Shown here: positions 1 through 64,000 of the stretch, piece by piece
How positions within the stretch are numbered: position 1 is the stretch's first letter
Layout: the number at the start of each line of letters is the position of its first letter
Sequence record: LC727695.1
Reading direction: 5' to 3' (one strand)
DNA length: 64,000 nucleotides
The notes under the pieces: generated by a model
Database searches by the model: none
The model's input: only the letters and a program-made list of their open reading frames with translations
What the model was told of the DNA's origin: nothing
Program-made: the position numbers and the translations under genes

Positions 1-1984
1 CCATTTCACGTAATTGATCAGTTTTACCAGCATTGGTTAAACGCTCAATTTCTTTAATAGGGTCACGTGAGAAGTTTCTAACGTCTAAGAATAATGTAGA
101 TATTTCTTGACGCCTAGCAAAGTTTTCATTAGTGCTTGCCATCCTACCATCAGCACCAATATTGTATTGCCGTTTAATATATTCCGTTAATTCTTTAATC
201 GTCTCACCGGACACTTTAGAACGATCATACCCACCAGCACGAGCATATGCTTCGGGATCAAAACGTTTATTCATATTGGCATCACGAATTAAACGTTCAG
301 TTAGTGCTTTCCTAGCATCTATTGATAGTTCTTTATTTGGGTCAAATGCTTCAAGAACATCGGTAAGAGCACCACTTACACCACGTACAGTAGAACGACT
401 AACTAGACGACGTTCTGTGTTTGCAGCTGAATCCTCTACAGACATGAATGAACCAGTTGAGAGATCAAACACTTCACGTGTAATATCATCACGACCAGTC
501 CGGATCATTCTTGTTTCTTGTAGTAACCTAGATAGATATCCAGGAATAGCTTCAACTATAGTACGTTGTGTTAGTTGATTAAAGCCACTGTCCTGACCAA
601 TTGTTTGATAGGAGCCAGTCTTTAATCGATCTTGTAATGTGAACTGTGGAACAAATGGAGCCATAATGTCACGAAGAATACCACGAGCACCATAAGTGTT
701 TTGGTAGTTATTCATGTATTCTTGTGTCCAGGCAGGGAAGTTATCAAGTAAATAAGATGCTTGATTATGTCGACCACCTAGATAGTTATTTGAAAAACGT
801 TCCACACCAGGACGAACCATTCTACCTAATACAGGTATAACTGAATTCCTTGTCCAATCACCAAGATAAGAGCCAGCGAATTGACCGGCTATATTGTATC
901 TATTCTCCCATGCATCTGCGCCAAACATGCTTCCAGCACGAGCTGCATCAGCAAAGTTACGGATATTTTCATTTGCAAAGCGAGTAGCATTATTAGTTAC
1001 GGCTGATCCAAAATTACCTAAGAAATTTGGTAATGTTTGAATGGCGTTGTCAACAAAACTACTCGATACCCGTTGAGCCGCATTAAAGCCAACAAGATCC
1101 TTCATTGATGACTTTTTATGATCGGGGATCCCTGTGTTTCTAACAAGTGCTGCAAAACCATTATTTAATAATTCCATGGTAGCTTCGGTTTGCTGTGCAA
1201 TTTTCCGAAGATGTAACATAGAACGAAATTGGATTTCTAATCCTTTCTTTTGAATACTGTAATTAACTTGTTCATTATAACTAGCTAATTTAGATAAATT
1301 ATCAACTGTTTGACCCATAGCCTTAGCCATCCAGTCAAATCTATCAGCCGATACTTTATCACGTATTCCACGTTCAGCTTGTCCAATAGCGAATCGTTTA
1401 ACTTCGCCTTGTTCAGCTTTTATAGCTAAATCCCGTTGAACAAGAGTTACTTGATCTATAGCAGATTTAAGTTCATCCTCGTCACGTTCAGCTTCCATGC
1501 GACGACGGATTTCTTTATAATTTCTATTTGAATCTTCAGCGTACTTATAGTTTTCGATTTGACTTTCTAATCGATTATTAAGTCTGTCAAAAACAGAAGC
1601 TGGAACTTTATCTTTTAACTTAACTGCTAAATCTTGTGCTTCTCTTGTTAAAAAGAGTAAATCACTAGCACTCGTACGTTCTACAGAATCTTTGACATCC
1701 CGGATAGTTGACATCGTATCTTCATATACACCGAACATACGTGAAAAGCCATCTGGTGCCGCAGACCGCATGAATGCTTTTAAAGCTTGTTGTGGTTTAA
1801 CAGAGTCAAAGAGTCCTTGTTTAATACCATTAAAAAATTCAGTGACAGGTGATCCCTTTTTAGCTTTTGGCGTATCGCCAAAAATATCATCGACATCACT
1901 TAAGTCAAGAATATTACCAGCCTGCCCTAATGTTGTACCGGTTGCACCAGTTTGACCTTTGGGCAATGTTACCTTCTTGGCCAT
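1..1984 (-). CDS. gp181: Tail tape-measure-like / lytic transglycosylase virion protein, N-terminal 661 codons; runs off the window edge
   Basis: Read manually: ATG at 1984 with GGAG RBS (ctcc 1991-1994). Frame [30 protein letters not shown]... is open to position 2. Absent from the ORF track because no stop lies in the window. Divergent from the RNAP beta-prime gene as in phiKZ. Confidence 0.85.
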
Positions 1985-2059
1985 ATTAAACTCCATTGAC
2001 GATTAGTAAAGTATCATATCGTTGTTTAACTTAGTATTACCAAAATAGGAAAATAGAAA

Positions 2060-3715
2060 ATGAAGAAGGCATTAGTTCCTTTTAATATTTCTTTACTTAT
2101 TCCTACTAAAGAACAATTAAAGTTCTTAGGTCAAGTAAAGAGTCATGAGATATTTGAAGGTTTAGGTGGTAACTTTCATGAAGATGGTTTGTTCTCTGTT
2201 TCCATTTTTGGAAGAGTTGGATCAACTGATCGTGAGAGTTTATTTGGATATATCCATTTAGGTTTAGAACTTATCCATCCAGTTGTATATCGAAACTTAA
2301 TTAAATTAAAAGCTTTCTATGAAGAAATTATTCTTGGTAAGGCATTTGCAGTATTTGATGAATCTATTAAAGATTTTATCCGCGCTGATGAACTAACTGG
2401 TAAAACTGGTTATACATTCTTTTTTGATAACTGGAAACGAATTGACTTTGGGACCACTAAGTCAGGGATTCGGCTATCAAGGTTACAATTAATCGAAAAA
2501 TATAAAGATAACTGTATTTTTAAAGACATGATTGTAACACCTGCTGCTTATCGTGATGCAGAGATTGATGAGAATAATCGTGTTGAGATGGATGAGGTCA
2601 ATGAACATTATAGATATCTATTAAATCAGTCGTTTGGTGTACCTGACAGTTTTGGACCAAACGATGACTTGAGTATCTATGATCGCAAACGAGTAGCGAT
2701 GCAAAATACAGTATTAGCTATTTATGAACATTATGAAAGGTTATTAGCAGGTAGTAAACGAGGTTATATCCAATCTAAATGGGCATCCCGTCGTATTGCC
2801 AATGGTACCCGTAACGTCATTAGTTCGCTAGATACTAATGCGGCTGATCTTGATTCACCTAATCGACCAACATTCAAAGATGCTGTAGTTGGCTTACATC
2901 AAGCAGCTCGTTCTGTTGCACCACGTACAATCTTTGCACTAAGGCAAGGTGTAGTTGGTGAAGTGTTTGATACAGTTACTAACACTGTACAGCTCATCAA
3001 TAAGAAAACACTACGCTTAGAATGGGTTGATATCTCTAACGAAGATATGGATCTATGGGGAACTCCTGAAGGGCAAGAACAAATCATCAATGAGTTAGAT
3101 GTCATTGAAAAACGTTCACGTGCAATTGAAATTGCTGATCATTATCTAGCCCTTATTTACGTTGATGATAAACAGAATTTTAAAATATTCCGCAACATCG
3201 ATGAGTTACCTACTAATCTAAATAAGAAATTTGTTAGACCTATTACTTATGCCGAATTAGTTTACCTTAGTGGATTAAGTATGTGGCGAACAAACTCAGC
3301 GTTTGTTACACGATATCCTGTAGAAAACTACAATAGCTCTATCCCCTGTAAGATGTATGTTAAAACAACCGTAGTGGGTGAATTACGTTATCCGTTAAAT
3401 GATCAATGGGAACGTGGTGATACGTTGGAACCAGCCTTAGAATTCCCTGTGTTTGAATTAAATAAACCAGCCCAGTGGCATGACTCAGTATCCATCTCTC
3501 CTTCTATTCTCGCGCCATTGGGGGCGGATTTCGACGGGGACACTGTATCATTTAACGCAGTTTATTCAGAGGAAGCTATCGCTGAAACAGATGCTTTCTT
3601 TAAGAAACGTATTGCATATATACATGCCGATGGTCGACTGGCATTTAGTGTTGGTGTCCATACACTCAATTTAACTCTTCGGTACATGACTGGGGAACCC
3701 AAACAAAGGGATTAA
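2060..3715 (+). CDS. gp180: Virion RNA polymerase beta-prime subunit fragment carrying the catalytic motif
   Basis: 551 aa with LGADFDGDTVS (DxDGD Mg-binding motif), RxP-type TRYP motif and SRRIANGTRNVISS; AGGA RBS. Confidence 0.9.
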   Translation: MKKALVPFNISLLIPTKEQLKFLGQVKSHEIFEGLGGNFHEDGLFSVSIFGRVGSTDRESLFGYIHLGLELIHPVVYRNLIKLKAFYEEIILGKAFAVFDESIKDFIRADELTGKTGYTFFFDNWKRIDFGTTKSGIRLSRLQLIEKYKDNCIFKDMIVTPAAYRDAEIDENNRVEMDEVNEHYRYLLNQSFGVPDSFGPNDDLSIYDRKRVAMQNTVLAIYEHYERLLAGSKRGYIQSKWASRRIANGTRNVISSLDTNAADLDSPNRPTFKDAVVGLHQAARSVAPRTIFALRQGVVGEVFDTVTNTVQLINKKTLRLEWVDISNEDMDLWGTPEGQEQIINELDVIEKRSRAIEIADHYLALIYVDDKQNFKIFRNIDELPTNLNKKFVRPITYAELVYLSGLSMWRTNSAFVTRYPVENYNSSIPCKMYVKTTVVGELRYPLNDQWERGDTLEPALEFPVFELNKPAQWHDSVSISPSILAPLGADFDGDTVSFNAVYSEEAIAETDAFFKKRIAYIHADGRLAFSVGVHTLNLTLRYMTGEPKQRD

Positions 3716-3717
3716 TC

Positions 3718-6700
3718 ATGCGCTTAAATATTACACAGTTTCTGAAAAATTATAGTGTACGCGAATATGCTAAACTTCAGTCACCTAAGTTGCATGCTCT
3801 AAATAAACTTGATCTACCTTTCGAATCCATTTATCAGTTCTTCGATGGTAATAATGCAGTAATGGGTCCTAGTCAAACAGACCCATTATTCTCCAAACAT
3901 CAAGGTAAAGTATATATTGAGCATGTTACTGATATGCTTACATTTGAAGGTAATCCACGTAGGACTTCAAATATCCCAGCAACAATGATTCAAGAGTTTC
4001 GCCGCCAGAACCGTTTCTTTAAACCTTTACGCAGTGATACCGGTTTTAAATTATCAAACCAGAACATTCTGGTAATGAATTATAATTTAATTAACCCTCA
4101 ATGGAATTATATGGCTTCTTATAAAGCTACATGGTTCCGTTGGTCAAATGACATGCGTACATTCTGGAGTGGCGTAGCGGCTGCATGTGAACGTTTTCCT
4201 GGTTGGAACCAGTTCATTGATGTACACTTACCTGAGTTAGTTCCACCTCCTTCTTCTTTTAATAAACTACGAGGGGGTTTGACTCAAGATCTAGCTAATC
4301 AATTCAATACACCTGATATTCTAAATATATTTGATTTAGTTCGCTGGGTTTCTGATGATCGTGAAAGTTCTTTCATGAATGTCATCGATGCTAAGTATTA
4401 CGGTAACATTAATCTTTTATTCCGTGTACAAAGTTCATTCTTTGTTATTAACTTAGGGATGCTTGATCAATGGCGTCGTGATCCAGAAATTAAAGATGAT
4501 AAAGGTTATGATACCCAGCAAATAGCTAGGCGCCTTATTTCACTAGTATCAGCGATGGTTGAATATAACCAAGGTAATACTTCATTAATTAAAGAAGATA
4601 CGCCTATCTTTAATGAAGATATTATTGTTGATGAAGAAACTCCGGTTAGTTATGAAGAAGGTGAAGCAGAAGAGGTTGAGGATGTTGAGTCTAATAACGT
4701 TGAAGAAGAAGTAACTGAAGTTGATGTTATTGATGATGTTCAATTTGACCCAACCAACTTAACTAACTTAATTGATATTGGCGCAATTGAGGTAACATAT
4801 ACCCCACCACCAGAAAGTGATCTTGAGGTAACAAAGCTTATCATTGAAAAAGATCCACTGGAATCTTCACCTTCTCGCCAAATTAAAGAAGAGAAGGAAC
4901 TCATTGTAACAGATGTACCAGAAGATGAGTTATTCATCAATACTGAAGTTGATGAAGAAGATAAACTAATCGATGCCATTAGAGCTAAAGCATACGACAT
5001 GTATCGCGTGAATATGATTTCTGCGAATACATTCGAGCAAGCTCAAGAAGATTCGATTATGTATCGTCGTCTACCTGATCCATTTACCGATCCTAATGAT
5101 GAATCAGTAGAACCTATGACGATCGCTGAGGCGATGGAATATCATCCAGATGATCTTAAGATTCCAGAAGACACCACTTTTGAAGATAAGCCAACCATTG
5201 TTGATAAATCAATGTTGGGTAGTAAGTTAAAAGCCATCCAACGCAAATACAACAAGGTCTTATTAAAGAAAGATATTTTAAACAGTGTGTTATCTGTTCA
5301 GAAACAAGGCGTATCAGTAACTAATTACAAAATTGAAACTGTACGCGATTCTGGTAACCATTACCAAATCCACAAAGTTACATTAAAGCCTATTCGTGGT
5401 AGAAGTTCACAAGTAATGTTCCGTATCCCTGTCATTGATAATGACGGTAGGTTCATGTCTAATGGGGTAACATATCGCCAACGTTTACAACGTGCTGATA
5501 TTCCAATTCGTAAAGTTAATCCACGTAAAGTTGCATTGACCTCTTATTATAATAAGACCTTTGTGACCAGATCTGAACGTGCTGAAAACAACTTTGATAA
5601 TTGGTTAATCAGAGCGATTACCAACCGTGCATTAGATGGAAGTGATATGTCTGTACATTCAGTTACCTATGCTGAATTAGATCAATCCAACTATGTTCTA
5701 CCAAGGGTGTACACTACTTTAGGAACAGCTTTTAAAGGCTTCCATAATCACCGTAATGTGTTCTATTTTAATTTCAAAGATCGTAATGAATTCTTTGCAA
5801 AACAAGGATTACATATCGAAGATTATGAAACTGATGATTTGATAATGGTGGGGTTCAATGGCACTGATGCTATCTTGTTAGATAAGAATTCCATCTTTTA
5901 CATGAAAACAGGTAATGAGCTAGAACCTATTGGTACCATTACAGATATACTTGGCTTAGATCTAACCAAAGCGCCGTTAGAAGCTATTCTAATGTCAATT
6001 GGTGGTAAAGAGCTACCATTAGGTTTCATTTTAGCATATCACCATGGCTTAAACAATCTACTTAAGAAGTTGAATGTTAATTATCAGCGTCATCAGCGTG
6101 GCACCAGGATTGTTGTCAATAGTACGGATTATACATTAGCGTTCGCTGATGAGATCCTAGTATTTGATCGAGCTGATTATAAAGCAATGCTTGTATTAAG
6201 TGGACTCAAGCGTTATCATAAATCACTGCGGCGTTATTCTGTTTATGATTTCAATAAACGAGATGTTTACTTCAGGGTTCTTGAAGAAGCTGGATTAAGT
6301 AATAGATTTACACGTGATATTGATACACTCTTCTCAGCATGGGTCGATCCAATCACTGAGGGTCTACTCAAGGAGATGGGTGAACCAACTACTTTTGAAG
6401 GATTGCTTTATCGGTCTGTCGAGTTATTAACGAACGACTGGAGTCCAGCAGAAGTAGATGGTGCATATATGCGCTATCGTGGTTATGAGCGCATGGCAGG
6501 GGCTATTTTTAATGAACTCAATAGAGCGGTACGTGTATTTAATATGCGTAATGGTGGGTCAGTGCAAACTGTCGAGTTAGATCCACACGTGATCTGGCGC
6601 AAGATTGTACAAGATCCGACAGTAGCCACTATTGAAGATTCTAACCCCATTGCAAATATCCGTGAACAAGAAGCGATGACTTATCGTGGAGATGGTGGAC

Positions 6701-8073
6701 GCGGTCCAACTTCAATGGTTGCACGTACACGTATTTACGGTGAAGCGGATGTTGGTGTGGTTAGTGAATCAACTGTGGACTCAGGTGACGTTGGTGTTAT
6801 TGCTTACTTAGTACCTGATGCTAACTTTGTAAACATGCGTGGTGTTACGCGTATGTTTGATCCAAAGACAGATGGGCCAGCTAGACTACTCTCAACTAGT
6901 GCACTGCTTGGTGTTGCAACCGAACATGATGACCCTAAGCGAATTAACTTTATCTCAATTCAGCAGCAGCAAGGTATTTATGCTGATGGGTATACAGTTA
7001 CACCAGTTCGTACAGGCTATGAACAAATCATAGCCCAAAGGACTAGTTCTATCTTTGCTGTAGCAGCAGAACAAGATGGTGAGGTTGTAGCTATTGATGA
7101 ATATGGTATCCAAGTTAAATATGCCGATGGTAATGTATTTGGATATCAATTAGGTACAGTTCATGGCACAGCAGCTGGTGTTAACTATCCACACATTCTT
7201 GTTACCTCATTAAAGAAAGGTGATAAGTTTAAACGTGGAGATACTATCACATATAACAAACGTTATTTCTCTGAAGATAGGTATACGCCTGGGCAAGTAT
7301 TATGGAAAGCCGGTTGTATGGCTGTTGTAGCATTTGATGATAACCTTGACACTTTAGAAGACGGTTCAGTTATTTCTGAAGACCTAGCTAAAAGGTTAAA
7401 TACTCAAACAACTGCAATCAAGAATATCGATGTTAGGTTTGATCAGACTATTCGAGATATGGTGAAAGTTGGGGATCATGTCGACTTAAATTCAATTCTA
7501 TGTATAATTGAAGATCCTGAAACAGCTGCTCACTCACTATATGACGAGGCATCTATTGAGACATTACGCAAACTATCAGCATATTCGCCACGTGCTAAGC
7601 TCGTAGGTACAGTATCAAAGATTGAATGCTTCTATCATGGTGAAATAGACGATATGACACCAAGTTTACAAGCATTAGCTAATACGTCAGATAAACAACG
7701 CGCTGAACGAGCTAAATCATTGAAAGAACCTACTTTCACTGGACAAGTAGATGCTAACTATCGAGTGAAAGGACGAGCCTTAGAATATGACCACATGATT
7801 ATTCGAGTGTATATCGATCATGATATCCCATGTGGTGTTGGAGATAAAGGCGTAGTAGCTAACCAGATGAAAACGGTATTCTCCCGTGTAATGACTGGAC
7901 GTAATGAAACTGAAGATGGCCGTAATATTGATCTACTATTCGGTAATACATCGGTAGAAGAACGAATGGTTCTATCTCCTAAAATCATTGCTACAACAAC
8001 TGGTATCTTGTGGGCAGCTGGAAAACATCTTGTAGCTGTATATAGAGGAAACACTAATGCAAAAGCTAAGTAA
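3718..8073 (+). CDS. gp178: Virion RNA polymerase beta subunit, large N-terminal/middle part
   Basis: 1451 aa with beta motifs DTLEDGSVISE, VGDKGVVANQMK, DLLFG and HDDPKRINF; acidic insert at about residues 300-450. Confidence 0.9.
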   Translation: MRLNITQFLKNYSVREYAKLQSPKLHALNKLDLPFESIYQFFDGNNAVMGPSQTDPLFSKHQGKVYIEHVTDMLTFEGNPRRTSNIPATMIQEFRRQNRFFKPLRSDTGFKLSNQNILVMNYNLINPQWNYMASYKATWFRWSNDMRTFWSGVAAACERFPGWNQFIDVHLPELVPPPSSFNKLRGGLTQDLANQFNTPDILNIFDLVRWVSDDRESSFMNVIDAKYYGNINLLFRVQSSFFVINLGMLDQWRRDPEIKDDKGYDTQQIARRLISLVSAMVEYNQGNTSLIKEDTPIFNEDIIVDEETPVSYEEGEAEEVEDVESNNVEEEVTEVDVIDDVQFDPTNLTNLIDIGAIEVTYTPPPESDLEVTKLIIEKDPLESSPSRQIKEEKELIVTDVPEDELFINTEVDEEDKLIDAIRAKAYDMYRVNMISANTFEQAQEDSIMYRRLPDPFTDPNDESVEPMTIAEAMEYHPDDLKIPEDTTFEDKPTIVDKSMLGSKLKAIQRKYNKVLLKKDILNSVLSVQKQGVSVTNYKIETVRDSGNHYQIHKVTLKPIRGRSSQVMFRIPVIDNDGRFMSNGVTYRQRLQRADIPIRKVNPRKVALTSYYNKTFVTRSERAENNFDNWLIRAITNRALDGSDMSVHSVTYAELDQSNYVLPRVYTTLGTAFKGFHNHRNVFYFNFKDRNEFFAKQGLHIEDYETDDLIMVGFNGTDAILLDKNSIFYMKTGNELEPIGTITDILGLDLTKAPLEAILMSIGGKELPLGFILAYHHGLNNLLKKLNVNYQRHQRGTRIVVNSTDYTLAFADEILVFDRADYKAMLVLSGLKRYHKSLRRYSVYDFNKRDVYFRVLEEAGLSNRFTRDIDTLFSAWVDPITEGLLKEMGEPTTFEGLLYRSVELLTNDWSPAEVDGAYMRYRGYERMAGAIFNELNRAVRVFNMRNGGSVQTVELDPHVIWRKIVQDPTVATIEDSNPIANIREQEAMTYRGDGGRGPTSMVARTRIYGEADVGVVSESTVDSGDVGVIAYLVPDANFVNMRGVTRMFDPKTDGPARLLSTSALLGVATEHDDPKRINFISIQQQQGIYADGYTVTPVRTGYEQIIAQRTSSIFAVAAEQDGEVVAIDEYGIQVKYADGNVFGYQLGTVHGTAAGVNYPHILVTSLKKGDKFKRGDTITYNKRYFSEDRYTPGQVLWKAGCMAVVAFDDNLDTLEDGSVISEDLAKRLNTQTTAIKNIDVRFDQTIRDMVKVGDHVDLNSILCIIEDPETAAHSLYDEASIETLRKLSAYSPRAKLVGTVSKIECFYHGEIDDMTPSLQALANTSDKQRAERAKSLKEPTFTGQVDANYRVKGRALEYDHMIIRVYIDHDIPCGVGDKGVVANQMKTVFSRVMTGRNETEDGRNIDLLFGNTSVEERMVLSPKIIATTTGILWAAGKHLVAVYRGNTNAKAK

Positions 8074-8254
8074 TAATGTAGCACATGGTCAGAACATTGC
8101 TGTTCTTCATGCTGCTGTTAAACTAGGTACTCAAGCAATTCTACAATCGCTTGGTGGCACCACCAGCTCCCCATCTCTGAATGGGGAGTTTTTAACTGAG
8201 GCTGATATTGCAGCAGCTTTAAACGCTCGCTTAATGAAGAACCTCAATATCTAA
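8057..8254 (+). CDS. Small hypothetical protein (65 aa)
   Basis: GAGG RBS at about 8044-8047; overlaps the end of the beta gene; fills the gap before the next gene. Confidence 0.6.
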   Translation: MQKLSNNVAHGQNIAVLHAAVKLGTQAILQSLGGTTSSPSLNGEFLTEADIAAALNARLMKNLNI

Positions 8255-8265
8255 GGAGTGTTAAA

Positions 8266-9825
8266 ATGTTCTGTAAAGAAACCCAAGCTGCGATTGTTGG
8301 CTCAGCACGTAGTCTAACTGAGGATAACCTTGTTCTAGTTATCCCTAATGAAACATATCCCCTTGCGGTCTTTGCAGATGGTTTCAGTGTAGATGGCAAC
8401 TCTAATAAAGTTGCCCTCTCTGAAGAGCTGGAAGCATCTGTAGAAGAGTTCTTCGAGGAAGCTAACCAAGAGCAACCTGTTAGTGTAGAAGAAGAGCAAG
8501 AAGCTCTGATTGCACATGTCTGCTCATCATTACAAAAGATCCAATTCAATACGCAGAATGTTATTTGCCCTGCAATTGAATATATGGTACGTGTTTTTAA
8601 TGAGCGTCAAAGCATTAGTTGTCAACCAGATGTAAGCGCTACATTCTACCACTATAATGCAGTTCATAGTGATCCCCGCTTAACTGCACACGTTAGTACA
8701 CGATACAATAATTTACAGCCGCTACCTGAGTATCGTACCTTTATTCTAGAATCAATTGATGCTAATGAAATTATTCGGTTAGTGTCAATGGGTAATCCGC
8801 ATCTAGATCAAACTGAAGTTGAAGAATGGCTACTATCTATTCCTAATAGTGCCGCTGTTATTGAAGGTGTGTGGAATTCTATCTTCAATGATGGTCGTCT
8901 TCTCATTCCAGGTGAACTTGAATATGTTGTGGGTAGGTCCTTCCCATTCACTGTTGATTCACTAGCTCTGGCTTACATGATTTGCGGTCACTACATCGAT
9001 AACCCGGTTGAAGTTATTGGCGAGAGTGATGTTGACCTAGAAACATGGTCACTAACTATTCGTAAACTACATGAGATGTTTGGATTCTATCTCAAGCGTG
9101 CTTATGAACGTCGTCAAGCTGATCGTGATGCAGGTCTACTCATCCTAGCCTCAGAAGCTAATAATGTAGTTGCTAATTCTCGTTGCAAAGTAATCATTAA
9201 TGGTGATGTTGCACCTCAATTTGAATTAGCCGGTGGTGACATCCAAGCTATCCTTGGTGCAGCTGTAGCAGGTAGTAATAACATTTACCTAGAACAGATT
9301 CTTAATAACTCAGAACAGTTTATTCAACGTTGGCTATCAGTATATCCGCTGATTAAACAATCGGCTATGGATAAAGGTTTACGTAAACTACGCAATGACA
9401 TTCATGAATCATTTATGGATGGTGTCATTAATACTGAACTTAAAGATCGCCATGTTAATGAACTCGAATATCGTATTAAAGAAGCAATGAGTACGATGAC
9501 GACTGAAGATCTTAAGAATCCTTATATCACCTTTGGTAAACTTATCTGTAAAACATTCTTTACAGAAAATGTTTACTGGCAATATCTGCTAGCAGTTGAT
9601 GAATTTAGTCAAATGTATCCTGAGGCCACTCTACGTGAACTCAATACACAATCACTAATTTCACTAATGGCAGCATGGCTGTCTCAACAGATTAAAGTTG
9701 AGCGGTTCACTGGTGTTGTTGATCCTTATGCAAAACTACCAGTAAAAGAAGTTATTGAAACTGTAGAAGATGATAGCACTGAAACTTTAGATAATGTTGA
9801 AATCGAAGAAGAAGTTTCTAATTAA
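8266..9825 (+). CDS. Virion head protein (gp177-like), 519 aa
   Basis: AGGAG RBS; acidic N- and C-terminal segments with S/A-x-E sites; synteny between RNAP beta and the protease. Confidence 0.7.
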   Translation: MFCKETQAAIVGSARSLTEDNLVLVIPNETYPLAVFADGFSVDGNSNKVALSEELEASVEEFFEEANQEQPVSVEEEQEALIAHVCSSLQKIQFNTQNVICPAIEYMVRVFNERQSISCQPDVSATFYHYNAVHSDPRLTAHVSTRYNNLQPLPEYRTFILESIDANEIIRLVSMGNPHLDQTEVEEWLLSIPNSAAVIEGVWNSIFNDGRLLIPGELEYVVGRSFPFTVDSLALAYMICGHYIDNPVEVIGESDVDLETWSLTIRKLHEMFGFYLKRAYERRQADRDAGLLILASEANNVVANSRCKVIINGDVAPQFELAGGDIQAILGAAVAGSNNIYLEQILNNSEQFIQRWLSVYPLIKQSAMDKGLRKLRNDIHESFMDGVINTELKDRHVNELEYRIKEAMSTMTTEDLKNPYITFGKLICKTFFTENVYWQYLLAVDEFSQMYPEATLRELNTQSLISLMAAWLSQQIKVERFTGVVDPYAKLPVKEVIETVEDDSTETLDNVEIEEEVSN

Positions 9826-9871
9826 ATTATCTTAATGGTTAATAATCATTAAAACATGCAATCGATGATAA

Positions 9872-9899
9872 ACTCCGGTATTTGGAAGGATACCGGAGT
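9872..9899. terminator. Stem-loop, possible terminator or RNA processing site
   Basis: actccggtat-ttggaagg-ataccggagt, a 10-bp perfect stem in an intergenic gap. Confidence 0.5.
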
Positions 9900-9972
9900 A
9901 ATACAGCGAATATTTAAAGGTGCATGATTTTGATTAAGTATTTTAATCTTTACATAAATGAACAATTAGGAC

Positions 9973-10701
9973 ATGATAATGGACGTACGTTCTCTTCGAC
10001 GGGATCCAGAACGGGTCCACAGTCATCTAACTGATTTAGAAGATAATTCAGTAGTAACTAATGCCCCATGTAAAATACAGATTCCAGAAAGATTTACAGG
10101 AAGACATCTAGCTGTTATTGGTAGTGAAGTATTCACTATTGGTATATTTCCTATTATTTTTAATGATGAATATTACGCAGTAAATAATACCATTGCAATG
10201 ATGCGGATAAATCCAATCTCTACTGAACGCGTCCACATCAATGGTGAAGTTTATCTAGAATTTCATTTTGATAAAGGTAGTAAGATTTTCCAGAATACTT
10301 ACTTAGTTGTTAATGATACATTAACTTACTATGTCTATGATGAGTTAATTAACAAAGGAAACTTCCCTTGGTATATTAACTATTATGACAAAGCCAAATT
10401 ATTTGAGACAGCTAATTTACACGCTGGTGTTAACCTTGGTGGATGGCCTACATTACAACTTATTATTTCAACCACTCAGCGTGCCTCGGATGATATATCA
10501 CAACTATATCGACATGTGTTAACTAGACACAGTGATATCGTGGATAATCCACCAGTCGACGTACCATTCCGTTCAGTTATCTGGAATACTTCAGACACAA
10601 CATCAAAACTCAATGGGGCTTATTTTGATCAAGGTATCACATCAGCACTTGTTAACCCATCTGAGTCAGTAGAGCTTATTGAAGAACTCCTCAGGACCTA
10701 A
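9973..10701 (+). CDS. gp176-like protein, probable C-terminal beta-prime fragment of the virion RNAP
   Basis: 242 aa. LQLIISTTQR and SDTTSKLNGAYFDQGITSAL resemble the beta-prime C-terminal region. Position matches the fifth vRNAP subunit described in SPN3US (recall). Confidence 0.6.
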   Translation: MIMDVRSLRRDPERVHSHLTDLEDNSVVTNAPCKIQIPERFTGRHLAVIGSEVFTIGIFPIIFNDEYYAVNNTIAMMRINPISTERVHINGEVYLEFHFDKGSKIFQNTYLVVNDTLTYYVYDELINKGNFPWYINYYDKAKLFETANLHAGVNLGGWPTLQLIISTTQRASDDISQLYRHVLTRHSDIVDNPPVDVPFRSVIWNTSDTTSKLNGAYFDQGITSALVNPSESVELIEELLRT

Positions 10702-10712
10702 GGAGTTGCGTT

Positions 10713-11525
10713 ATGCAACCATATTCTAATTTTTCTGGTTTGCAACAGCGTACTAATAACCAAGTAGTTATCGGCAGTGATATGTTAGCCGGTACTAATA
10801 AAAAAGGTGTATTAGTACCTGATGCGGATGGTTACTATCTAACTCCACTAGGAGCTTATGGTACCCGAAATTCAGCTGGTATGTTCTATGAAATGGCATC
10901 CGGCGTATCTATGTTTAATCCAGACTCACCTTTAATGCGCCGTGTTAAAAAGGGTGTTCTATTCATGGAATACAAACACCCTGAACCCTATCGTAAAGAT
11001 GGCACACGGATGAATGAACATGAGTACCTAATGCGAATTCGTCAAATCGATGATGATCGTGTGTGTGCGCATATTAAGGAACTTATTCTGGTTGATTCTA
11101 CAGATGAGAAAGGTCTTCCTATTAAACTAGTACTTGGCAAATGCAAACCATACGGTCCTTTTGGTAAGTACTTCGAAGCATCTATTACCAATCCTTCTCA
11201 GAATACTTATTGCTCGGTAAGGTCAATAACTCAAGATGATCCTATGCGCGGTATCAAATATACCCGTGAGATTTCAACTTGGGATATGGTTGGGGAAGGT
11301 GGTATTTACGGTGCTAATAAATGGAATTCCCCTGCATTAGAGAACTATGAAGATCAATTAATGGTTATCACGCCTGATACTCTATATCAGGTACAGCGTG
11401 AACGTGAACGTCAAATTAACATGGGTTTTGAATGTTCTGATATCACCAATGTGACAGATCTAGCGAAAAGTCTTGGCTGGGATATTTCACCAGTTAAACA
11501 TAGGCGCCCTGGCTTCATGCGTTAA
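10713..11525 (+). CDS. gp175: Prohead maturation protease
   Basis: 270 aa with EYKHP, YCSVRS and STWDMV motifs; C-terminal ALE self-cleavage-type site; phiKZ synteny. Confidence 0.85.
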   Translation: MQPYSNFSGLQQRTNNQVVIGSDMLAGTNKKGVLVPDADGYYLTPLGAYGTRNSAGMFYEMASGVSMFNPDSPLMRRVKKGVLFMEYKHPEPYRKDGTRMNEHEYLMRIRQIDDDRVCAHIKELILVDSTDEKGLPIKLVLGKCKPYGPFGKYFEASITNPSQNTYCSVRSITQDDPMRGIKYTREISTWDMVGEGGIYGANKWNSPALENYEDQLMVITPDTLYQVQRERERQINMGFECSDITNVTDLAKSLGWDISPVKHRRPGFMR

Positions 11526-11545
11526 AAATAAAAAAAAGACATAAT

Positions 11546-11566
11546 GCCCTCCCGTAATGGGAGGGC
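11546..11566. terminator. Conserved GC hairpin, bidirectional terminator
   Basis: gccctccc-gtaat-gggagggc between convergent genes, with an A-run upstream. Confidence 0.8.
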
Positions 11567-11574
11567 TTATGCTG

Positions 11575-12711
<1,137 letters not shown>

Positions 12712-12721
12712 TTAAAAACTA

Positions 12722-13648
12722 CTATTTTTTATAAGCAATAAATTTTCCAATATGCTTGAATCCCTTACAACTAATAGTAACTTTAATCGGATATTTAGCC
12801 TTCATTACATAAATTAACCTGGACATATTAAACGGCGCATAAAGTATAAAATCATTATCTACCATTTCTTTATGGAATGCATTAATCTTATCTTGGACTA
12901 GTTTAATATAATCCTCATCATTAATAATACTTTGTTTATCTGAAATAACAATCTTATCTACAGTATCGCCTTCAGCACATAGTCTTTCATATACCTCAGT
13001 ACGGATAAATGTATTAACTGCGATATATGTATTTTCTGTTACTTGTGTAGCTTGTGCACTATAAATATCACTAATACAGTAATTAGGTTTATATGGACCA
13101 AATGGATCAATAATATCTTTAATAGATACACTCTTTTTTGGTAGAACATGGGGTGTTTCTAAAAATGAAACACTGTCATGTGCATCAATATCTAAATACT
13201 TATTGACTAGTGGGGCAACGCGGTTGAATGCCTCTTCATAGATAGCCTACATGTAGCCACGGTAATCTGGTAAAGACGCATAATAATTACGCTGAACAAC
13301 AGTCTCGCAACTACTAACATAATTATAAAAAATATCTGCGTGCCTTAAAACATTATTAAATTCATCTACGCCTAGAATTGAACTAATCCAACTAACATCA
13401 TTATCGTGGATAAATATAGCTAAACGAAGGTTTTGCCGTTTTGGATTAGTTTCATCTTGGAATGGATATGTTGTATATAGCTCAGTGATAGCTTGTTTAA
13501 CTACATCAGGTGATTCATTGAAAAATTCTTTTGAGAATTGATCAATTGACATATTTTGTCTTTGCTGATATAGTTCATTAATACGTGCTTCTACTTGCAC
13601 AAGGAAGTTAATCTTTTTACTGATTTTAAGGCTATGTTCAGTATGCAT
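12722..13648 (-). pseudogene. Hypothetical gene of about 308 aa interrupted by one in-frame TAG at 13247-13249
   Basis: ...TAC ATG TAG GCT ATC TAT GAA...; the same frame continues for 174 sense codons to a TAG at 12722-12724. Confidence 0.7.
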
Positions 13649-13652
13649 TAAG

Positions 13653-14093
13653 TTATCTCTGTTTGATTGATTTAATAACATCACAAACAATTTCAAACCA
13701 TTCTTTTTCTTGAATGGTTAGGTTTGCTCCTGATAAAACTAATGGACCAAAACTTTTTGCTTTAAATAAAACGAATGGTCGACTATTAAGATTTAATAAT
13801 AGGGTATCACGAAGGATATTGGTAAGTCCATCTACGTATTGATACTTTAAACCATAGTCTAATTTATAATGGGAATTAACCTCTGGTTGAAGAAAAGCCT
13901 TTTCTTTTTTACCAGTGATGAGATACATCCGAAGACCTTTGAATGAAAAGAAATTCTCATTATCAAGTGTGGTCTTCTTCTCTTTTCCATTAAACTGAAA
14001 TAGATCAGGGAGCGTTGTATTACCGCTCTGATCTACAATGATGCTATCTACAGGATAATTATTTTGTACCCATGGGGTTTCTGGATTATTCAT
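13653..14093 (-). CDS. Hypothetical protein, 146 aa
   Basis: Start MNNPETPW at 14093 with GGAG RBS; overlaps the upstream stop. Confidence 0.7.
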   Translation of the reverse strand: MNNPETPWVQNNYPVDSIIVDQSGNTTLPDLFQFNGKEKKTTLDNENFFSFKGLRMYLITGKKEKAFLQPEVNSHYKLDYGLKYQYVDGLTNILRDTLLLNLNSRPFVLFKAKSFGPLVLSGANLTIQEKEWFEIVCDVIKSIKQR

Positions 14094-14847
14094 TTGAATT
14101 AGGCTCCACCCAATGAGGATCAGGTACAGGAACAATATGCACACTGTCCTCTAGTTTATCTCGAAGATTAGGATCATCAGTCCATTGTAGAGAAAGAGTG
14201 TATCTCTCCTCTTTAGGCCGTAGTAGTAGGAATCCACGTCTTAATGTATTCCAAGACATATTGGGCGATAGTAAACCACGCCTTTGTGTATTAGCCAATG
14301 AGGTAAGTTTCTTTTTATCCAATCCTACAAGGTTGACTGGATTATTTAAAAACTCTTCCCATAGCTTATCCCACTTCTCCTGGTTAATTCCTTCTTTCCA
14401 GAGAATATGCCTATACAGATGGGCCATTGTAGTTGTAGCTGGTTTTTGATTCTTAAAAATTTCACATTCTTCATAGGGGAAATCATTTGCAGAGCAAGTT
14501 ACCTCATCTTCAGTTGGATCGATATTGATCGTATAAACTGAATCAGGTTTTGATGTACCCCAAATCAGACGTACCTCTAATGTTGCTTTAACAGGTGATA
14601 AGAAATCAATAGCTTTCTTAAAGCCATCCCAACTCATTGTATCAGCTTTAAGTGCTTTATTAAGATTACCTTTATCTGGGTTATTCTTGTTATGTGGTTT
14701 TTGAAAGTATGCATTCAAACGTTTATCCCAAGCAAACTGTGTCATATTACGCCACAGTAGTACTTCCCGGAAAACATAACACAAAACCCCTTCTGCCTGC
14801 CTTAATCCTTTTTGAGGATCGCTTAATAAGTCTTTTACAGATTCCAT
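14086..14847 (-). CDS. Hypothetical protein with an internal two-domain duplication, 253 aa
   Basis: Two related halves, each containing MSW..F/L and ending in a W. Confidence 0.75.
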   Translation of the reverse strand: MESVKDLLSDPQKGLRQAEGVLCYVFREVLLWRNMTQFAWDKRLNAYFQKPHNKNNPDKGNLNKALKADTMSWDGFKKAIDFLSPVKATLEVRLIWGTSKPDSVYTINIDPTEDEVTCSANDFPYEECEIFKNQKPATTTMAHLYRHILWKEGINQEKWDKLWEEFLNNPVNLVGLDKKKLTSLANTQRRGLLSPNMSWNTLRRGFLLLRPKEERYTLSLQWTDDPNLRDKLEDSVHIVPVPDPHWVEPNSNE

Positions 14848-14917
14848 CTTTTTTACACCTACGGTGAATTGATAATAAACACACTTTATATTAATTTATA
14901 CTTGTATAGTCTGCACC

Positions 14918-15442
14918 TCATAGTAACTTAATAATTGCTCTTGATAGTTCAATAATATCATAGTACATTCTATCCATCTGGCGCTGATATGCTTGATGGT
15001 TAATCTGTTCAAGATATTCAGTTTGTTGCCAAATTAAGTCACGCATAGTTTCAATAGATTTACATACATCAATAAAACTATCATTACTGTTTATAAAATA
15101 TTCATCAAGGTCAATTGATTTCCTGTCGATAAACTCAGTACGACACATTTCACTAATCTTTAGATCATCTTCATTTGCAATATGATCATTTAACCTAGTT
15201 AGAGCATCTAATAAATAACCAATACTGTAATGTCTTAGATAGACAGGAACACCTATCATCTTCCTGATGGTCAGAGTTTTTAATTCATCCAGATTAATTA
15301 ATTGCCAGAAATTATTAATAGCTTTTAATCGTTCTTCACCTGAAATAATATCTTTATCTATCCGTTCTAATTCAGTTAGAAGTTGTTCTTTACCAACTTC
15401 CTTTTGGAAGCCCCGGAAATATTGAATAAGTTTCTTAAACAT
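14918..15442 (-). CDS. Hypothetical helical protein, 174 aa
   Basis: ORF track; typical phage codon usage; AGGT RBS. Confidence 0.7.
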   Translation of the reverse strand: MFKKLIQYFRGFQKEVGKEQLLTELERIDKDIISGEERLKAINNFWQLINLDELKTLTIRKMIGVPVYLRHYSIGYLLDALTRLNDHIANEDDLKISEMCRTEFIDRKSIDLDEYFINSNDSFIDVCKSIETMRDLIWQQTEYLEQINHQAYQRQMDRMYYDIIELSRAIIKLL

Positions 15443-15521
15443 GATATAGGACCTATTTTTCAGATACTTAGCATATGGTAAGTATGTTAGGTATTACTAT
15501 TACTAATTAGAGGATAATAAA

Positions 15522-16037
15522 ATGTTCCATGGTGCAGATTTATCTGATGAGCCTTTAGAAAAGAAATCATCAACTACAGAAGAAAAGGTATATGCTGATC
15601 TAGAATATGAGCAGCAGATACGGTATACACAATCAGTTAAAGAGAAAGTACTAAAAGCTGTATTAGAAAATACAACTGGTAAAGTACCTACTGATAAAGA
15701 ATCAGTTGATATGATTCTTAAATTAACAGATTCAATGGATAAGACAACAATTGCTAACCGTCGTATTCAAGTTGATTCTGAGGGTGCACGCTCTAACCGT
15801 GAACTTGCTGAAGGCTTTGCTGAATTCGTTAAGATGCAAATGAACCGTAATCCATTAATACGTGATCCGAATGATGTCCCTGCAACACCACGTGAGATTC
15901 CAGATATTCCTGATGAGGAATTTGAGAATTACACTATTGAAGAAGGTGAAACTGAAATCGGTATCATCATGGAGGAATCCAATGCATTTATGGAGCGGAT
16001 GGATGCTGCACGAGAAAAAGAATTAGAAAACGATTGA
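15522..16037 (+). CDS. Hypothetical acidic protein, 171 aa
   Basis: GAGG RBS; followed by a conserved hairpin. Confidence 0.75.
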   Translation: MFHGADLSDEPLEKKSSTTEEKVYADLEYEQQIRYTQSVKEKVLKAVLENTTGKVPTDKESVDMILKLTDSMDKTTIANRRIQVDSEGARSNRELAEGFAEFVKMQMNRNPLIRDPNDVPATPREIPDIPDEEFENYTIEEGETEIGIIMEESNAFMERMDAAREKELEND

Positions 16038-16052
16038 TATTAACGACATATA

Positions 16053-16073
16053 GCCCTCCCGTAATGGGAGGGC
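16053..16073. terminator. Conserved GC hairpin, bidirectional terminator
   Basis: gccctccc-gtaat-gggagggc between convergent genes. Confidence 0.8.
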
Positions 16074-16082
16074 GTTATGCAC

Positions 16083-16781
16083 TTAATACAAATCGATATC
16101 TAATACATCACCAACTGTATTTACGATTACTTCAACAGGTGGTAGCTCAATATTACCAATTGATTTCTTAATAACATTCATTTGGTTAATAACTTGATTA
16201 TGATCAGATGTTACTTTAAGAGCTAATAGTCCAATAGCAGTTAAACTTACGATTGCAGTTGAGTTATCTGAAATAGTTTCATATGCAGCTTTACCTACTT
16301 TCTTAATAGTTTTAAATAGAGTAGGTTTATTTTGACGAATTAGTTTTCGTTCTTTTGCTTTAGCTAGCTCATCATCAAATTCTTTATTAAAGCTACGGCG
16401 TTTACTCCAATCATAAACACCTGGTGAAACTTCTTCAAAATTGGAAGAGATTGCACCAAAATCACTAGCATGGCTAAACATCCATTTAAAGATAAAGCGA
16501 TTAGAAAGAACCCACGCCTGTAGATTAGTTTCTGCATCGTTGATTAGTTTAATAGCATCGCTTCCAGTAGCCACTTGGCCATTAGCTTTAACAAATAAAA
16601 TCAGTCTTACAGTAGTACCATTGATTACTGTGTTATTCACATTTGCAATCCTGGTATAAATTTCTTTAATAATTCGCTTTTGTTTATCTAAATCAGCACC
16701 ATTTAAACGAATATTAAATTGACGGTCTAATACGGCCATTGCAGTTTCCTCTAGGGTTATTGTACCTAAAGTATACTGCAT
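16083..16781 (-). CDS. Early hypothetical protein with a C-proximal hydrophobic segment, 232 aa
   Basis: Segment STAIVSLTAIGLLALKV. Confidence 0.7.
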   Translation of the reverse strand: MQYTLGTITLEETAMAVLDRQFNIRLNGADLDKQKRIIKEIYTRIANVNNTVINGTTVRLILFVKANGQVATGSDAIKLINDAETNLQAWVLSNRFIFKWMFSHASDFGAISSNFEEVSPGVYDWSKRRSFNKEFDDELAKAKERKLIRQNKPTLFKTIKKVGKAAYETISDNSTAIVSLTAIGLLALKVTSDHNQVINQMNVIKKSIGNIELPPVEVIVNTVGDVLDIDLY

Positions 16782-16788
16782 GACCGTA

Positions 16789-17217
16789 TTATTTTAATTT
16801 TTTACATGCTTTATAAAACCGTGTACCAACGTACAAAATAAACCCGCCAATAACAGCAACTGATGTGATTGTTTCCAGCGGCATGCGCTTAGCGGGTTCT
16901 TCAATTGGTACTGTAACAGCTGGTAATTCAATTCTTTTCTCAATAACTTTTTTACCAGTTAACTTATAATAAACATCTGGTTCTAATGTTATCGATTCAA
17001 GAATCTGATTACTACATGGATAGCGTGTGACGCCTCCATGTCCATCTGCAACATAGAAGCTGAATGTATCGCCTACACGATGTAAGTCAACCACACTACC
17101 CATATATGTCATATGAGCTGGATAGAGTTCTGCCTTGACCTTTCCATCGTTGAATAAGTCAATGACGGAACTCTTCTTTAGCTCACCCATTAAGTTTGCT
17201 AAAGTGAATGCCGCCAT
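16789..17217 (-). CDS. Early hypothetical protein with a C-terminal membrane anchor, 142 aa
   Basis: TITSVAVIGGFILYVGT followed by a basic tail. Confidence 0.7.
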   Translation of the reverse strand: MAAFTLANLMGELKKSSVIDLFNDGKVKAELYPAHMTYMGSVVDLHRVGDTFSFYVADGHGGVTRYPCSNQILESITLEPDVYYKLTGKKVIEKRIELPAVTVPIEEPAKRMPLETITSVAVIGGFILYVGTRFYKACKKLK

Positions 17218-17235
17218 TAGCGATAACCCTATTAT

Positions 17236-17442
17236 TTAATCGACTTGTTGAGCACTATCATCAATATCGATTTTATCTAGCTCATCAGTTAGAATATCTA
17301 CTTCACTGTCTAGTACCGTATCATCATCAGCTACGGTGTCATCAATAACGGTTGATTTAGAAACGGCCTTATATAGATTAATAGCGGCAACAGCGAGGGC
17401 ACCAGTTGAGATAATTGCAGCTGCGATCTTTAGTACTTTCAT
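17236..17442 (-). CDS. Early small membrane protein, 68 aa
   Basis: N-terminal IAAAIISTGALAVAAINLY, then an Asp-rich tail; AGGA RBS. Confidence 0.7.
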   Translation of the reverse strand: MKVLKIAAAIISTGALAVAAINLYKAVSKSTVIDDTVADDDTVLDSEVDILTDELDKIDIDDSAQQVD

Positions 17443-17498
17443 TTTCTATTTTTCCTAATCATTAAGTTTTAATAAGTATCCAATATAGATACATGTCT

Positions 17499-17506
17499 GT
17501 AATATA
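17499..17506 (-). promoter_or_regulatory. phiKZ-type early promoter core TATATTAC
   Basis: gtaatata on the + strand is TATATTAC on the - strand; AT-rich intergenic site upstream of the three-gene cluster. Confidence 0.7.
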
Positions 17507-17553
17507 GATCTTAAACTTTTTTTAGTGTAATAAAAAAATTAATGCGATATAAA

Positions 17554-17574
17554 CCCCCTCCCGAAGGAGAGGGT
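17554..17574. terminator. GC hairpin of the conserved family, imperfect copy
   Basis: ccccctcc-cgaa-ggagagggt; the A-run on its left gives a U-tract for - strand transcripts. Confidence 0.6.
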
Positions 17575-17584
17575 AATATGTATA

Positions 17585-17980
17585 TCAGTATTCCATCGAA
17601 GTTAATACTCGATAATGATCTAATAGTAAATCAATAACAGAGTAAAAAGAATCACAGTTGAATTGCGTATCTATATTTGCAGATACTCCAGTAATACGAT
17701 TGATAATATGGAGACACTTAATATCTCCACCACGTTGTCTGATAAAAACAACTGCCCACACTGGCCACGTACTATCTGGTGTGGTGTCTTGAATAACTAA
17801 TCTGTAATACCCATCATTTACTGTTTCAATGGATGCTTGGATTGGATCATCTGTATAAGCCGATTCTACTTGAACATATTGATCATTATAATAAAACATT
17901 TCCTTAATAAGTTTAGCACAGGCATGTAATGTCTCCATTACCTTAGCTGAACTATTTGGATTATATTGTTGATTAAACAT
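17585..17980 (-). CDS. Early hypothetical protein, 131 aa
   Basis: GAGG RBS; has its own early promoter and terminator. Confidence 0.75.
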   Translation of the reverse strand: MFNQQYNPNSSAKVMETLHACAKLIKEMFYYNDQYVQVESAYTDDPIQASIETVNDGYYRLVIQDTTPDSTWPVWAVVFIRQRGGDIKCLHIINRITGVSANIDTQFNCDSFYSVIDLLLDHYRVLTSMEY

Positions 17981-18014
17981 GTCATTAACCTCTTAAGATA
18001 TTGTATGCATAGTA

Positions 18015-18022
18015 GTAATATA
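18015..18022 (-). promoter_or_regulatory. phiKZ-type early promoter core TATATTAC
   Basis: gtaatata on the + strand, about 35 nt upstream of the ATG at 17980. Confidence 0.7.
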
Positions 18023-18071
18023 TATCTTAATTATTTTTTAGTGTAGTTGTGAAAACTTAGAGGAATATACG

Positions 18072-18248
18072 ATGCCTAGTAAAAGTAAAAAACAACATAA
18101 CTTCATGGCTGCTGTAGCCAATGATAAGAAGTTTGCTAAGAAAGTTGGTGTACCACAATCAGTTGGTAAAGACTTTGTTGAGGCTGATAAAAATAAAAAG
18201 AGTTTTGAAAGTGTTTCACTTAATAGCACTTATAAAGATAGTTACTAA
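18072..18248 (+). CDS. Small basic protein, 58 aa (MPSKSKKQHNFMAAVANDKKFAKKVGVPQSVGKDFVEAD...)
   Basis: Read manually, below the ORF-track cutoff; GAGGA RBS; followed by a family hairpin. Confidence 0.75.
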   Translation: MPSKSKKQHNFMAAVANDKKFAKKVGVPQSVGKDFVEADKNKKSFESVSLNSTYKDSY

Positions 18249-18254
18249 TATAAT

Positions 18255-18275
18255 GCCCTCCCATTGCGGGAGGGC
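18255..18275. terminator. Conserved GC hairpin, bidirectional terminator
   Basis: gccctccc-attgc-gggagggc between convergent genes. Confidence 0.8.
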
Positions 18276-18290
18276 TTATGTTGCTTATAA

Positions 18291-20783
18291 TTATTTTAAT
18301 ACTAGATTTTTATTAAATACTTCTGGAGTACTAATATTAGCTGGATCAAGTACAATAAATTCAGCTTGGTTAAATGCACCGTGTGTTGATTCAAAGTGGC
18401 TGATGAAGAACACTTGATTAACAATGCCATTTTCAATTAACCTGTTAATGAATGGAATAGCATTGGCTCGATGTTGTTCATCAAAAGTCCTGCTAAATTC
18501 ATCTAAGAAAAGGGGCATGTCATCTAGATGTAAAAATTTCAAGATAGTCATTCTAAAAGCAAAATCAACAATCTCTAATTGTGAGTCAGACCCGTATTCA
18601 ATGTCCGGTGGCTGAACGTCACCACCTGCAATATGCATTGGGAACTTATAATCCATGCCATCTTTGTCAACATTAGAAGGTAATACTTCTAACCTATAAG
18701 TCCAAATCTCATTGATGTATGCATTTACTAGTTTAACTACTCCTTGTAAGAAACCTAATAAATAGCGACCAAGAATACCACTTTTTGGTGATAATGCTTT
18801 TTCAAGAATAGCTAAATCAGTAGCCATTTGTTGTGCATGGTTAACTTCTGATTCTAAAACTTTAATACGTTCTTCATGACGTTCCATTTCACTTAAACGA
18901 CTATGCACACTAGATAGTTCTAAGTTAACAGCATCAATCTCTGCTTGGTATGCCTTATCTACAAAGTTATCAGCTGTATCCACTATCTTTTTAATAAACT
19001 GCTCCCATCGTTCAATAAAAGAATGATACTTATCTTCCCATTCACGAATAGCATTACCAGCTTTATTGAAATGAGATGCTTTTCTTTGTAAGTCAGCTGC
19101 TACATGTGTTTTATTATTAATTTCAGTTTCTAGTGCAGTTGTACGTGCCTTAATGAACCCTAATGCATCTTGATCCATCTCAGCAATAACACGTAGTCGT
19201 TGAGCTAATAAAGTAGCTTCCGCATGAGCTTGCTTAGAGACAATGAGTTGCTGCATTGCATCTCGCCAGTCTAATGCATCATTTATATATTTTGCTGGTG
19301 TGCGATACATTACGACATGTTCAGCTACATAGTTCCATAATGTATCAAATTCGTTATACTCTTTCGTTAATTGAACGTAGCCATGTACATAACTTACATA
19401 TTCATTGAAGTCAGTCATGTACTGTTCAAGAACCTTGATCTCATTTGAACAGCTATCCATCGCTTCATCTAACTTAGCTTTGCGCTCTTCTGCTATTGTG
19501 ATATCTTGTTCACTAACACCAGGTTTAAATGAATGAGTGCATGATGGGCAAGTAATAGATGCGCATTCCTTAAATGAATTTAGGCGTTGATTAATTTGTA
19601 AATACATGCCTTCCATGGTTGAGTATTTACTTTTTAATTCTTTTAGCCTTTCTGCATTTTTAATAGCAGTTTCTTTACTTAAGTAACCATTCTCATTATT
19701 AGGAAATGTAGTGAGAAGTTTGATCCAACGATCTGAGAGATCAGTAAGTTTACCAGATGGATCACCGTTAACAGAAATGTCAACCAAAGGAAATCTACCG
19801 GTATACTTCTTATATTTACTAATAGCTTCTTCAGCAATGCGTGTATGATGTTCATGTCTGTCCTTAAGTTCTTGTATTTCTTCTGGAGACATACGTTCAG
19901 CTGTATTCGGATTAGAGCTTTTTAATTCTTCTAATTCTTCAACTAAACGTGCAATAACTGCTTGTATAGATTTATATTCTTCAATCTTCTTATTATTTAG
20001 TTCTAAGAAAGATTCATACCCATCTACTTTAACTTGAATAGGTAACATTGGAAATGACATTAACAATGAACGAGCTTCATCTAAGATAGAATCTAATTCT
20101 TTACGTGCAGTGGTTTCATCTCTAAAATGAAGGACACCTTTCTTATCACGTGTTTTATAAAGTAAATCAATACGACTAACTAACCGTTGTTTCACTTCTT
20201 TCAACTGTGTCATTTCTGAATCATTCAATACCCCATGGTGTTCTGTGACCAATCGCTTATTAATTGTTTTAACAGTACCTTGCTGGTTAGATAATTCTTT
20301 ACGTACTTTGTTATAAACATTAAATGCATAATCAAGGTTAACTACAGACATTCTAGTTAACCATGCTTTACGTTCATTAGGTTTTAACTTTGTAAAACGC
20401 ATCTTACCTGTCAACATTTCATGCAGTTCTCGGTTTAACCCGAAATGCGCCATTACAAGTCCTTCTTGTTCTTTAAAGGTATGACCACTATTTAATTCTT
20501 CATCATTACATAAAAAGGAATGATGTCCAGTGCCACGGTTATATTTAGAAATTAATTTATAGTCTTTACCATTTGCATGACAATGGAAATGTTTCTCGCC
20601 ACCTTGCTTGAAGTTTGAACTGCTAGATACAACAGGTGTCAGTTCACTAATAATAGATGATTTGCCAGAACCATTACTACCAAGTATAACCATCATCTGT
20701 TTGCTTGGAGTCCATTCAAAATAATGTGTATTATTGGCCATCAACCTAGTATAGCCAATTAGCTTAAGTAGCTTGATCTGCAT
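18291..20783 (-). CDS. sbcC: SbcC/Rad50-like SMC ATPase (gp165-like)
   Basis: Walker A GSNGSGKSS, long coiled coils, central CPSC zinc hook, Walker B LFLDE, H-loop ISH. Confidence 0.9.
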   Translation of the reverse strand: MQIKLLKLIGYTRLMANNTHYFEWTPSKQMMVILGSNGSGKSSIISELTPVVSSSSNFKQGGEKHFHCHANGKDYKLISKYNRGTGHHSFLCNDEELNSGHTFKEQEGLVMAHFGLNRELHEMLTGKMRFTKLKPNERKAWLTRMSVVNLDYAFNVYNKVRKELSNQQGTVKTINKRLVTEHHGVLNDSEMTQLKEVKQRLVSRIDLLYKTRDKKGVLHFRDETTARKELDSILDEARSLLMSFPMLPIQVKVDGYESFLELNNKKIEEYKSIQAVIARLVEELEELKSSNPNTAERMSPEEIQELKDRHEHHTRIAEEAISKYKKYTGRFPLVDISVNGDPSGKLTDLSDRWIKLLTTFPNNENGYLSKETAIKNAERLKELKSKYSTMEGMYLQINQRLNSFKECASITCPSCTHSFKPGVSEQDITIAEERKAKLDEAMDSCSNEIKVLEQYMTDFNEYVSYVHGYVQLTKEYNEFDTLWNYVAEHVVMYRTPAKYINDALDWRDAMQQLIVSKQAHAEATLLAQRLRVIAEMDQDALGFIKARTTALETEINNKTHVAADLQRKASHFNKAGNAIREWEDKYHSFIERWEQFIKKIVDTADNFVDKAYQAEIDAVNLELSSVHSRLSEMERHEERIKVLESEVNHAQQMATDLAILEKALSPKSGILGRYLLGFLQGVVKLVNAYINEIWTYRLEVLPSNVDKDGMDYKFPMHIAGGDVQPPDIEYGSDSQLEIVDFAFRMTILKFLHLDDMPLFLDEFSRTFDEQHRANAIPFINRLIENGIVNQVFFISHFESTHGAFNQAEFIVLDPANISTPEVFNKNLVLK

Positions 20784-20832
20784 GATTAACCCTTAATAAT
20801 GTCTTACTCTATAGAGTTAATAACCCTAGTAA

Positions 20833-22005
<1,173 letters not shown>

Positions 22006-22015
22006 AGAACATAAT

Positions 22016-22036
22016 GCCCTCCCACTATGGGAGGGC
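22016..22036. terminator. Conserved GC hairpin, bidirectional terminator
   Basis: gccctccc-actat-gggagggc. Confidence 0.8.
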
Positions 22037-22044
22037 TTATGCTG

Positions 22045-23232
22045 TTAAATACCTTCATTCTCATAATGAGTAATGCAGTGACTAACAAATGTTAACCAGA
22101 CTTTAAGAGTTACTGCTAACCAATGGGTGTAGTTACCAACAGGTTCTGCTAATTTTCGGGATATCTCAGCGAGCATATTAATTGCCTCGCCATTTGCCCT
22201 TCCCAATAACTCACTACGTTCAGCTAGCTGTCGAATTGAATCATCTACAACTACCTTAACTGTTTTATATTCTACTTCGCCTTGTTTAGCACGTTCAGCG
22301 ATCGTTAAAATATTAGCAATACCAGTTACAATATCACTTAGCGTAGTTACAGAAGGTACTTCTATATCTCGTTCAGTGCTATCAATTGCATTGATTTGTA
22401 ACTCTGTAAATTCCATTGTAAATGTATTGCGAACCATTTCTAGTGCAGATTGTTTATTAGTAACTGATGTAGCTATATGGTCAGCATCAGTATAAACAAA
22501 TGCACGATTAGCTGGTAAAATATAACTTCTATGGGTACCAGTAGAAGTAGTCTCACCTTTCTTTAATGGCTCATCCCCTGGCGGCGCTTTAAAATCACGA
22601 CGCACTATATCGGCAAAAGATTGTAATAACTCATCAATGATTTCTGTAGTGGTATCTTCGCCTTGATTATCTAAGATATTCAATGCTTGTCTACTAATAT
22701 TTCGAGCAATATTAGAAGTCATTTTAGGATAAGTCATTAAAATATAATTAGTGACTTCTTTGATATCTAAAAGATTATCTGGTCGATCACCAATGAATTC
22801 ACCGTTAATAGATAATCGCTGTAAACCAGAAACAGTCAATCGAGTATTAGTAGTACGATTACCTAGTTTTGCAAGTCGCCTAGATAACTTTTGCTGTGTT
22901 TTACGCACATGTGAAATGCTGCCAGTAAACTTGACGTAGAATGCCGTAAGTGTTTCGATTACCATCCGCACAATATCGCGTGCAGCCTTAGCAGCTCGAA
23001 CTAATGCATCTTTTAAAGCACGTAGTGTAATTATACCGCCTTCTTTTATGGAGAAGGCGGGATCGATACTTTCTAAAGCAAATGACATCGCTTTAGACAG
23101 GTCTTCAGATGCTACGTCACGTCCATCTAGCAGATCTTGATAACGAGCTAATCGATGGCGATATGCTTCAACAGAAACAATAGCCTCTTTGAGTTCATTA
23201 TTGGTAATTAATAGTTCTGCATATGTGGACAT
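22045..23232 (-). CDS. Internal head (inner body/ejection) protein, gp163-like
   Basis: 395 aa; ALE processing site; LPANRAF motif paralogous to the neighbouring gene. Confidence 0.7.
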   Translation of the reverse strand: MSTYAELLITNNELKEAIVSVEAYRHRLARYQDLLDGRDVASEDLSKAMSFALESIDPAFSIKEGGIITLRALKDALVRAAKAARDIVRMVIETLTAFYVKFTGSISHVRKTQQKLSRRLAKLGNRTTNTRLTVSGLQRLSINGEFIGDRPDNLLDIKEVTNYILMTYPKMTSNIARNISRQALNILDNQGEDTTTEIIDELLQSFADIVRRDFKAPPGDEPLKKGETTSTGTHRSYILPANRAFVYTDADHIATSVTNKQSALEMVRNTFTMEFTELQINAIDSTERDIEVPSVTTLSDIVTGIANILTIAERAKQGEVEYKTVKVVVDDSIRQLAERSELLGRANGEAINMLAEISRKLAEPVGNYTHWLAVTLKVWLTFVSHCITHYENEGI

Positions 23233-23241
23233 TATGTTTAC

Positions 23242-24810
23242 CTATTCAGTTTCCTTGATTTCACTATCAACTAGTTTCTCAAGTACGGTGATCCAGATCA
23301 TCACACATTTAAACAGATCATTACTAGCTTCAGTGGTGCCAGTTAGATAAGCCTTACCAACATTGGTTGCTTCTTTATCAGTCATCTGTGCAATGATTTC
23401 AGCAGTTGACTCTTTAGAGATACCGCGAATATTATTTAGATGATTTAGGAGGTTATGAACTGCTTTTAGCTGAGCCATAACAACATTCTTATCAACTAAT
23501 AGTTCAACAGTAATTCCATAGTTGGGTTTACCCGGTGCATCAAGAATGGAGAAGTCTACCGCAGCTTTGTCTTTACCAAAGGTATAAACACGATTACCGG
23601 GCACAACCGGGCTAGCATATCGGACACCATTAGCATTAATTTTGGTAGCTGTTCCAAACATACCTTTAGCTAAAGCCAGTGCTTTATCATCAGTTGTTTT
23701 TCCAGCTAAGGCTGCTTTAAGAGCACGCAGTCCATTCTTTTCAATGCTGTCAAATAGATTACGGATTACAGTAACCCCCTGAACAGGGTCTACACCAACC
23801 CAACTCTCACCAGTGTCACCTAGAATCAGATCGCGTGGAATTGCGATAGTACGAACTTCATCGGGTAGTTCATTCTCTTTAACGCGTTTCATGATCTTAT
23901 TAACGCGTTCTATTTGATTACTGACATTCTGGCGAATACGTTGATAAGTTTCTACAACAATGCGAATTAGCTTCTTAATGAAATCTAATGCAACAGTAGA
24001 TACTTCTTTTGCTTTAGCTTGTAGATTATCTAATACTTCAATAGAAGCTTTAGGCCGAGTTAGCGGTGATATAAAGGATTCCATTGATGGCACAGTGTTA
24101 TTAAAATATTTATAGTCAAATGACTCTAGCGCGATGCTAATAGCTTTAGCTAGATCATGATCGACATCATGCCCGCGATGATGGCGGTTACTAACTAAAC
24201 CAATATAGTTTTCTAATGCAGTTTGAACAGATTCTACTTTAGTCAGTTCATTTACAATTGTAAACATTTCAACTGATAATGATTCTAGATGATCATCTAG
24301 TTCACCAGTGATGATATCTTCAGTAGTTTCCAGTAGTGCGGTGGCATCATAGCCATGGTCTAGCTGCTCAGTCTCATTGGCTTCCATAATAGAAATGTCT
24401 TCATTCGATGGGACATCTGCAATTTGGTGTGGTTTTTTGGTACTAACATTAAGATCTTTAGTATCACTTACTTTAGTGATCATTTCATCAGCTGTTTCAG
24501 TGATTTCGTTTTCAACACGATCACCTTTAGCTACTTGGAATTCTTTTAGCCCTTGACTAACATGAATCTTCTTATCATTGATCTTATCAGCAGTTCCATC
24601 AACATCTGGACCTTTGCATACGTCAATTGGGGTATTGGTAACGACATTGGTAACTTCATCACATGGATTTACTTTACCATCTTCATCATCTTTTAATTGT
24701 TCTGGTAATTCTTTACCAACATCAAGATTGACATTCTTATCTTCAGCATCAGAAACGCGCTCAAGACTTGCAAAGAAATCCATTGCGGGAACTGTTTTTT
24801 TCTTAGCCAT
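23242..24810 (-). CDS. Internal head (inner body/ejection) protein, gp162-like
   Basis: 522 aa; acidic propeptide with several S/A-x-E sites; VPGNRVY motif. Confidence 0.75.
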   Translation of the reverse strand: MAKKKTVPAMDFFASLERVSDAEDKNVNLDVGKELPEQLKDDEDGKVNPCDEVTNVVTNTPIDVCKGPDVDGTADKINDKKIHVSQGLKEFQVAKGDRVENEITETADEMITKVSDTKDLNVSTKKPHQIADVPSNEDISIMEANETEQLDHGYDATALLETTEDIITGELDDHLESLSVEMFTIVNELTKVESVQTALENYIGLVSNRHHRGHDVDHDLAKAISIALESFDYKYFNNTVPSMESFISPLTRPKASIEVLDNLQAKAKEVSTVALDFIKKLIRIVVETYQRIRQNVSNQIERVNKIMKRVKENELPDEVRTIAIPRDLILGDTGESWVGVDPVQGVTVIRNLFDSIEKNGLRALKAALAGKTTDDKALALAKGMFGTATKINANGVRYASPVVPGNRVYTFGKDKAAVDFSILDAPGKPNYGITVELLVDKNVVMAQLKAVHNLLNHLNNIRGISKESTAEIIAQMTDKEATNVGKAYLTGTTEASNDLFKCVMIWITVLEKLVDSEIKETE

Positions 24811-24845
24811 TTTAAAACTCCGGAGTATTAAAGTTCATAAGGTTG

Positions 24846-25505
<660 letters not shown>

Positions 25506-25579
25506 TCATTCAATTGAGCACTATAGTTACTTTAAGACGAAATAATAGCGGATCCACTTTAAAGCAGATCCGCTTTAAA

Positions 25580-26053
25580 TTAAAATGCTTGACCAGGACA
25601 AACCCAAATATAATCACCAGTTGTTTGGCCATTAGGTCTGACTAATATAAATCGTTGTCCAACCGTACCGCGCACAGAAGCATCTTCAAATGGAAAACCT
25701 CTAGGTATAACTAATTTACCATCTTTGTCTTGTGCCCAAAAACTTAATGAGTCCCTAGTCTCTTTGCCATTAATAGGATCTTTTTCATAGAAACTCAATA
25801 CGAAAGTAAATCCATTTGGCAATGATGTATTATATTTAATAACAGTGCCAATAAATGTAGGTGTTGTTGGTGATGATACATATCCATCTTCTTCTTTAAA
25901 GATAATGTTAGTATCAAAATAATCTTTAACATCTAACAGATTATAAATAACATCATCTCCATAAAGAGGGTGTTTCATTTTTAATGGATATTTATTTATT
26001 GTTGTGTAAAATGCACCAGGAATGAAATTATCACATTTTGATGTATCTGCCAT
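25580..26053 (-). CDS. Hypothetical protein, 157 aa
   Basis: AGGAG RBS. Confidence 0.75.
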   Translation of the reverse strand: MADTSKCDNFIPGAFYTTINKYPLKMKHPLYGDDVIYNLLDVKDYFDTNIIFKEEDGYVSSPTTPTFIGTVIKYNTSLPNGFTFVLSFYEKDPINGKETRDSLSFWAQDKDGKLVIPRGFPFEDASVRGTVGQRFILVRPNGQTTGDYIWVCPGQAF

Positions 26054-26056
26054 GAT

Positions 26057-26461
26057 TTACTCCTGTACATCCGTCATTACACGTCCTTCGATAGACCAGT
26101 ATAATTCATTTTCTAATGAATCATAAACCGTTCTATATTCACATGCCTCACCTTTGTTTAATTGACAGTCAACTTTGAATACACGGTTACCAACTAAACG
26201 ATTACCATAAGCACGAATCACCAATAATCCATTTGTCTTATTAGCAATAGTAAATACATATTTACCTTTTTTAGTATCATAGGCAGTAGCTGGTAAATTT
26301 ACTATAAATGGACTATCTGAATTATCATTATCAGTATAATTAGGATCTTCAACGATAATGTGCGCATTAAGATAAGTTGAGTCAATATCAAACTTACGTC
26401 CAGTTGCTTTAGACGTGTCAATTACTTTCATAGGTGGGTAGATATAACAGAATTCGCTCAT
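26057..26461 (-). CDS. Hypothetical beta-rich protein, 134 aa
   Basis: ATGA overlap with the upstream stop gives the start MSEFCY at 26461. Confidence 0.7.
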   Translation of the reverse strand: MSEFCYIYPPMKVIDTSKATGRKFDIDSTYLNAHIIVEDPNYTDNDNSDSPFIVNLPATAYDTKKGKYVFTIANKTNGLLVIRAYGNRLVGNRVFKVDCQLNKGEACEYRTVYDSLENELYWSIEGRVMTDVQE

Positions 26462-27408
26462 GATTGCATCCACCATGACAGACCAAGTGTATACATCGCT
26501 TTAGTTGTTTCATTATAACAGATAAATCGAGTATAGCCATTATTAGGTAAGAAACCAGTACTTGTATACATTGGCCTAATGATACTCTGTTGATAAGCAG
26601 TAGCTATATCAACATCTTCATTAGTTAAATTCAGTATTCGATATTCAGCACCAGCCTTAAGTTTCTCGCTATTGCCAGAAGGTAGTATAACACCTTTAGG
26701 TGACTCTGCTATTTGAGCACCATCTGGTTTAGGCATTAGTACCAATAGCCTACCTATAGCTTGATCATAAGGCGGACAAATCCAATTACCAAATTTACCT
26801 GTTTCATTATCAACTGTAATTGTAAATGGTACAAGCAATTGCGGGAATATCTGATAGCCATCTGTTGGTTCTGGATCAGGATCAGGATCTGGGTCCGGCG
26901 GATCAGGGTCAACATCACCACCTGAATGTAACCATAGATTTAACCATCCTCTCCACCATAGTGATGAATCAATAGCTTTAAATAAAAAGTTTGGTTGTTT
27001 CTTACCACCGGTATACGTTATATTAGATATTTCTAACCATATGTCACTAGCAGTAAAATTTAATTTAGCTTTATTAGCAACATACGCAACTAAAGCTTCG
27101 CTATTTTTTAATCCTTGAACAACCGTTACTTCCGATGCTGTCCAATATGGATTTTTAATATAATCATTAACATTAAAACGATTATAAAGAAAGTCGTAAT
27201 AAACAGCACTATTAGTTGCATCTTTTTGAATACGAACAAATGCCCTATTAGGCTCATCGATAGTTGCACTATCCATTACCATTACGATAATGGACTTATC
27301 TTCAGATAAACCTAAATCCGGATATGCTGTTGTAACTGCTTTGAAGAAACCTATTCGTGGATCTTGTCCACGCGGGTTATCCGCCAGATTAAGAGTGAAT
27401 CTACGCAT
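26458..27408 (-). CDS. Probable tail/baseplate protein with a DP-repeat linker (gp158-like)
   Basis: 316 aa; N-terminal domain of the Y-x-R-x paralogue family, then DPDPPDPDPDPDPEP, then a beta-sandwich-like C-terminal domain. Confidence 0.6.
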   Translation of the reverse strand: MRRFTLNLADNPRGQDPRIGFFKAVTTAYPDLGLSEDKSIIVMVMDSATIDEPNRAFVRIQKDATNSAVYYDFLYNRFNVNDYIKNPYWTASEVTVVQGLKNSEALVAYVANKAKLNFTASDIWLEISNITYTGGKKQPNFLFKAIDSSLWWRGWLNLWLHSGGDVDPDPPDPDPDPDPEPTDGYQIFPQLLVPFTITVDNETGKFGNWICPPYDQAIGRLLVLMPKPDGAQIAESPKGVILPSGNSEKLKAGAEYRILNLTNEDVDIATAYQQSIIRPMYTSTGFLPNNGYTRFICYNETTKAMYTLGLSWWMQS

Positions 27409-27431
27409 TGCGCCACCTTTAGATTAATATA

Positions 27432-27453
27432 AGAGAGGGCCTTTGCCCTCTCT
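27432..27453. terminator. GC hairpin
   Basis: agagagggc-cttt-gccctctct between co-directional genes. Confidence 0.65.
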
Positions 27454-27463
27454 CATTTATGCA

Positions 27464-28804
<1,341 letters not shown>

Positions 28805-28979
28805 TTAATCCTCATAATTAGAGCGCGATGGGTTTCCATCTATAAAATCAGTCTGTTCTAGTTGTGTTAAAATAAAAAGTCTGGTATTATGAGCTTTACG
28901 TAATACCCTTGTAACAGTCTATTGATAGAAATGCCAATACTGGCTTTTATGGGTAGGCATAGTACTAACAGAGGTCATC

Positions 28980-29270
28980 ATGCTCGGTTTGACTATTAAA
29001 GCCTTGCTCTTCGTTTGGCCATTCCTTAAGAGGGCTATCTTTGGTGATAGAACAATTAAGGAAGTGTTGCTGGAAAACAAACATGTCACGGCAATGTTAA
29101 TCCTAGTTGTAATATTACTAGGTACCTTATTCATAGTGACTAGTGAGTTGAAGTCAGTTAAAGCAAGCAACTGGGCCGTTAAAGCCGAAATGGATCGACT
29201 CAAGAAAATGACGCCTGAGAAGGCTGAAATGCTTGAGCGCCGCCGTCGTTTAAATGACTTGCTAAAGTAA
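28980..29270 (+). CDS. Membrane protein with a C-terminal coiled coil, 96 aa
   Basis: Transmembrane segment TAMLILVVILLGTLFIVTS; GAGG RBS. Confidence 0.7.
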   Translation: MLGLTIKALLFVWPFLKRAIFGDRTIKEVLLENKHVTAMLILVVILLGTLFIVTSELKSVKASNWAVKAEMDRLKKMTPEKAEMLERRRRLNDLLK

Positions 29271-29290
29271 GTACCAAATTGGTGGATCAC

Positions 29291-29692
29291 ATGTCAAGAA
29301 AGTTCTTTCTAATACTCCTACCACTTATCAGTGGCTGTGTTTATACGCCACATGAGTACCACACGCACAACACGACTGTGGTCCAATATGAGCACTCCTC
29401 TTCTACAGATGATCATACATCTGTTGTTACAACTAAAGAAGAGGTAATACAAAAAGTTCTGCCTACACCTAAAAAATATAGTAAGGATACTAGTAAGAAG
29501 TGTATGGTTTTCGAACTACCAAGAAAGAAACCGGTACCGCCAACACCGATTATTACAGAGTTTATAGAAACTCCGGAACAAATCGATATCTTGTTGACTG
29601 ACTATATAAAAGAATTAAAGTCACATATTGTATCTGAGCGCGCTAAAATTGAGCAAGCATATGAAGAATGGCGTGCAAAGTGTGATGAGTAA
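29291..29692 (+). CDS. Lipoprotein, o-spanin-like architecture, 133 aa
   Basis: Signal peptide II MSRKFFLILLPLISG-C; Pro-rich stretch; C-terminal helix ending KCDE. Confidence 0.7.
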   Translation: MSRKFFLILLPLISGCVYTPHEYHTHNTTVVQYEHSSSTDDHTSVVTTKEEVIQKVLPTPKKYSKDTSKKCMVFELPRKKPVPPTPIITEFIETPEQIDILLTDYIKELKSHIVSERAKIEQAYEEWRAKCDE

Positions 29693-29747
29693 TTTACTTG
29701 CTAGAATTATTATCTAGTTTAGTAATCGATCACATGAGGAAACAATA

Positions 29748-31196
29748 ATGTCAGACGGTATGGTTTTATACACTGACGGATCATTCCGACAGGGTAAAGC
29801 TGGTTGGGGTATTCATGGTTATACCTATGAAAATGTTGCAATGAAATCTAAAGCAGCCACCAAACAGCAACCAACAGCTAAGGGATACTTAGATGTAGGT
29901 GCAGATGAGACATGCACTGTTTTAAATTATATTGATGCATTTGGTAGTGTAACTAATAACCCTACTAATAATACAGGTGAGCTAACCGCTGCAATTGAGG
30001 CTTTCAAAATAGCTCATGAAGCAGATGCTCCTAGACTAACGATGCTCATGGATAGTGAATACGTTAGAAAAGGTATGACCGCATATTTACCCAAATGGAT
30101 TAAGTCTAATTGGATTAAATCAGACGGCACGCCGGTAGCAAACCAGGACCTATGGAAACAGATGGTCGAACTAAAAGCTAAATGGGAAGAAACTAATAAA
30201 CCATTAAGCATCCAATGGGTCCGTGGACATAACGGAGACATTGGTAATGAAAAAGCTGATGCTAACGCTAAGCTTGGTTCGGGACAGAATAATGATAAGC
30301 CAGTGATGGTTTCGGTTAAAGGCGAGGAAATTAACAAACTTAAAAAACAAGTTGTTAATCCACTTATCCTCGAAAGTAGGTTACTCTTCGCCATTAACTC
30401 TGGAGAAGAACCAGATGGGTTCTATTACACCTATAACTTAGGTCGTATGCATAACTATGGTCATAAACCAAAAGACACTGCTAAAGATAAATTAGCTAAA
30501 GCTGATTTAATTTTAGGGCGTCGTATCTCTGAAGCAACCTTCAGTGTATATAAGGCAAATGAACCAGATGAGTATCTCCAGTTACTAATTAATATGCATA
30601 CAGAAGCACTGGGTACTGAAAATCCAGAACTGGGTATCATCAATTTGGCAAACGCATATCGTGCAACCATTCGACAGAAAATTGAATCCATGGGGCTACC
30701 TGCTCTAGTCGTATGGAAAGATATCAATGTTTTGTCGACGCCAACAGATGAACTCATTAGTCGGACTCTTAATCCACCACGTATGGCAAATGATGCTGTA
30801 GCTACATTTAATGTTATGCGCAGTCGTCTTGAAGATTACTTGGCTGGTAAACTTGGAGAGTCGGTTGGTATTATTGATATTACCGAGCACTTCTTCGAGG
30901 AAGTCGCAAAGGGTAAGAAAGTTGGCTATCAACTACTTAAGACGATTACATCTAATACAGGCTTTGTAGAAGTTCCGATCACATTTAAAGATCGTAAGAT
31001 AAAATTAAAGCTTGTATTAAATATCGATATTCCAAGTAGAAACCAATTAGCTCGTATTGGAGCTAATAAAGTTAAAATGGAAATTCTTGTAGTAGCTGAA
31101 GGCCCATATTCTTATTCATATTCAATTGTGTTCGTGACGGATGATGGTTCAGCTATCTATCAATCACCCTATACACAATTTATTCTCCCAAAATAG
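29748..31196 (+). CDS. rnhA: Ribonuclease HI with a long C-terminal extension (gp155-like)
   Basis: YTDGS, NNTGEL, DSEYV, NQDLW and WVRGH..NEKAD motifs. Confidence 0.9.
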   Translation: MSDGMVLYTDGSFRQGKAGWGIHGYTYENVAMKSKAATKQQPTAKGYLDVGADETCTVLNYIDAFGSVTNNPTNNTGELTAAIEAFKIAHEADAPRLTMLMDSEYVRKGMTAYLPKWIKSNWIKSDGTPVANQDLWKQMVELKAKWEETNKPLSIQWVRGHNGDIGNEKADANAKLGSGQNNDKPVMVSVKGEEINKLKKQVVNPLILESRLLFAINSGEEPDGFYYTYNLGRMHNYGHKPKDTAKDKLAKADLILGRRISEATFSVYKANEPDEYLQLLINMHTEALGTENPELGIINLANAYRATIRQKIESMGLPALVVWKDINVLSTPTDELISRTLNPPRMANDAVATFNVMRSRLEDYLAGKLGESVGIIDITEHFFEEVAKGKKVGYQLLKTITSNTGFVEVPITFKDRKIKLKLVLNIDIPSRNQLARIGANKVKMEILVVAEGPYSYSYSIVFVTDDGSAIYQSPYTQFILPK

Positions 31197-31206
31197 TGGG
31201 TATTCC

Positions 31207-31626
31207 ATGAACCTTATTAGCAGATTCAAAAAGTCGGTTAAGAATGGTTTCAGGGCAATTTGGATTAAGCTCTGGGACTATGCTGATCCCGAACTAAAGC
31301 GGATGTGCGTCATGGCGTCACTGTACTCCGTTATAGTACAGTGTAAGACAAATGAGTGTGAAAAGATCTCTCATTTGAATTCTAACATGAAACTAGTACG
31401 CGATGAAGCTGCCTTACGACTCCCAATTCATTATGGGCCGTACGTATGGAAAGGCGTGATAGCAATCGATAAGATTGATAAAGCAGATCTAACCACTGAT
31501 CAATTTTTCATGAGGCTTATTCGTAAGACTCCGTGTTGGATGAAATATGCTGATGATGCAACTTTTTTAAAGGATTTGAAAACTCTCTTTAAATTAAGTT
31601 TACATGAGAAGTGTATTCCAAATTGA
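31207..31626 (+). CDS. Hypothetical protein, 139 aa
   Basis: Start MNLISRF at 31207, just after the RNase H stop. Confidence 0.65.
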   Translation: MNLISRFKKSVKNGFRAIWIKLWDYADPELKRMCVMASLYSVIVQCKTNECEKISHLNSNMKLVRDEAALRLPIHYGPYVWKGVIAIDKIDKADLTTDQFFMRLIRKTPCWMKYADDATFLKDLKTLFKLSLHEKCIPN

Positions 31627-31641
31627 TTGGTACGACATAAT

Positions 31642-31664
31642 GCCCTCTCCTTTTGGGAGAGGGC
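31642..31664. terminator. Conserved GC hairpin, bidirectional terminator
   Basis: gccctctcc-ttttg-ggagagggc. Confidence 0.8.
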
Positions 31665-31672
31665 TTATGCTG

Positions 31673-32587
31673 TTATCCAATGATTTCACGAAGAATATCT
31701 TCAGTGGCTTTCATTGTGTTCGCAGTCTCAACAATCTTAGTAAAGAGTGTTGAATAACGTTCAACATGGTCTGCTGCCCATGTAACCCCTTCAATTAATG
31801 TCTGTAATAGCTCTGGAGAGGTGTCAGAGTTACTATCCTTAACATCCTCCATAAAGCTATCAATTAATTGACTAAGCGCTTCTGAAGCACGTTTTACATC
31901 ATTTGGACGAACACGTGATAAAATGCTACGAATATCGTTCATTTTCTTTGTTGCATCAACAAATGAATTTAATGATGGGTAAAGCTTACCAAACTCAGCT
32001 GTACTTGACCGGTTGTCACTGTCATAGAAAGAAGCATCTTTAGCAAGATCATTGATCGATGCCATTGCAAATGAATTAGCAAAGCCACGCTTATCCATTC
32101 GATCAGCACGCTGTTGTAGATAATATCCAAGTTGTGCTTTAACCGGGTCTAATACCGCTGGAATAATAGTGGCCATTTCCTTAGCTTCTGTTAATAGATA
32201 ATCAACATAGTCTGGAATCTCACCATTAAAACCAACTGGTTGTGGCACGATTGTATTTGCTACTTCTAAATAATCAATGTGTGAAACTAAATGGCGCATC
32301 TGCGCTGGATGGAACTCAGGAATAATTTGATTACTCCAGTTAGTCATCGACGTAAATGCATTACGAGCAGCGATAGCAAAATTAGCACCGCGTTTATTGA
32401 TAATGTTAATAGCGTTTGTTGCGAAATTAGCTTCTTGAGAAATAGTCTCAGTAATATCTACAAGCTGTTGTTTTGGATCAACTTGTACTAAACTAATATC
32501 ATCATTAACAATATTGTCAGATTCAATTAGATCCTGACAATCATTTTCTAGTGAAATACTTTTAGCGTATTTATGGATGTTAAACAT
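31673..32587 (-). CDS. Virion head protein (gp153-like), 304 aa
   Basis: N-terminal SISLE processing-type site; helical. Confidence 0.7.
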   Translation of the reverse strand: MFNIHKYAKSISLENDCQDLIESDNIVNDDISLVQVDPKQQLVDITETISQEANFATNAINIINKRGANFAIAARNAFTSMTNWSNQIIPEFHPAQMRHLVSHIDYLEVANTIVPQPVGFNGEIPDYVDYLLTEAKEMATIIPAVLDPVKAQLGYYLQQRADRMDKRGFANSFAMASINDLAKDASFYDSDNRSSTAEFGKLYPSLNSFVDATKKMNDIRSILSRVRPNDVKRASEALSQLIDSFMEDVKDSNSDTSPELLQTLIEGVTWAADHVERYSTLFTKIVETANTMKATEDILREIIG

Positions 32588-32684
32588 GTCTTAATTTCCT
32601 TGCGCAAGGATTGTTGAATATGTAGACATAAAATTACTCTCCAAATCAATTAATTGACTGTTTAACTTAAAAAATGGAGTCAAC

Positions 32685-34124
32685 ATGTTTGGTAAACATT
32701 TCGAACGTCCAGCTTTCCGACCGGCTCTTAACATCGGATGCCTTATGGACATTTCAACTGGTAAGTATGAACAAGGTAAGCATGGTGAAATGATTCTAAA
32801 TGGTGGTATGGGATCACTAACTGGTATTGCTTCACGACCTAACAATTTTAAAACTGCATTAGGTATCTACCTCATGGCAATGATGCGCCGTGCTTTCCCC
32901 GGTGCACATGCAATGACTTACGATACAGAAGGTACATTAAACCCAGGTGCTCGATTTACATCTTTAGCACAAGCTTATCCTGAGCTAGCTGCTATCGATT
33001 GGGAAAATGATGAGCAATACATGTTTACTGACTTATCTCGTTATACTGGGGATGAGTGGTTCAAAATCTTCCGCGATGCATTATCTGAAAAAGAAAAGGC
33101 TGAAAAAGATTATCTACGTACTACCCCATTTCTTGATGTGAATGGTAATAATAAGAAAGCACTGTACCCAACTGGCGGGTTCATTGATAGTTTCTCAAAG
33201 TTCATTGTCTCAGCTGTGTCTGAAATGTATGCTAAAAATGCTATCGGTGATTCTAAAGTAAACACTGATGCAATGACTAATGGTAAAGCTAAGAATCAGT
33301 TATTTAACCAGCTACCGCAGATCTGTGCTAAAACCAGTACATACATGATTCTCACTGCACACGTTGGAGATATCATTCAAATTGAGATGTACCCTACTGA
33401 TAAACGTAATCTATCGCATATGAAGAAGGATACGGTTCTTAAAGGGGTGTCAGGTGGTTTCTACTCTCTACCGAATAATGTGTTTTCTATTGAATCTAAT
33501 AAACCGTTAGTCAATAAAGAAAAAATGCCTTTATATCCAATTGACAATTCAACTGCTATTGAAGGCGATACAGATCTACGTATTCTAGAAGTTATTAACT
33601 TACGTGGTAAAGGTGGAATTACTGGTCTACCATTCCATCTCATTGTTTCACAAACTGAAGGTATTCTTCCATCACTATCAGAATTCCATTATTGCCGTGA
33701 AAATGATTGGGGGATTGGTGGTAATAACATTAACTACTTCGTTGAGCTATGTCCTGATATCAAACTAAGTCGGACCACTGTTCGTAAGAAATTGATGGAT
33801 AACCCTGCTCTACAACGAGCTGTTGAAATCCAATCTGAAATGCTACAATTAATTCAATTCCAACGTTGGAATCTTGGAGATTATGTAGTAACGCCAGCTG
33901 AGCTATATGCTGATCTTAAAGTAATGGGTTATGATTGGGATATTATTCTTAATAATACTCGTGGCTATTGGATGTTCGAAGAAGACGAACAGTTTAGTGA
34001 TAAAAAATTCCTATCCACGTATGACCTACTACGTATGCGTAAAAGTGAATATAAACCATACTGGATGACTGACGAAGAAAAAGCTAAAATTGTACCTCTT
34101 GAACTAGCTAAAGCAAAAGCTTAA
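32685..34124 (+). CDS. uvsX: RecA/UvsX-like recombinase (gp152-like)
   Basis: Divergent P-loop GIASRPNNFKT, YDTEG, Walker B-like FIDSFS, MILTAHVG. Confidence 0.8.
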   Translation: MFGKHFERPAFRPALNIGCLMDISTGKYEQGKHGEMILNGGMGSLTGIASRPNNFKTALGIYLMAMMRRAFPGAHAMTYDTEGTLNPGARFTSLAQAYPELAAIDWENDEQYMFTDLSRYTGDEWFKIFRDALSEKEKAEKDYLRTTPFLDVNGNNKKALYPTGGFIDSFSKFIVSAVSEMYAKNAIGDSKVNTDAMTNGKAKNQLFNQLPQICAKTSTYMILTAHVGDIIQIEMYPTDKRNLSHMKKDTVLKGVSGGFYSLPNNVFSIESNKPLVNKEKMPLYPIDNSTAIEGDTDLRILEVINLRGKGGITGLPFHLIVSQTEGILPSLSEFHYCRENDWGIGGNNINYFVELCPDIKLSRTTVRKKLMDNPALQRAVEIQSEMLQLIQFQRWNLGDYVVTPAELYADLKVMGYDWDIILNNTRGYWMFEEDEQFSDKKFLSTYDLLRMRKSEYKPYWMTDEEKAKIVPLELAKAKA

Positions 34125-34200
34125 TGTTAGTATAGATGTTATCGCCAGTTTCAAAATAACTAGGGGTCAATAAGATCCCTAGTTATGTCAGGTTTGGTAT

Positions 34201-34551
34201 ATGAATGTTTACACTTATCAGATAGCTAAATATAAGTTAGTTATAGAGAAAGGAATAAAACCTCTAGACATAACTGTTAAATCAGGTGCGTATCAACTCG
34301 CACCTACTTGGTTAATGGTTATGGGACATAAGAAAGGAATTATATCAGATGATGAATACACTGAAGCATATCTCAGTATGTTAGAGCAATCATTGATTGA
34401 TAATCCAGAATTCTTTAAATGGTTCTTCCAATTAGAGGAAGTAGCATTAGGTTGTTATTGTCGTGCTGGTAATTTCTGTCACCGGCATTTATTAGTAGAA
34501 TGGCTTGAAACAAAAACAGAGGTCATTTACTGTGGTGAGATATCAAAGTAA
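34201..34551 (+). CDS. DUF488/YeaO-like protein, 116 aa
   Basis: LAPT motif and C-terminal LGCYC...CHRHLL typical of the DUF488 clan. Confidence 0.55.
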   Translation: MNVYTYQIAKYKLVIEKGIKPLDITVKSGAYQLAPTWLMVMGHKKGIISDDEYTEAYLSMLEQSLIDNPEFFKWFFQLEEVALGCYCRAGNFCHRHLLVEWLETKTEVIYCGEISK

Positions 34552-34574
34552 AATAAAGACCCTAAGGAACTATA

Positions 34575-34895
34575 ATGAAAACTACAGAAGATTATCGTTT
34601 AACACTTTGTCAACGTCTACGAATGTTTGATGTTGAACTATCAGAAGATCTATTACGTCGATTACCAGTGTGTACAGATGTACCCACTTTATCAGCTTGC
34701 TTTCAACAACTATTAGCTCAATACCCTAGTCAGACGTTGACAGCTAGAACTACCATTGATGATTCAGTCACCTTTGAAGTATGGTATGCTAATTTTCTAG
34801 CCAACATATTACCAATTCTTAAGAGGCATAGGTTGCCTCCATGTACTGACCAGAATTCAATACCTGTCTATCAAGGGGTATCTCGCTCAAGCTAA
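34575..34895 (+). CDS. Hypothetical protein, 106 aa
   Basis: AAGGA RBS. Confidence 0.7.
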   Translation: MKTTEDYRLTLCQRLRMFDVELSEDLLRRLPVCTDVPTLSACFQQLLAQYPSQTLTARTTIDDSVTFEVWYANFLANILPILKRHRLPPCTDQNSIPVYQGVSRSS

Positions 34896-34927
34896 TGGTA
34901 TGTTAAACAACCTTAAAGGAAATTACC

Positions 34928-35602
34928 ATGACTAAACGAGAATTGGTAGAAAAAGAATGCCTATGGATTATTGACATGTTTCTACCTGGTAGTAGTAATG
35001 TTGATATCTATAAAGAAATGTTTGCACGAATGAATGATGAGGAATTTGAGGAGTGGATTAATAAGTTAGATTCTGGTGAAGAGATGTTGGCATTATATGC
35101 TCCTAACTTATGCGCTAAGCCTAAATTAACTATTAAGCGAAATTATAAAGTTGCTAAAGCGATTGGTCATAATTTATTCCAACACATCATTTTAACTGAC
35201 CCAGGTACTGGCCAGGTATATCGAACTGCTAATAAACATTTAGTTGGTTTAATACCAATCCGTCGTCAAGTACAAATGCTTGAGAAAAAGAAAAGTATTC
35301 CAGGTTCTAGTCATGTGATTGACCAGAGGTCAGGGCAAGTAACTGGTGATTCTAAAGGATCACGTATGTCTGCACCAGAGATTCAGGTTAACGCTTCAAA
35401 AGGTCTCCGTTATTCCATGATTGAATTCATGAAACTACGTGGTGGTGACCAGAAAGCATATAATGCAATGAACCGCTCTATTATCGAAACTGGTAGTGCT
35501 TCTGTTGATTCCATCATGTCTACTTATGATACTACTGTGCAATCTAATAAAACATTTGCATGTTATCTAAAAGGCATGATGTTACAAAATAACTTGGTGT
35601 AA
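34928..35602 (+). CDS. gp149: Virion RNA polymerase beta subunit, C-terminal fragment
   Basis: RRQVQML...RSGQVTGDSKGSRMSAPEIQV corresponds to the beta C-terminal GQRFGEMEV region; KLRGGD. Confidence 0.85.
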   Translation: MTKRELVEKECLWIIDMFLPGSSNVDIYKEMFARMNDEEFEEWINKLDSGEEMLALYAPNLCAKPKLTIKRNYKVAKAIGHNLFQHIILTDPGTGQVYRTANKHLVGLIPIRRQVQMLEKKKSIPGSSHVIDQRSGQVTGDSKGSRMSAPEIQVNASKGLRYSMIEFMKLRGGDQKAYNAMNRSIIETGSASVDSIMSTYDTTVQSNKTFACYLKGMMLQNNLV

Positions 35603-35604
35603 CT

Positions 35605-36111
35605 ATGAATAATCGCCAGATTTACGAAGATATGTGTGAAGCTTTAATTGTATCTAATACTGAGTTAGTAAATGGATACAGTGCTGAAATCATTGCGGAT
35701 ATTTTGGATTTACTAAATAACTGGAGTACTAATACCCATTGGTATCACATTGCTGATAAAACAGTTATTAGGGATATCTGGAATTTATTCCGTAACAAAG
35801 GTAATCGTCTTCAACCCATCTTAAGTTTAGTTAGTCGATTTAAGATGGCTGTTACTGATTGGGATGGTGTGGTGGAATTACTAGCTAATTCTATTTATCC
35901 TTATCAACCTAATTCAACTATTGTTGACCAAGAGATGTTAGCGCGATTAATTCCACGAAAAGAATTAACTGACATTTTATACCAAAATGATTGGTTAGTT
36001 TGGATTATTTGTCAATGTTTAAATATCCGTTATATTACTAATCTAGTTGAATCTATCCCAGTTCAAGCTAAGCCATCTAAAAAGAAGGCGGTAAATAATA
36101 ATGTTTCGTAA
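35605..36111 (+). CDS. Hypothetical protein, 168 aa
   Basis: Tightly coupled to its neighbours. Confidence 0.75.
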   Translation: MNNRQIYEDMCEALIVSNTELVNGYSAEIIADILDLLNNWSTNTHWYHIADKTVIRDIWNLFRNKGNRLQPILSLVSRFKMAVTDWDGVVELLANSIYPYQPNSTIVDQEMLARLIPRKELTDILYQNDWLVWIICQCLNIRYITNLVESIPVQAKPSKKKAVNNNVS

Positions 36112-36817
36112 AATCTTAATTGATCTTGATTCACTATTAGATACACGGTTAGGGACCATTAGGTTACTAAATAAAGATGCGGCTAATAAGCTTGTTACCA
36201 ATGGTCAAGTTTATTGGCATAGGGAAATGGATGATTGGACTAAACTAACAGATGGTTTAGTAACTAATGAACAATTTGTCGAAGCTTATTCTAAACGTGG
36301 TGGCGAAAATACTGCTGATACTATCAATAGTTCTATATTCACTGGTATCATTCCATTTATTATTCAATTAATAGCTCAATCAGATTTGAATAGATTAGAC
36401 GGTATAGTTAATGCTAATTTTGAAACATGTCTTGAAGTTAATATCTGGCCATATGAATTAACACCAGATGCTCAAGATGAATTACTATACTGCTTACATA
36501 AGTACATAGGTGATCATATTCAGATCACCCTGATTAATACTCAATTAACAGACCTTACTTGTTCTAGATTAAACTCTATCTATTCGATGGCGATTATGTA
36601 TAATTTTGGAGAATGGTGTAAAACCCATGTTCTTGAATTAGGACAAGTGTTGATGCCTGACTTTACCATTATTGGTCCAAAGCTATTTGAGAAAGACGTA
36701 AGTGAATTAGCTGTTGAAGATAAACAGTTTATTATCATGGATTTCCAGCTAAAGCATAAACTTAATATCGACTTTGATTTCATCGATGCTGAATACTTTT
36801 CCATGTTTAAGCCATGA
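36101..36817 (+). CDS. Hypothetical protein with a HAD-like N-terminal motif, 238 aa
   Basis: KILIDLDSLLDTR resembles HAD motif I (DxD); other HAD motifs not confirmed. Confidence 0.45.
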   Translation: MFRKILIDLDSLLDTRLGTIRLLNKDAANKLVTNGQVYWHREMDDWTKLTDGLVTNEQFVEAYSKRGGENTADTINSSIFTGIIPFIIQLIAQSDLNRLDGIVNANFETCLEVNIWPYELTPDAQDELLYCLHKYIGDHIQITLINTQLTDLTCSRLNSIYSMAIMYNFGEWCKTHVLELGQVLMPDFTIIGPKLFEKDVSELAVEDKQFIIMDFQLKHKLNIDFDFIDAEYFSMFKP

Positions 36818-36823
36818 TACCCA

Positions 36824-36850
36824 ATAGAAAGCCCTAATAGGGCTTTCTAT
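36824..36850 (+). terminator. Stem-loop after the + strand operon
   Basis: atagaaagccct-aat-agggctttctat. Confidence 0.7.
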
Positions 36851-36918
36851 GCTGTTTTAAGCTATAATTACTACATTGGTATAGATAATATAAAAAGTGT
36901 CTTAAACGACGAAATAAA

Positions 36919-36938
36919 GCCCTCCCCGAAGGGAGGGC
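36919..36938 (-). terminator. Conserved GC hairpin after the collagen fibre gene
   Basis: gccctccc-cgaa-gggagggc. Confidence 0.75.
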
Positions 36939-36949
36939 AATATGTCGTT

Positions 36950-39900
36950 TTAAATAACAGCACCTTTGGAAACTACCCAATTAGTACCGTCCCATAGGAG
37001 AGTAAGAATTGTTTTAGTATCGCCTAGGTCATCTACTATTAATGGAGTACCATTGTTCCACTGTAGCACTGCACTAGATAGTGTTGGCATAGCTACCTTA
37101 CCAAGTAGTACAAGAACAGCCGTTACCATACGATCAACAGGTCCATTCTCTAGTGTAATGGTTTGGTTAGCAGCAGTTTGAACCCTATAGCACTGTTGGT
37201 TAGCTGGTGTTAGAGTTAAAGCTGTACCAGTGAATGTACTTGATTTCAGACTATATACATCGAATGATTTATCTAGCTTCTTCCAAGTAATATTAGTACC
37301 AGTACGGCTACGTACCCAATCACCATCAGCGGTTACATCATTATTCGGACCTTGGAATAGAGTCCATGATTTAGCCGCAGCGTTACGTAGGAATAGTTGT
37401 CCACTAGTAGCATCAGCTTGATCAACTATAATAGTTACAGGTGTCCATTTAGAACCACTAGCTGTTTTCTCACGTACATAGTTAGTGCCATTAGCGCCTT
37501 CACTAGGTACTTCGCCAATAACTGCGGCTGGTACAGCTACCCATTCACCATTTTGCATACCCATTAGAGTATCATCGGTTTGCAGAGGTGCTACATCAAC
37601 CCAGTTACCAGCTACACGACCTTGAGGCTTAGTAGCTTGTGCAGTATCGCGTACTACATCTGAAGGAATTTCTGGGAATGTAATGGTAGCCCATTCAGTT
37701 TTACCACCTGCAATACCTTTACGAACGTATTGTGCATTGACAGTTGGATTAGGTACAGCATCAATAGCAGGTGTCGGTAGTTCAATAGCCGTCCATTCAA
37801 TAGCACCATCAGCTGTTGCTTTATGACGACCATAGAAAACACCAACCTCGGCATTTGGTACTTCATCAACAGGTAGTTCAGTCCAACCGAGTTTGTACCG
37901 AACCATTTTCTTATCGACATCTTCTGGATCAACTTCACTAACTGGAACTGACATTAGTTTGTAGAATACAACCCAGTTAGCATCTTTATACCAGACAGTG
38001 CCAGTTTTGTCGATACACCAGTCGCCACGGTTACCATCGATAGAGGTGGGTGCAGTTTGACCTTCAGGTAGAATTACCCAAGAGGATCCACGTTCACCTT
38101 TCTGACCGGTTTTACCAGGTATGCCTGGAACACCTTGTTTACCTTCAGGACCTTGTGGGCCTTCCGGACCCATAGCTAGGACACCTAGGCTTTCCCAAGT
38201 AAATGTACCTTCTGTATCAATACATACGAATACTTCTACTTGTCCTTCAGTGTTGGTGTGAATGGCAATACCTTTACCTACGTTATCAGCAGATGCAGCT
38301 GGTTTACCAGCATCATCACCAACGTAAATAATTAATAGCCCACCACCTTGTTTACCTTCAGGACCCTGAGGACCTTCAACGCCCTGAATACCTTGTTCAC
38401 CATTTAAGTCAATTGGGCCGATATAGCCATCAATCTCTTGACCTTGGTAAGTATAAAGCATCGGACCATTGTCGGTCTCAACCCAATACGAATCACCAGT
38501 AGTTAATTCAGGGTTAGTATCCTTCTTAGGTAATTGGGATACGTCGGTTAGAACACCTTTAATGTTTAAACCTTCACCCGGCTTACCTTGCGGACCTGCC
38601 ATGATACCAATACTAGTCCAGCTACTGCCGTCCATGTTAACAAATACTTCGCCCGTGGACTTAACAGCGTATGCTTTCCACTGATTCTCGGTAGTTGCTG
38701 TAGGAGGGGTATCTTCGGTTGTGTCAATTGCCGCGATGATCTGGATAGGTTCACCGACGGGACCCGGCTCGCCTTGTTTACCATCTGGCCCTTGCGGACC
38801 TTCGGGGCCTTCTTCACCTTTTGGTCCACGGTGTGTACCACTATTTACCCAATTACCATCTATCTTAACAAATAAGGTAGATGTGTCTTGTGTGAAGTAA
38901 GCTGCCTGATCAGGGGCATCTGCCGGTAGGGCTGCCTCATTGGCAACAGCACCAGTAATAACTACGTTCTTACCATGTAGACTGATTAACCATTCACCCT
39001 CAGTACCAGTGAACCCATTATCCAATGCTACTTGGAAAGCCGATTTACCTTGTGCCCCTGGCTCACCAGGTAGACCTTGATCACCGTCTTCACCTTTAGG
39101 ACCTTCAGGACCCTGAGGACCACGGAATGAACCCATGGCTGTCCATGAGATATCAACAGTCGGATCTTGGCCAGTCAGTACATAAACCGTATTGGTGGAA
39201 CGTACTGAAACACCTTGGTATTGTTCTACACCAGTGGTGGTTAATAGATCGTCAGCAGTTTCAACCGCTTTAACTACTTCTAAGTTACGACCTTGCGGAC
39301 CAGGTTCACCTTGCTTACCATCGGGACCCGGATCACCTGTGTTACCTGGTTTACCTTGTGGACCCTCAGGACCTTGGAAAGTACCTAGGTCTGACCATGC
39401 ACCTTTTACAAAGATGAATAGATGCCCTGGTTTACCAGCTTCCATAGTAACTAAGTATGCTTCTGATTCTTTAGCTACAGATGGATCAGGTAAATCAGCT
39501 GGAGATGGTAGTGAATCCTTAATGGTGAATGGCATTGCTGGTTCGCCCTGAGGACCTTCAGGACCAATATCACCATCTTCACCTTTAGGACCTTCGGGGC
39601 CCTCAGGTCCACGTTCACCCTGTGGTGTAACTGGGAACCAATCATAGTCATCAATAGTTGGATTCTCTGGCGGATTATTACCTGAGATAAGCATCCACGC
39701 CCAGAGTTGATTATTCCATGAATAAGCATCACCAGGTTTATTACTTTCAGTCTTAGGTAATTCTAAGTTATTAGGCCAACGACCACGGATAACTAGACCA
39801 GTACCATCTGGACCACGAAGTGAACCTGTTTCAACCCAACGACCTTTTACAGGGGGATCTTCATTACCTAGCGGTGATTCCCATACCCATAGCCGATCTT

Positions 39901-40213
39901 CAACGAACCAAGCATCACCGACATTATGCGTATCTAATGGTTTAATATCTTGTTCGAATGTTGCTAGATCAACATTAGCGATAATATTGATAGCTGGACC
40001 AACCGGACCAGGAGGACCTTGTTCGCCATCTTTACCTGGCGCACCATCTTCACCCTTTAATCCAGGTATAGTGACAGGATCAACGAAAGTGGTATTAAGA
40101 CCCACCCCGGTAGAAACCGGGATGTGTCCATTAACTACAGAAGTGGGTTCATCAATTGATGATACCCGTTTGGGGAGTTCCCCGTTTACATAATCTTCAA
40201 ATGCAGAAGCCAT
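36950..40213 (-). CDS. gp146: Collagen-like tail fibre protein, 1087 aa
   Basis: Many Gly-X-Y runs separated by globular modules; foldon-like repeats; C-terminal beta-sandwich ending LLWDGTNW. Confidence 0.8.
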
Positions 40214-42582
40214 TATACTACTTCCTCAAGTTCGATTTTCATCAGTCCAGTGGTATTGGATACAGCGTTTGCTGAGTCACAGTTATACCACTTATTGCCA
40301 TCCTTGATGGTGTAGGTGTCAACTTGATTTGCATCATCCGCCTTATAAGTGAAGTTTAAGCTACCAGTAGAACCTTTAGATAGGTTACTGCAACGTAGTT
40401 TACCAGTATTGGTTACTTCAGTACCAATATCAGTTTCACGGTTCGGCCAAGCAGCCACACTTAGAGTGCGGAATACAAATCCACCTAGTACATAAGTACC
40501 ACCATTTACACTATTAGCTTCAACACCAGCTAAACCTTTTAGAACCACACTGTTAAAATCGTAGGTTCCTTTAGGATCATCGTCATGTACTAGTAATGCA
40601 CGTGTCCATACCTTACCAGTGGCATCAGATTTCCAATCCTCAGTAGCCCACTTACCGCCAGGCGCATTCATGGCCGGAGCTGCACTTAGTTTCTGAGTAG
40701 AGGTTAAAGTAATGACATGACTTTGTACTTGGGTTCCAAAGTTACCACCTGAGCGAAGGCGAGCTGCTGGATAGGTAACCGTTGCAGTAGGAGCCGCATT
40801 TGCAATAGCTACAACAGTAGTAGCAGTAGCTATACTACCGTTAGCTGCACGTTTAGCAGTAATTAATAGGTTATTAGTGCTGTCGTTATAAGTACCTGAC
40901 TTATAAGTAACTACCTTAGCAATTTCTGCTTCATTTGCACTGGTTATAGTGAGCTGATCATTTGGTGAGGAATAAACCACACTATCAGCATTAGATACTG
41001 TATTGGCAACAGTAGCAGTTTCACCTACTTTAATAGCACTTTGACCAGACGGATAAGTTACTTGACCAATATTAACAACTGGGCGAAGATCGTTTAACTG
41101 CATGGTGTTAATTTTATCTTCGGAACCAGCATCACTGGAAGTAAACCATTCTGACCATGAACCAGTGGATTTCTGAACACGTACACGGAAACCATATGCC
41201 TTAGTAGTATTACCACGGTCAGCTACGTAAAGACCAGTAACCTCTAGTTCTTTAGTAGGTGCAACAGTACCACTACTTTCTTTCAGTGCACCAAAGTCAG
41301 CAATTTCGTATGCTACTATATTTTCATCAGTAACTACTTTAATTGCAACAAGGTCATCTTCTTTAAGTTCTGTTTGACCTAACGGATAACCGCCAGTAAA
41401 TACAGCACTAGTAATATTAGCGGGAGTATCGGCTAATACCTTAGTAGTGAATTTAGCCCCATCGGCGTGTTCTACAACAATATCAGCATAACCTTCAGTA
41501 GTGGGTGCACCAAGATCAATATCGGCAGTAGCAATCCACATAGGTGGATTAACGCCAGGAGTTACAACTGCATCTATGTTATTGATTTTAACACTAGGTA
41601 CATAACTAGAATGTCCAGTTATTGCATCAACGATAACTCGAACATTACTAGTAGTTGATAGGCATGACTGTACGCTGTGCCCATCGGGGGTACGCACAAT
41701 ACTACCTACGTTCTGACTGGGGTCAGTTGCTTGTACATCTTTGACGAATACACCGCCACTAATACCTTCATTTTTAGGAAGGTTCTTAAGATCAACGGTC
41801 GTTTCATCAACGCCTTCAACAATACGGATATTACCGTCATTCTTGAATGCAATGTAATCAGTTAAACTACCAATCTGGAATTCACCATTGTCATAAATAC
41901 GAATTTCAGACTCAGGTAATTCGGGTAATGCACCTTGCGTAGTGGGCGCAGAAGCGTTCTTTAGATAAGAATAACCTTCTGCTTCCATACGACCTTGTTC
42001 CATCATACGCTGAGGTATTTTATCACCAGCAGTTAAGTCGTCTTGATTTAGACGCTTATCAAACAGGAAAGCAAAGTTATGGAAAGCAGCGTTGGATGAT
42101 AATCCACCATTCTTGCCAGTTACACGCAGTACATCTTTAACTGTGTAACCTTGTTGATTTAAGAGCGACTGGAGTAGTTCAGCAGTCATGGTTGCATGCA
42201 GTGATGTTAACCATTCCTGTTCAGTACCTTGGAAACCGTTTTCCACAGCTACTTCATATGCACTCTTACCAGCATCACCTTTAAGGGATGCTATAAACTC
42301 TTCTTCAGTACCAACGAAACCTAGATCGACTGCGATTTGATAAGAAGATTTACCTTTAAGCGAATCAAGCCATTCGGTTTCAGTTCCCTGGAAACCATTT
42401 TTAACGGCAATCTCGTACGCACTAAGACCGGGTGCTCCAGTCTGTAGTTTTGACAGCAGAAACTTATAGTTATCGACTTGACCAGCTGCATCGGTATGAA
42501 TTAATTCAATATACTCGCTATCGTTAAGAATAGCTAGATCCGGCAGTTGACTGATCTTGCCTTTGTCTGTAACATTTGCCAT
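40213..42582 (-). CDS. Tail fibre/structural protein (gp145-like), 789 aa
   Basis: Three SAYE/Q-x-AV-x-x-GF-x-GTE-x-EW/F repeats; Ig-like beta-rich C-terminal half; TAATG coupling to the collagen fibre gene. Confidence 0.7.
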   Translation of the reverse strand: MANVTDKGKISQLPDLAILNDSEYIELIHTDAAGQVDNYKFLLSKLQTGAPGLSAYEIAVKNGFQGTETEWLDSLKGKSSYQIAVDLGFVGTEEEFIASLKGDAGKSAYEVAVENGFQGTEQEWLTSLHATMTAELLQSLLNQQGYTVKDVLRVTGKNGGLSSNAAFHNFAFLFDKRLNQDDLTAGDKIPQRMMEQGRMEAEGYSYLKNASAPTTQGALPELPESEIRIYDNGEFQIGSLTDYIAFKNDGNIRIVEGVDETTVDLKNLPKNEGISGGVFVKDVQATDPSQNVGSIVRTPDGHSVQSCLSTTSNVRVIVDAITGHSSYVPSVKINNIDAVVTPGVNPPMWIATADIDLGAPTTEGYADIVVEHADGAKFTTKVLADTPANITSAVFTGGYPLGQTELKEDDLVAIKVVTDENIVAYEIADFGALKESSGTVAPTKELEVTGLYVADRGNTTKAYGFRVRVQKSTGSWSEWFTSSDAGSEDKINTMQLNDLRPVVNIGQVTYPSGQSAIKVGETATVANTVSNADSVVYSSPNDQLTITSANEAEIAKVVTYKSGTYNDSTNNLLITAKRAANGSIATATTVVAIANAAPTATVTYPAARLRSGGNFGTQVQSHVITLTSTQKLSAAPAMNAPGGKWATEDWKSDATGKVWTRALLVHDDDPKGTYDFNSVVLKGLAGVEANSVNGGTYVLGGFVFRTLSVAAWPNRETDIGTEVTNTGKLRCSNLSKGSTGSLNFTYKADDANQVDTYTIKDGNKWYNCDSANAVSNTTGLMKIELEEVV

Positions 42583-42684
42583 TTTTATTTCCTTGCTGTA
42601 TAAGAAACACTAACATGTTAGTCTTTCGAAGAAGACTCATACAGTAATGTACTATTGCTAATGAGTAATATTTTAACAACATAA

Positions 42685-42704
42685 GAGAGTCCCGAAGGAC
42701 TCTC
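42685..42704. terminator. Stem-loop downstream of the endolysin
   Basis: gagagtcc-cgaa-ggactctc. Confidence 0.7.
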
Positions 42705-42787
42705 AAAAAGTTACATTGGCACAAGATGTGGTTTATCATGAGGGGAAGTTTCACATGATACCATAGACTCCATTCTATTGCTACATC

Positions 42788-43609
<822 letters not shown>

Positions 43610-43631
43610 TTAGGTTCATTGAGGGTATTAC

Positions 43632-44165
43632 TTAACTTTCTAGATAACGGATTTGACCATTTTCTAGATAACGTGCTGCACCATTCTCTAATAGTCGGAT
43701 AGTATCTGACGTATCATCAATACGTTGGATTAGTATATTACATTCACCATAGTAAGCATAGCTACTCGACATAGCTACTATCGTGTATGGAACAACATCC
43801 GTAGTTGCATTGATTGGTGTTGTATCAAATGAAACATCATCTGGACCAAGCTTCCAACCTCGTGAACGGTTAATTTCTTCAGCAATTGCTTTAGGTGTTA
43901 AAGTACCAACTATCTTAAGGATAGATCCTTCACCAATAGCACGTGGATCAGCAAAATCTAACCGACGGTAAGTTAACATGTACTTAATGTCAGTAGTGAT
44001 GTCGATCATTTCAATAAATGTACGTCCAGGCTCAATCGTGGTTGGACTAAAAAACATATCTTCAAATGTAACTGTTTCTGGTTTGAAGTTTATTTTTAAA
44101 TCATCCCGCGCAAGTTTTACTAGCGCATTCCTCGATGCCATGTCATACGGAAAGATATCCTGCAT
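43632..44165 (-). CDS. Structural paralogue-family protein (gp143-like), 177 aa
   Basis: LTYRRLDF motif shared with the ORFs at 61715, 62596 and 26458. Confidence 0.65.
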   Translation of the reverse strand: MQDIFPYDMASRNALVKLARDDLKINFKPETVTFEDMFFSPTTIEPGRTFIEMIDITTDIKYMLTYRRLDFADPRAIGEGSILKIVGTLTPKAIAEEINRSRGWKLGPDDVSFDTTPINATTDVVPYTIVAMSSSYAYYGECNILIQRIDDTSDTIRLLENGAARYLENGQIRYLES

Positions 44166-44212
44166 GTCAAACCTCTATAGTGGTAAAATGTTTAATCCAC
44201 ATAGCATTATAA

Positions 44213-44237
44213 AGCCTTCCTCTTGAAGAGGAAGGCT
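44213..44237. terminator. Stem-loop after the holin-like gene
   Basis: agccttcctc-ttgaa-gaggaaggct. Confidence 0.7.
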
Positions 44238-44247
44238 ATTATAGTTT

Positions 44248-44643
44248 TTATTGCATAAGCATCTTTATTAATTCAAAGGTACCTTGCACAATAGTCTTTA
44301 ACACATTGGCACTTTCTTCTGACATAGGTGCACCAGATAAAACTACCATAGTAGATACTGATGCCCCAATAAGAGTAACGCCACCAGCTAATACCAATAC
44401 CGCATTACGGTAAGAATCTTTAGCCTTCACTTCAGCAATTTCCCGGCTGAGAATTTTATATTGAAGATCTGAATCGGTAATAGCATAAATTAGACTAAGT
44501 ACTTCCTCACCAGTTATACTTAGATTTATACGTTGTTCCTTTTCCAATACACTATTCAAATAGGTACGTATCTTCTTTCCATAGTCTTTAGAAGAAGATA
44601 AAGGATTACCATCGATCTCAATCAGAACGTCCTCTAGGGTCAT
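44248..44643 (-). CDS. Candidate holin / membrane protein, 131 aa
   Basis: Start MTLEDV at 44643 with GGAG RBS; hydrophobic AVLVLAGGVTLIGASVSTMVVLSG; lies between the spanins and the endolysin. Confidence 0.5.
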   Translation of the reverse strand: MTLEDVLIEIDGNPLSSSKDYGKKIRTYLNSVLEKEQRINLSITGEEVLSLIYAITDSDLQYKILSREIAEVKAKDSYRNAVLVLAGGVTLIGASVSTMVVLSGAPMSEESANVLKTIVQGTFELIKMLMQ

Positions 44644-44980
44644 GACTATTCTCCAAATTACGTTGACGTTCGTTCCATTCACGCAATTTGTCTACTTGGA
44701 TATTACATAGTCCAAGTGCATCAGTTTGTAAAAGCCAATGTTCGGTCATAAGTAAGAAACGTGCTTCATTCTCATCAGTAACCCCAACAGCTTTATATCT
44801 ATCTAATGCATTGATGATCTCATTAGCTGTAGGTGGGGCTTCCACATCGCAAGGGAGAAGTAAACTACTTGGGATTGCAACTGGTATTTTCACGGGAGGC
44901 GGCACAGTAGTGCTCGTACATCCGTTTAGCAATAGCATTAATAGACTTATTAATGTTATCTTTTTTTGTGTCAGTTTCAT
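44618..44980 (-). CDS. o-spanin (Rz1-like outer-membrane lipoprotein), 120 aa
   Basis: Internal ATG at 44980: MKLTQKKITLISLLMLLLNG-C; PPPVKIP, LLLPC and LGLCN; overlaps the i-spanin 3-prime end. Confidence 0.8.
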   Translation of the reverse strand: MKLTQKKITLISLLMLLLNGCTSTTVPPPVKIPVAIPSSLLLPCDVEAPPTANEIINALDRYKAVGVTDENEARFLLMTEHWLLQTDALGLCNIQVDKLREWNERQRNLENSHDPRGRSD

Positions 44981-45371
44981 GTTTAATCTCAGTAGTGGTG
45001 CTTTCCCCATTAGTTGTTTTAGCTTTAACCTCAGGCCATACAGGTGGAGTATATCCACGACCTGATAAACTAATGTACTCATCAATCACCTCAGTGCGTG
45101 ATTGCGCCTGCTCTTTTTGTATCTCTTTCTTTTTAGTAATTAGTTCAGCTTGAATTTTATCGGAGATACGATCTGATTCAATCCTAACCTTTTCTGCCGC
45201 TTCATAAGATTTAATTTTTCCAATTAAATCTGTAGAGCGAACAAGTTCCGTCTCATAACTATTTTTGTAATATATGATACCAATTAAGGCACCTATCAGA
45301 ATAACTAATAGTAACCATATATGCAATGGCACGCTACCAATTATTTTTCGTATACCTGCTAATAGGAACAT
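44865..45371 (-). CDS. i-spanin (Rz-like), 168 aa
   Basis: N-terminal transmembrane segment IWLLLVILIGALIGIIYY, periplasmic coiled coil, two C-terminal Cys. Confidence 0.75.
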   Translation of the reverse strand: MFLLAGIRKIIGSVPLHIWLLLVILIGALIGIIYYKNSYETELVRSTDLIGKIKSYEAAEKVRIESDRISDKIQAELITKKKEIQKEQAQSRTEVIDEYISLSGRGYTPPVWPEVKAKTTNGESTTTEIKHETDTKKDNINKSINAIAKRMYEHYCAASRENTSCNPK

Positions 45372-45386
45372 TGTTACCTCGAATTG

Positions 45387-45950
45387 TTAAACAATCCTAG
45401 TAAGGTAGTAGTAAGCTATCGCACAAGCATCCATAGAGTGGTCATCTAGACTATCTATATCGATGTTCCATGTGATGTCAGTACGAGAACGCATTGCTTC
45501 TTTAACATCATCTTTAGTAGTACCCTTTACTTTTTTCATACCCGCATTGATTTTAACTGTAGTAGGATCAATCATGTATAAAGGTATAAATCTATCATAC
45601 TCGTATAATGCTCTATGTACATAGGTCACACATTCTACAAGTACAGCGAAGCTTTGGGCAAACTTACCAAGATAGTTAGACTCTACAATAACTGCATGTG
45701 GTTTTTCAGTATGTAGTATATTTAGTACCACATCACTCATTTGCTGCATTCTAGTAAATCTACTACCATGAACCTCGGAGATGGCAGCATATGCCGGATT
45801 TGTATCTTTAAGGTGGCAGGTAAATGCATTACGTACCACCTTATTACTTCCATCCAACTTATCTTCCAGAATAGCTATGCCGAGGTTTTGTGAACCAGGG
45901 TCTAATGCTAGTACCCGAAATGGCTCATCACTCGCTGGAAGCTTAAGCAT
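45387..45950 (-). CDS. ruvC: RuvC-like Holliday junction resolvase
   Basis: VLALDPGSQNLG, VIVES and DDHSMDACAIA. Confidence 0.85.
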   Translation of the reverse strand: MLKLPASDEPFRVLALDPGSQNLGIAILEDKLDGSNKVVRNAFTCHLKDTNPAYAAISEVHGSRFTRMQQMSDVVLNILHTEKPHAVIVESNYLGKFAQSFAVLVECVTYVHRALYEYDRFIPLYMIDPTTVKINAGMKKVKGTTKDDVKEAMRSRTDITWNIDIDSLDDHSMDACAIAYYYLTRIV

Positions 45951-45952
45951 AT

Positions 45953-46879
<927 letters not shown>

Positions 46880-46915
46880 TTAGTACACTGTACTATTGAG
46901 TAAATTTGTAAGAGT

Positions 46916-46935
46916 TCCCCTCCATGTGGAGGGGA
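46916..46935. terminator. GC hairpin of the conserved family
   Basis: tcccctcc-atgt-ggagggga followed by tttatgctgtt. Confidence 0.7.
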
Positions 46936-46944
46936 TTTATGCTG

Positions 46945-47433
46945 TTAAGCAAATTTTTCAGGAGCACCACGTACCATTACACAGATCCATGATTGTCCAT
47001 TATGGGAACGTTTTACTTCATGTAATTGGGATAGATGGAATACTAATCCTTCACCTTTTCCAATTAATAGTTCCTCACCATCTAAAATGAACTTAGCATC
47101 AGGTCCAATATTCCAAGCAAGAATAGTACCGGACTCGGGTTTATCTACCCAATAATTCATCTCATCTAGAAATCCATCTATTTTGGGGAAATCTAAAAAC
47201 CATACTTGTAGTGCTTTGTTAAATAGTTCTTCGCCTAAAATTGGTTTAATTTCTTTACGCTGTTTAGCAGTCCAATTAAACCATTTTGAAGTATTATAAA
47301 CACTACATGCTTTAAGGCCATTAGTGCCAACTCGCATACGGTGGCCATATGAGTCTCTAAATGAAACTTCGCCTTTAAGCTTTGTTAATGTTTTTAGTTC
47401 TGCCTTAGATAGAGTCTTAAGTTTAATTGCCAT
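46945..47433 (-). CDS. Degenerate 2OG-Fe(II)/cupin-fold protein, 162 aa
   Basis: Double-stranded beta-helix pattern with distal LHEV; the HxD position reads GFLDEM. Confidence 0.5.
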   Translation of the reverse strand: MAIKLKTLSKAELKTLTKLKGEVSFRDSYGHRMRVGTNGLKACSVYNTSKWFNWTAKQRKEIKPILGEELFNKALQVWFLDFPKIDGFLDEMNYWVDKPESGTILAWNIGPDAKFILDGEELLIGKGEGLVFHLSQLHEVKRSHNGQSWICVMVRGAPEKFA

Positions 47434-47441
47434 GTTGTACC

Positions 47442-47924
47442 CTACTCGTAGAGATATATAAGGACGTATCTTTTATTTTTAACTGGAGGGACTTCATGTG
47501 GCTCTGAACGGATTGGAAAAATAGTAGCCCTACCTGGTACATCCTGATAAAACTCACCATTGATCGTTATACCATCGCCATTGTCATTTAATGCAATAAC
47601 CATGTTGTAACGATAAACAGCTTGGTCGATGTGTTCAGGCATACCTGTACCAATTTCATATCGGTTGATTAGAACTTCGCCTAACCAAGCACCTTCTACC
47701 TTAGGTGCAATATGAAATAGTAATTCCCGTAATTCCACTGGCATTTGGTTATGACCTAAAAACCAATAATCACATTCAGTGATACCTTTGGTTGGGATAC
47801 TATTAATTTTTTTCCGATTAAACCACCAGGAATCTCCCAGTGTATCCAGATAAGATACAAGGTCAGCTGCAAATTCAGCTGAAAACACGTCCTTGGTCGA
47901 TCTTTCGTGGGCCGATAAGCTCAT
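47442..47924 (-). CDS. 2OG-Fe(II) dioxygenase superfamily protein, 160 aa
   Basis: INRYEIGTGMPEHID (HxD), PHEVPPV (distal His), KRYVLIY (Arg). Start MSLSAH at 47924 after an AGGTGG RBS. Confidence 0.8.
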   Translation of the reverse strand: MSLSAHERSTKDVFSAEFAADLVSYLDTLGDSWWFNRKKINSIPTKGITECDYWFLGHNQMPVELRELLFHIAPKVEGAWLGEVLINRYEIGTGMPEHIDQAVYRYNMVIALNDNGDGITINGEFYQDVPGRATIFPIRSEPHEVPPVKNKRYVLIYLYE

Positions 47925-48477
47925 GCAGGCCACCTGCATATCGATGTGCTTTCTCAGCGTCGAGATCTTCCCTGGATTTATAGATAACGTCTGGGCTCTC
48001 AATTAGGGCCTCCTTATGCGCGCGATTAGTTCGTTTAACAAGATCAATATAATCAAGCATTTCTTCTAGTTCATCTAACTCTTGACCATATTTTTCAGCT
48101 AGCTGTTTAATTGCACGTGCAAGGATATTAATTTGCTCAGTCACTGGATAGCGTTCAGTAATTTTGTAGGCCACTTTACTATTTAAGTGATCTTCAGTAA
48201 TCACTTGTGGCGCTTCTTCTTTAGGAACAATCTTCCAATCGGAAAGTGTAGGTTGTTTACCAGGTGTATTACTTACGACTACATCATAAGTACCCATTTC
48301 GGCTTCAACAAAAATGGTGTGCTCACGTGACTTAGCATCGAATGCATCTAAAGGTAGATAGCCTACGCTTTGTAGGAATACCTCAGAAGTACGGTTAAAC
48401 ATTAATAGTACTTTTACTTTATCTTCAGTAGGCGCAGTAGCTAAAGATAGTTCTTGGAGTGATAACGGATTATTCAT
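47875..48477 (-). CDS. Possible tail fibre assembly/chaperone-like protein, 200 aa
   Basis: TAATG coupling to the upstream fibre gene; KITERYPVTEQINIL resembles fibre-chaperone C-termini. Confidence 0.45.
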   Translation of the reverse strand: MNNPLSLQELSLATAPTEDKVKVLLMFNRTSEVFLQSVGYLPLDAFDAKSREHTIFVEAEMGTYDVVVSNTPGKQPTLSDWKIVPKEEAPQVITEDHLNSKVAYKITERYPVTEQINILARAIKQLAEKYGQELDELEEMLDYIDLVKRTNRAHKEALIESPDVIYKSREDLDAEKAHRYAGGLHELIGPRKIDQGRVFS

Positions 48478-49868
48478 TATACAAGTGCTCCAGCTCGAAT
48501 CATCCAACGCCATGTACCATTATTTCTAACTGCTACATATTGCTGGTAATAATAGGCTTCAAAGGGGGTATTAGTTCTAACACCTACAACAGCGTAAGTG
48601 CCTTCAGGATATTTGGTATTATCTGTAAACATCGTATTTAACGTGTTTAATGCTTCTGCTTCACTATTTACCTGACCTAAGGTAATGGCTTTAATCTTAT
48701 CTTTGTTCCACTCTTTAAAAGCTTCAACCCAGTCTTGCCAAGTACCATCGCTCGCTAGATAATATCTCTCAGGGTCATTTAATATTGATGCATTACCTTT
48801 ACCTAATGCATTCCATTTAAATACGCCACTAGTTACTTCTTCAGCTGGAATATCTTTTCGAACATCATTCCAGAAATTCTGATATACCTTACCTGTTCCA
48901 GTAACTGGATAACCCTGACTATTAGTAGTAGCACCAATAGTGGTCGCATTAGCAGCTTGTTCATTGACACCTAATAATGGAGCTATTTTAGAATCCATCA
49001 CTGGTTTGGTATATGATCCAACTTGGTCAGCTGTGACAACGTGTGGGTTATTGAAGTTTTTAATATGTGCTGCAAGTTTAGCCAATGTATCAATATTAAG
49101 AATACGATAAATACCACCAATTGGCATGTATTTATTATTTACATTTCTATTAACTGACTCAGCCTCAGTAGCAAAACCCCAGTTAGATATCTTATCAAGC
49201 GGTGGAATTAACTTGAATCGATCATCAGCATGCGGATTATTATAATCAGTTAAGTGTGCTGTAACTCGATCTCTATAATCATCCACAGCAGTTTTTGCAT
49301 CGGTGAGATAAACTTTATAATAATCATCGGCAGCATTATCCATGGCACTTCTACCGACCCGATAAGCGTGTGCTATTCGGTTTAATTCAGTTACCATTGT
49401 ATCTGTGCCATAAATCTGCCAATATTCATGGCCGTGAGGTGCAGGCGGATATGCATCGGGTTTACCAATAATATCATCCCAAGTGAAACTTAATTCATCT
49501 AATTCAAGTTTATCAAAAACAGCTTTAAGTTCTAATGCCGAAATACTAAAGAAACCACCAACTGCTCTATATGTAACTTGGACATTAGGACTAACCTTAG
49601 GATCAGTTACTACAACAATACCCATTACTTCTAAGCCAGTCATTTCAGATAACTGTGAATAAAGATAGGTTGTTTTATATTGATCTTTGTTTAAAGATAA
49701 GCCAGTCTTCTTATCACGTAGATTAAAGTCCTTTGTATAAAAACCACCATGTGTACACATAAGTACGCGGTGTGTTTTATTAGCAACTTGAATGAGTGTG
49801 TGGTCCTCATCTACAATGTAATTAGAAGCCAATTTAGCTTTTAGATCTAATGGTAAAAAAGTAATCAT
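48477..49868 (-). CDS. Tail fibre paralogue (gp135-like)
   Basis: H..D/N..NPH repeats; N-terminal domain shared with the gp131/133/134-like ORFs; start at 49868 by TAATG overlap. Confidence 0.75.
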   Translation of the reverse strand: MITFLPLDLKAKLASNYIVDEDHTLIQVANKTHRVLMCTHGGFYTKDFNLRDKKTGLSLNKDQYKTTYLYSQLSEMTGLEVMGIVVVTDPKVSPNVQVTYRAVGGFFSISALELKAVFDKLELDELSFTWDDIIGKPDAYPPAPHGHEYWQIYGTDTMVTELNRIAHAYRVGRSAMDNAADDYYKVYLTDAKTAVDDYRDRVTAHLTDYNNPHADDRFKLIPPLDKISNWGFATEAESVNRNVNNKYMPIGGIYRILNIDTLAKLAAHIKNFNNPHVVTADQVGSYTKPVMDSKIAPLLGVNEQAANATTIGATTNSQGYPVTGTGKVYQNFWNDVRKDIPAEEVTSGVFKWNALGKGNASILNDPERYYLASDGTWQDWVEAFKEWNKDKIKAITLGQVNSEAEALNTLNTMFTDNTKYPEGTYAVVGVRTNTPFEAYYYQQYVAVRNNGTWRWMIRAGALV

Positions 49869-51241
49869 TATGCCGGTTCCCCTATATTGGTCCACGTTGA
49901 TCCCACTTTACGTAAGAATAAAGTATTCCTATAGGAAGTAGCTGTTGTACCGTTACCATGTCCAATCACGAATTCTTGATCGTAATGGCAAATAGCTAAC
50001 GAACCAGGCCACCATTGTTCAGGATCTGAGAAGTATGTGTTATGGAAGGCAATTGCTTCTTGAATAGATTTAAAGTTGGTGTTATTCCAGTGGACCATCG
50101 TCCCTGTTTTTTGGAAGCGATTAAATATAAAACCGAAATGAGTCCATTGACCATTAGGCATCAATGTCCAATCACGGCCTGGCCAGGTAGCTGAATTACC
50201 AATCCTACCAGGTGCTAGTCGACCAGTCGTCAATACACTTAAAGGCATTTTAGCACGTACTGTTTCACCCATGCTATAAACATCTTGACCAAATAAAAGT
50301 TTAGACGTATTGGCTGTTTTACCTTTATCTAATTTTTGATTTAGTAAAATATTAGCTTGAGTAACAGTATACGTATTTAATTGTTCAGCCGTTACCCTGT
50401 GTGGGTTAGTGGTGACATCATTAACGTGTGCCAGATATTGAACTGTATAATTGGTATCAACTGATAACTTCATTGACCATGGCGTAGCATAGACATTCAT
50501 GATAGCGCCATTTGGCTGTTTGGCTTGTGTTTCAGTTGCAATGCCAGCATTATAAACATTACCTAATGCCACTTGCCCTTTACGTGTCTGGTGTGGGTTA
50601 GTGGTGGTATCATTGATGTGTGTAGTAAGTCGTGCTTCAATTGTATTAAGATCAGCTTCTATTAGACTTAACTGATATTTAAACTCATCTAAAATGGAGT
50701 CATATGAGTCTGATGAGCTTTTCTTTAATAAGTCAGTTATTTCTTTTAACTTAACAACTCTAGGCGTAAAACCATAAAGTTCCCAATAGGCATGCATATG
50801 TCCATTAGGTTTAAATTGGTCAGGAATATCTAAAATATTAGACCAATGTGGTTTACGGGTATTATTTAAAAGAGCGTTAGCATGCTCAGATATGGAAGGG
50901 GAAAGGTTACAGTATATACCACCGCACATCTGAGCATCAATGTAAATATCCTCGTGGACATCTTGTTTTGTAATAACAATTACTGAACACGCTTCAAGTC
51001 CAGTCTTCTCGATTACTTCTGGATTAATACCAGTACACTGATAATCCATTTCTGGATTTAACTCATTCTGCCTACCATCTCTGATAACCATTCCTTTAGT
51101 GTAAAAGTAACCCTTATCCATCACGATGATGCGATAGGGGAATCCTTTCTGTTTTGCTAGTGAATGGTATTCACCCTTTGTTCGGTTACTATAACTCTCT
51201 CCAGTTTCATCAAATGGAAGAGGTAAAAGTAATGGATTCAT
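49868..51241 (-). CDS. Tail fibre paralogue (gp134-like), 457 aa
   Basis: LPFDETGE N-terminus; NPHQTRKGQV and NPHRVTAEQL repeats. Confidence 0.75.
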   Translation of the reverse strand: MNPLLLPLPFDETGESYSNRTKGEYHSLAKQKGFPYRIIVMDKGYFYTKGMVIRDGRQNELNPEMDYQCTGINPEVIEKTGLEACSVIVITKQDVHEDIYIDAQMCGGIYCNLSPSISEHANALLNNTRKPHWSNILDIPDQFKPNGHMHAYWELYGFTPRVVKLKEITDLLKKSSSDSYDSILDEFKYQLSLIEADLNTIEARLTTHINDTTTNPHQTRKGQVALGNVYNAGIATETQAKQPNGAIMNVYATPWSMKLSVDTNYTVQYLAHVNDVTTNPHRVTAEQLNTYTVTQANILLNQKLDKGKTANTSKLLFGQDVYSMGETVRAKMPLSVLTTGRLAPGRIGNSATWPGRDWTLMPNGQWTHFGFIFNRFQKTGTMVHWNNTNFKSIQEAIAFHNTYFSDPEQWWPGSLAICHYDQEFVIGHGNGTTATSYRNTLFLRKVGSTWTNIGEPA

Positions 51242-51252
51242 CTAAACTATCC

Positions 51253-52641
51253 TTATGGAATTACCCAGCCACCTTGTGAACGGAAACACACGTAGTTAGG
51301 AGTATAATCAACGAAAATCAATCCGTTACCAGCTGCCTGGATTTTCTGTTCTTTAATAGTGAAGAATACAGTAGATCCAATAGGCCATGCATCTGGATTA
51401 GTGAAGTTAGTTCTACAGAAATCTAATGCTGCTTGCACGGATGGTTGTAATCCTAGTGCATAAAACTTTAACTTAACCGGATATGAATACTCTGTGGCTA
51501 ATTGATCAAAGTGTGTAAAAATACCATTCCCACGGAGTGGTGCTTTCCATTGTCCCATTGCCCCGGAACCAATCCGATTTATATTGATGACATTACTCTG
51601 GCCATCGCCAGCTGTAAAGTTCACGTCTGTGTCAAAGTTCTTACGCATCCACCAAATAAGATCGCTATAACCCATTAAAGTAGCAGTTGGTTGCCCTTTA
51701 GGTTTATAATAAACCATATTAGTATTAGCTACTGTATCAGTCTTTAAATATTTACCAGTAATTCGTGAATCAAAATCACTTTTCAAATACGACTGTACAT
51801 GCGTATTTTTGACTTTATGTGGATTATCACGGCGAGCTATGTGGGCATTAAGTGGTTTTATAGCTATTTCATCTAATACGCCATATGCTAACTGCGGTGT
51901 TAGATAATGTGCATTAGATTGACCTAGTTGAGCAATGGCTGGAGTAGCCAATGGAAAGTTATTAACTAAACCTAGTTCAACATTAGTTGGGGTAATCTTG
52001 TGTGGATTAGCTTTATCTTGAATATGTTTTTCTAGGCGATCATTAAATTTCTTTAAGAACTCATCATAAATCTCTTTAACTTTACTACGGTATTCATCTT
52101 CACCGCTTGTATCACCAGCCATGAGTGCCTGTGTTATCCACTCCATCTCGTTATTATAAGGCTGATACGTATCAAGATGCCATCGTTCGCCAACTAACTC
52201 ACCGTCTTTCCAATATGGTTCGTTACCAGTGTAATCGAGATCTTTTGGCTTTGGCTTACCATTTGTTTTCCACCAGTTAATATAATCGTCGATAACTGTG
52301 AAACTAAACGCTAGATCACCGCCTACCATGTGAGCTGAAGTATACACTATTGGTGTACTAGGTGTTTTTAAGAAAACAATTGCTGAACATATTTCTTGAC
52401 CGACATACGCACTAGCATCTTTGTGATAATAAGTAACAATATAATCAATATCTTTAACTAAACGATTATATTTACCATCATAAACTTCTAACCCTTTTGT
52501 ATAGAATCCACCATGATATAACTTGATGATTCTATAGTCGAATCCCTGATACTGAACTAGAGTATGAGGCTCGCTACCAATGAAACAATCTGGATTTGTA
52601 CCTAATGGATCAAATGGTAATTGTAAAATAGGATTATACAT
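51253..52641 (-). CDS. Tail fibre paralogue (gp133-like), 462 aa
   Basis: LPFDPLGTNP N-terminus; NPH repeats. Confidence 0.75.
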   Translation of the reverse strand: MYNPILQLPFDPLGTNPDCFIGSEPHTLVQYQGFDYRIIKLYHGGFYTKGLEVYDGKYNRLVKDIDYIVTYYHKDASAYVGQEICSAIVFLKTPSTPIVYTSAHMVGGDLAFSFTVIDDYINWWKTNGKPKPKDLDYTGNEPYWKDGELVGERWHLDTYQPYNNEMEWITQALMAGDTSGEDEYRSKVKEIYDEFLKKFNDRLEKHIQDKANPHKITPTNVELGLVNNFPLATPAIAQLGQSNAHYLTPQLAYGVLDEIAIKPLNAHIARRDNPHKVKNTHVQSYLKSDFDSRITGKYLKTDTVANTNMVYYKPKGQPTATLMGYSDLIWWMRKNFDTDVNFTAGDGQSNVININRIGSGAMGQWKAPLRGNGIFTHFDQLATEYSYPVKLKFYALGLQPSVQAALDFCRTNFTNPDAWPIGSTVFFTIKEQKIQAAGNGLIFVDYTPNYVCFRSQGGWVIP

Positions 52642-52671
52642 AAGAAATACCTTTTAACTGAAACAGCAAAA

Positions 52672-52698
52672 AGAGACACAGCTTTTGGCTGTGTCTCT
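52672..52698. terminator. Stem-loop
   Basis: agagacacagc-ttttg-gctgtgtctct. Confidence 0.7.
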
Positions 52699-52715
52699 TA
52701 TGCCGGGTCAGATGT

Positions 52716-53048
52716 TTATAGACGGTCTGCTGCGTCATTAAATAATTTCGCAAGTGGACCGTATATGTGCACTCGATTATAATCATCTGTCCGTTTAGGA
52801 GTCATGTACGTAGTGTTATTGAAACCTTCTTGTGCACGCTTCTTAGTAGCTGGACGATAGTTAGCCACATTACCAAGACCAATATCCGATGGTTGCAGAT
52901 TATGTGGGTTACCTCTAGCTGCAATATGCCCATTGATCCTATTAATAACGGCTATGAATTTATTAAGGACTGCCTTAGTAAATAAGCCTTGATTACTAAT
53001 AGAAGCATTTATTTGAGCATCCATCTCTTGACGTGTAACTTCTGCCAT
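52716..53048 (-). CDS. Short tail fibre paralogue (gp132-like), 110 aa
   Basis: GHIAARGNPHNLQPSDIGLGNV repeat. Confidence 0.75.
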   Translation of the reverse strand: MAEVTRQEMDAQINASISNQGLFTKAVLNKFIAVINRINGHIAARGNPHNLQPSDIGLGNVANYRPATKKRAQEGFNNTTYMTPKRTDDYNRVHIYGPLAKLFNDAADRL

Positions 53049-53060
53049 TTTTAAATCCTC

Positions 53061-55376
53061 TTATGGACCAGTGGGTGGAGTTGGTTCAATATGTTTCACA
53101 CGTGTACCCCTGCCATTCCATAATAAGGAGTTATCAGGTGAATCTCCCCAGAACATGACTTGATTCAAAGTATTTACTGTCACAGTGAAATTATGCCCTG
53201 CTGCCAATTGAATATATGGTCCAGCATGGTCATCTACGTCACATTGTCCATTATCGTTATTTCCGAAGAAAGCGATTTGGCCATCACCATACATCACTGT
53301 GTAATGTGTGTACAATCCTGATACACCACCAATTGGGTTACTATTTACATTAGCAGTTACATCGTTACCACGTCCATCAAACCATAATGGCGAGATAACC
53401 ATAAAGGATGTATCATTACCATTGCGGATGATTTCCATGACATGTACTTTACTAGATTCAGATGTATAATCTTCAGGAGCAACTAATGGATCTATTGAAT
53501 GCATGATGATGTGGGTGCAACCAATTGACATTGAATCAATAACATGATTCAATGGTTTAATTGTGTTGTTAACAAAATCATTAAAAGCACTAATGAAGCT
53601 TGGGATACCATAAGCTGTATATACATAGTCAGCACTGCTAGCTGGACCTATGTTTACAACAACTGTCATTTCACCAGGATAGGTGTCTTCAGTATTGGTA
53701 AATATAGCCCATGGTTTATTAGCAGCAGGTACTAATAGTTCAGATGTACCACCTTTAACACAACGATAAAGATCTTGGTGCTCAAAGATTGCTGATTCAC
53801 CTGTTGAACTAAAGATGAACTTACCTGTTAACATATACAGAGATGTTTTATTCGCCCAGATACTTGAAGGAATATTTCCATCTATAGGTGCAGTCCATTC
53901 TACTGGAATTGGTATCATCTCATCGACTTTAGTTTCATCGATACATGCTGACTTGGCTACACCATTCTCTACCCAATACTGACCATATCGGTGAGATACC
54001 CAGGATTCCTGAGCATATCCTAAACGCTCTGGTATAACAGCATAAGGGTTAGCTGGCGATTTAGGATGAACTACACAGTCATCTCTGACAATTGTACAAT
54101 CCCACCAACTATTAAATCCAGCATAAGCATGGAAACCTGCCGTGACACCTTGAATTAATTCCATTCGGTCATATTCACTAGTATCATCCACAATAACTGG
54201 TAATGTATCTATCTTTAATTGTACATCATCCCAGTTAGCGTTATAGCCGGCTGCCATCCTTTCAATATCACCGAATGATGGGAATTCATCTTTCCATTGC
54301 TCAGGTGTTAATCCACCAAAGGTAGAAGCATCACCACCACCTAGTCCTGCCAGTAGTTGATCAACTTGTGTTTTAGTATATGCATTAACCTGGTCGGCAG
54401 TTACAACGTGTGGGTTATTTTCATTACTAATATGTTGATTAAGTTTCTCTTCTAGTTCATTAATTCTAGAAGCATCACCAATCTGACTATAGAGAATAGA
54501 TGCAGTATAAGGTGTTAATAATACCGAATCATTAGTTACGTCTACCGCAGTAGTTGGTGTTGCAGCTGGGTAGTTAGGAACATTACCTAAATTAATATCA
54601 GCCGCTGTTAGACCGTGTACGTTACCCCTAGCCGCTATGTGGGCATTAAGCGGATTTACGGCAAACTTATTAACTAATGCTAATGTACCACGTGGGTTCG
54701 TAAATAGATCATTACGATTAGCATCTAAATGCTGTTGATCACTTGCCATTGCATAGTTTGGAACTAGTGACAAGCCAACTTGTGCTTTAGTTACCCTGTG
54801 TGGGTTATTATAATCATGAATATGTTGGTCAGTTGTACCGGCAGCCGCAGCACGGATAGCTTCTATAATCCCTTCGATACCTTCAAGAATCTCTTTACTA
54901 CCTACTAATGAATCAATAGGTTGATTGTGTTCTAAAGGTGGGAAAGAAGCAGGTAATGGACCAATTGCACCCCATGACCGAATCAAGGGGTTATACTGTT
55001 TGCGTGCAAGCTCAGCCAGGATCTGCTGATTACTAAATCCCCATTGCCCACCTATTGTACGATAATCCATACCAATCATAGCGTTTATCGAACGCTTCAT
55101 GATACGTATAGATCCAGCGATAGGTCTACCTATCGATTCCATAGCTTCAATAAACCAATGCCCAATAAGGTAATCAACACCTTCTACATAAGTCTGATTG
55201 GTCAGTGGGTTAAATAGTCGTAATGAATCTACAAAGAAAGGTGCAGCAAATGGTATAATGAAATAATAATCATCACCATCTGGTACCTGGAGAGTTTGGC
55301 GCTCACCTTTAATAAAGTTCTGGGGATTTGTTCCATTGGGGTCGAATGGATATAACCCAGTTTCACCGTGGGCCAT
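53061..55376 (-). CDS. gp131: Tail fibre/baseplate protein with a C-terminal beta-propeller, 771 aa
   Basis: Length and position match phiKZ gp131 (recall); NPH repeats; RCC1-like C-terminus (FGNNDNGQC, LAAGHNFTV). Confidence 0.85.
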   Translation of the reverse strand: MAHGETGLYPFDPNGTNPQNFIKGERQTLQVPDGDDYYFIIPFAAPFFVDSLRLFNPLTNQTYVEGVDYLIGHWFIEAMESIGRPIAGSIRIMKRSINAMIGMDYRTIGGQWGFSNQQILAELARKQYNPLIRSWGAIGPLPASFPPLEHNQPIDSLVGSKEILEGIEGIIEAIRAAAAGTTDQHIHDYNNPHRVTKAQVGLSLVPNYAMASDQQHLDANRNDLFTNPRGTLALVNKFAVNPLNAHIAARGNVHGLTAADINLGNVPNYPAATPTTAVDVTNDSVLLTPYTASILYSQIGDASRINELEEKLNQHISNENNPHVVTADQVNAYTKTQVDQLLAGLGGGDASTFGGLTPEQWKDEFPSFGDIERMAAGYNANWDDVQLKIDTLPVIVDDTSEYDRMELIQGVTAGFHAYAGFNSWWDCTIVRDDCVVHPKSPANPYAVIPERLGYAQESWVSHRYGQYWVENGVAKSACIDETKVDEMIPIPVEWTAPIDGNIPSSIWANKTSLYMLTGKFIFSSTGESAIFEHQDLYRCVKGGTSELLVPAANKPWAIFTNTEDTYPGEMTVVVNIGPASSADYVYTAYGIPSFISAFNDFVNNTIKPLNHVIDSMSIGCTHIIMHSIDPLVAPEDYTSESSKVHVMEIIRNGNDTSFMVISPLWFDGRGNDVTANVNSNPIGGVSGLYTHYTVMYGDGQIAFFGNNDNGQCDVDDHAGPYIQLAAGHNFTVTVNTLNQVMFWGDSPDNSLLWNGRGTRVKHIEPTPPTGP

Positions 55377-55470
55377 GGTTGCCCTCCTTTAATAAAACGC
55401 TATTGCGCAATTTGTTAGCGTAATGATGTGAAATTCACATAGGATTGTCCAATCATTCCATGGAGACTAA

Positions 55471-56757
<1,287 letters not shown>

Positions 56758-56765
56758 CGTCATAA

Positions 56766-56786
56766 GCCCTCCCGTAATGGGAGGGC
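56766..56786. terminator. Conserved GC hairpin, bidirectional terminator
   Basis: gccctccc-gtaat-gggagggc. Confidence 0.8.
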
Positions 56787-56803
56787 ATTATGTTGTTTAG
56801 AAA

Positions 56804-59503
<2,700 letters not shown>

Positions 59504-59523
59504 CTAAATTTTAAAGTGAGTAA

Positions 59524-61704
<2,181 letters not shown>

Positions 61705-61711
61705 GGAGCGA

Positions 61712-62587
<876 letters not shown>

Positions 62588-62595
62588 GGTGTGTA

Positions 62596-63039
62596 ATGGC
62601 TGATACAAGAGCTGAATTAGTAGCTGCTTGGAATGTGGCTAATAAACCTAAAGATAATAATGGTAAGCCTAGGGATTTAACTGTTGATGATGTTGAATTT
62701 ATAGGGACTGATACATTCTTAGCAACTGGTACAAATGCCAAAACAACAATGAGAGCGAAGACCAGTTCACTTTATTTTAAAGGTGAGACAGTTATTTACT
62801 TTAATAGACGCTCTTTACCAGAGTACTGTCTTGGTATAAAAGTACCGGGTAAACCAACTGACTATACTGATAATTTAGAAGTAGCTGAAAAATTAAGAGA
62901 TGTTTACGGTATTCCATTTATTATAGATGAGATACAACCGCAACCTATTACTGGGAATACGGTTACGATACATCCATACTTTAATAACTTGTCGTGGATA
63001 CCAACAATACCAGTAACTCTTGAATTTGAAAGTAGTTAA
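62596..63039 (+). CDS. Structural paralogue-family protein (gp126-like), 147 aa
   Basis: IYFNRRSL motif; GAGG RBS. Confidence 0.65.
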   Translation: MADTRAELVAAWNVANKPKDNNGKPRDLTVDDVEFIGTDTFLATGTNAKTTMRAKTSSLYFKGETVIYFNRRSLPEYCLGIKVPGKPTDYTDNLEVAEKLRDVYGIPFIIDEIQPQPITGNTVTIHPYFNNLSWIPTIPVTLEFESS

Positions 63040-63060
63040 ATAAAAAAAATAAAGACATAG

Positions 63061-63082
63061 CCCCTCTCCATGCGGAGAGGGG
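63061..63082. terminator. Conserved GC hairpin, bidirectional terminator
   Basis: cccctctcc-atgc-ggagagggg between convergent genes. Confidence 0.8.
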
Positions 63083-63102
63083 TTTATGCCATTACTTAAT
63101 TA

Positions 63103-63735
63103 TTACCATTCAACCTTAAATTCACCGCATTTAAATGACAGTTTATTAGATCGATGATCTCGCCCAAACCAACATCCTTCCTTGGTAACTGCATCTGCGA
63201 TTTGTGGTTTAACCATATTGTTTTTGTATGATTCACGAAGTGCAGTATATAGGGCTTTATGACATGTTTCGAAGAATACCTTATTAATAGGATTCTTATC
63301 ATTAACTCGTGCTAGTGAATGTTTATCAAGAAGAGTGTGCATTCCAATTGAATACTTCTGGATAGTTTCTAGATCTTTCTTAAGCGCCCAGATACCATAA
63401 GTTACTTTTAGAGAAGTATTAGCTTTGGTTGATGGAATAAATGCTGATGGGTCATCAATCATTGGTGCTAATTGCTCAGTGGAATATGGATTATAAGAAA
63501 GATATTGTTGGCCATCCCAAATATACATATCCATTGTATCTTGAACGACATATAGAACTAGAACTTTACCATTTGCCGGTAGATCACATTTTGTATTTAC
63601 TTCTACAGTGTCATTAAAATCTGGTTTATAGTTACTATAACTATTCATCAATACCACATCATCGAATAGTCCTGCCATATTCACCGTATTTTTGTTTAGT
63701 AATTCTTTAAAGAATTTATTCATTTTAGCTAGCAT
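63103..63735 (-). CDS. Hypothetical protein, 210 aa
   Basis: AGGAG RBS. Confidence 0.75.
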   Translation of the reverse strand: MLAKMNKFFKELLNKNTVNMAGLFDDVVLMNSYSNYKPDFNDTVEVNTKCDLPANGKVLVLYVVQDTMDMYIWDGQQYLSYNPYSTEQLAPMIDDPSAFIPSTKANTSLKVTYGIWALKKDLETIQKYSIGMHTLLDKHSLARVNDKNPINKVFFETCHKALYTALRESYKNNMVKPQIADAVTKEGCWFGRDHRSNKLSFKCGEFKVEW

Positions 63736-63787
63736 TGTATTACTCCTTTTTTACAATATTTGATTAAACTATACATTACTCATAAAT

Positions 63788-63809
63788 AAGCCCCTCCGAA
63801 GAGGGGCTT
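63788..63809. terminator. GC hairpin
   Basis: aagcccctc-cgaa-gaggggctt. Confidence 0.7.
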
Positions 63810-63815
63810 TCATGC

Positions 63816-64000
63816 TTATTTGATAAGCTTAAGTAGAACAGCATTATCAACAAGAGCGCCACGAATAACTTGTAGATAAGATCCATCAGCAGTGATAATG
63901 TACATTTTGTGGGTACGTGCATCATCTGAATCTTTAGAGCTATTTAGACGCTTTGCCATTCCCATGATTACTTGAGTAATCTTAGGTTCAGTAAGTTTAC
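63816..64000 (-). CDS. C-terminal end of a hypothetical protein that begins beyond the window
   Basis: Frame ...KLTEPKITQVIMGMAKRL...AVLLKLIK ends in TAA at 63816-63818. Confidence 0.65.
   Translation of the reverse strand, partial: KLTEPKITQVIMGMAKRLNSSKDSDDARTHKMYIITADGSYLQVIRGALVDNAVLLKLIK

What the first reader, a model, noticed from the sequence alone, without database searches (positions are those of the whole stretch)
3509..3541. Synonymous GC-rich patch exactly on the RNAP catalytic DFDGD motif
Seen: the codons CTC GCG CCA TTG GGG GCG GAT TTC GAC GGG GAC have G/C at 9 of 11 third positions, and 22 of the 31 nt at 3511-3541 are G/C. The surrounding AT-rich genes favour GGT, GCT and GAT. 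Knowledge (recall): phiKZ-like RNAP genes often carry group I introns with homing endonucleases, and these nucleases can be used against competing phages. Inference: the patch may be a recoded escape allele against a homing endonuclease that targets this invariant site, or a retained co-conversion or intron-pairing exon tract.
Basis: partly seen in the sequence, partly recalled or inferred. Interest (0 to 1): 0.72.

Follow-up and report, generated by a model that had tools for sequence, protein, structure and literature searches.

The report
Empty intron homing site, foreign-coded
The GC-rich patch on the polymerase catalytic motif of this phiKZ-like phage is the unoccupied insertion site of a known mobile group I intron, and its odd codons look like a short exon tract that travelled with that intron, not an escape allele.

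Summary
Codons 3509-3541 have G/C at 9 of 11 third positions, and this is the rarest-codon 11-codon stretch among 18,387 in the window.

The window is a phiKZ-like Pseudomonas phage, 100% identical to phage Brmt over this gene. The gene (2060-3715) is the uninterrupted ortholog of PHIKZ180, the N-terminal beta-prime piece of the virion RNA polymerase.

In phiKZ and 11 other Phikzvirus records the gene is split exactly at GAT|TTC (3529|3530). The insert is a group I intron that carries gp179, an I-HmuI-like HNH endonuclease. The other 35 records are intron-less, and 34 of them are identical to the window over 121 nt.

The AT-recoded variants sit mostly in intron-bearing genomes.

The patch breaks down into parts:
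- **GCG GAT** is intron-linked; it pairs with the conserved guide sequence AGUCC.
- **TTC and the two GAC codons** are ancestral motif codons.
- **The two GGG codons** are shared with the two closest endonuclease relatives.

The nearest gp179 relative (75% identity) sits in a GC-rich phage where these codons are common. My best reading is a retained co-conversion tract from intron transfer. I score interest as moderate.

The parts
2060..3715 (+). Uninterrupted gene for the N-terminal beta-prime-like subunit of the virion RNA polymerase (ortholog of PHIKZ180), 551 aa
   Evidence: phrog_2986 at E 5e-226. 100% identical to phage Brmt and 97.8% identical to phiKZ exon 1. The joined phiKZ exons give 551 aa, 549 of them identical.
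3509..3541 (+). Rare-codon, GC-ending patch covering LAPLGADFDGD
   Evidence: 9 of 11 GC3. Rank 1 of 18,387 windows by codon rarity. Absent in other genera.
3529..3530 (.). Unoccupied intron insertion site, between GAT (Asp) and TTC (Phe)
   Evidence: 12 of 47 Phikzvirus records are split here. The insert matches Rfam RF00028 at 92 and 88 bits. The metagenomic relative L056 has the same site.
3524..3529 (+). Exon bases GCGGAT. The last four (GGAU in RNA) pair with the intron guide sequence (P1) in occupied alleles.
   Evidence: AGUCC lies just 5' of P2 in all eight introns read there (OMKO1, L056, L162-L164, L167, L169; phiKZ). GAT occurs in 13 of 13 intron-bearing lineages and GAC in 21 of 21 intron-less non-Phikzvirus alleles.
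3527..3541 (+). Codons of the catalytic DFDGD motif
   Evidence: Translation. Invariant in 14 homologs.
3718..8073 (+). Neighbouring gene, ortholog of PHIKZ178 (beta-like virion polymerase subunit). It holds the homolog of the PhiPA3 gp210 target near 6932. Given as context only.
   Evidence: phrog_3148. PMC11620839. There is no rare-codon patch at that site.

Best explanation
The patch is the empty homing site of the Phikzvirus virion-polymerase beta-prime group I intron, the one that in phiKZ carries the I-HmuI-like HNH endonuclease gp179. Its unusual codons are mostly an exon tract linked to that intron. T at -1 and G at -4 (GCG GAT) give the U.G and G-C pairs with the conserved guide sequence AGUCC. 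TTC and the two GAC codons are old motif codons that stand out only against this AT-rich genome. The remaining G-ending codons, including both GGG, are best read as a short stretch of donor exon copied in with the intron when it arrived from a GC-richer relative. The tract then stayed behind in genomes that no longer carry the intron, or it spread to them by recombination. Shown: the site, the intron, the endonuclease family, the census, the GAT association and the mismatch between the endonuclease and host-gene trees. Inferred: the donor origin of the tract, intron loss in this lineage, and that this allele is a cuttable target.
For: Exact site and intron. gp179 has HNH_3 and NUMOD1 domains, and its nearest solved structure is 1U3E, I-HmuI. 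The patch ranks first of 18,387 windows, and the next three rare-codon patches are unbroken in all 47-48 records, so the overlap with the insertion site is unlikely to be chance. No spike is seen in other genera. GAT occurs in all 13 D|F-type intron-bearing lineages, including hosts with GC3 of 0.6-0.8, while 21 of 21 intron-less alleles outside Phikzvirus have GAC (Fisher p 1e-9, ignoring shared ancestry). GCG sits at the preceding Ala in 7 of 9 such lineages but in only 3 of 21 intron-less ones. The shared rare codons between the window gene and intron-bearing L056 peak at codons 489-493, the highest value in the gene. The endonuclease in L165 is 75% identical to gp179 although the host genes are only 55% identical; L161 shows the reverse (52% and 68%). 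Exon 1 of L165 ends with the same three codons before the splice site, and in that gene GGG is 47% of Gly, GCG 31% of Ala and GAC 62% of Asp. OMKO1 shows co-conversion directly: a block about 15% divergent, roughly 420 nt long, ends at the insertion site.
Against: No sequenced relative carries the whole 33-nt tract, and L165 matches only the last 9 nt upstream. Its exon 2 was not recovered because the contig ends. The L165 endonuclease gene is AT-richer than its host (0.42 against 0.57), so the direction of transfer is open. The four upstream codons CTC GCG CCA TTG are unique to Phikzvirus. Other intron-bearing lineages show no GC3 rise upstream. GAT is in any case the preferred Asp codon here (82%), so on its own it is a weak footprint. 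Whether the endonuclease cuts this allele was not tested. Long-read RNA data did not detect splicing of the phiKZ introns under the conditions used.
Confidence: 0.6

Rival explanations
1. Escape allele: synonymous recoding that makes this intron-less gene resistant to a homing endonuclease aimed at the motif.
For: Endonucleases of this family do act as weapons between these phages (PMC11620839). Some third-position variation exists at the site.
Against: The allele equals the joined exons of phiKZ, LC and Wadjak1/2, which carry the endonuclease. By the usual definition that makes it the cognate target. 34 of 35 intron-less records are identical, so there is no diversification. The variants run GC to AT and lie mainly in intron-bearing genomes (PhiPizzaParty, the T2P group, OMKO1).
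Confidence: 0.04
2. Selection unrelated to the intron: rare or C/G-ending codons kept at the catalytic motif for decoding accuracy, ribosome pausing or a local mRNA hairpin.
For: TTC and GAC are shared with most homologs. A small hairpin is predicted.
Against: Apart from L055 (8 of 11, P 0.031), the homologs from other genera show no GC3 excess at these codons. The fold is not significant (z -1.78; 8 of 200 shuffles fold as well). The paralogous motif in phiKZ gp55 is AT-coded. No promoter or terminator signal lies in the patch.
Confidence: 0.08
3. Chance: drift produced one extreme codon cluster, and introns independently favour conserved motifs.
For: About 7 clusters reach 9 of 11 GC3 in 57 kb of coding sequence. 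Three of the nine G/C third positions are ancestral.
Against: The top-ranked window of 18,387 falls exactly on the only polymorphic intron site found in this stretch, and the three control patches do not. Rare codons shared with L056 and L165 cluster at the junction.
Confidence: 0.15
4. GC-biased repair: repeated endonuclease-triggered recombination at this site drove third positions towards G/C.
For: The site is a recombination junction. L056 has a mild rise using different codons (6 of 11, P 0.065).
Against: Twelve other intron-bearing lineages show no upstream rise relative to their own baseline. The gp55/gp56 intron site in phiKZ has none. Within the genus the observed changes run towards A/T.
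Confidence: 0.08

Closest known systems
phiKZ gp179 intron in PHIKZ180 (predicted by Mesyanzhinov 2002 as cited in 10.1101/2023.10.13.562163; gp179 called an intron-encoded homing endonuclease and shown to be deletable in 10.1101/2025.11.23.690004)
   Same: Same gene, same position and the same flanking exon bases. The window holds the allele without the insert.
   Different: The window has no intron and no endonuclease gene; no Rfam intron hit occurs anywhere in its 64 kb. I found no description of the codon oddity of the site in the papers I read.
Co-conversion tracts of the angiosperm mitochondrial cox1 group I intron (PMC3192709)
   Same: A short run of third-position synonymous differences lies right next to the insertion site, and it can persist after intron loss.
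   Different: In cox1 the tract lies 3' only and donors are often identifiable. Here it spans both sides (-21 to +12), no full donor is known, and the hosts are phages.
I-HmuI and I-HmuII of Bacillus phages SPO1 and SP82 (PDB 1U3E; PMC3428280)
   Same: Nearest solved relative of gp179 (E 5.5e-8). It is an HNH enzyme inside a group I intron in a polymerase gene.
   Different: I-HmuI nicks the template strand 3 nt downstream of the site and cuts both intron-plus and intron-less DNA. Whether gp179 does so is unknown. gp179 has about 115 extra N-terminal residues.
PhiPA3 gp210 acting on phiKZ gp178 (PMC11620839)
   Same: An intron-borne HNH endonuclease in a jumbo-phage virion polymerase gene that targets catalytic Asp codons of a competitor.
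   Different: A different gene (the beta-like subunit, 3718-8073 here) and a different site. That site in the window is not a rare-codon patch.

Membership tests
Unoccupied homing site of a mobile group I intron | Orthologous alleles are interrupted at exactly this position by a group I intron | tested here: met
   12 of 47 records are split at 3529|3530. Rfam RF00028 scores 92, 88 and 74 bits. Compensatory changes in a 3' hairpin are visible in the alignment.
Unoccupied homing site of a mobile group I intron | The intron encodes a homing endonuclease | tested here: met
   gp179 has HNH_3 (E 7e-9) and a sub-threshold NUMOD1 match. Its best PDB match is 1U3E, I-HmuI. Orthologs at 41-75% identity lie in five other introns at the same site (L056, L161, L164, L165, L169); L167 holds a more distant relative (32%).
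Unoccupied homing site of a mobile group I intron | The joined flanking exons equal the uninterrupted allele and restore the reading frame | tested here: met
   A 550-551 aa ORF with GADFDGD results in all 8 intron-bearing phages. The intron opens with a stop codon.
Unoccupied homing site of a mobile group I intron | The endonuclease cleaves the intron-less allele at or near the site | not testable with these tools
   No biochemical data for gp179 turned up in the papers searched.
Retained co-conversion tract (footprint) | A cluster of synonymous differences abuts the insertion site, relative to never-invaded relatives | tested here: met
   Compared with the sister genus Pawinskivirus, 7-8 of 11 codons differ, with 5 of the 7 third-position changes towards G/C (my count from the codon table). 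The patch ranks first in the window.
Retained co-conversion tract (footprint) | The tract matches a donor lineage | tested here: inconclusive
   L165 shares only 9 nt, but its codon usage fits the tract. L056 shares GCG GAT and GAC GGG. No full match was found.
Retained co-conversion tract (footprint) | The tract is present in intron-less genomes that sit among intron-bearing ones | tested here: met
   34 of 35 intron-less records carry it. LC (with intron) and KTN4 (without) are identical across -250 to +400.
Endonuclease-escape (recoded resistant) allele | The sequence differs from the exon flanks of the endonuclease-bearing relatives | tested here: not met
   It is identical to phiKZ, LC, Wadjak1 and Wadjak2.
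Exon tract kept for pairing with the intron (P1/P10) | Complementarity to the internal guide sequence across the tract | tested here: not met
   Only -4 to -1 pair with AGUCC. P10 is 2 bp. The rest of the patch has no conserved partner.
Multisubunit RNA polymerase beta-prime catalytic loop | An invariant DFDGD motif in a beta-prime-like protein | tested here: met
   The motif is invariant in 14 homologs and the protein matches PHROG 'RNA polymerase beta subunit'. There was no Pfam hit and no PDB sequence hit.

The most novel reading that the evidence does not exclude
The GC-coded form would be the sequence read by the gp179-type nickase. The AT-recoded first codons of exon 2 are seen with the 98%-type intron in PhiPizzaParty and T2P (inferred for U1B, U5 and phi9_PA9 from identical match statistics), and once in intron-less KEN51. 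These would be immunity or resistance variants in an ongoing contest between two intron/endonuclease alleles, as between I-HmuI and I-HmuII in SPO1 and SP82. The window's phage would then be a susceptible target carrying the ancestral site.
Probability: 0.2. Interest if true: 0.7.

Novelty: new member of a known kind. Interest (0 to 1): 0.45.

Why it matters
It turns an odd codon cluster into a readable record of mobile-intron traffic at the catalytic centre of a jumbo-phage polymerase.

It also shows that interruptions at this motif are common in the family. Of the best 120 homolog clusters, 34 are cut there; a group I intron was confirmed by Rfam, or by visible core motifs and a restored frame, in the few read in full.

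The endonuclease has moved between GC-rich and AT-rich lineages. A single base, T at -1, separates every intron-bearing lineage from every intron-less one outside Phikzvirus.

For phiKZ-like phages, which are used as models and in therapy work, the census marks which genomes carry the empty site and which carry the intron. This bears on competition between co-infecting phages.

The mechanism itself is known biology.

Tried and rejected
- **Exact-word scans.** I scanned for intron 3' and guide-region words in viral contigs and genome contigs. Every hit was a chance match. IMG/VR held only 5 homologs, none with the intron.
- **Long exon-intron pairing.** A 9-bp pairing between exon -18..-10 and the intron 3' region appeared in the OMKO1 minimum-energy fold. 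I rejected it: by my estimate a match of that length is about what chance gives, and I did not see it in the L056 sequence.
- **P10 pairing with exon 2.** Only 2 bp form.
- **Local RNA structure, promoter or terminator.** Nothing significant was found.
- **Shared target with the paralogous phiKZ gp55/gp56 intron.** That intron sits 6 nt upstream (N|ADFDGD) and has AT-coded flanks.
- **Rare-codon patch at the gp210 target homolog in the next gene.** There is none.
- **Solved-structure search with the polymerase subunit.** No hit.
- **Exon 2 of most metagenomic intron-bearing alleles.** It could not be read because the contigs end inside the intron.

Full report
**What the window is**

The window comes from a phiKZ-like Pseudomonas jumbo phage. 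ORF 2060-3715 is 100% identical to phage Brmt, 99.8% to PA7 and 97.8% to phiKZ. It matches PHROG 2986, 'RNA polymerase beta subunit', at E 5e-226, and is the ortholog of PHIKZ180. The next gene, 3718-8073, is the PHIKZ178 ortholog. Pfam and PDB sequence searches gave nothing for the subunit.

**Checking the observation**

The quoted codons are in frame and encode LAPLGADFDGD.
- 9 of 11 third positions are G/C, against a gene GC3 of 0.256.
- 22 of 31 nt at 3511-3541 are G/C.
- Over 54 ORFs, 13 of 18,387 windows (about 7 clusters) reach 9 of 11.
- By synonymous-codon rarity this window is the single most extreme.
- 17 homologs from other genera show no excess at these codons, and L055 is only mildly raised (P 0.031).

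**What lies at the site in relatives**

In phiKZ the gene stops after GAT. A 1,443-nt insert follows, and the reading frame resumes at TTC.
- The insert is a group I intron (RF00028, 92 bits).
- It carries PHIKZ179, which has an HNH_3 domain and a sub-threshold NUMOD1 match. Its nearest solved structure is I-HmuI, 1U3E.
- OMKO1 and fMGyn-Pae01 carry a 481-nt version in which the endonuclease gene is reduced to remnants by one large deletion.
- Joining the predicted exons as they stand gives a 550-551 aa ORF with the motif in all eight intron-bearing phages examined. The intron opens with a stop codon.

A census of the 47 Phikzvirus records shows 12 split at 3529|3530 and 35 uninterrupted. Of the uninterrupted ones, 34 are identical to the window over 3470-3590, and KEN51 has one change. 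The window itself has no group I intron.

The gp179 intron is already in the literature.

**The escape-allele test**

phiKZ, LC, Wadjak1 and Wadjak2 all carry the endonuclease, and their flanking exon codons are exactly those of the window. The variants that exist run towards A/T and lie mostly in intron-bearing genomes:
- the first three codons of exon 2 in PhiPizzaParty;
- two of those codons plus one upstream codon in T2P (U1B, U5 and phi9_PA9 show identical match statistics but were not read);
- four codons in OMKO1 and fMGyn-Pae01.

**Recombination at the site**

OMKO1 is about 15% divergent from the window over roughly the last 420 nt of exon 1. It is about 1.6% divergent from the first bases of exon 2 onward, so the junction lies at the insertion site. 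PhiPizzaParty is nearly identical to the window, with only 7 mismatches across the roughly 2.97 kb compared. Three of those seven fall within the first 9 nt of exon 2. These are the patterns expected from exon co-conversion during intron transfer (PMC3192709).

**Pairing with the intron**

The sequence AGUCC lies just 5' of the P2 hairpin in all eight introns read there: OMKO1, L056, L162, L163, L164, L167 and L169 and phiKZ. It pairs with exon GGAU and the first intron base. In phiKZ the endonuclease ORF lies between the 5' splice site and this guide sequence. This accounts for T at -1 and G at -4 and for nothing else. P10 is only 2 bp.

**The wider family**

Among the best 120 homolog clusters, 34 are cut at the motif: 28 right after the first Asp and 6 after Phe. 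I fetched 12 of their contigs and also had L056 and L057 from metagenomes.
- All 13 lineages with the Asp|Phe insertion use GAT, even where host GC3 is 0.6-0.8.
- All 21 intron-less alleles outside Phikzvirus use GAC. Fisher p is 1e-9 and ignores relatedness.
- GCG precedes the Asp codon in 7 of 9 Ala-type intron-bearing lineages, against 3 of 21 intron-less alleles, all three in one genus.
- The upstream GC3 rise is not general.
- L056 has a host gene 56% identical and an endonuclease 61% identical. It shares GCG GAT and GAC GGG with the window, and that cluster of shared rare codons is the highest in the gene.

**Origin of the remaining codons**

The closest relative of gp179 (75% identity) lies in L165. 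Its host gene is only 55% identical, with an exon GC of 0.57. L161 has a 68%-identical host gene but a 52%-identical endonuclease. The endonuclease tree therefore disagrees with the host-gene tree, which indicates horizontal transfer.

Exon 1 of L165 ends with the same three codons as the window. In that gene the codons that are rare in the window are common: GGG is 47% of Gly, GCG 31% of Ala, GAC 62% of Asp and TTG 22% of Leu.

I therefore read the patch as three layers:
- old TTC and GAC motif codons;
- the P1-linked GCG GAT;
- a short donor-type tract brought in with the intron.

The direction of transfer and the true donor are not established. No relative carries the whole tract, and the four upstream codons remain unexplained.

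**Controls and rivals**

The next three rare-codon patches (near 29351, 31297 and 44927) are unbroken in all 47-48 records. That argues against a chance overlap. The patch RNA does not fold significantly, and no promoter or terminator pattern falls in it. The paralogous intron in phiKZ gp55/gp56 sits 6 nt upstream in the equivalent motif and has AT-coded flanks. The gp210 target homolog in the next gene is not a rare-codon patch.

I stopped once I noticed it. None of those letters entered a tool call, a script, a note or a conclusion.

Predicted exons were joined only inside scripts, to test the splice model. One joined translation, of L056, was written to a scratch file for an alignment.

**Verdict**

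The escape reading is rejected, and the co-conversion-tract reading is favoured at about 0.6. This is a new example of a known kind of footprint at a known intron site, and it comes with a useful comparative picture of introns at this motif.

Noticed in passing
L030:6460-6541 compared with L001:5830-5913: The last ~100 nt of the phiKZ gp56 intron (in the non-virion beta-prime gene) and of the gp179 intron are almost identical, whereas their cores are only about 70-80% alike and their endonucleases 30% identical. This suggests sequence exchange between the two introns within one genome.
   Followed up: partly
L002:2968-3448 (OMKO1) and L015 (fMGyn-Pae01): A 481-nt version of the intron in which the endonuclease gene is reduced to remnants by one large deletion. 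It comes with an exon-1 block of roughly 420 nt, about 15% divergent, that ends at the insertion site. This implies an unsampled divergent phiKZ-like donor lineage.
   Followed up: partly
L057:1515-2005 (Ga0114983_1004185): A 491-nt ORF-less insert lies 2 nt further downstream (after TT of the Phe codon) in a GC-rich relative. It was not called by Rfam at the gathering score, but its core motifs are visible, and six protein clusters end after DF. At least three distinct insertion points therefore exist in or next to DFDGD across the two beta-prime paralogs.
   Followed up: partly
Literature: 10.1101/2023.10.13.562163: Long-read transcriptomics reported no evidence of splicing of the phiKZ gp56, gp72 and gp179 introns. 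Yet without splicing the virion subunit would lack most of the catalytic motif. This is unresolved.
   Followed up: no
Records 124.01, 2PS, 6B, 9-Ps-8B and others: Several phages that lack the intron at this site carry a ribozyme core 85% identical to its 3' 300 nt elsewhere in the genome, about 136 kb away. It is probably in the non-virion polymerase genes.
   Followed up: no
window 36950-42582 (- strand): The local GC rise to 0.47 comes from a collagen-like, Gly-rich tail-fibre gene (phrog_3904) next to a gene that matches the PHROG 'tail sheath' family (phrog_15433). Their GC3 is ordinary (0.26).
   Followed up: yes
window 31141-31626 (+): This small ORF (phrog_9853, function unknown) has GC3 of 0.42, the highest in the window. 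It overlaps the upstream gene by 55 nt and holds the second or third most extreme rare-codon cluster. It is unbroken in all 47 relatives.
   Followed up: partly
window 6922-6942: The homolog of the PhiPA3 gp210 target (the Asp-Asp codons of the gp178 ortholog) is present and uninterrupted in this phage.
   Followed up: partly

What the first reader, a model, noticed from the sequence alone, without database searches (positions are those of the whole stretch)
12722..13648. Gene split by a single in-frame amber codon
Seen: 133 codons from the likely start at 13648, then TAG at 13247-13249, then 174 more sense codons in the same frame with normal codon usage. The downstream part has no in-frame ATG, GTG or TTG until its codon 128, so the ORF track misses 525 nt that look coding. 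Options are a recent nonsense mutation, a sequencing error, or programmed readthrough giving short and long forms. TAG ends other genes here (e.g. 31194-31196), so genome-wide recoding is unlikely.
Basis: seen in the sequence. Interest (0 to 1): 0.65.

Follow-up and report, generated by a model that had tools for sequence, protein, structure and literature searches.

The report
Nonsense mutation in dispensable phage gene
One isolate of the phiKZ group of giant Pseudomonas phages (PhiBrmt) carries a real single-base change that turns a tyrosine codon into a stop codon in gene gp173, an orphan gene that a transposon screen shows phiKZ does not need, so this is an ordinary recent knock-out and not recoding or programmed readthrough.

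Summary
On the minus strand, 133 codons run from ATG 13648, TAG sits at 13247-13249, and 174 further sense codons follow in the same frame down to the stop at 12722-12724. The window is Pseudomonas phage PhiBrmt (LC727695.1, genus Phikzvirus) and the gene is the orthologue of phiKZ gp173 (PHIKZ173). It differs from phiKZ at exactly 1 of 927 bases: TAT (Tyr134) became TAG. The change is not an assembly error. Contigs built separately from two runs of the source sample (about 372x and about 2290x, matching the published Illumina and PacBio HiFi coverages) both carry it. It is private to this isolate: 45 other phage records have a different base there, and three full-length protein lineages keep Tyr. 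The phage's 7 tRNAs include no amber suppressor, and TAG ends 5 other long ORFs in the window. A published phiKZ transposon screen found 34 insertions in PHIKZ173 and none in its neighbours gp174 and gp175, so the gene is dispensable and breaking it is not polar. PhiBrmt makes normal virions and forms plaques on 11 of 39 strains. The protein has no known function and no relatives outside phiKZ-like phages. Verdict: an ordinary, recent nonsense mutation, of low interest. The scan had not reported it before.

The parts
12722..13648 (-). Orthologue of phiKZ gp173 (PHIKZ173, phrog_26994, function unknown), 308 codons plus stop, interrupted at codon 134. An alternative upstream start at 13681 gives 319 codons.
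   Evidence: It is 926/927 identical to phiKZ. LC727695.1 annotates it as two 'hypothetical protein' fragments.
13247..13249 (-). Premature amber codon TAG replacing TAT (Tyr134). The changed base is + strand position 13247 (C here, A in relatives).
   Evidence: Alignment with phiKZ, 124.01 and 30-1. Contigs of two runs of the source sample have C, and phiKZ RNA runs have A. The 61-mer census finds 1 exact match in 46 records.
13250..13648 (-). The part still translated: an N-terminal fragment of 133 aa (144 aa if translation starts at 13681).
   Evidence: It matches phrog_26994 positions 12-144.
12722..13246 (-). The stranded C-terminal part: 174 codons plus the original stop. It is still identical to phiKZ, and its first in-frame start is at codon 128 (ATG 12865, a 47-aa remnant).
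   Evidence: dN/dS of this part against OMKO1 is 0.20, so relatives maintain it as coding sequence.
12655..12721 (-). Strong hairpin followed by a U-run between gp173 and gp174, terminator-like. Termination itself is inferred.
   Evidence: MFE -34.6 kcal/mol, z -4.9, 0 of 200 shuffles fold as well. A phiKZ RNA-library contig covers only 12703-13673.
11575..12639 (-). Downstream neighbour gp174 (structural protein), which tolerated no transposon insertions in phiKZ. It is intact here.
   Evidence: Annotation. PHIKZ174 has 0 insertions in 1065 bp.
13653..14093 (-). Upstream neighbour gp172 (unknown function, phrog_14353), intact here.
   Evidence: PHIKZ172 has 10 insertions in 441 bp.

Best explanation
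This is a real, very recent mutation private to one isolate. A single T-to-G change on the coding strand (A to C at + strand 13247) converted Tyr134 (TAT) of the PhiBrmt orthologue of phiKZ gp173 into an amber stop. Ribosomes are expected to terminate there and release a 133-aa N-terminal fragment. The remaining 174 codons are left untranslated, apart from the low basal misreading that any stop codon allows. The phage tolerates this because gp173 is a dispensable accessory gene restricted to the genus. The essential neighbour gp174 does not depend on gp173 being intact, since it lies behind a terminator-like hairpin and phiKZ survives transposon insertions in gp173. Shown: the base change, its presence in the reads, its uniqueness, the lack of a phage suppressor tRNA, the dispensability of the phiKZ orthologue, and the viability of PhiBrmt. 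Inferred: that the truncated product is non-functional, and that the mutation is neutral rather than selected.
For: Window and LC727695.1 have TAG where phiKZ, 124.01 and 30-1 have TAT, and this is the only difference in 927 nt from phiKZ. Two runs of the source sample, at about 372x and about 2290x contig depth, both show C at 13247 with no alternative contig, while phiKZ RNA runs show A. The published assembly used 420x MiSeq and 2344x HiFi reads after three rounds of plaque purification. Only 1 of 46 phage records matches the 61-mer around the stop exactly. All other records annotate one CDS there. Only the two source-sample runs hold 99-100% of the sampled words, and the 18 other holder runs from 7 other studies hold 0.95. 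Tyr134 is kept in three full-length lineages: phiKZ type, P0002 and OMKO1. dN/dS against OMKO1 is 0.24 for the N part and 0.20 for the C part, so the whole gene is maintained as coding sequence in the genus. The 7 tRNAs of the whole genome are Leu-UAA, Pro-UGG, Met-CAU, Asp-GUC, Asn-GUU twice and Thr-UGU, with no CUA anticodon. TAG terminates 5 other long ORFs in the window. gp173 is the only phiKZ open frame split in these 64 kb. Background divergence from phiKZ is 31 of 27,346 bases in window 3530-30875, which predicts about one SNP per 927 nt. phiKZ TnSeq Table S2 (bioRxiv 10.1101/2025.11.23.690004) lists PHIKZ173 with 34 unique insertions in 960 bp (index 0.044, 26,107 reads) and PHIKZ170, 171, 174, 175 and 176 with 0. 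PhiBrmt forms normal myovirus particles and plaques on 11 of 39 strains. No relatives exist outside Phikzvirus: tblastn of 50,697 phage genomes, the word search of 5.8 billion proteins, and HMMER over 1.84 billion representatives.
Against: The reads were seen only as contigs, which drop rare variants, so a minority TAT sub-population in the stock cannot be excluded. The two runs come from the same sample as the assembly, so they rule out a platform or assembly error but not a mutation that arose during laboratory amplification. Dispensability was measured for phiKZ on PAO1 in LB at 37 C, not for PhiBrmt on its own hosts. The host genome (Pa12 and its brown mutant) was not available to check for an amber suppressor. 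Nothing tested here separates a neutral loss from a selected one.
Confidence: 0.9

Rival explanations
1. The mutation is real but selected, not neutral. On this reading, loss of full-length gp173 helped PhiBrmt on the host it was isolated on (the LPS-defective Pa12 brown mutant), for example because gp173 triggers a host defence or is costly there.
For: Phages often escape abortive-infection systems through nonsense mutations in a dispensable trigger gene (general knowledge, not tested here). The phage was isolated on an unusual host. Most scattered singleton changes that separate PhiBrmt from both phiKZ and PaSz-1 in the first 30 kb alter the protein, 6 of 7, which fits either recent unpurged mutations or adaptation.
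Against: No defence-related or anti-defence family matches gp173. PhiBrmt plates about equally on Pa12 and its brown mutant. One SNP in 927 nt is what background divergence predicts. No second independent loss of gp173 occurs among the 46 other records.
Confidence: 0.07
2. The TAG is read through, by a programme or by a suppressor tRNA, so that both a 133-aa and a 308-aa form are made.
For: The downstream frame is fully open with normal codon usage. A low level of near-cognate misreading of UAG occurs in all bacteria (general knowledge).
Against: The stop is private to one isolate, and relatives have a Tyr codon. The downstream frame is open simply because there has been no time for decay, with 0 further differences from phiKZ. 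There is no CUA-anticodon tRNA among the phage's 7 tRNAs. TAG is a normal terminator for 5 other long ORFs in the window.
Confidence: 0.02
3. Sequencing or assembly error: the true sequence is TAT.
For: It is a single-base difference from 45 near-identical genomes.
Against: Contigs assembled independently from two runs of the source sample, at about 372x and about 2290x, both have the TAG base and no alternative contig at that place. The depths match the published Illumina and HiFi coverages. The site is not in a homopolymer.
Confidence: 0.01

Closest known systems
phiKZ gp173 (PHIKZ173, AAL83074.2), a hypothetical protein shown to be non-essential by TnSeq
   Same: Same gene and same neighbours (gp172 upstream, gp174 downstream), 926 of 927 bases identical, and the same PHROG family, phrog_26994.
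   Different: phiKZ and 45 other records have TAT (Tyr) at codon 134 and encode one protein of 308-319 aa. PhiBrmt has TAG and can make only the first 133 aa.
Classical amber mutants of phages (for example T4 or lambda am mutants)
   Same: A sense codon mutated to UAG inside a phage gene truncates the product.
   Different: Classical amber mutants lie in essential genes and grow only on suppressor hosts. Here the gene is dispensable, so no suppressor is needed, and the allele arose naturally or during routine propagation.
Programmed stop-codon readthrough and TAG reassignment in phages
   Same: An in-frame TAG with an open, coding-looking frame behind it.
   Different: Those systems keep the stop codon across relatives, and recoded phages usually carry a suppressor tRNA and avoid that codon as a terminator. 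None of these holds here.

Membership tests
phiKZ gp173 family (phrog_26994) | Sequence match over the full profile length | tested here: met
   The two halves cover profile positions 12-144 and 146-319 of 319, with E 1.6e-92 and 3.9e-121.
phiKZ gp173 family (phrog_26994) | Conserved position between gp172 and gp174 | tested here: met
   Same gene order in LC727695.1, phiKZ, 124.01, 30-1 and OMKO1.
phiKZ gp173 family (phrog_26994) | One uninterrupted reading frame of about 308-319 codons | tested here: not met
   TAG at codon 134. It is a disrupted member of the family, in effect a pseudogene.
Programmed stop-codon readthrough | The stop codon is conserved in relatives | tested here: not met
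   1 of 46 phage records carries it. Three protein lineages have Tyr.
Programmed stop-codon readthrough | Both a short and an extended protein product are made | not testable with these tools
   No proteomic or ribosome-profiling data for PhiBrmt were found.
TAG reassignment or suppressor-dependent recoding | A suppressor tRNA with a CUA anticodon is present | tested here: not met
   7 tRNAs in the whole genome, none with CUA. The host genome was not available.
TAG reassignment or suppressor-dependent recoding | TAG is not used as a terminator, and in-frame TAGs recur in many genes | tested here: not met
   TAG ends 5 other long ORFs. gp173 is the only phiKZ frame split in 64 kb.
Assembly or sequencing artefact | The base is not reproduced across independent read sets | tested here: not met
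   Two runs of the source sample (about 372x and about 2290x) agree on the TAG base. Only contigs were available, not raw reads.

The most novel reading that the evidence does not exclude
The loss of gp173 was selected. On this reading gp173 is sensed by, or costly in the presence of, some host factor of the Pa12 lineage, so the amber allele would be a natural escape mutation pointing to a function for an orphan phiKZ gene.
Probability: 0.06. Interest if true: 0.45.

Novelty: new member of a known kind. Interest (0 to 1): 0.1.

Why it matters
It matters only modestly. It corrects the annotation: the two 'hypothetical protein' CDSs RVBP14_2070 and RVBP14_2080 of LC727695.1 are fragments of one disrupted gene. 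It also provides a natural knock-out allele that independently agrees with the transposon-screen call that phiKZ gp173 is non-essential, in a different phage isolate that plaques on 11 different clinical strains. Finally, it shows that this phage group does not recode TAG. Because PhiBrmt is studied for phage-therapy cocktails, it is useful to know it is a gp173-null variant, but nothing suggests that this affects its use.

Tried and rejected
Attempts to assign a function to gp173 all failed.
- Pfam gave only sub-threshold noise: NA37 at 16.9 bits and GHD at 16.2 bits.
- NCBIfam gave noise: adenylate kinase, E 0.019.
- PADLOC gave nothing.
- PDB sequences gave noise, E 0.2 or worse.
- The ESM Atlas gave no usable hit.
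- IMG/VR held no relatives.
- A single-sequence AlphaFold2 model had mean pLDDT 34.7 and was unusable, so I ran no fold search.
- The exhaustive HMMER search returned only two short fragments of the same gene, with error-like ends.

Literature leads that went nowhere:
- 'gp173' in the Rhc preprint is a Goslar protein. In the Erwinia and Burkholderia papers it is those phages' own numbering, so all are unrelated.
- The ASO knock-down paper does not mention gp173.
- The two PhiBrmt papers do not mention the stop codon.
- The supplements of the phiKZ transcript-boundary paper are not held.

The window's own assembly is not held for the genome search, so I used the GenBank record instead.

Re-initiation downstream of the TAG was considered and rejected. 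The first in-frame ATG, GTG or TTG is 128 codons on, and only ATT, ATC or ATA codons lie between.

Full report
**Observation.** On the minus strand, an ATG at 13648 opens a frame of 133 sense codons. TAG follows at 13247-13249, then 174 more sense codons run to the stop at 12722-12724. The mechanical ORF list shows only 13247..13696 and a 47-aa remnant at 12722..12865. The first in-frame ATG, GTG or TTG after the TAG is 128 codons downstream. Both halves hit one PHROG family, phrog_26994 (unknown function). The upstream part covers profile positions 12-144 and the downstream part 146-319, so the TAG sits exactly at profile position 145.

**Identity.** The region is 100% identical to Pseudomonas phage sp. 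Brmt (LC727695.1, genus Phikzvirus), with window coordinate equal to record coordinate minus 124000. It is 99.8-99.9% identical to 45 other phiKZ-like records. In phiKZ the gene is PHIKZ173 (gp173), between gp172 and the structural gene gp174. The Brmt record annotates two separate 'hypothetical proteins' of 133 and 47 aa. Every other record annotates one CDS.

**What the stop is.** An alignment shows TAG in the window and in Brmt, and TAT (Tyr) in phiKZ, 124.01 and 30-1. Over the 927 nt this is the only difference from phiKZ. A 61-mer centred on the codon matches exactly in 1 of 46 records, and the other 45 each have one mismatch. Tyr134 is also kept in a 93%-identical protein (P0002) and in OMKO1. 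Against OMKO1, dN/dS is 0.24 for the N-terminal part and 0.20 for the C-terminal part. The whole gene is therefore maintained as one coding sequence in the genus.

**Error or real.**
- Two public runs from the same sample as the window hold 99-100% of the region's sampled words. The 18 other holder runs, from 7 other studies, hold 0.95, which is what loss of the words spanning one SNP would give (that reading is an inference).
- Laid on the window, the contigs of the two source-sample runs (depth about 372 and about 2290) both have C at + strand 13247, with no alternative contig. Two phiKZ RNA runs have A.
- The depths match the published 420x MiSeq and 2344x PacBio HiFi coverage of PhiBrmt, which was plaque-purified three times before sequencing (PMC12243511).
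- An assembly or platform error is therefore very unlikely. Only contigs were available, so a minority TAT sub-population cannot be excluded.

**Recoding or readthrough.**
- The whole Brmt genome has 7 tRNAs (Leu-UAA, Pro-UGG, Met-CAU, Asp-GUC, Asn-GUU twice, Thr-UGU) and none reads UAG.
- Among 58 long ORFs in the window, stop usage is TAA 41, TGA 11 and TAG 6, and one of those TAGs is this one.
- gp173 is the only phiKZ open frame that is split in the 64 kb.
- A stop that is private to one isolate cannot be a conserved readthrough signal.
- The downstream frame looks intact simply because no time has passed for decay.

**Why the phage tolerates it.**
- The phiKZ genome-wide transposon screen (Chan et al., bioRxiv 10.1101/2025.11.23.690004, Table S2) lists PHIKZ173 with 34 unique insertions in 960 bp, an insertion index of 0.044 and 26,107 reads. 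That is among the densest in that part of the genome. PHIKZ170, 171, 174, 175 and 176 have none.
- gp173 is therefore dispensable on PAO1, and disrupting it is not polar on the gp174 gene, which tolerated no insertions.
- A strong hairpin (-34.6 kcal/mol, z -4.9) with a U-run directly follows the gp173 stop. A phiKZ RNA-library contig covers just 12703-13673. Both fit a separate transcription unit, although contigs cannot prove transcript ends.
- In nucleus-forming phages transcription is separated from translation (abstract of PMC12908238). Rho-type polarity from a nonsense codon is therefore not expected. This is an inference.
- PhiBrmt makes normal myovirus particles and plaques on 11 of 39 clinical strains (PMC12915314).

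**How recent.** In window 3530-30875 the phage differs from phiKZ at 31 of 27,346 positions, which predicts about one SNP per 927 nt. Positions where Brmt differs from both phiKZ and PaSz-1 mostly cluster in mosaic tracts: tail-fibre genes at about 37.7-40.8 kb, 30.0-30.4 kb and 22.85-22.98 kb. In the first 30 kb the rest are scattered singletons, and 6 of 7 change the protein. That pattern suits very recent mutations that selection has not yet filtered. It was judged against only two relatives, except for the TAG itself.

**What gp173 is.** Its function is unknown.
- tblastn over 50,697 phage genomes finds it only in the 47 Phikzvirus records.
- The word search over 5.8 billion proteins finds one cluster.
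- HMMER over 1.84 billion representatives finds two short fragments of the same gene.
- Pfam, NCBIfam, PADLOC, PDB sequences, IMG/VR and the ESM Atlas give nothing usable.
- A single-sequence fold was unusable, with pLDDT 34.7.
- The phiKZ record does not flag it as a virion protein, unlike gp174 to gp178.

It is a genus-restricted accessory orphan.

**Verdict.** This is a real, recent, isolate-private Tyr134-to-amber mutation that truncates a dispensable orphan gene (confidence about 0.9). The only mildly interesting alternative is that the loss was selected on the unusual isolation host (about 0.06-0.07), and nothing here supports that. Readthrough and sequencing error are each at about 0.01-0.02. 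The finding is ordinary. Its practical use is to correct the annotation and to provide a natural gp173-null allele that agrees with the transposon screen.

Noticed in passing
window 3530 (between ORFs 2060..3715 and 3718..8073): phiKZ carries about 1.44 kb more than PhiBrmt here, holding PHIKZ179. The TnSeq paper calls gp179 an intron-encoded homing endonuclease. In PhiBrmt the flanking RNA-polymerase ORF is 551 aa, against 491 aa for phiKZ gp180. The scan has already treated this as finding s1-160898.
   Followed up: partly
window 37739-40840 (gp146/gp145 tail-fibre genes); also 30014-30437 and 22852-22978: Differences between PhiBrmt and both phiKZ and PaSz-1 cluster densely here and are mostly synonymous, which looks like recombination (mosaic) tracts. 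gp146 also has a 6-residue length difference (1091 against 1097 open codons). This might bear on the dual pili/flagella receptor use reported for PhiBrmt.
   Followed up: no
window 12655-12721, minus strand: A very stable hairpin (-34.6 kcal/mol, z -4.9) plus a U-run lies directly after the gp173 stop and before gp174. The simple terminator scan missed it because the stem is long and carries internal loops.
   Followed up: partly
window 13546-13574, plus strand: A near-perfect sigma-70-type promoter match (TTGACA, 17-nt spacer, TATAGT, with an extended TG, 11 of 12) lies antisense inside gp173. The region as a whole has fewer such matches than shuffles do, 3 against a mean of 8.4.
   Followed up: no
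window 3417, 9793, 14015, 18548, 20461: Scattered singleton amino-acid changes separate PhiBrmt from both phiKZ and PaSz-1: D to G in gp180, D to N in gp177, P to T in gp172, and A to T and E to G in gp165. Whether they are private to PhiBrmt was not checked against other relatives.
   Followed up: no
LC727695.1 45915-45998 (outside the window; L011:1501-1587): The seventh tRNA-like gene is an unusually long (87 nt) second tRNA-Asn (GUU) with the weakest Rfam score of the seven, 53.7 bits.
   Followed up: no
window 13648 and 13681, minus strand: The gp173 start is ambiguous. Most records use ATG 13648 (308 aa). The phiKZ record uses an upstream in-frame ATG at 13681 (319 aa) that overlaps the end of gp172. 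The PHROG profile and a metagenomic fragment (P0004) include the longer N-terminus.
   Followed up: partly

Follow-up and report, generated by a model that had tools for sequence, protein, structure and literature searches.

A conserved, spanin-like pair of an inner-membrane protein and a predicted lipoprotein in phiKZ-type phages, probably with a non-lytic role

The products of two small neighbouring genes of phiKZ-type phages, gp156.1 and gp156, are a real and conserved spanin-like pair, trans-envelope on comparative grounds and probably with a role other than lysis. The two genes constitute a module separate from the proven lysis spanin gp141/gp141.1 and, to judge from the homologues compared here, are carried by the phiKZ-type phage analysed as well as by almost all of its nucleus-forming relatives. 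Among nucleus-forming phages phiKZ serves as the model, and the definition of its lysis cassette is recent. A second spanin-like pair raises the question of envelope activity before lysis in these phages. A literature search found no description of, and no experiment on, gp156.1/gp156; the only mention of both genes that was found is their co-transcription with the essential gene for gp155, which shares a transcript with 154, 156 and 156.1 (PMC12571901). Neither gene appears in the study of phiKZ lysis (PMC12894885) or in the main text of the transposon-sequencing (Tn-seq) study (PMC12676376), and 'gp156' in the Chimalliviridae core-genome paper is only the gene number of another phage. For phiKZ, the spanin census published by the Young laboratory in 2018 gives 141/141.1, and for phage 201phi2-1 it gives ORF226 together with an unannotated overlapping lipoprotein; the gp156.1/gp156 pair is not listed there.

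Genomic context and conservation

The window, meaning the whole stretch of 64,000 nucleotides analysed from sequence record LC727695.1, comes from a phiKZ-type Pseudomonas phage, a jumbo phage: over the 3.5 kb around the pair, identity is 100% with Pseudomonas phage PA7 and 99.5% with phiKZ, the + strand of the window corresponding to the - strand of phiKZ. An initial annotation of this DNA had described a 96-aa reading frame directly followed by a lipoprotein gene, both co-oriented with an RNase H gene, and a classic Rz/Rz1 pair elsewhere, and all of this proved accurate. The frame at 28980-29270 (+, 96 aa) is followed by that at 29279-29692 (+, 137 aa from TTG), both genes lie on the same strand as the RNase H gene (Table 1), and the pair at 44618-45371 on the - strand is that of gp141/141.1 of phiKZ, which are experimentally proven spanins. 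In the phiKZ RefSeq record the two frames are PHIKZ156.1 (96 aa) and PHIKZ156 (137 aa), flanked on one side by the divergent head gene gp157 and on the other by the co-oriented genes gp155 (RNase H) and gp154; in other sequence records both are hypothetical proteins. Both match PHROG profiles over their full length (phrog_14813, E 1.2e-43 over residues 1-96; phrog_15897, E 2.2e-64 over residues 1-133), and both profiles are labelled 'unknown function'. Two starts compete for gp156, namely the TTG at 29279 used by RefSeq (137 aa) and an ATG at 29291 (133 aa) with a GGTGGA Shine-Dalgarno sequence just upstream, which makes the ATG the likelier start; residues are numbered from it below. Depending on the start, the gap between the two genes is 8-20 nt, so that the lipoprotein gene lies immediately downstream of its partner, one of the placements seen in spanin gene pairs, in which the o-spanin gene is embedded, overlapping or immediately downstream. 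The promoter of the 156.1-156-155-154 unit is presumably located in the intergenic region upstream of gp156.1. Scanning the locus for sigma-70 promoters and terminators gave results at the level of shuffled sequence, the sigma-70 model not being applicable to the phiKZ polymerases.

Table 1. Coordinates of the gp156.1/gp156 locus, of the parts of the two proteins and of the lysis spanin used for comparison (positions in the window).
Feature	Position	Strand	Basis or remarks
Intergenic region between gp157 (-) and gp156.1 (+), divergent	28802..28979	.	ORF map and phiKZ annotation
gp156.1 homologue, predicted single-pass inner-membrane protein, anchor of the pair	28980..29270	+	96 aa; PHROG phrog_14813
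gp156.1 residues 1-35, predicted cytoplasm-side module	28980..29084	+	amphipathic helix with conserved Lys7, W-P-F-L-K-R motif, short second helix
gp156.1 residues 36-54, transmembrane helix	29085..29141	+	hydropathy
gp156.1 residues 55-96, periplasmic tail (predicted)	29142..29267	+	two short helices with a break at Pro79; end motif R-R-x-x-L-x-x-L-L-K
gp156 homologue, predicted outer-membrane lipoprotein	29291..29692	+	133 aa from ATG 29291; PHROG phrog_15897
gp156 signal peptide and lipobox L-I-S-G-C	29291..29338	+	Cys16 codon 29336-29338, predicted acylated residue
gp156 residues 17-70, low-complexity Ser/Thr/His-rich linker, predicted disordered	29339..29500	+	AF2 pLDDT 46-65
gp156 residues 71-133, conserved C-terminal domain	29501..29689	+	AF2 pLDDT 94-98; motif C-x-x-F/Y-x-L/M-P, Pro-rich strand, helix
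Operon mate gp155, RNase H-like protein	29748-31196	+	Pfam RNase_H, 1.5e-25
Operon mate gp154	31207-31626	+	ORF map, phiKZ annotation
gp141, i-spanin (comparison)	44865-45371	-	experimentally proven spanin pair with gp141.1
gp141.1, o-spanin (comparison)	44618-44980	-	120 codons; lipobox L-N-G-C

Conservation of the pair reaches far beyond close relatives of phiKZ. By tblastn both genes are found adjacent in PhiPA3 (gp180/179), 201phi2-1 (gp242/241), PS119XW, Phabio, Noxifer, Psa21 and others, with 35-56% identity for the anchor in most of them (29% in Phabio) and 29-37% for the lipoprotein. A word-based homologue search recovered only nine relatives of gp156.1 and two of gp156, and it was the full HMM search that revealed the family: searched against 1.8 billion representative proteins at a cut-off of E<1e-3, the gp156.1 profile collects 117 representative clusters of 44-211 aa that have about 75 first residues in common. 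The gene order gp157 | anchor, lipoprotein, RNase H, gp154 is retained in distant Chimalliviridae, even where gp157 has fallen to about 30% identity, and in about 21 of 25 distinct related loci the anchor gene adjoins the lipoprotein gene or overlaps it slightly. Together with the invariant cysteine and proline residues of 20 lipoprotein homologues, this adjacency marks the pairing, on comparative grounds, as more than chance. The hosts of the phages that keep the pair extend from Pseudomonas to Ralstonia, and probably to Erwinia.

Architecture of the two proteins

The inner-membrane partner, gp156.1, has a single strongly hydrophobic segment (residues 36-54, Kyte-Doolittle 2.8), and the best 19-residue hydropathy window (2.2-2.9) falls at the identical position in 13 of 13 aligned homologues. 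The segment preceding it is moderately hydrophobic and amphipathic, while the tail that follows is charged, about 42 residues long and interrupted by proline. The earlier description of a 96-aa transmembrane protein is therefore borne out by one strongly hydrophobic segment and a charged helical tail; the coiled coil that it had also assigned to this protein is not borne out as a long one, the tail of some 42 residues consisting of two short helices broken at the proline. Conservation in the family peaks in residues 1-35, for which an AF2 model of a homologue gives helices at 2-18 and 23-29, and alignments show W13-P14-F15 and N33 to be invariant or nearly so. Tails in the family may be as short as 11 or as long as 158 residues, and most of them close with a short amphipathic motif, of which R87, L91, L95 and K96 are conserved among close relatives. 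The net charge on the N-terminal side of the membrane segment averages +3.2 and is positive in 114 of the 117 family representatives, that of the tail averages +0.2, and the homologue at locus L031 carries a 45-residue basic insert separating the W-P-F segment from the membrane segment. Family charge bias and basic insert together argue that the conserved N-terminal module is cytoplasmic and the tail periplasmic, and gp156.1 is accordingly given a predicted single-pass N-in/C-out topology. This is the topology of an i-spanin with a helical periplasmic domain, though the tail is short at 42 residues.

The second protein, gp156, opens with M-S-R-K and a hydrophobic run leading to L-I-S-G-C, which satisfies the PROSITE lipobox rule; counted from the ATG, the signal peptide comprises 15 residues with two basic ones and a hydrophobic core. 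All the features on which the initial annotation had based its call of a lipoprotein are present, namely the lipobox ISG-C (Cys16), a Pro-rich stretch and a C-terminal helix with Cys131. The residues after Cys16, V-Y-T, form no known inner-membrane retention signal under the textbook sorting rule. Over 20 homologues of 15-32% identity, the lipobox Cys16, Cys71, Cys131 and Pro77 are invariant and P83 and P86 nearly so, and gp156 shares with o-spanins the lipobox of a lipoprotein whose acylation and sorting are predicted. An AF2 model built from these 20 homologues leaves residues 1-70 disordered and without secondary structure, in keeping with a linker that varies in length and is not alignable among homologues, and folds residues 71-133 into an extended Pro-rich strand followed by a 38-residue helix (95-132) that ends in W/Y-x-x-x-C. 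The invariant Cys71 and Cys131 probably form a disulfide.

Searches of Pfam, NCBIfam and PDB sequences returned nothing significant for either protein, which is uninformative on spanin membership because the proven spanins gp141/141.1 also lack significant matches in these searches. Foldseek found no match of the gp156 model in the PDB at E <= 0.001, and structural matches in BFVD are 'lipoprotein' entries of Psa21, Phabio, Noxifer and Ralstonia phage RP12, with a weaker one in Erwinia phage Kwan (E 1.9).

Natural variants and contact in the periplasm

Three natural variants of the module bear on the relation between the two proteins. At locus L028 (3498-4010), a 170-aa fusion joins an anchor-type N-terminus and membrane helix (E 3e-20 to an anchor homologue) to the lipoprotein C-terminal domain (E 6e-11); it has neither signal peptide nor lipobox, and the lipoprotein domain, modelled by AF2 with a pLDDT of 91-98, replaces the anchor's own C-terminal motif. 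No separate lipoprotein gene and no further copy of the C-terminal domain were found on this contig. At locus L016 the anchor is shortened to 86 aa and lacks the C-terminal motif, and a gp156-like gene is absent from the complete 307-kb genome to which it belongs. In Xanthomonas phage Xoo-sp14, finally, the anchor reaches 183 aa and includes a long coiled coil, and the complete genome of this phage likewise has no gp156-like gene. Considered together, the three variants argue that the C-terminal motif of the anchor, proposed here as a candidate docking site, binds the C-terminal domain of the lipoprotein, and that the module has the anchor at its core, the link to the outer membrane being usual but not obligatory. 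An indispensable outer-membrane anchor would be kept in all members, and the fusion, L016 and Xoo-sp14 do without it.

The fusion and the joint loss of lipoprotein and anchor motif in L016 both point to an interaction of gp156.1 with gp156, and on this comparative evidence the two proteins very probably meet in the periplasm. The architecture is indeed spanin-like, and the trans-envelope pair put forward in the initial annotation gains indirect support from the natural fusion and the co-loss. The fusion has been seen at a single locus.

Comparison with spanins and other envelope systems

The obvious reference is the spanin of phiKZ itself. Work from the Young laboratory showed that gp141/141.1 fully complement a lambda RzamRz1am lysogen, that gp142 is the phiKZ holin, and that a plasmid with genes 141-144 alone brings about sharp lysis in E. 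coli and P. aeruginosa (PAO1) (PMC12894885). The two phiKZ systems resemble each other in combining a protein with an N-terminal membrane segment and a lipoprotein, in Pro-rich segments, in periplasmic cysteines and in the adjacency of their genes. They show no sequence similarity (E 14), the signal peptide alone aligning, and whereas the genes for gp141 and gp141.1 overlap by 116 nt within the lysis cassette and their products complement lambda Rz/Rz1, those for gp156.1 and gp156 are separated, lie beside the RNase H gene and encode a predicted conserved cytoplasmic module. With lambda Rz/Rz1 the pair has in common a type II inner-membrane subunit, a lipoprotein, periplasmic cysteine and a presumed C-terminus-to-C-terminus contact (textbook; Kongari 2018, PMC6139136). 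In lambda, however, Rz1 is embedded in Rz, and the periplasmic domain of Rz spans about 130 residues with two coiled coils, compared with about 42 residues in gp156.1. To our knowledge, spanin families always need an outer-membrane anchor; the gp156.1 family, unlike them, has members without one (L028, L016 and Xoo-sp14). That the W-P-F motif, the most conserved part of the module, lies by prediction on the cytoplasm side also sets it apart from spanins.

A separated layout is also seen in T4 PseT.3/PseT.2, where a small anchor gene is followed without overlap by a small lipoprotein gene, away from holin and endolysin, and where the lipoprotein has a C-terminal helix with a cysteine. gp156.1/gp156 might be a second, T4-style 'separated' two-component spanin that fuses the membranes after degradation of the wall, either as a back-up to gp141/141.1 or as the spanin ancestral to the family, and this is the best of the alternatives, albeit an unlikely one. 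It would account for a predicted bitopic N-in/C-out protein whose gene directly precedes that of a lipoprotein with Pro-rich segment and conserved cysteine; catalogued i-spanins include some whose periplasmic domains have no more than 45-55 residues (2018 census, supplementary file 3), and in T4 itself the spanin genes are remote from t and e and stand among early and middle genes. A language-model search of the ESM Atlas placed gp156 nearest to T4-type o-spanin clusters of PF26831 (0.90, 191 shared features). For profile-profile comparison, alignments of T4-type spanins were built, with seven T4-type o-spanins; hhalign related the gp156 family to them at 58.8% (E 9e-5) over 21 columns, in the helix before the last cysteine, and the anchor family to the T4-type i-spanin at 22.8%. 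The 58.8% for the lipoprotein is hard to tell from noise, as gp141.1, an unrelated but true o-spanin, reached 51% with this T4 alignment by virtue of nothing but its signal peptide. The invariants of the T4 family (two Pro, Val, Ser, Arg and Trp) have no counterpart in the gp156 alignment, and the central beta segment of T4 o-spanins (V-x-x-I-D-G...V-G-M) is missing from gp156, which has C-x-x-F/Y-x-L-P and a Pro-rich strand instead. T4 PseT.3, moreover, has no conserved cytoplasmic module of the kind seen in gp156.1, in whose family it is the cytoplasmic N-terminus that is conserved and the periplasmic tail that varies between 11 and 158 residues.

The initial annotation had considered two spanin-like systems in one phage unusual and had offered two readings of the pair, an alternative spanin or a trans-envelope tether for a task other than lysis, such as exclusion or envelope remodelling. 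The first point has to be recast, since nucleus-forming phages keep the pair in synteny throughout the family, and in phiKZ as well as 201phi2-1 it coexists with a separate true spanin; it was the other pair that the census chose in both. The reading as a spanin is weakened, as genes 141-144 suffice for full, sharp lysis without the pair, conservation is concentrated on the cytoplasm side, one lineage lacks the outer-membrane anchor and two complete genomes lack the lipoprotein, and the genes are transcribed by 15 min.

Outside the spanins, an analogy is offered by RcsF-IgaA and LpoB-PBP1B, in which an outer-membrane lipoprotein reaches its inner-membrane partner via a disordered linker. As predicted for gp156, the lipid anchor of RcsF and LpoB is followed by a long disordered stretch and then by a C-terminal domain of small size that contacts the inner-membrane protein, a domain which in RcsF is stabilised by disulfides; no sequence or fold match between gp156 and these systems was found in the PDB sequence search or by Foldseek against the PDB. 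Several other candidates were set aside. A class II holin or pinholin would have two membrane segments and both termini, with a charged tail, in the cytoplasm (N-in/C-in); the tail of gp156.1 is predicted to be periplasmic from the bias in charge and from the natural fusion to a Cys-paired domain of lipoprotein origin. Long relatives of gp156.1 approach the division proteins FtsL/FtsB (DivIC) without reaching the cut-offs (20.8 bits against 22.9 for PF04999; 17.4 against 42.45 for TIGR02209), these sub-threshold matches cover only the membrane segment and coiled coil, and phiKZ gp156.1 itself has no FtsL/FtsB profile match. T4 gp40, a membrane-associated head initiator, shares no architecture with the pair in its sequence, and T4 Imm shares neither architecture nor sequence similarity with it.

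Expression and requirement during infection

Published RNA-seq data give control RPKM values at 15 min of 894 for 156.1, 608 for 156, 2,975 for 155 and 10,697 for 154. When ChmA or the non-virion RNA polymerase (nvRNAP) is knocked down, 156.1 and 156 are unchanged at 15 min, and transcripts fall by about 30% for 155 and about 60% for 154. Being unaffected by either knockdown, 156.1 and 156 are transcribed by 15 min without dependence on the nucleus. An internal promoter probably adds to the transcription of 155 and 154.

In phiKZ Tn-seq data that had been filtered and trimmed at the gene ends, 156, 156.1, 155, 154 and 157 contain no insertions, and the neighbouring gene for gp158 has 19 insertion sites (PMC12676376); at the density of gp158, about eight sites would be expected in 156 and about six in 156.1 by our own arithmetic. 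The raw table lists 4,631 reads at six sites in 156.1, with thousands of reads at a single site; all of them are gone after trimming (PMC12676376), which places them within 29 bp of the start or the end of the gene, its outer 10%. Reads in this outer part indicate that an insertion upstream of 155 can be viable. gp155 is essential for maturation of the nucleus, a role for which its nuclease activity is not needed (PMC12571901), and the empty genes 156 and 156.1 may reflect polarity on 155. 156.1 and 156 are likely required, a grade below proven since polar artefacts are documented elsewhere in the same data set (PMC12676376). In the accessible part of the antisense-oligomer work, neither gene is among the targets.

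Early, nucleus-independent transcription would also suit a trans-envelope sensor or blocker of secondary infection, one that stops DNA entry or vesicle formation of superinfecting phiKZ-like phages, or that signals superinfection to the cytoplasmic face and so delays triggering of the holin in a manner resembling lysis inhibition. phiKZ lysis is indeed delayed at high multiplicity, with an unknown periplasmic sensor and the cytoplasmic holin regulator gp143 (PMC12894885), the conserved cytoplasmic module of gp156.1 could relay such a signal, and a lipoprotein domain conserved across phages of different hosts would be more easily explained by a target that phages encode than by a receptor of the host. 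We nonetheless regard this as improbable: exclusion genes are usually accessory and fast-evolving, whereas the pair is syntenic throughout the family, exclusion would be dispensable under plaque or lysate conditions, yet no transposon insertions were retained, and there is no similarity to T4 Imm. Least probable by our estimate are mere neighbours acting separately, a small membrane protein directed at host division or a membrane protease beside an unrelated lipoprotein, as the anchors without lipoprotein in two complete genomes and the FtsL/DivIC-like matches of long family members might suggest, for across deep divergence about 21 of 25 loci keep the two genes side by side, one locus fuses them, another has lost lipoprotein and anchor motif together, and the FtsL matches stay below curated cut-offs and cover the membrane segment and coiled coil only.

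Proposed role and implications

Our preferred reading, held tentatively and at a little under even probability, is that gp156.1 and gp156 form a periplasm-spanning complex acting as a non-lytic tether, organiser or relay. gp156.1 would sit in the inner membrane with its 35-residue W-P-F module in the cytoplasm and its short helical tail in the periplasm, and gp156, to go by its signal sequence, would cross the inner membrane, receive its lipid on Cys16 and be delivered to the inner leaflet of the outer membrane. Its disordered linker, about 55 residues long, would then allow the 63-residue C-terminal domain, a Pro-rich strand running along a long helix and probably stapled by Cys71-Cys131, to reach the anchor and bind its C-terminal motif, as gene adjacency, one fusion and one co-loss suggest. 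The complex, its genes being transcribed already 15 min after infection, would fix or regulate something at the inner membrane, as a tether, an organiser or a relay of the state of the envelope, rather than carry out the final rupture of the outer membrane. A role at the inner membrane is favoured over rupture because the most constrained part of the module is cytoplasmic and some lineages have no outer-membrane anchor; it is on this pattern of conservation that a role as tether, organiser or relay may rest. The remaining probability is assigned to other explanations.

A bolder proposal, which we consider rather doubtful, would make the pair a new class of trans-envelope complex in phages, an envelope module on which the whole family of nucleus-forming phages depends. 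Its inner-membrane anchor, tethered to the outer membrane, would expose the W-P-F module to the cytoplasm and might be the membrane site at which procapsid assembly begins, or a sensor that sets the timing of lysis. The combination of early transcription, an essential gene next door and, in the trimmed data, no transposon insertions inside the genes stands out. For annotation, the gene order of an inner-membrane protein followed by a lipoprotein is insufficient to call a spanin. Should the pair be a spanin after all, there would be two in phiKZ-like phages, and the cassette published as 'necessary and sufficient' would tell part of the story; if it is not, the pair offers a handle on a membrane step in the infection cycle of these phages, such as sites of capsid assembly, exclusion or the timing of lysis.

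Gene boundaries and transcription of the gp156.1/gp156 unit

Start sites around the predicted inner-membrane anchor gp156.1 and the predicted outer-membrane lipoprotein gp156 are annotated inconsistently. The annotated gp156 start is a TTG at 29279 in the phiKZ RefSeq record versus an ATG at 29291 in OMKO1. The PA7 record (BFVD I7DNW8; window 29291-29692) is 100% identical, with only 104 aa; its deposited start evidently lies too far downstream, so that the signal peptide and lipobox are lost from the record. Further along the unit, gp154 is given as 139 aa from 31207 in RefSeq and as a 104-aa version in OMKO1, the longest ORF beginning with an ATG and overlapping the end of the RNase H-like gene gp155. 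Opposite gp156.1 lies an antisense ORF (Table), and in several records of phiKZ-like phages this interval carries two annotated genes. The antisense ORF is Ser- and Arg-rich and most likely just a shadow ORF of gp156.1, the real gene.

Published RNA-seq at 15 min gives RPKM values across the unit (28980-31626) of 894 for 156.1, 608 for 156, 2,975 for 155 and 10,697 for 154, and knockdown of ChmA or the non-virion RNA polymerase lowers, within this unit, 155 and 154 only. Because RPKM climbs along the unit and the knockdowns affect 155 and 154 alone, these data suggest a putative internal middle promoter downstream of the 156 start, the flagged region being 29693-29747.

Table. Locations of compared genes and ORFs
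Feature	Location	Strand	Description
Antisense ORF	28919-29290	-	123 aa; spans all of gp156.1
gp154, longest ORF	31141-31626		161 aa
Xoo-sp14 syntenic anchor	L005:2501-3203		183 aa; W-P-F module, long coiled coil, Pro-rich end
Single-gene version of the gp156.1/gp156 pair	L028:3498-4010		IMG/VR contig IMGVR_UViG_3300020048_003360, 208 kb

Variation of the pair and possible redundancy

Xanthomonas phage Xoo-sp14 encodes the anchor, and no gp156-type lipoprotein was found in its entire genome; Xoosp14_152, an annotated 47-aa antisense gene overlapping the RNase H start, looks spurious. A natural single-gene fusion on L028 (Table), the one case in the set of loci examined and absent from the 117 gp156.1-family representatives, joins an anchor-type N-terminus and membrane helix to the gp156-type C-terminal Cys-paired domain, without signal peptide or lipobox.

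The proven lysis spanin genes gp141/141.1 (44618-45371) were scored 'essential' by Tn-seq in phiKZ (PMC12676376), with 11 and 8 raw reads; this score could itself stem from polar effects on holin gene 142, which lies downstream. Transcription starts are reported upstream of 139, 143 and 144. Given this possible polarity and these starts, the Tn-seq data are compatible with redundancy between the two envelope pairs, gp141/141.1 and gp156.1/156.

Follow-up and report, generated by a model that had tools for sequence, protein, structure and literature searches.

Genes PHIKZ136, PHIKZ137 and PHIKZ138 of phiKZ-type phages, which adjoin a group of tail-fibre genes, encode a conserved trio of small proteins that is probably a fibre-tip module rather than a modifier of collagen or DNA. 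The trio and one particular fibre domain predict each other, and the data point to that domain, the C-terminal tip of the adjacent fibres gp133–135, as the conserved partner of the cassette. One member of the trio, gp137 (the product of PHIKZ137), is predicted to fold like Fe(II)/2-oxoglutarate (2OG) oxygenases of the protein-hydroxylase type, and all of their ligand residues are present and invariant in it. A second, PHIKZ138, is a structural relative of 2OG oxygenases and is predicted to be inactive. Because the cassette always travels with a single tip domain, it is probably involved in the maturation or hydroxylation of fibre tips.

Organization of the locus

The window analysed here is the whole 64,000-nt stretch of DNA from sequence record LC727695.1. 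It belongs to a phiKZ-type jumbo phage and has 99.4–100% identity to phiKZ-type phages. The feature under study lies on the minus strand, at positions 46945–48477, and encodes PHIKZ136, PHIKZ137 and PHIKZ138, which we refer to as the cassette (Table 1). The start of PHIKZ136 and the stop of gp135 overlap by 1 nt, and PHIKZ137 overlaps the 3′ end of PHIKZ136 by 50 nt. The longest ORF for gp135 extends to position 49895.

Table 1. Coordinates of the cassette, the tail-fibre genes and other features in the 64,000-nt window
Feature	Coordinates	Strand	Description
gp146	36950–40213		collagen-like fibre, 1087 aa
GC-rich hairpin	46916–46935	−	end of the fibre-plus-cassette block
PHIKZ138	46945–47433	−	162 aa; oxygenase paralogue
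PHIKZ137 (gp137)	47442–47924	−	160 aa; predicted Fe(II)/2-oxoglutarate oxygenase; alternative start at 47939
PHIKZ136	47875–48477	−	200 aa; cassette gene 1
gp135	48477–49868	−	tail-fibre paralogue adjoining the cassette; tip domain 48492–48827
gp134	49868–51241	−	tail-fibre paralogue; tip domain 49880–50224
gp133	51253–52641	−	tail-fibre paralogue; C-terminal tip domain 51256–51594

A hairpin with an 8-bp GC stem begins 10 nt past the PHIKZ138 stop codon, with a folding energy of −18.9 kcal/mol, compared with −8.6 kcal/mol for shuffled sequences (z = −4.06). A pattern scan found a T-run near the hairpin on the plus strand only. Since this is the strand opposite to the genes, the hairpin is not a textbook intrinsic terminator; the earlier description of a block closed by one terminator holds as far as a GC hairpin after the last gene. 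Sigma-70 promoter-like sites are scarcer here than in shuffled controls, although such a scan is in any case uninformative for a phage with RNA polymerases of its own.

The cassette travels with a fibre tip domain

Homologues of gp137 occur in 72 records, all from Pseudomonas phages, and every cultured carrier infects Pseudomonas. A gp137 homologue is present at 58 loci, and the trio is complete at every one of them, with the genes adjacent and on the same strand; three of these loci have the order 136-138-137. At least six fibre architectures are represented, including those of non-jumbo and T4-like Pseudomonas phages. Wherever upstream sequence could be read, the gap from the fibre gene to the cassette is ≤46 nt, and all 10 representative upstream genes match tail-fibre PHROGs. 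The tie between the oxygenase pair and tail fibres, proposed by a sequence-only reading of this DNA, is real and is conserved across several unrelated phage lineages. The gp137 gene always lies within fibre loci among those examined, never amid genes for replication or nucleotide metabolism. A prophage or tailocin module was considered and set aside; bacterial genomes yielded a single 633-bp fragment.

The fibres that adjoin the cassette share a C-terminal tip domain of ~110 aa, which is present in 54/54 loci with readable upstream sequence. Alignment places this domain in all three of gp133, gp134 and gp135. An iterated HMM, seeded solely from non-chimallivirus fibres, detects gp133 (E = 1.4e-27), gp134 (E = 1.6e-25) and gp135 (E = 3.9e-21) and nothing else in the 64-kb window, and 108 of its 108 matches are at the extreme C-terminus. 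BLAST matches between fibres of different lineages are likewise restricted to the last ~100 residues. The similarity of chimallivirus tips to those of other lineages is weak in a single-step hhalign comparison (65%) and becomes strong only by iteration; tblastn and word-indexed searches with the tip domain return close relatives only. The domain has two conserved motifs, P-x-G-T/S and G-N-G. At the level of the whole protein, gp135 matches PHROG 2163 and several tail-fibre PHROGs.

The association was also examined in 80 control fibre loci, which are not phylogenetically independent and which share a generic fibre motif that the tip-alignment locus scan keyed on: 13 have both tip and cassette, 67 have neither, and none has the tip alone or the cassette alone. 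Given the shared ancestry of these loci, a Fisher p-value exaggerates the strength of the association. L039-type phages have four fibre genes in a row, and the tip domain is confined to the one that adjoins the cassette.

A predicted oxygenase and its disabled-looking paralogue

The His-x-Asp…His iron triad of gp137 is complete (H103, D105 and H148, numbered in the 165-aa form). R157, nine residues past the distal His, is predicted to bind the C5-carboxylate of 2OG. These four residues were invariant in an initial 24/24 sequences and then in 48/48 unique homologues, whose overall identity is 30–60%, in agreement with the intact HxD…H…R set described in the sequence-only reading. The PF13640 match (E = 2e-5) scores 25.9 bits, slightly short of the 27-bit cut-off, and a precomputed PF13640 match exists for 9 of 64 clusters of gp137 homologues. 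For the AlkB family PF13532, the score is 13 bits (E = 0.11) against a cut-off of 31. Searches of the PDB with single protein sequences gave no match, and profile searches gave weak matches only, to a cupin and to ALKBH8 (E = 0.018 for the gp137 profile). There is also a weak match to PHROG 61.

The AlphaFold2 model of gp137 (pLDDT 91, pTM 0.87) has a double-stranded beta-helix (jelly-roll) core. Foldseek returned >250 matches at E ≤ 1e-3. The best 50 are all 2OG oxygenases, nearly all of them protein hydroxylases, with a few small-molecule or unassigned enzymes; AlkB and TET/JBP are absent from these 50. The predicted fold is nearest to those of protein prolyl and lysyl hydroxylases. Structural neighbours include the collagen prolyl hydroxylase of PBCV-1, human LH3, mimivirus L230, the Pseudomonas putida prolyl hydroxylase with EF-Tu, PiuC-like proteins, PolD and PasI, and there are further matches to oxygenases of cyanophages and giant viruses. 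As judged from Pfam and AlphaFold2, gp137 is a single 160-aa domain with neither a peptide-substrate-binding nor a glycosyltransferase accessory domain.

The model of PHIKZ138 (pLDDT 97) has the same fold. Direct BLASTP between gp137 and PHIKZ138 detects no similarity, so their paralogy is visible only by comparison of profiles and structures: hhalign aligns the two families with 93% probability (E = 3.5e-7), and structural comparison of the gp137 model with the PHIKZ138 orthologue from phiPA3 gives a TM score of 0.70. The top Foldseek matches of PHIKZ138 are ALKBH7, ALKBH5, AlkB and PHD2. Across 45 sequences of the PHIKZ138 family, the positions aligned with His-x-Asp are variable, and the Arg position is occupied by Q (18 sequences), R (5) or other residues (22). 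The distal His, H138, is kept in 43/45, and the family has invariant residues of its own, which give it a distinct pocket: R34, S44, Y46 and D90, each in 45/45. Ligand counts, hhalign, AlphaFold2 and Foldseek thus bear out the earlier description of an active-looking and an inactive-looking oxygenase. The second protein does lack HxD, although the “beta-helix” attributed to it should read double-stranded beta-helix, i.e., a jelly roll. Homologues of PHIKZ138 were collected with an exhaustive search (73 representatives), as a word-indexed search returned only its own cluster. Two long proteins in this set that resembled fusions, P0107 and P0131, have no match to the family HMM and were rejected as spurious.

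PHIKZ136 and the virion

PHIKZ136 lies directly 3′ of the tip-bearing fibre gene in all loci. Its family is marked by an F-N pair close to the N-terminus that never varies and by a conserved C-terminal motif, acidic-Gly-Gly…Glu..Gly. Searches of Pfam, NCBIfam and the PDB returned no relative, and there is no significant match to Tfa, gpU, gp38 or gp57A in Pfam, PHROG functions or the PDB. The protein does fit one trait of fibre chaperones, being encoded just past the fibre gene and swapped along with the fibre C-terminal domain. From position only, PHIKZ136 is possibly a fibre chaperone or adaptor; what survives of its earlier designation as a “chaperone-like ORF” is its place right after the fibre, and not membership of a known chaperone family.

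The cassette homologues of phage 201phi2-1, gp221–223, were undetected by virion mass spectrometry that did detect their neighbours. As weak negative evidence, this absence from a virion proteome suggests that the trio is absent from the virion. A cryo-EM atlas of phiKZ (2026) places gp131, gp133, gp134, gp135 and gp139 and leaves gp136 and gp137 unmentioned. In the atlas, gp133 is in the fibre basal complex, and the fibres are partly resolved, with distal parts that could not be modelled. The atlas also locates gp139 in the baseplate, yet RefSeq does not flag this protein as structural. Literature searches returned no hydroxylated phage-fibre residue, nothing on the cassette genes and no biochemical data.

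Possible functions of the cassette

We put at a little short of even the chance that PHIKZ136–138 form a non-virion accessory module that hydroxylates or matures the tips of gp133-, gp134- and gp135-type fibres. It is from gene neighbourhood alone that we infer the tip domain to be the substrate. Late in infection, gp137, with Fe(II), 2OG and O2, would hydroxylate a residue of the new tip domain, with the conserved Pro of P-x-G-T/S or the Asn of G-N-G as the best candidate targets. PHIKZ138 would be a non-catalytic partner that holds the substrate or regulates the reaction, and PHIKZ136 would be a chaperone or adaptor. The modification may aid tip folding, trimerisation or receptor binding on Pseudomonas, and none of the three proteins would leave a copy in the particle. 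A more specific version, in which oxygenase, pseudo-oxygenase and adaptor form a complex that hydroxylates tip Pro or Asn before assembly, and in which the module is mobile between unrelated Pseudomonas phages, is possible but on the unlikely side.

The same fibre-tip synteny would fit equally well if the trio were non-catalytic assembly factors for the tip, i.e., folding or trimerisation chaperones or transient caps, with oxygenase chemistry dispensable or minor. Fibre genes are paired with chaperone genes in other phages, as in lambda Stf/Tfa, Mu S/U and T4 gp37/gp38, and the layout of the cassette resembles these cognate pairs. PHIKZ138, moreover, is strongly conserved yet has no catalytic residues. 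We nevertheless consider this reading unlikely, since the invariance of the gp137 His, Asp, His and Arg residues at 30–60% overall identity is hard to explain without catalysis, and the searches revealed no likeness to known Tfa, gp38 or gp57A proteins. Alternatively, the cassette could act on a host protein, such as a Pseudomonas translation factor, the type of target that the host's own prolyl hydroxylase has, or on a small molecule of the siderophore or nucleoside type, with the fibre locus serving as a convenient late operon. The P. putida hydroxylase with EF-Tu, PiuC-like proteins, PolD and PasI among the structural neighbours of gp137 would suit such a role, as would the restriction of cultured carriers to Pseudomonas hosts. 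This is improbable; it leaves unexplained both the one-to-one link to a tip domain across differently organised genomes and the obligatory partner genes.

The target favoured by the sequence-only reading was a collagen-like fibre. That fibre, gp146, is genuine and lies 6.7 kb from the cassette. It matches Pfam Collagen with E = 3e-23, contains 13.2% Gly and 8.7% Pro, and has seven Gly-X-Y runs of 6–10 triplets (61 triplets in all), with Pro in 12 Y positions and Lys in 5. Y-position Pro is the site of collagen prolyl-4-hydroxylases, and the PBCV-1 enzyme, LH3 and L230 are among the structural neighbours of gp137. However, the proposed check for co-occurrence of oxygenase and collagen fibres goes against this target: gp146-like fibres are found in 280 phage records from many genera, versus 72 Pseudomonas-phage records for gp137, and the two do not co-vary. 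Carriers other than chimalliviruses have no Gly-X-Y runs within ±6–8 kb of the cassette, and the complete genome of QdP_Psa3 has no collagen run in any real gene. Among chimallivirus relatives, 10 of 12 have no Y-position Pro in their collagen runs, and some also have no Y-position Lys. The missing peptide-substrate-binding domain of gp137 argues in the same direction, as does the stability of prokaryotic collagens that lack hydroxyproline (a work cited in PMC3368898). It is thus very unlikely that gp137 is a collagen hydroxylase that modifies prolyl or lysyl residues of gp146, and of the earlier proposal that the pair hydroxylates fibre residues, the conserved link to fibres stands while gp146 as target does not. 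The alternative named in that proposal, modification of DNA or RNA, has equally poor prospects. It would make gp137 an AlkB-like repair enzyme or demethylase, or a base hydroxylase, acting on phage or host nucleic acid. PHROG 2297 and RefSeq do label the family “DNA endonuclease” (nucleotide metabolism), the best matches of PHIKZ138 are ALKBH7, ALKBH5 and AlkB, and the gp137 profile weakly matches ALKBH8. The label, however, is unsupported, with no nuclease family or motif in Pfam, NCBIfam or PDB searches. The best 50 structural matches of gp137 and the constant fibre-locus context, away from replication genes, also argue against a nucleic-acid substrate, and the AlkB-like partner is the very protein that has no catalytic residues.

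Implications

phiKZ serves as the model for jumbo phages and is a candidate therapeutic phage. If the cassette matures fibre tips by hydroxylation, fibre function would depend on the metabolic state of the host (oxygen, iron and 2OG), and tips might misfold when expressed alone. The tip domain and its three helper genes would then be a natural unit in which to compare the receptor-binding modules of Pseudomonas phages. With such a reaction, tail fibres would be the first bacteriophage virion proteins to be hydroxylated enzymatically, and the trio would represent a new class of fibre-maturation system. The “DNA endonuclease” annotation, which has spread through databases, is corrected by this analysis, which also offers a testable substrate hypothesis for one family among the many functionally obscure 2OG oxygenases of phages.

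Comparison with known systems

In genomic position, the closest parallels are the fibre chaperones lambda Tfa, Mu U, P2 G and T4 gp38/gp57A. Like the cassette products, these are small, non-virion or tip-associated, and encoded just past the fibre gene, and they swap together with the fibre C-terminal domain. They differ in being neither oxygenases nor trios, and we found no sequence or profile similarity between them and the cassette. A parallel in composition is the collagen prolyl 3-hydroxylase complex of P3H1, CRTAP and cyclophilin B, as described in PMC3900401, in which hydroxylase, non-catalytic partner and chaperone cooperate at a single site on a fibrous trimer. This is an analogy only, and homology is limited to the fold of the oxygenase. 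CRTAP is similar to the portion of P3H1 that has no catalytic role; PHIKZ138, by contrast, copies the catalytic fold.

Among viral enzymes, the lysyl hydroxylase/glycosyltransferase L230 of the giant virus mimivirus, for which LH3 is the prototype, is a 2OG oxygenase thought to modify the surface fibres of its own virus. The substrates of L230 and LH3 are collagen-type repeats, and both enzymes carry a fused glycosyltransferase domain; the cassette has no glycosyltransferase, and its link to collagen fails the distribution test. The 2OG-Fe(II) oxygenases of cyanophages and other marine phages (PHROG 61), whose PHD-like fold has been noted (PMC12774648), are small proteins and structural neighbours of gp137. 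They form a separate sequence family from gp137 (PHROG 2297), and the literature searched reports neither a fibre-tip linkage nor a paired pseudo-enzyme for them.

The prolyl hydroxylases of the PHD/P4H type, i.e., human PHD2, PBCV-1 vCPH and the P. putida enzyme PPHD, whose substrate is EF-Tu (PF13640 clan), are the best Foldseek matches of gp137, with E values of about 1e-5 to 1e-6 and TM scores of 0.5–0.68 at 12–19% identity. They have the same double-stranded beta-helix core and the same His-x-Asp…His triad, with an Arg nine residues past the distal His as in gp137. In comparison with these enzymes, gp137 is a minimal 160-aa core that lacks the substrate-binding extension and scores just under the PF13640 cut-off, and it always comes with PHIKZ136 and with a paralogue that is itself disabled.

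Organization of the fibre locus

The window comes from a jumbo phage of the phiKZ type that infects Pseudomonas aeruginosa, with positions 46800-48600 being 100% identical to vB_PA32_GUMS, Brmt and one further phage, and 99.4% identical to phiKZ. The sequence-only reading had placed an oxygenase and a degenerate partner at 46945-48477, which is the exact span of PHIKZ136-138, a three-gene cassette. The fibre and cassette genes are tightly packed, with overlaps of 1 nt and 50 nt, a gap of 8 nt, and a single hairpin at the end. The longer overlap, between the 3′ end of PHIKZ136 and the 5′ end of PHIKZ137, is out of frame (~50 nt; 47875-47924) and is likewise found in 201phi2-1; in QdP_Psa3 the equivalent overlap measures 35 nt, and in Milchi it is 4 nt. 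Overlap of these genes in several phages suggests translational coupling.

Features of the fibre locus and neighboring genes in the window
Feature	Coordinates	Strand	Description
gp131-135		minus	fibre paralogues
PHIKZ136	47875-48477	minus	first cassette gene; conserved protein
PHIKZ137 (gp137)	47442-47924	minus	oxygenase (predicted)
PHIKZ138	46945-47433	minus	oxygenase paralogue
Hairpin	46916-46935	minus	after last cassette gene
gp139	45953-46849	minus	DUF7208; baseplate protein in 2026 cryo-EM atlas (PMC13250141)
gp145	40213-42582	minus	RefSeq "tail sheath"; elsewhere "tail assembly protein"
gp146	36950-40213	minus	collagen-like fibre

Two genes further along merit comment. gp145, whose stop codon overlaps the gp146 start, has no Pfam match, and its "tail sheath" label looks doubtful. 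No gene here varies more than gp146, which is matched at 100% identity by Brmt alone and at ~95% by other phiKZ isolates, in which the neighboring genes are >99% identical. Its length is 1087 aa, versus 1093 aa in phiKZ, and its local GC content is 0.47, versus ~0.37. This suggests that the fibre undergoes repeat-driven variation or exchange.

An oxygenase and its pseudo-enzyme paralogue

Sequence and structural modeling indicate that gp137 is an intact oxygenase. It matches Pfam PF13640 (P4H-type 2OG-Fe(II) oxygenase) with an E-value of 2e-5 and 25.9 bits, slightly under the 27-bit cut-off. Homologues fall into 64 clusters, and H103, D105, H148 and R157 are invariant both in a 24-sequence alignment and in 48/48 unique sequences from the fetched loci. 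The best PDB matches of its confident AlphaFold2 model (pLDDT 91) are protein hydroxylases, i.e., PHD2, LH3, mimivirus L230, the EF-Tu-bound prolyl hydroxylase of Pseudomonas putida, and the PBCV-1 collagen prolyl hydroxylase. Further matches are a PiuC-like protein and a small number of small-molecule oxygenases. Among viral models, its neighbors are 2OG oxygenases of cyanophages and giant viruses. PHROG 2297, which matches gp137 (E 1e-55), is labelled "DNA endonuclease", a name taken over by RefSeq for PHIKZ137 (phiKZ, NC_004629) and its homologues. Pfam, NCBIfam and PDB searches yielded no nuclease signature, and the label is unsupported by sequence or fold; 2OG/Fe(II) oxygenase is the appropriate name. 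A separate annotation issue concerns phiPA3 gene 156 (L003:5890-6495), annotated as 105 aa: the ORF and the tblastn match span the full 160-aa oxygenase, so the start appears to have been placed too far downstream.

PHIKZ138 has no BLASTP similarity to gp137. An exhaustive search found 73 representatives of its family, and profile-profile comparison of the two families gave a probability of 93% (E 3.5e-7, 130 columns). The PHIKZ138 model (pLDDT 97) has a 2OG-oxygenase fold, matching ALKBH7, ALKBH5, AlkB, PiuC-like proteins and PHD2, and the gp137 model aligns with the phiPA3 orthologue of PHIKZ138 with a TM-score of 0.70. Within the family, residues vary at the positions corresponding to His-x-Asp, Gln or another residue usually replaces the Arg, and 43/45 sequences retain the distal His. 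The degenerate partner proposed earlier is thus borne out. Because the family has invariant residues of its own (R34, S44, Y46 and D90, 45/45), sequence and model point to a conserved pseudo-enzyme with its own pocket rather than a decaying copy. Some homologues of 207-229 aa (P0116, P0117, P0120, P0123, P0126, P0127 and P0133) have a ~50-residue insertion inside the jelly roll, at model positions ~120/121.

Distribution of the cassette

In phiKZ, 201phi2-1 and phiPA3, these three genes come after the last fibre paralogue, and the layout recurs in QdP_Psa3 (an unrelated phage of 115 kb), T4-like Milchi, and one T4-like metagenomic contig. HMM searches covered 58 loci: 50 from IMG/VR, plus these phages and the contig. 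Wherever a gp137 homologue is found, the other two genes are present, adjacent, and on the same strand; the order is 136-138-137 in three loci. The latter (L053:5758-7343, L054 and L055) represent one lineage (235-kb contig) with the most divergent cassette proteins observed. Across 185,579 genomes of bacteria and archaea, the module is essentially missing, and every cultured carrier phage has Pseudomonas as its host.

A fibre tip domain accompanies the cassette

A large ORF terminates ≤46 nt from PHIKZ136 in each of the 54 loci whose upstream sequence is readable. Outside the chimalliviruses, ten upstream genes were taken as representatives, and all ten match tail-fibre PHROGs. The upstream fibres form eight clusters with unrelated shafts; cross-cluster BLAST matches are confined to the last ~100 residues, a region alignable across lineages. 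gp133, gp134 and gp135 of the window likewise have a C-terminal domain in common. One-step profile comparison of chimallivirus tips with the others was weak (65%). An HMM seeded exclusively with non-chimallivirus tips converged after four iterations on 108 ORFs, each of which carries the domain at its very C-terminal end; in the 64-kb window, it matches gp133, gp134 and gp135 only (E 1e-27 to 4e-21). The tip domain is present in 54/54 upstream genes, with 27 loci having one such gene and 27 having three. Its most conserved columns are Pro (72/87), Gly (75/87), Thr or Ser (82/87), Asn (71/87) and Trp (84/87).

A scan of viral contigs with a tip alignment, keyed in effect on a generic fibre motif upstream of the tip, returned 80 fibre loci that serve as a control set. 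The cassette is present in all 13 with a full C-terminal tip domain and absent from all 67 without one (Fisher p = 3e-15, for loci that are not independent, some repeating earlier contigs). L039-type phages have four consecutive fibre genes with a common N-terminal anchor, and the cassette follows only the tip-bearing one. All three cassette genes strictly co-occur with one fibre tip domain.

Two arrangements illustrate the range of contexts. In uncultured L039 (1374-10671) and its relatives L033, L036 and L046, the cassette follows the third fibre gene; the anchor corresponds to PHROGs 15511 and 14394, and the distal parts differ. In T4-like Pseudomonas phages (L005:4844-5389 and L006:4490-5017), a 175-181-aa protein combining a collar-fibre-like N-terminus with the tip domain is followed by the cassette and a gp13 homologue; in L006, it lies directly after the gp11 homologue, the position of gp12 in T4.

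Possible function and alternatives

We tentatively propose, as plausible though far from secure, that gp137 would hydroxylate a residue of the tip domain, for which the conserved Pro and Asn are obvious candidates; that PHIKZ138 would hold or present the substrate; that PHIKZ136 would be a chaperone or adaptor; and that the particle would take up none of the three. The 201phi2-1 record notes gp216-220, 224, 226-228 and 230 as virion proteins by mass spectrometry and lacks this note for the cassette proteins, gp221-223. A structural atlas of phiKZ identified 40 virion proteins, with gp131, 133, 134 and 135 forming a hetero-hexameric fibre base; the distal fibre could not be modelled, and gp136 and gp137 are not mentioned (PMC13250141). 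The chief rival, a mainly non-catalytic role for the cassette in assembly, is unlikely.

The sequence-only reading tied the oxygenase to fibre genes, which the upstream tip domains uphold, and pointed to collagen-like gp146 as a possible target, which distribution does not fit. gp146 is truly collagen-like, with seven Gly-X-Y runs (Pfam Collagen, E 3e-23) comprising 61 triplets, the Y position being Pro in 12 and Lys in 5. However, gp146-like proteins occur in 280 phage records from many genera versus 72 Pseudomonas-phage records for gp137. Gly-X-Y runs are lacking in the flanks of cassette carriers outside the chimalliviruses, which argues against a collagen target; the whole QdP_Psa3 genome has a single run, antisense to an annotated gene. 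Y-position Pro is absent from the runs of 10/12 chimallivirus relatives, and Y-position Lys is also inconstant. Together, distribution and Y-position data rule out collagen hydroxylation as the conserved function; it may be a side activity in phiKZ itself, and as an account of gp137 it is improbable at best. A nucleic-acid target is similarly hard to credit, since neither AlkB nor TET/JBP is among the best 50 structural matches of gp137, and we give little weight to a host or small-molecule target as well. Tip hydroxylation, the preferred reading, lends itself to a clear descriptive test by mass spectrometry of tip peptides.

Relation to described systems

Our literature search found no paper on these cassette genes or on hydroxylated phage fibres, and no description of the paired pseudo-enzyme, the three-gene cassette, or the one-to-one pairing of that cassette with a transferable fibre tip domain. 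The identity of gp137 as a 2OG oxygenase is already evident in some records, i.e., the annotation of phage Churi and the name that UniProt gives the Psa21 homologue. A 2026 annotation paper remarks only that PHD-like 2OG oxygenases are widespread in marine phages (PMC12774648).
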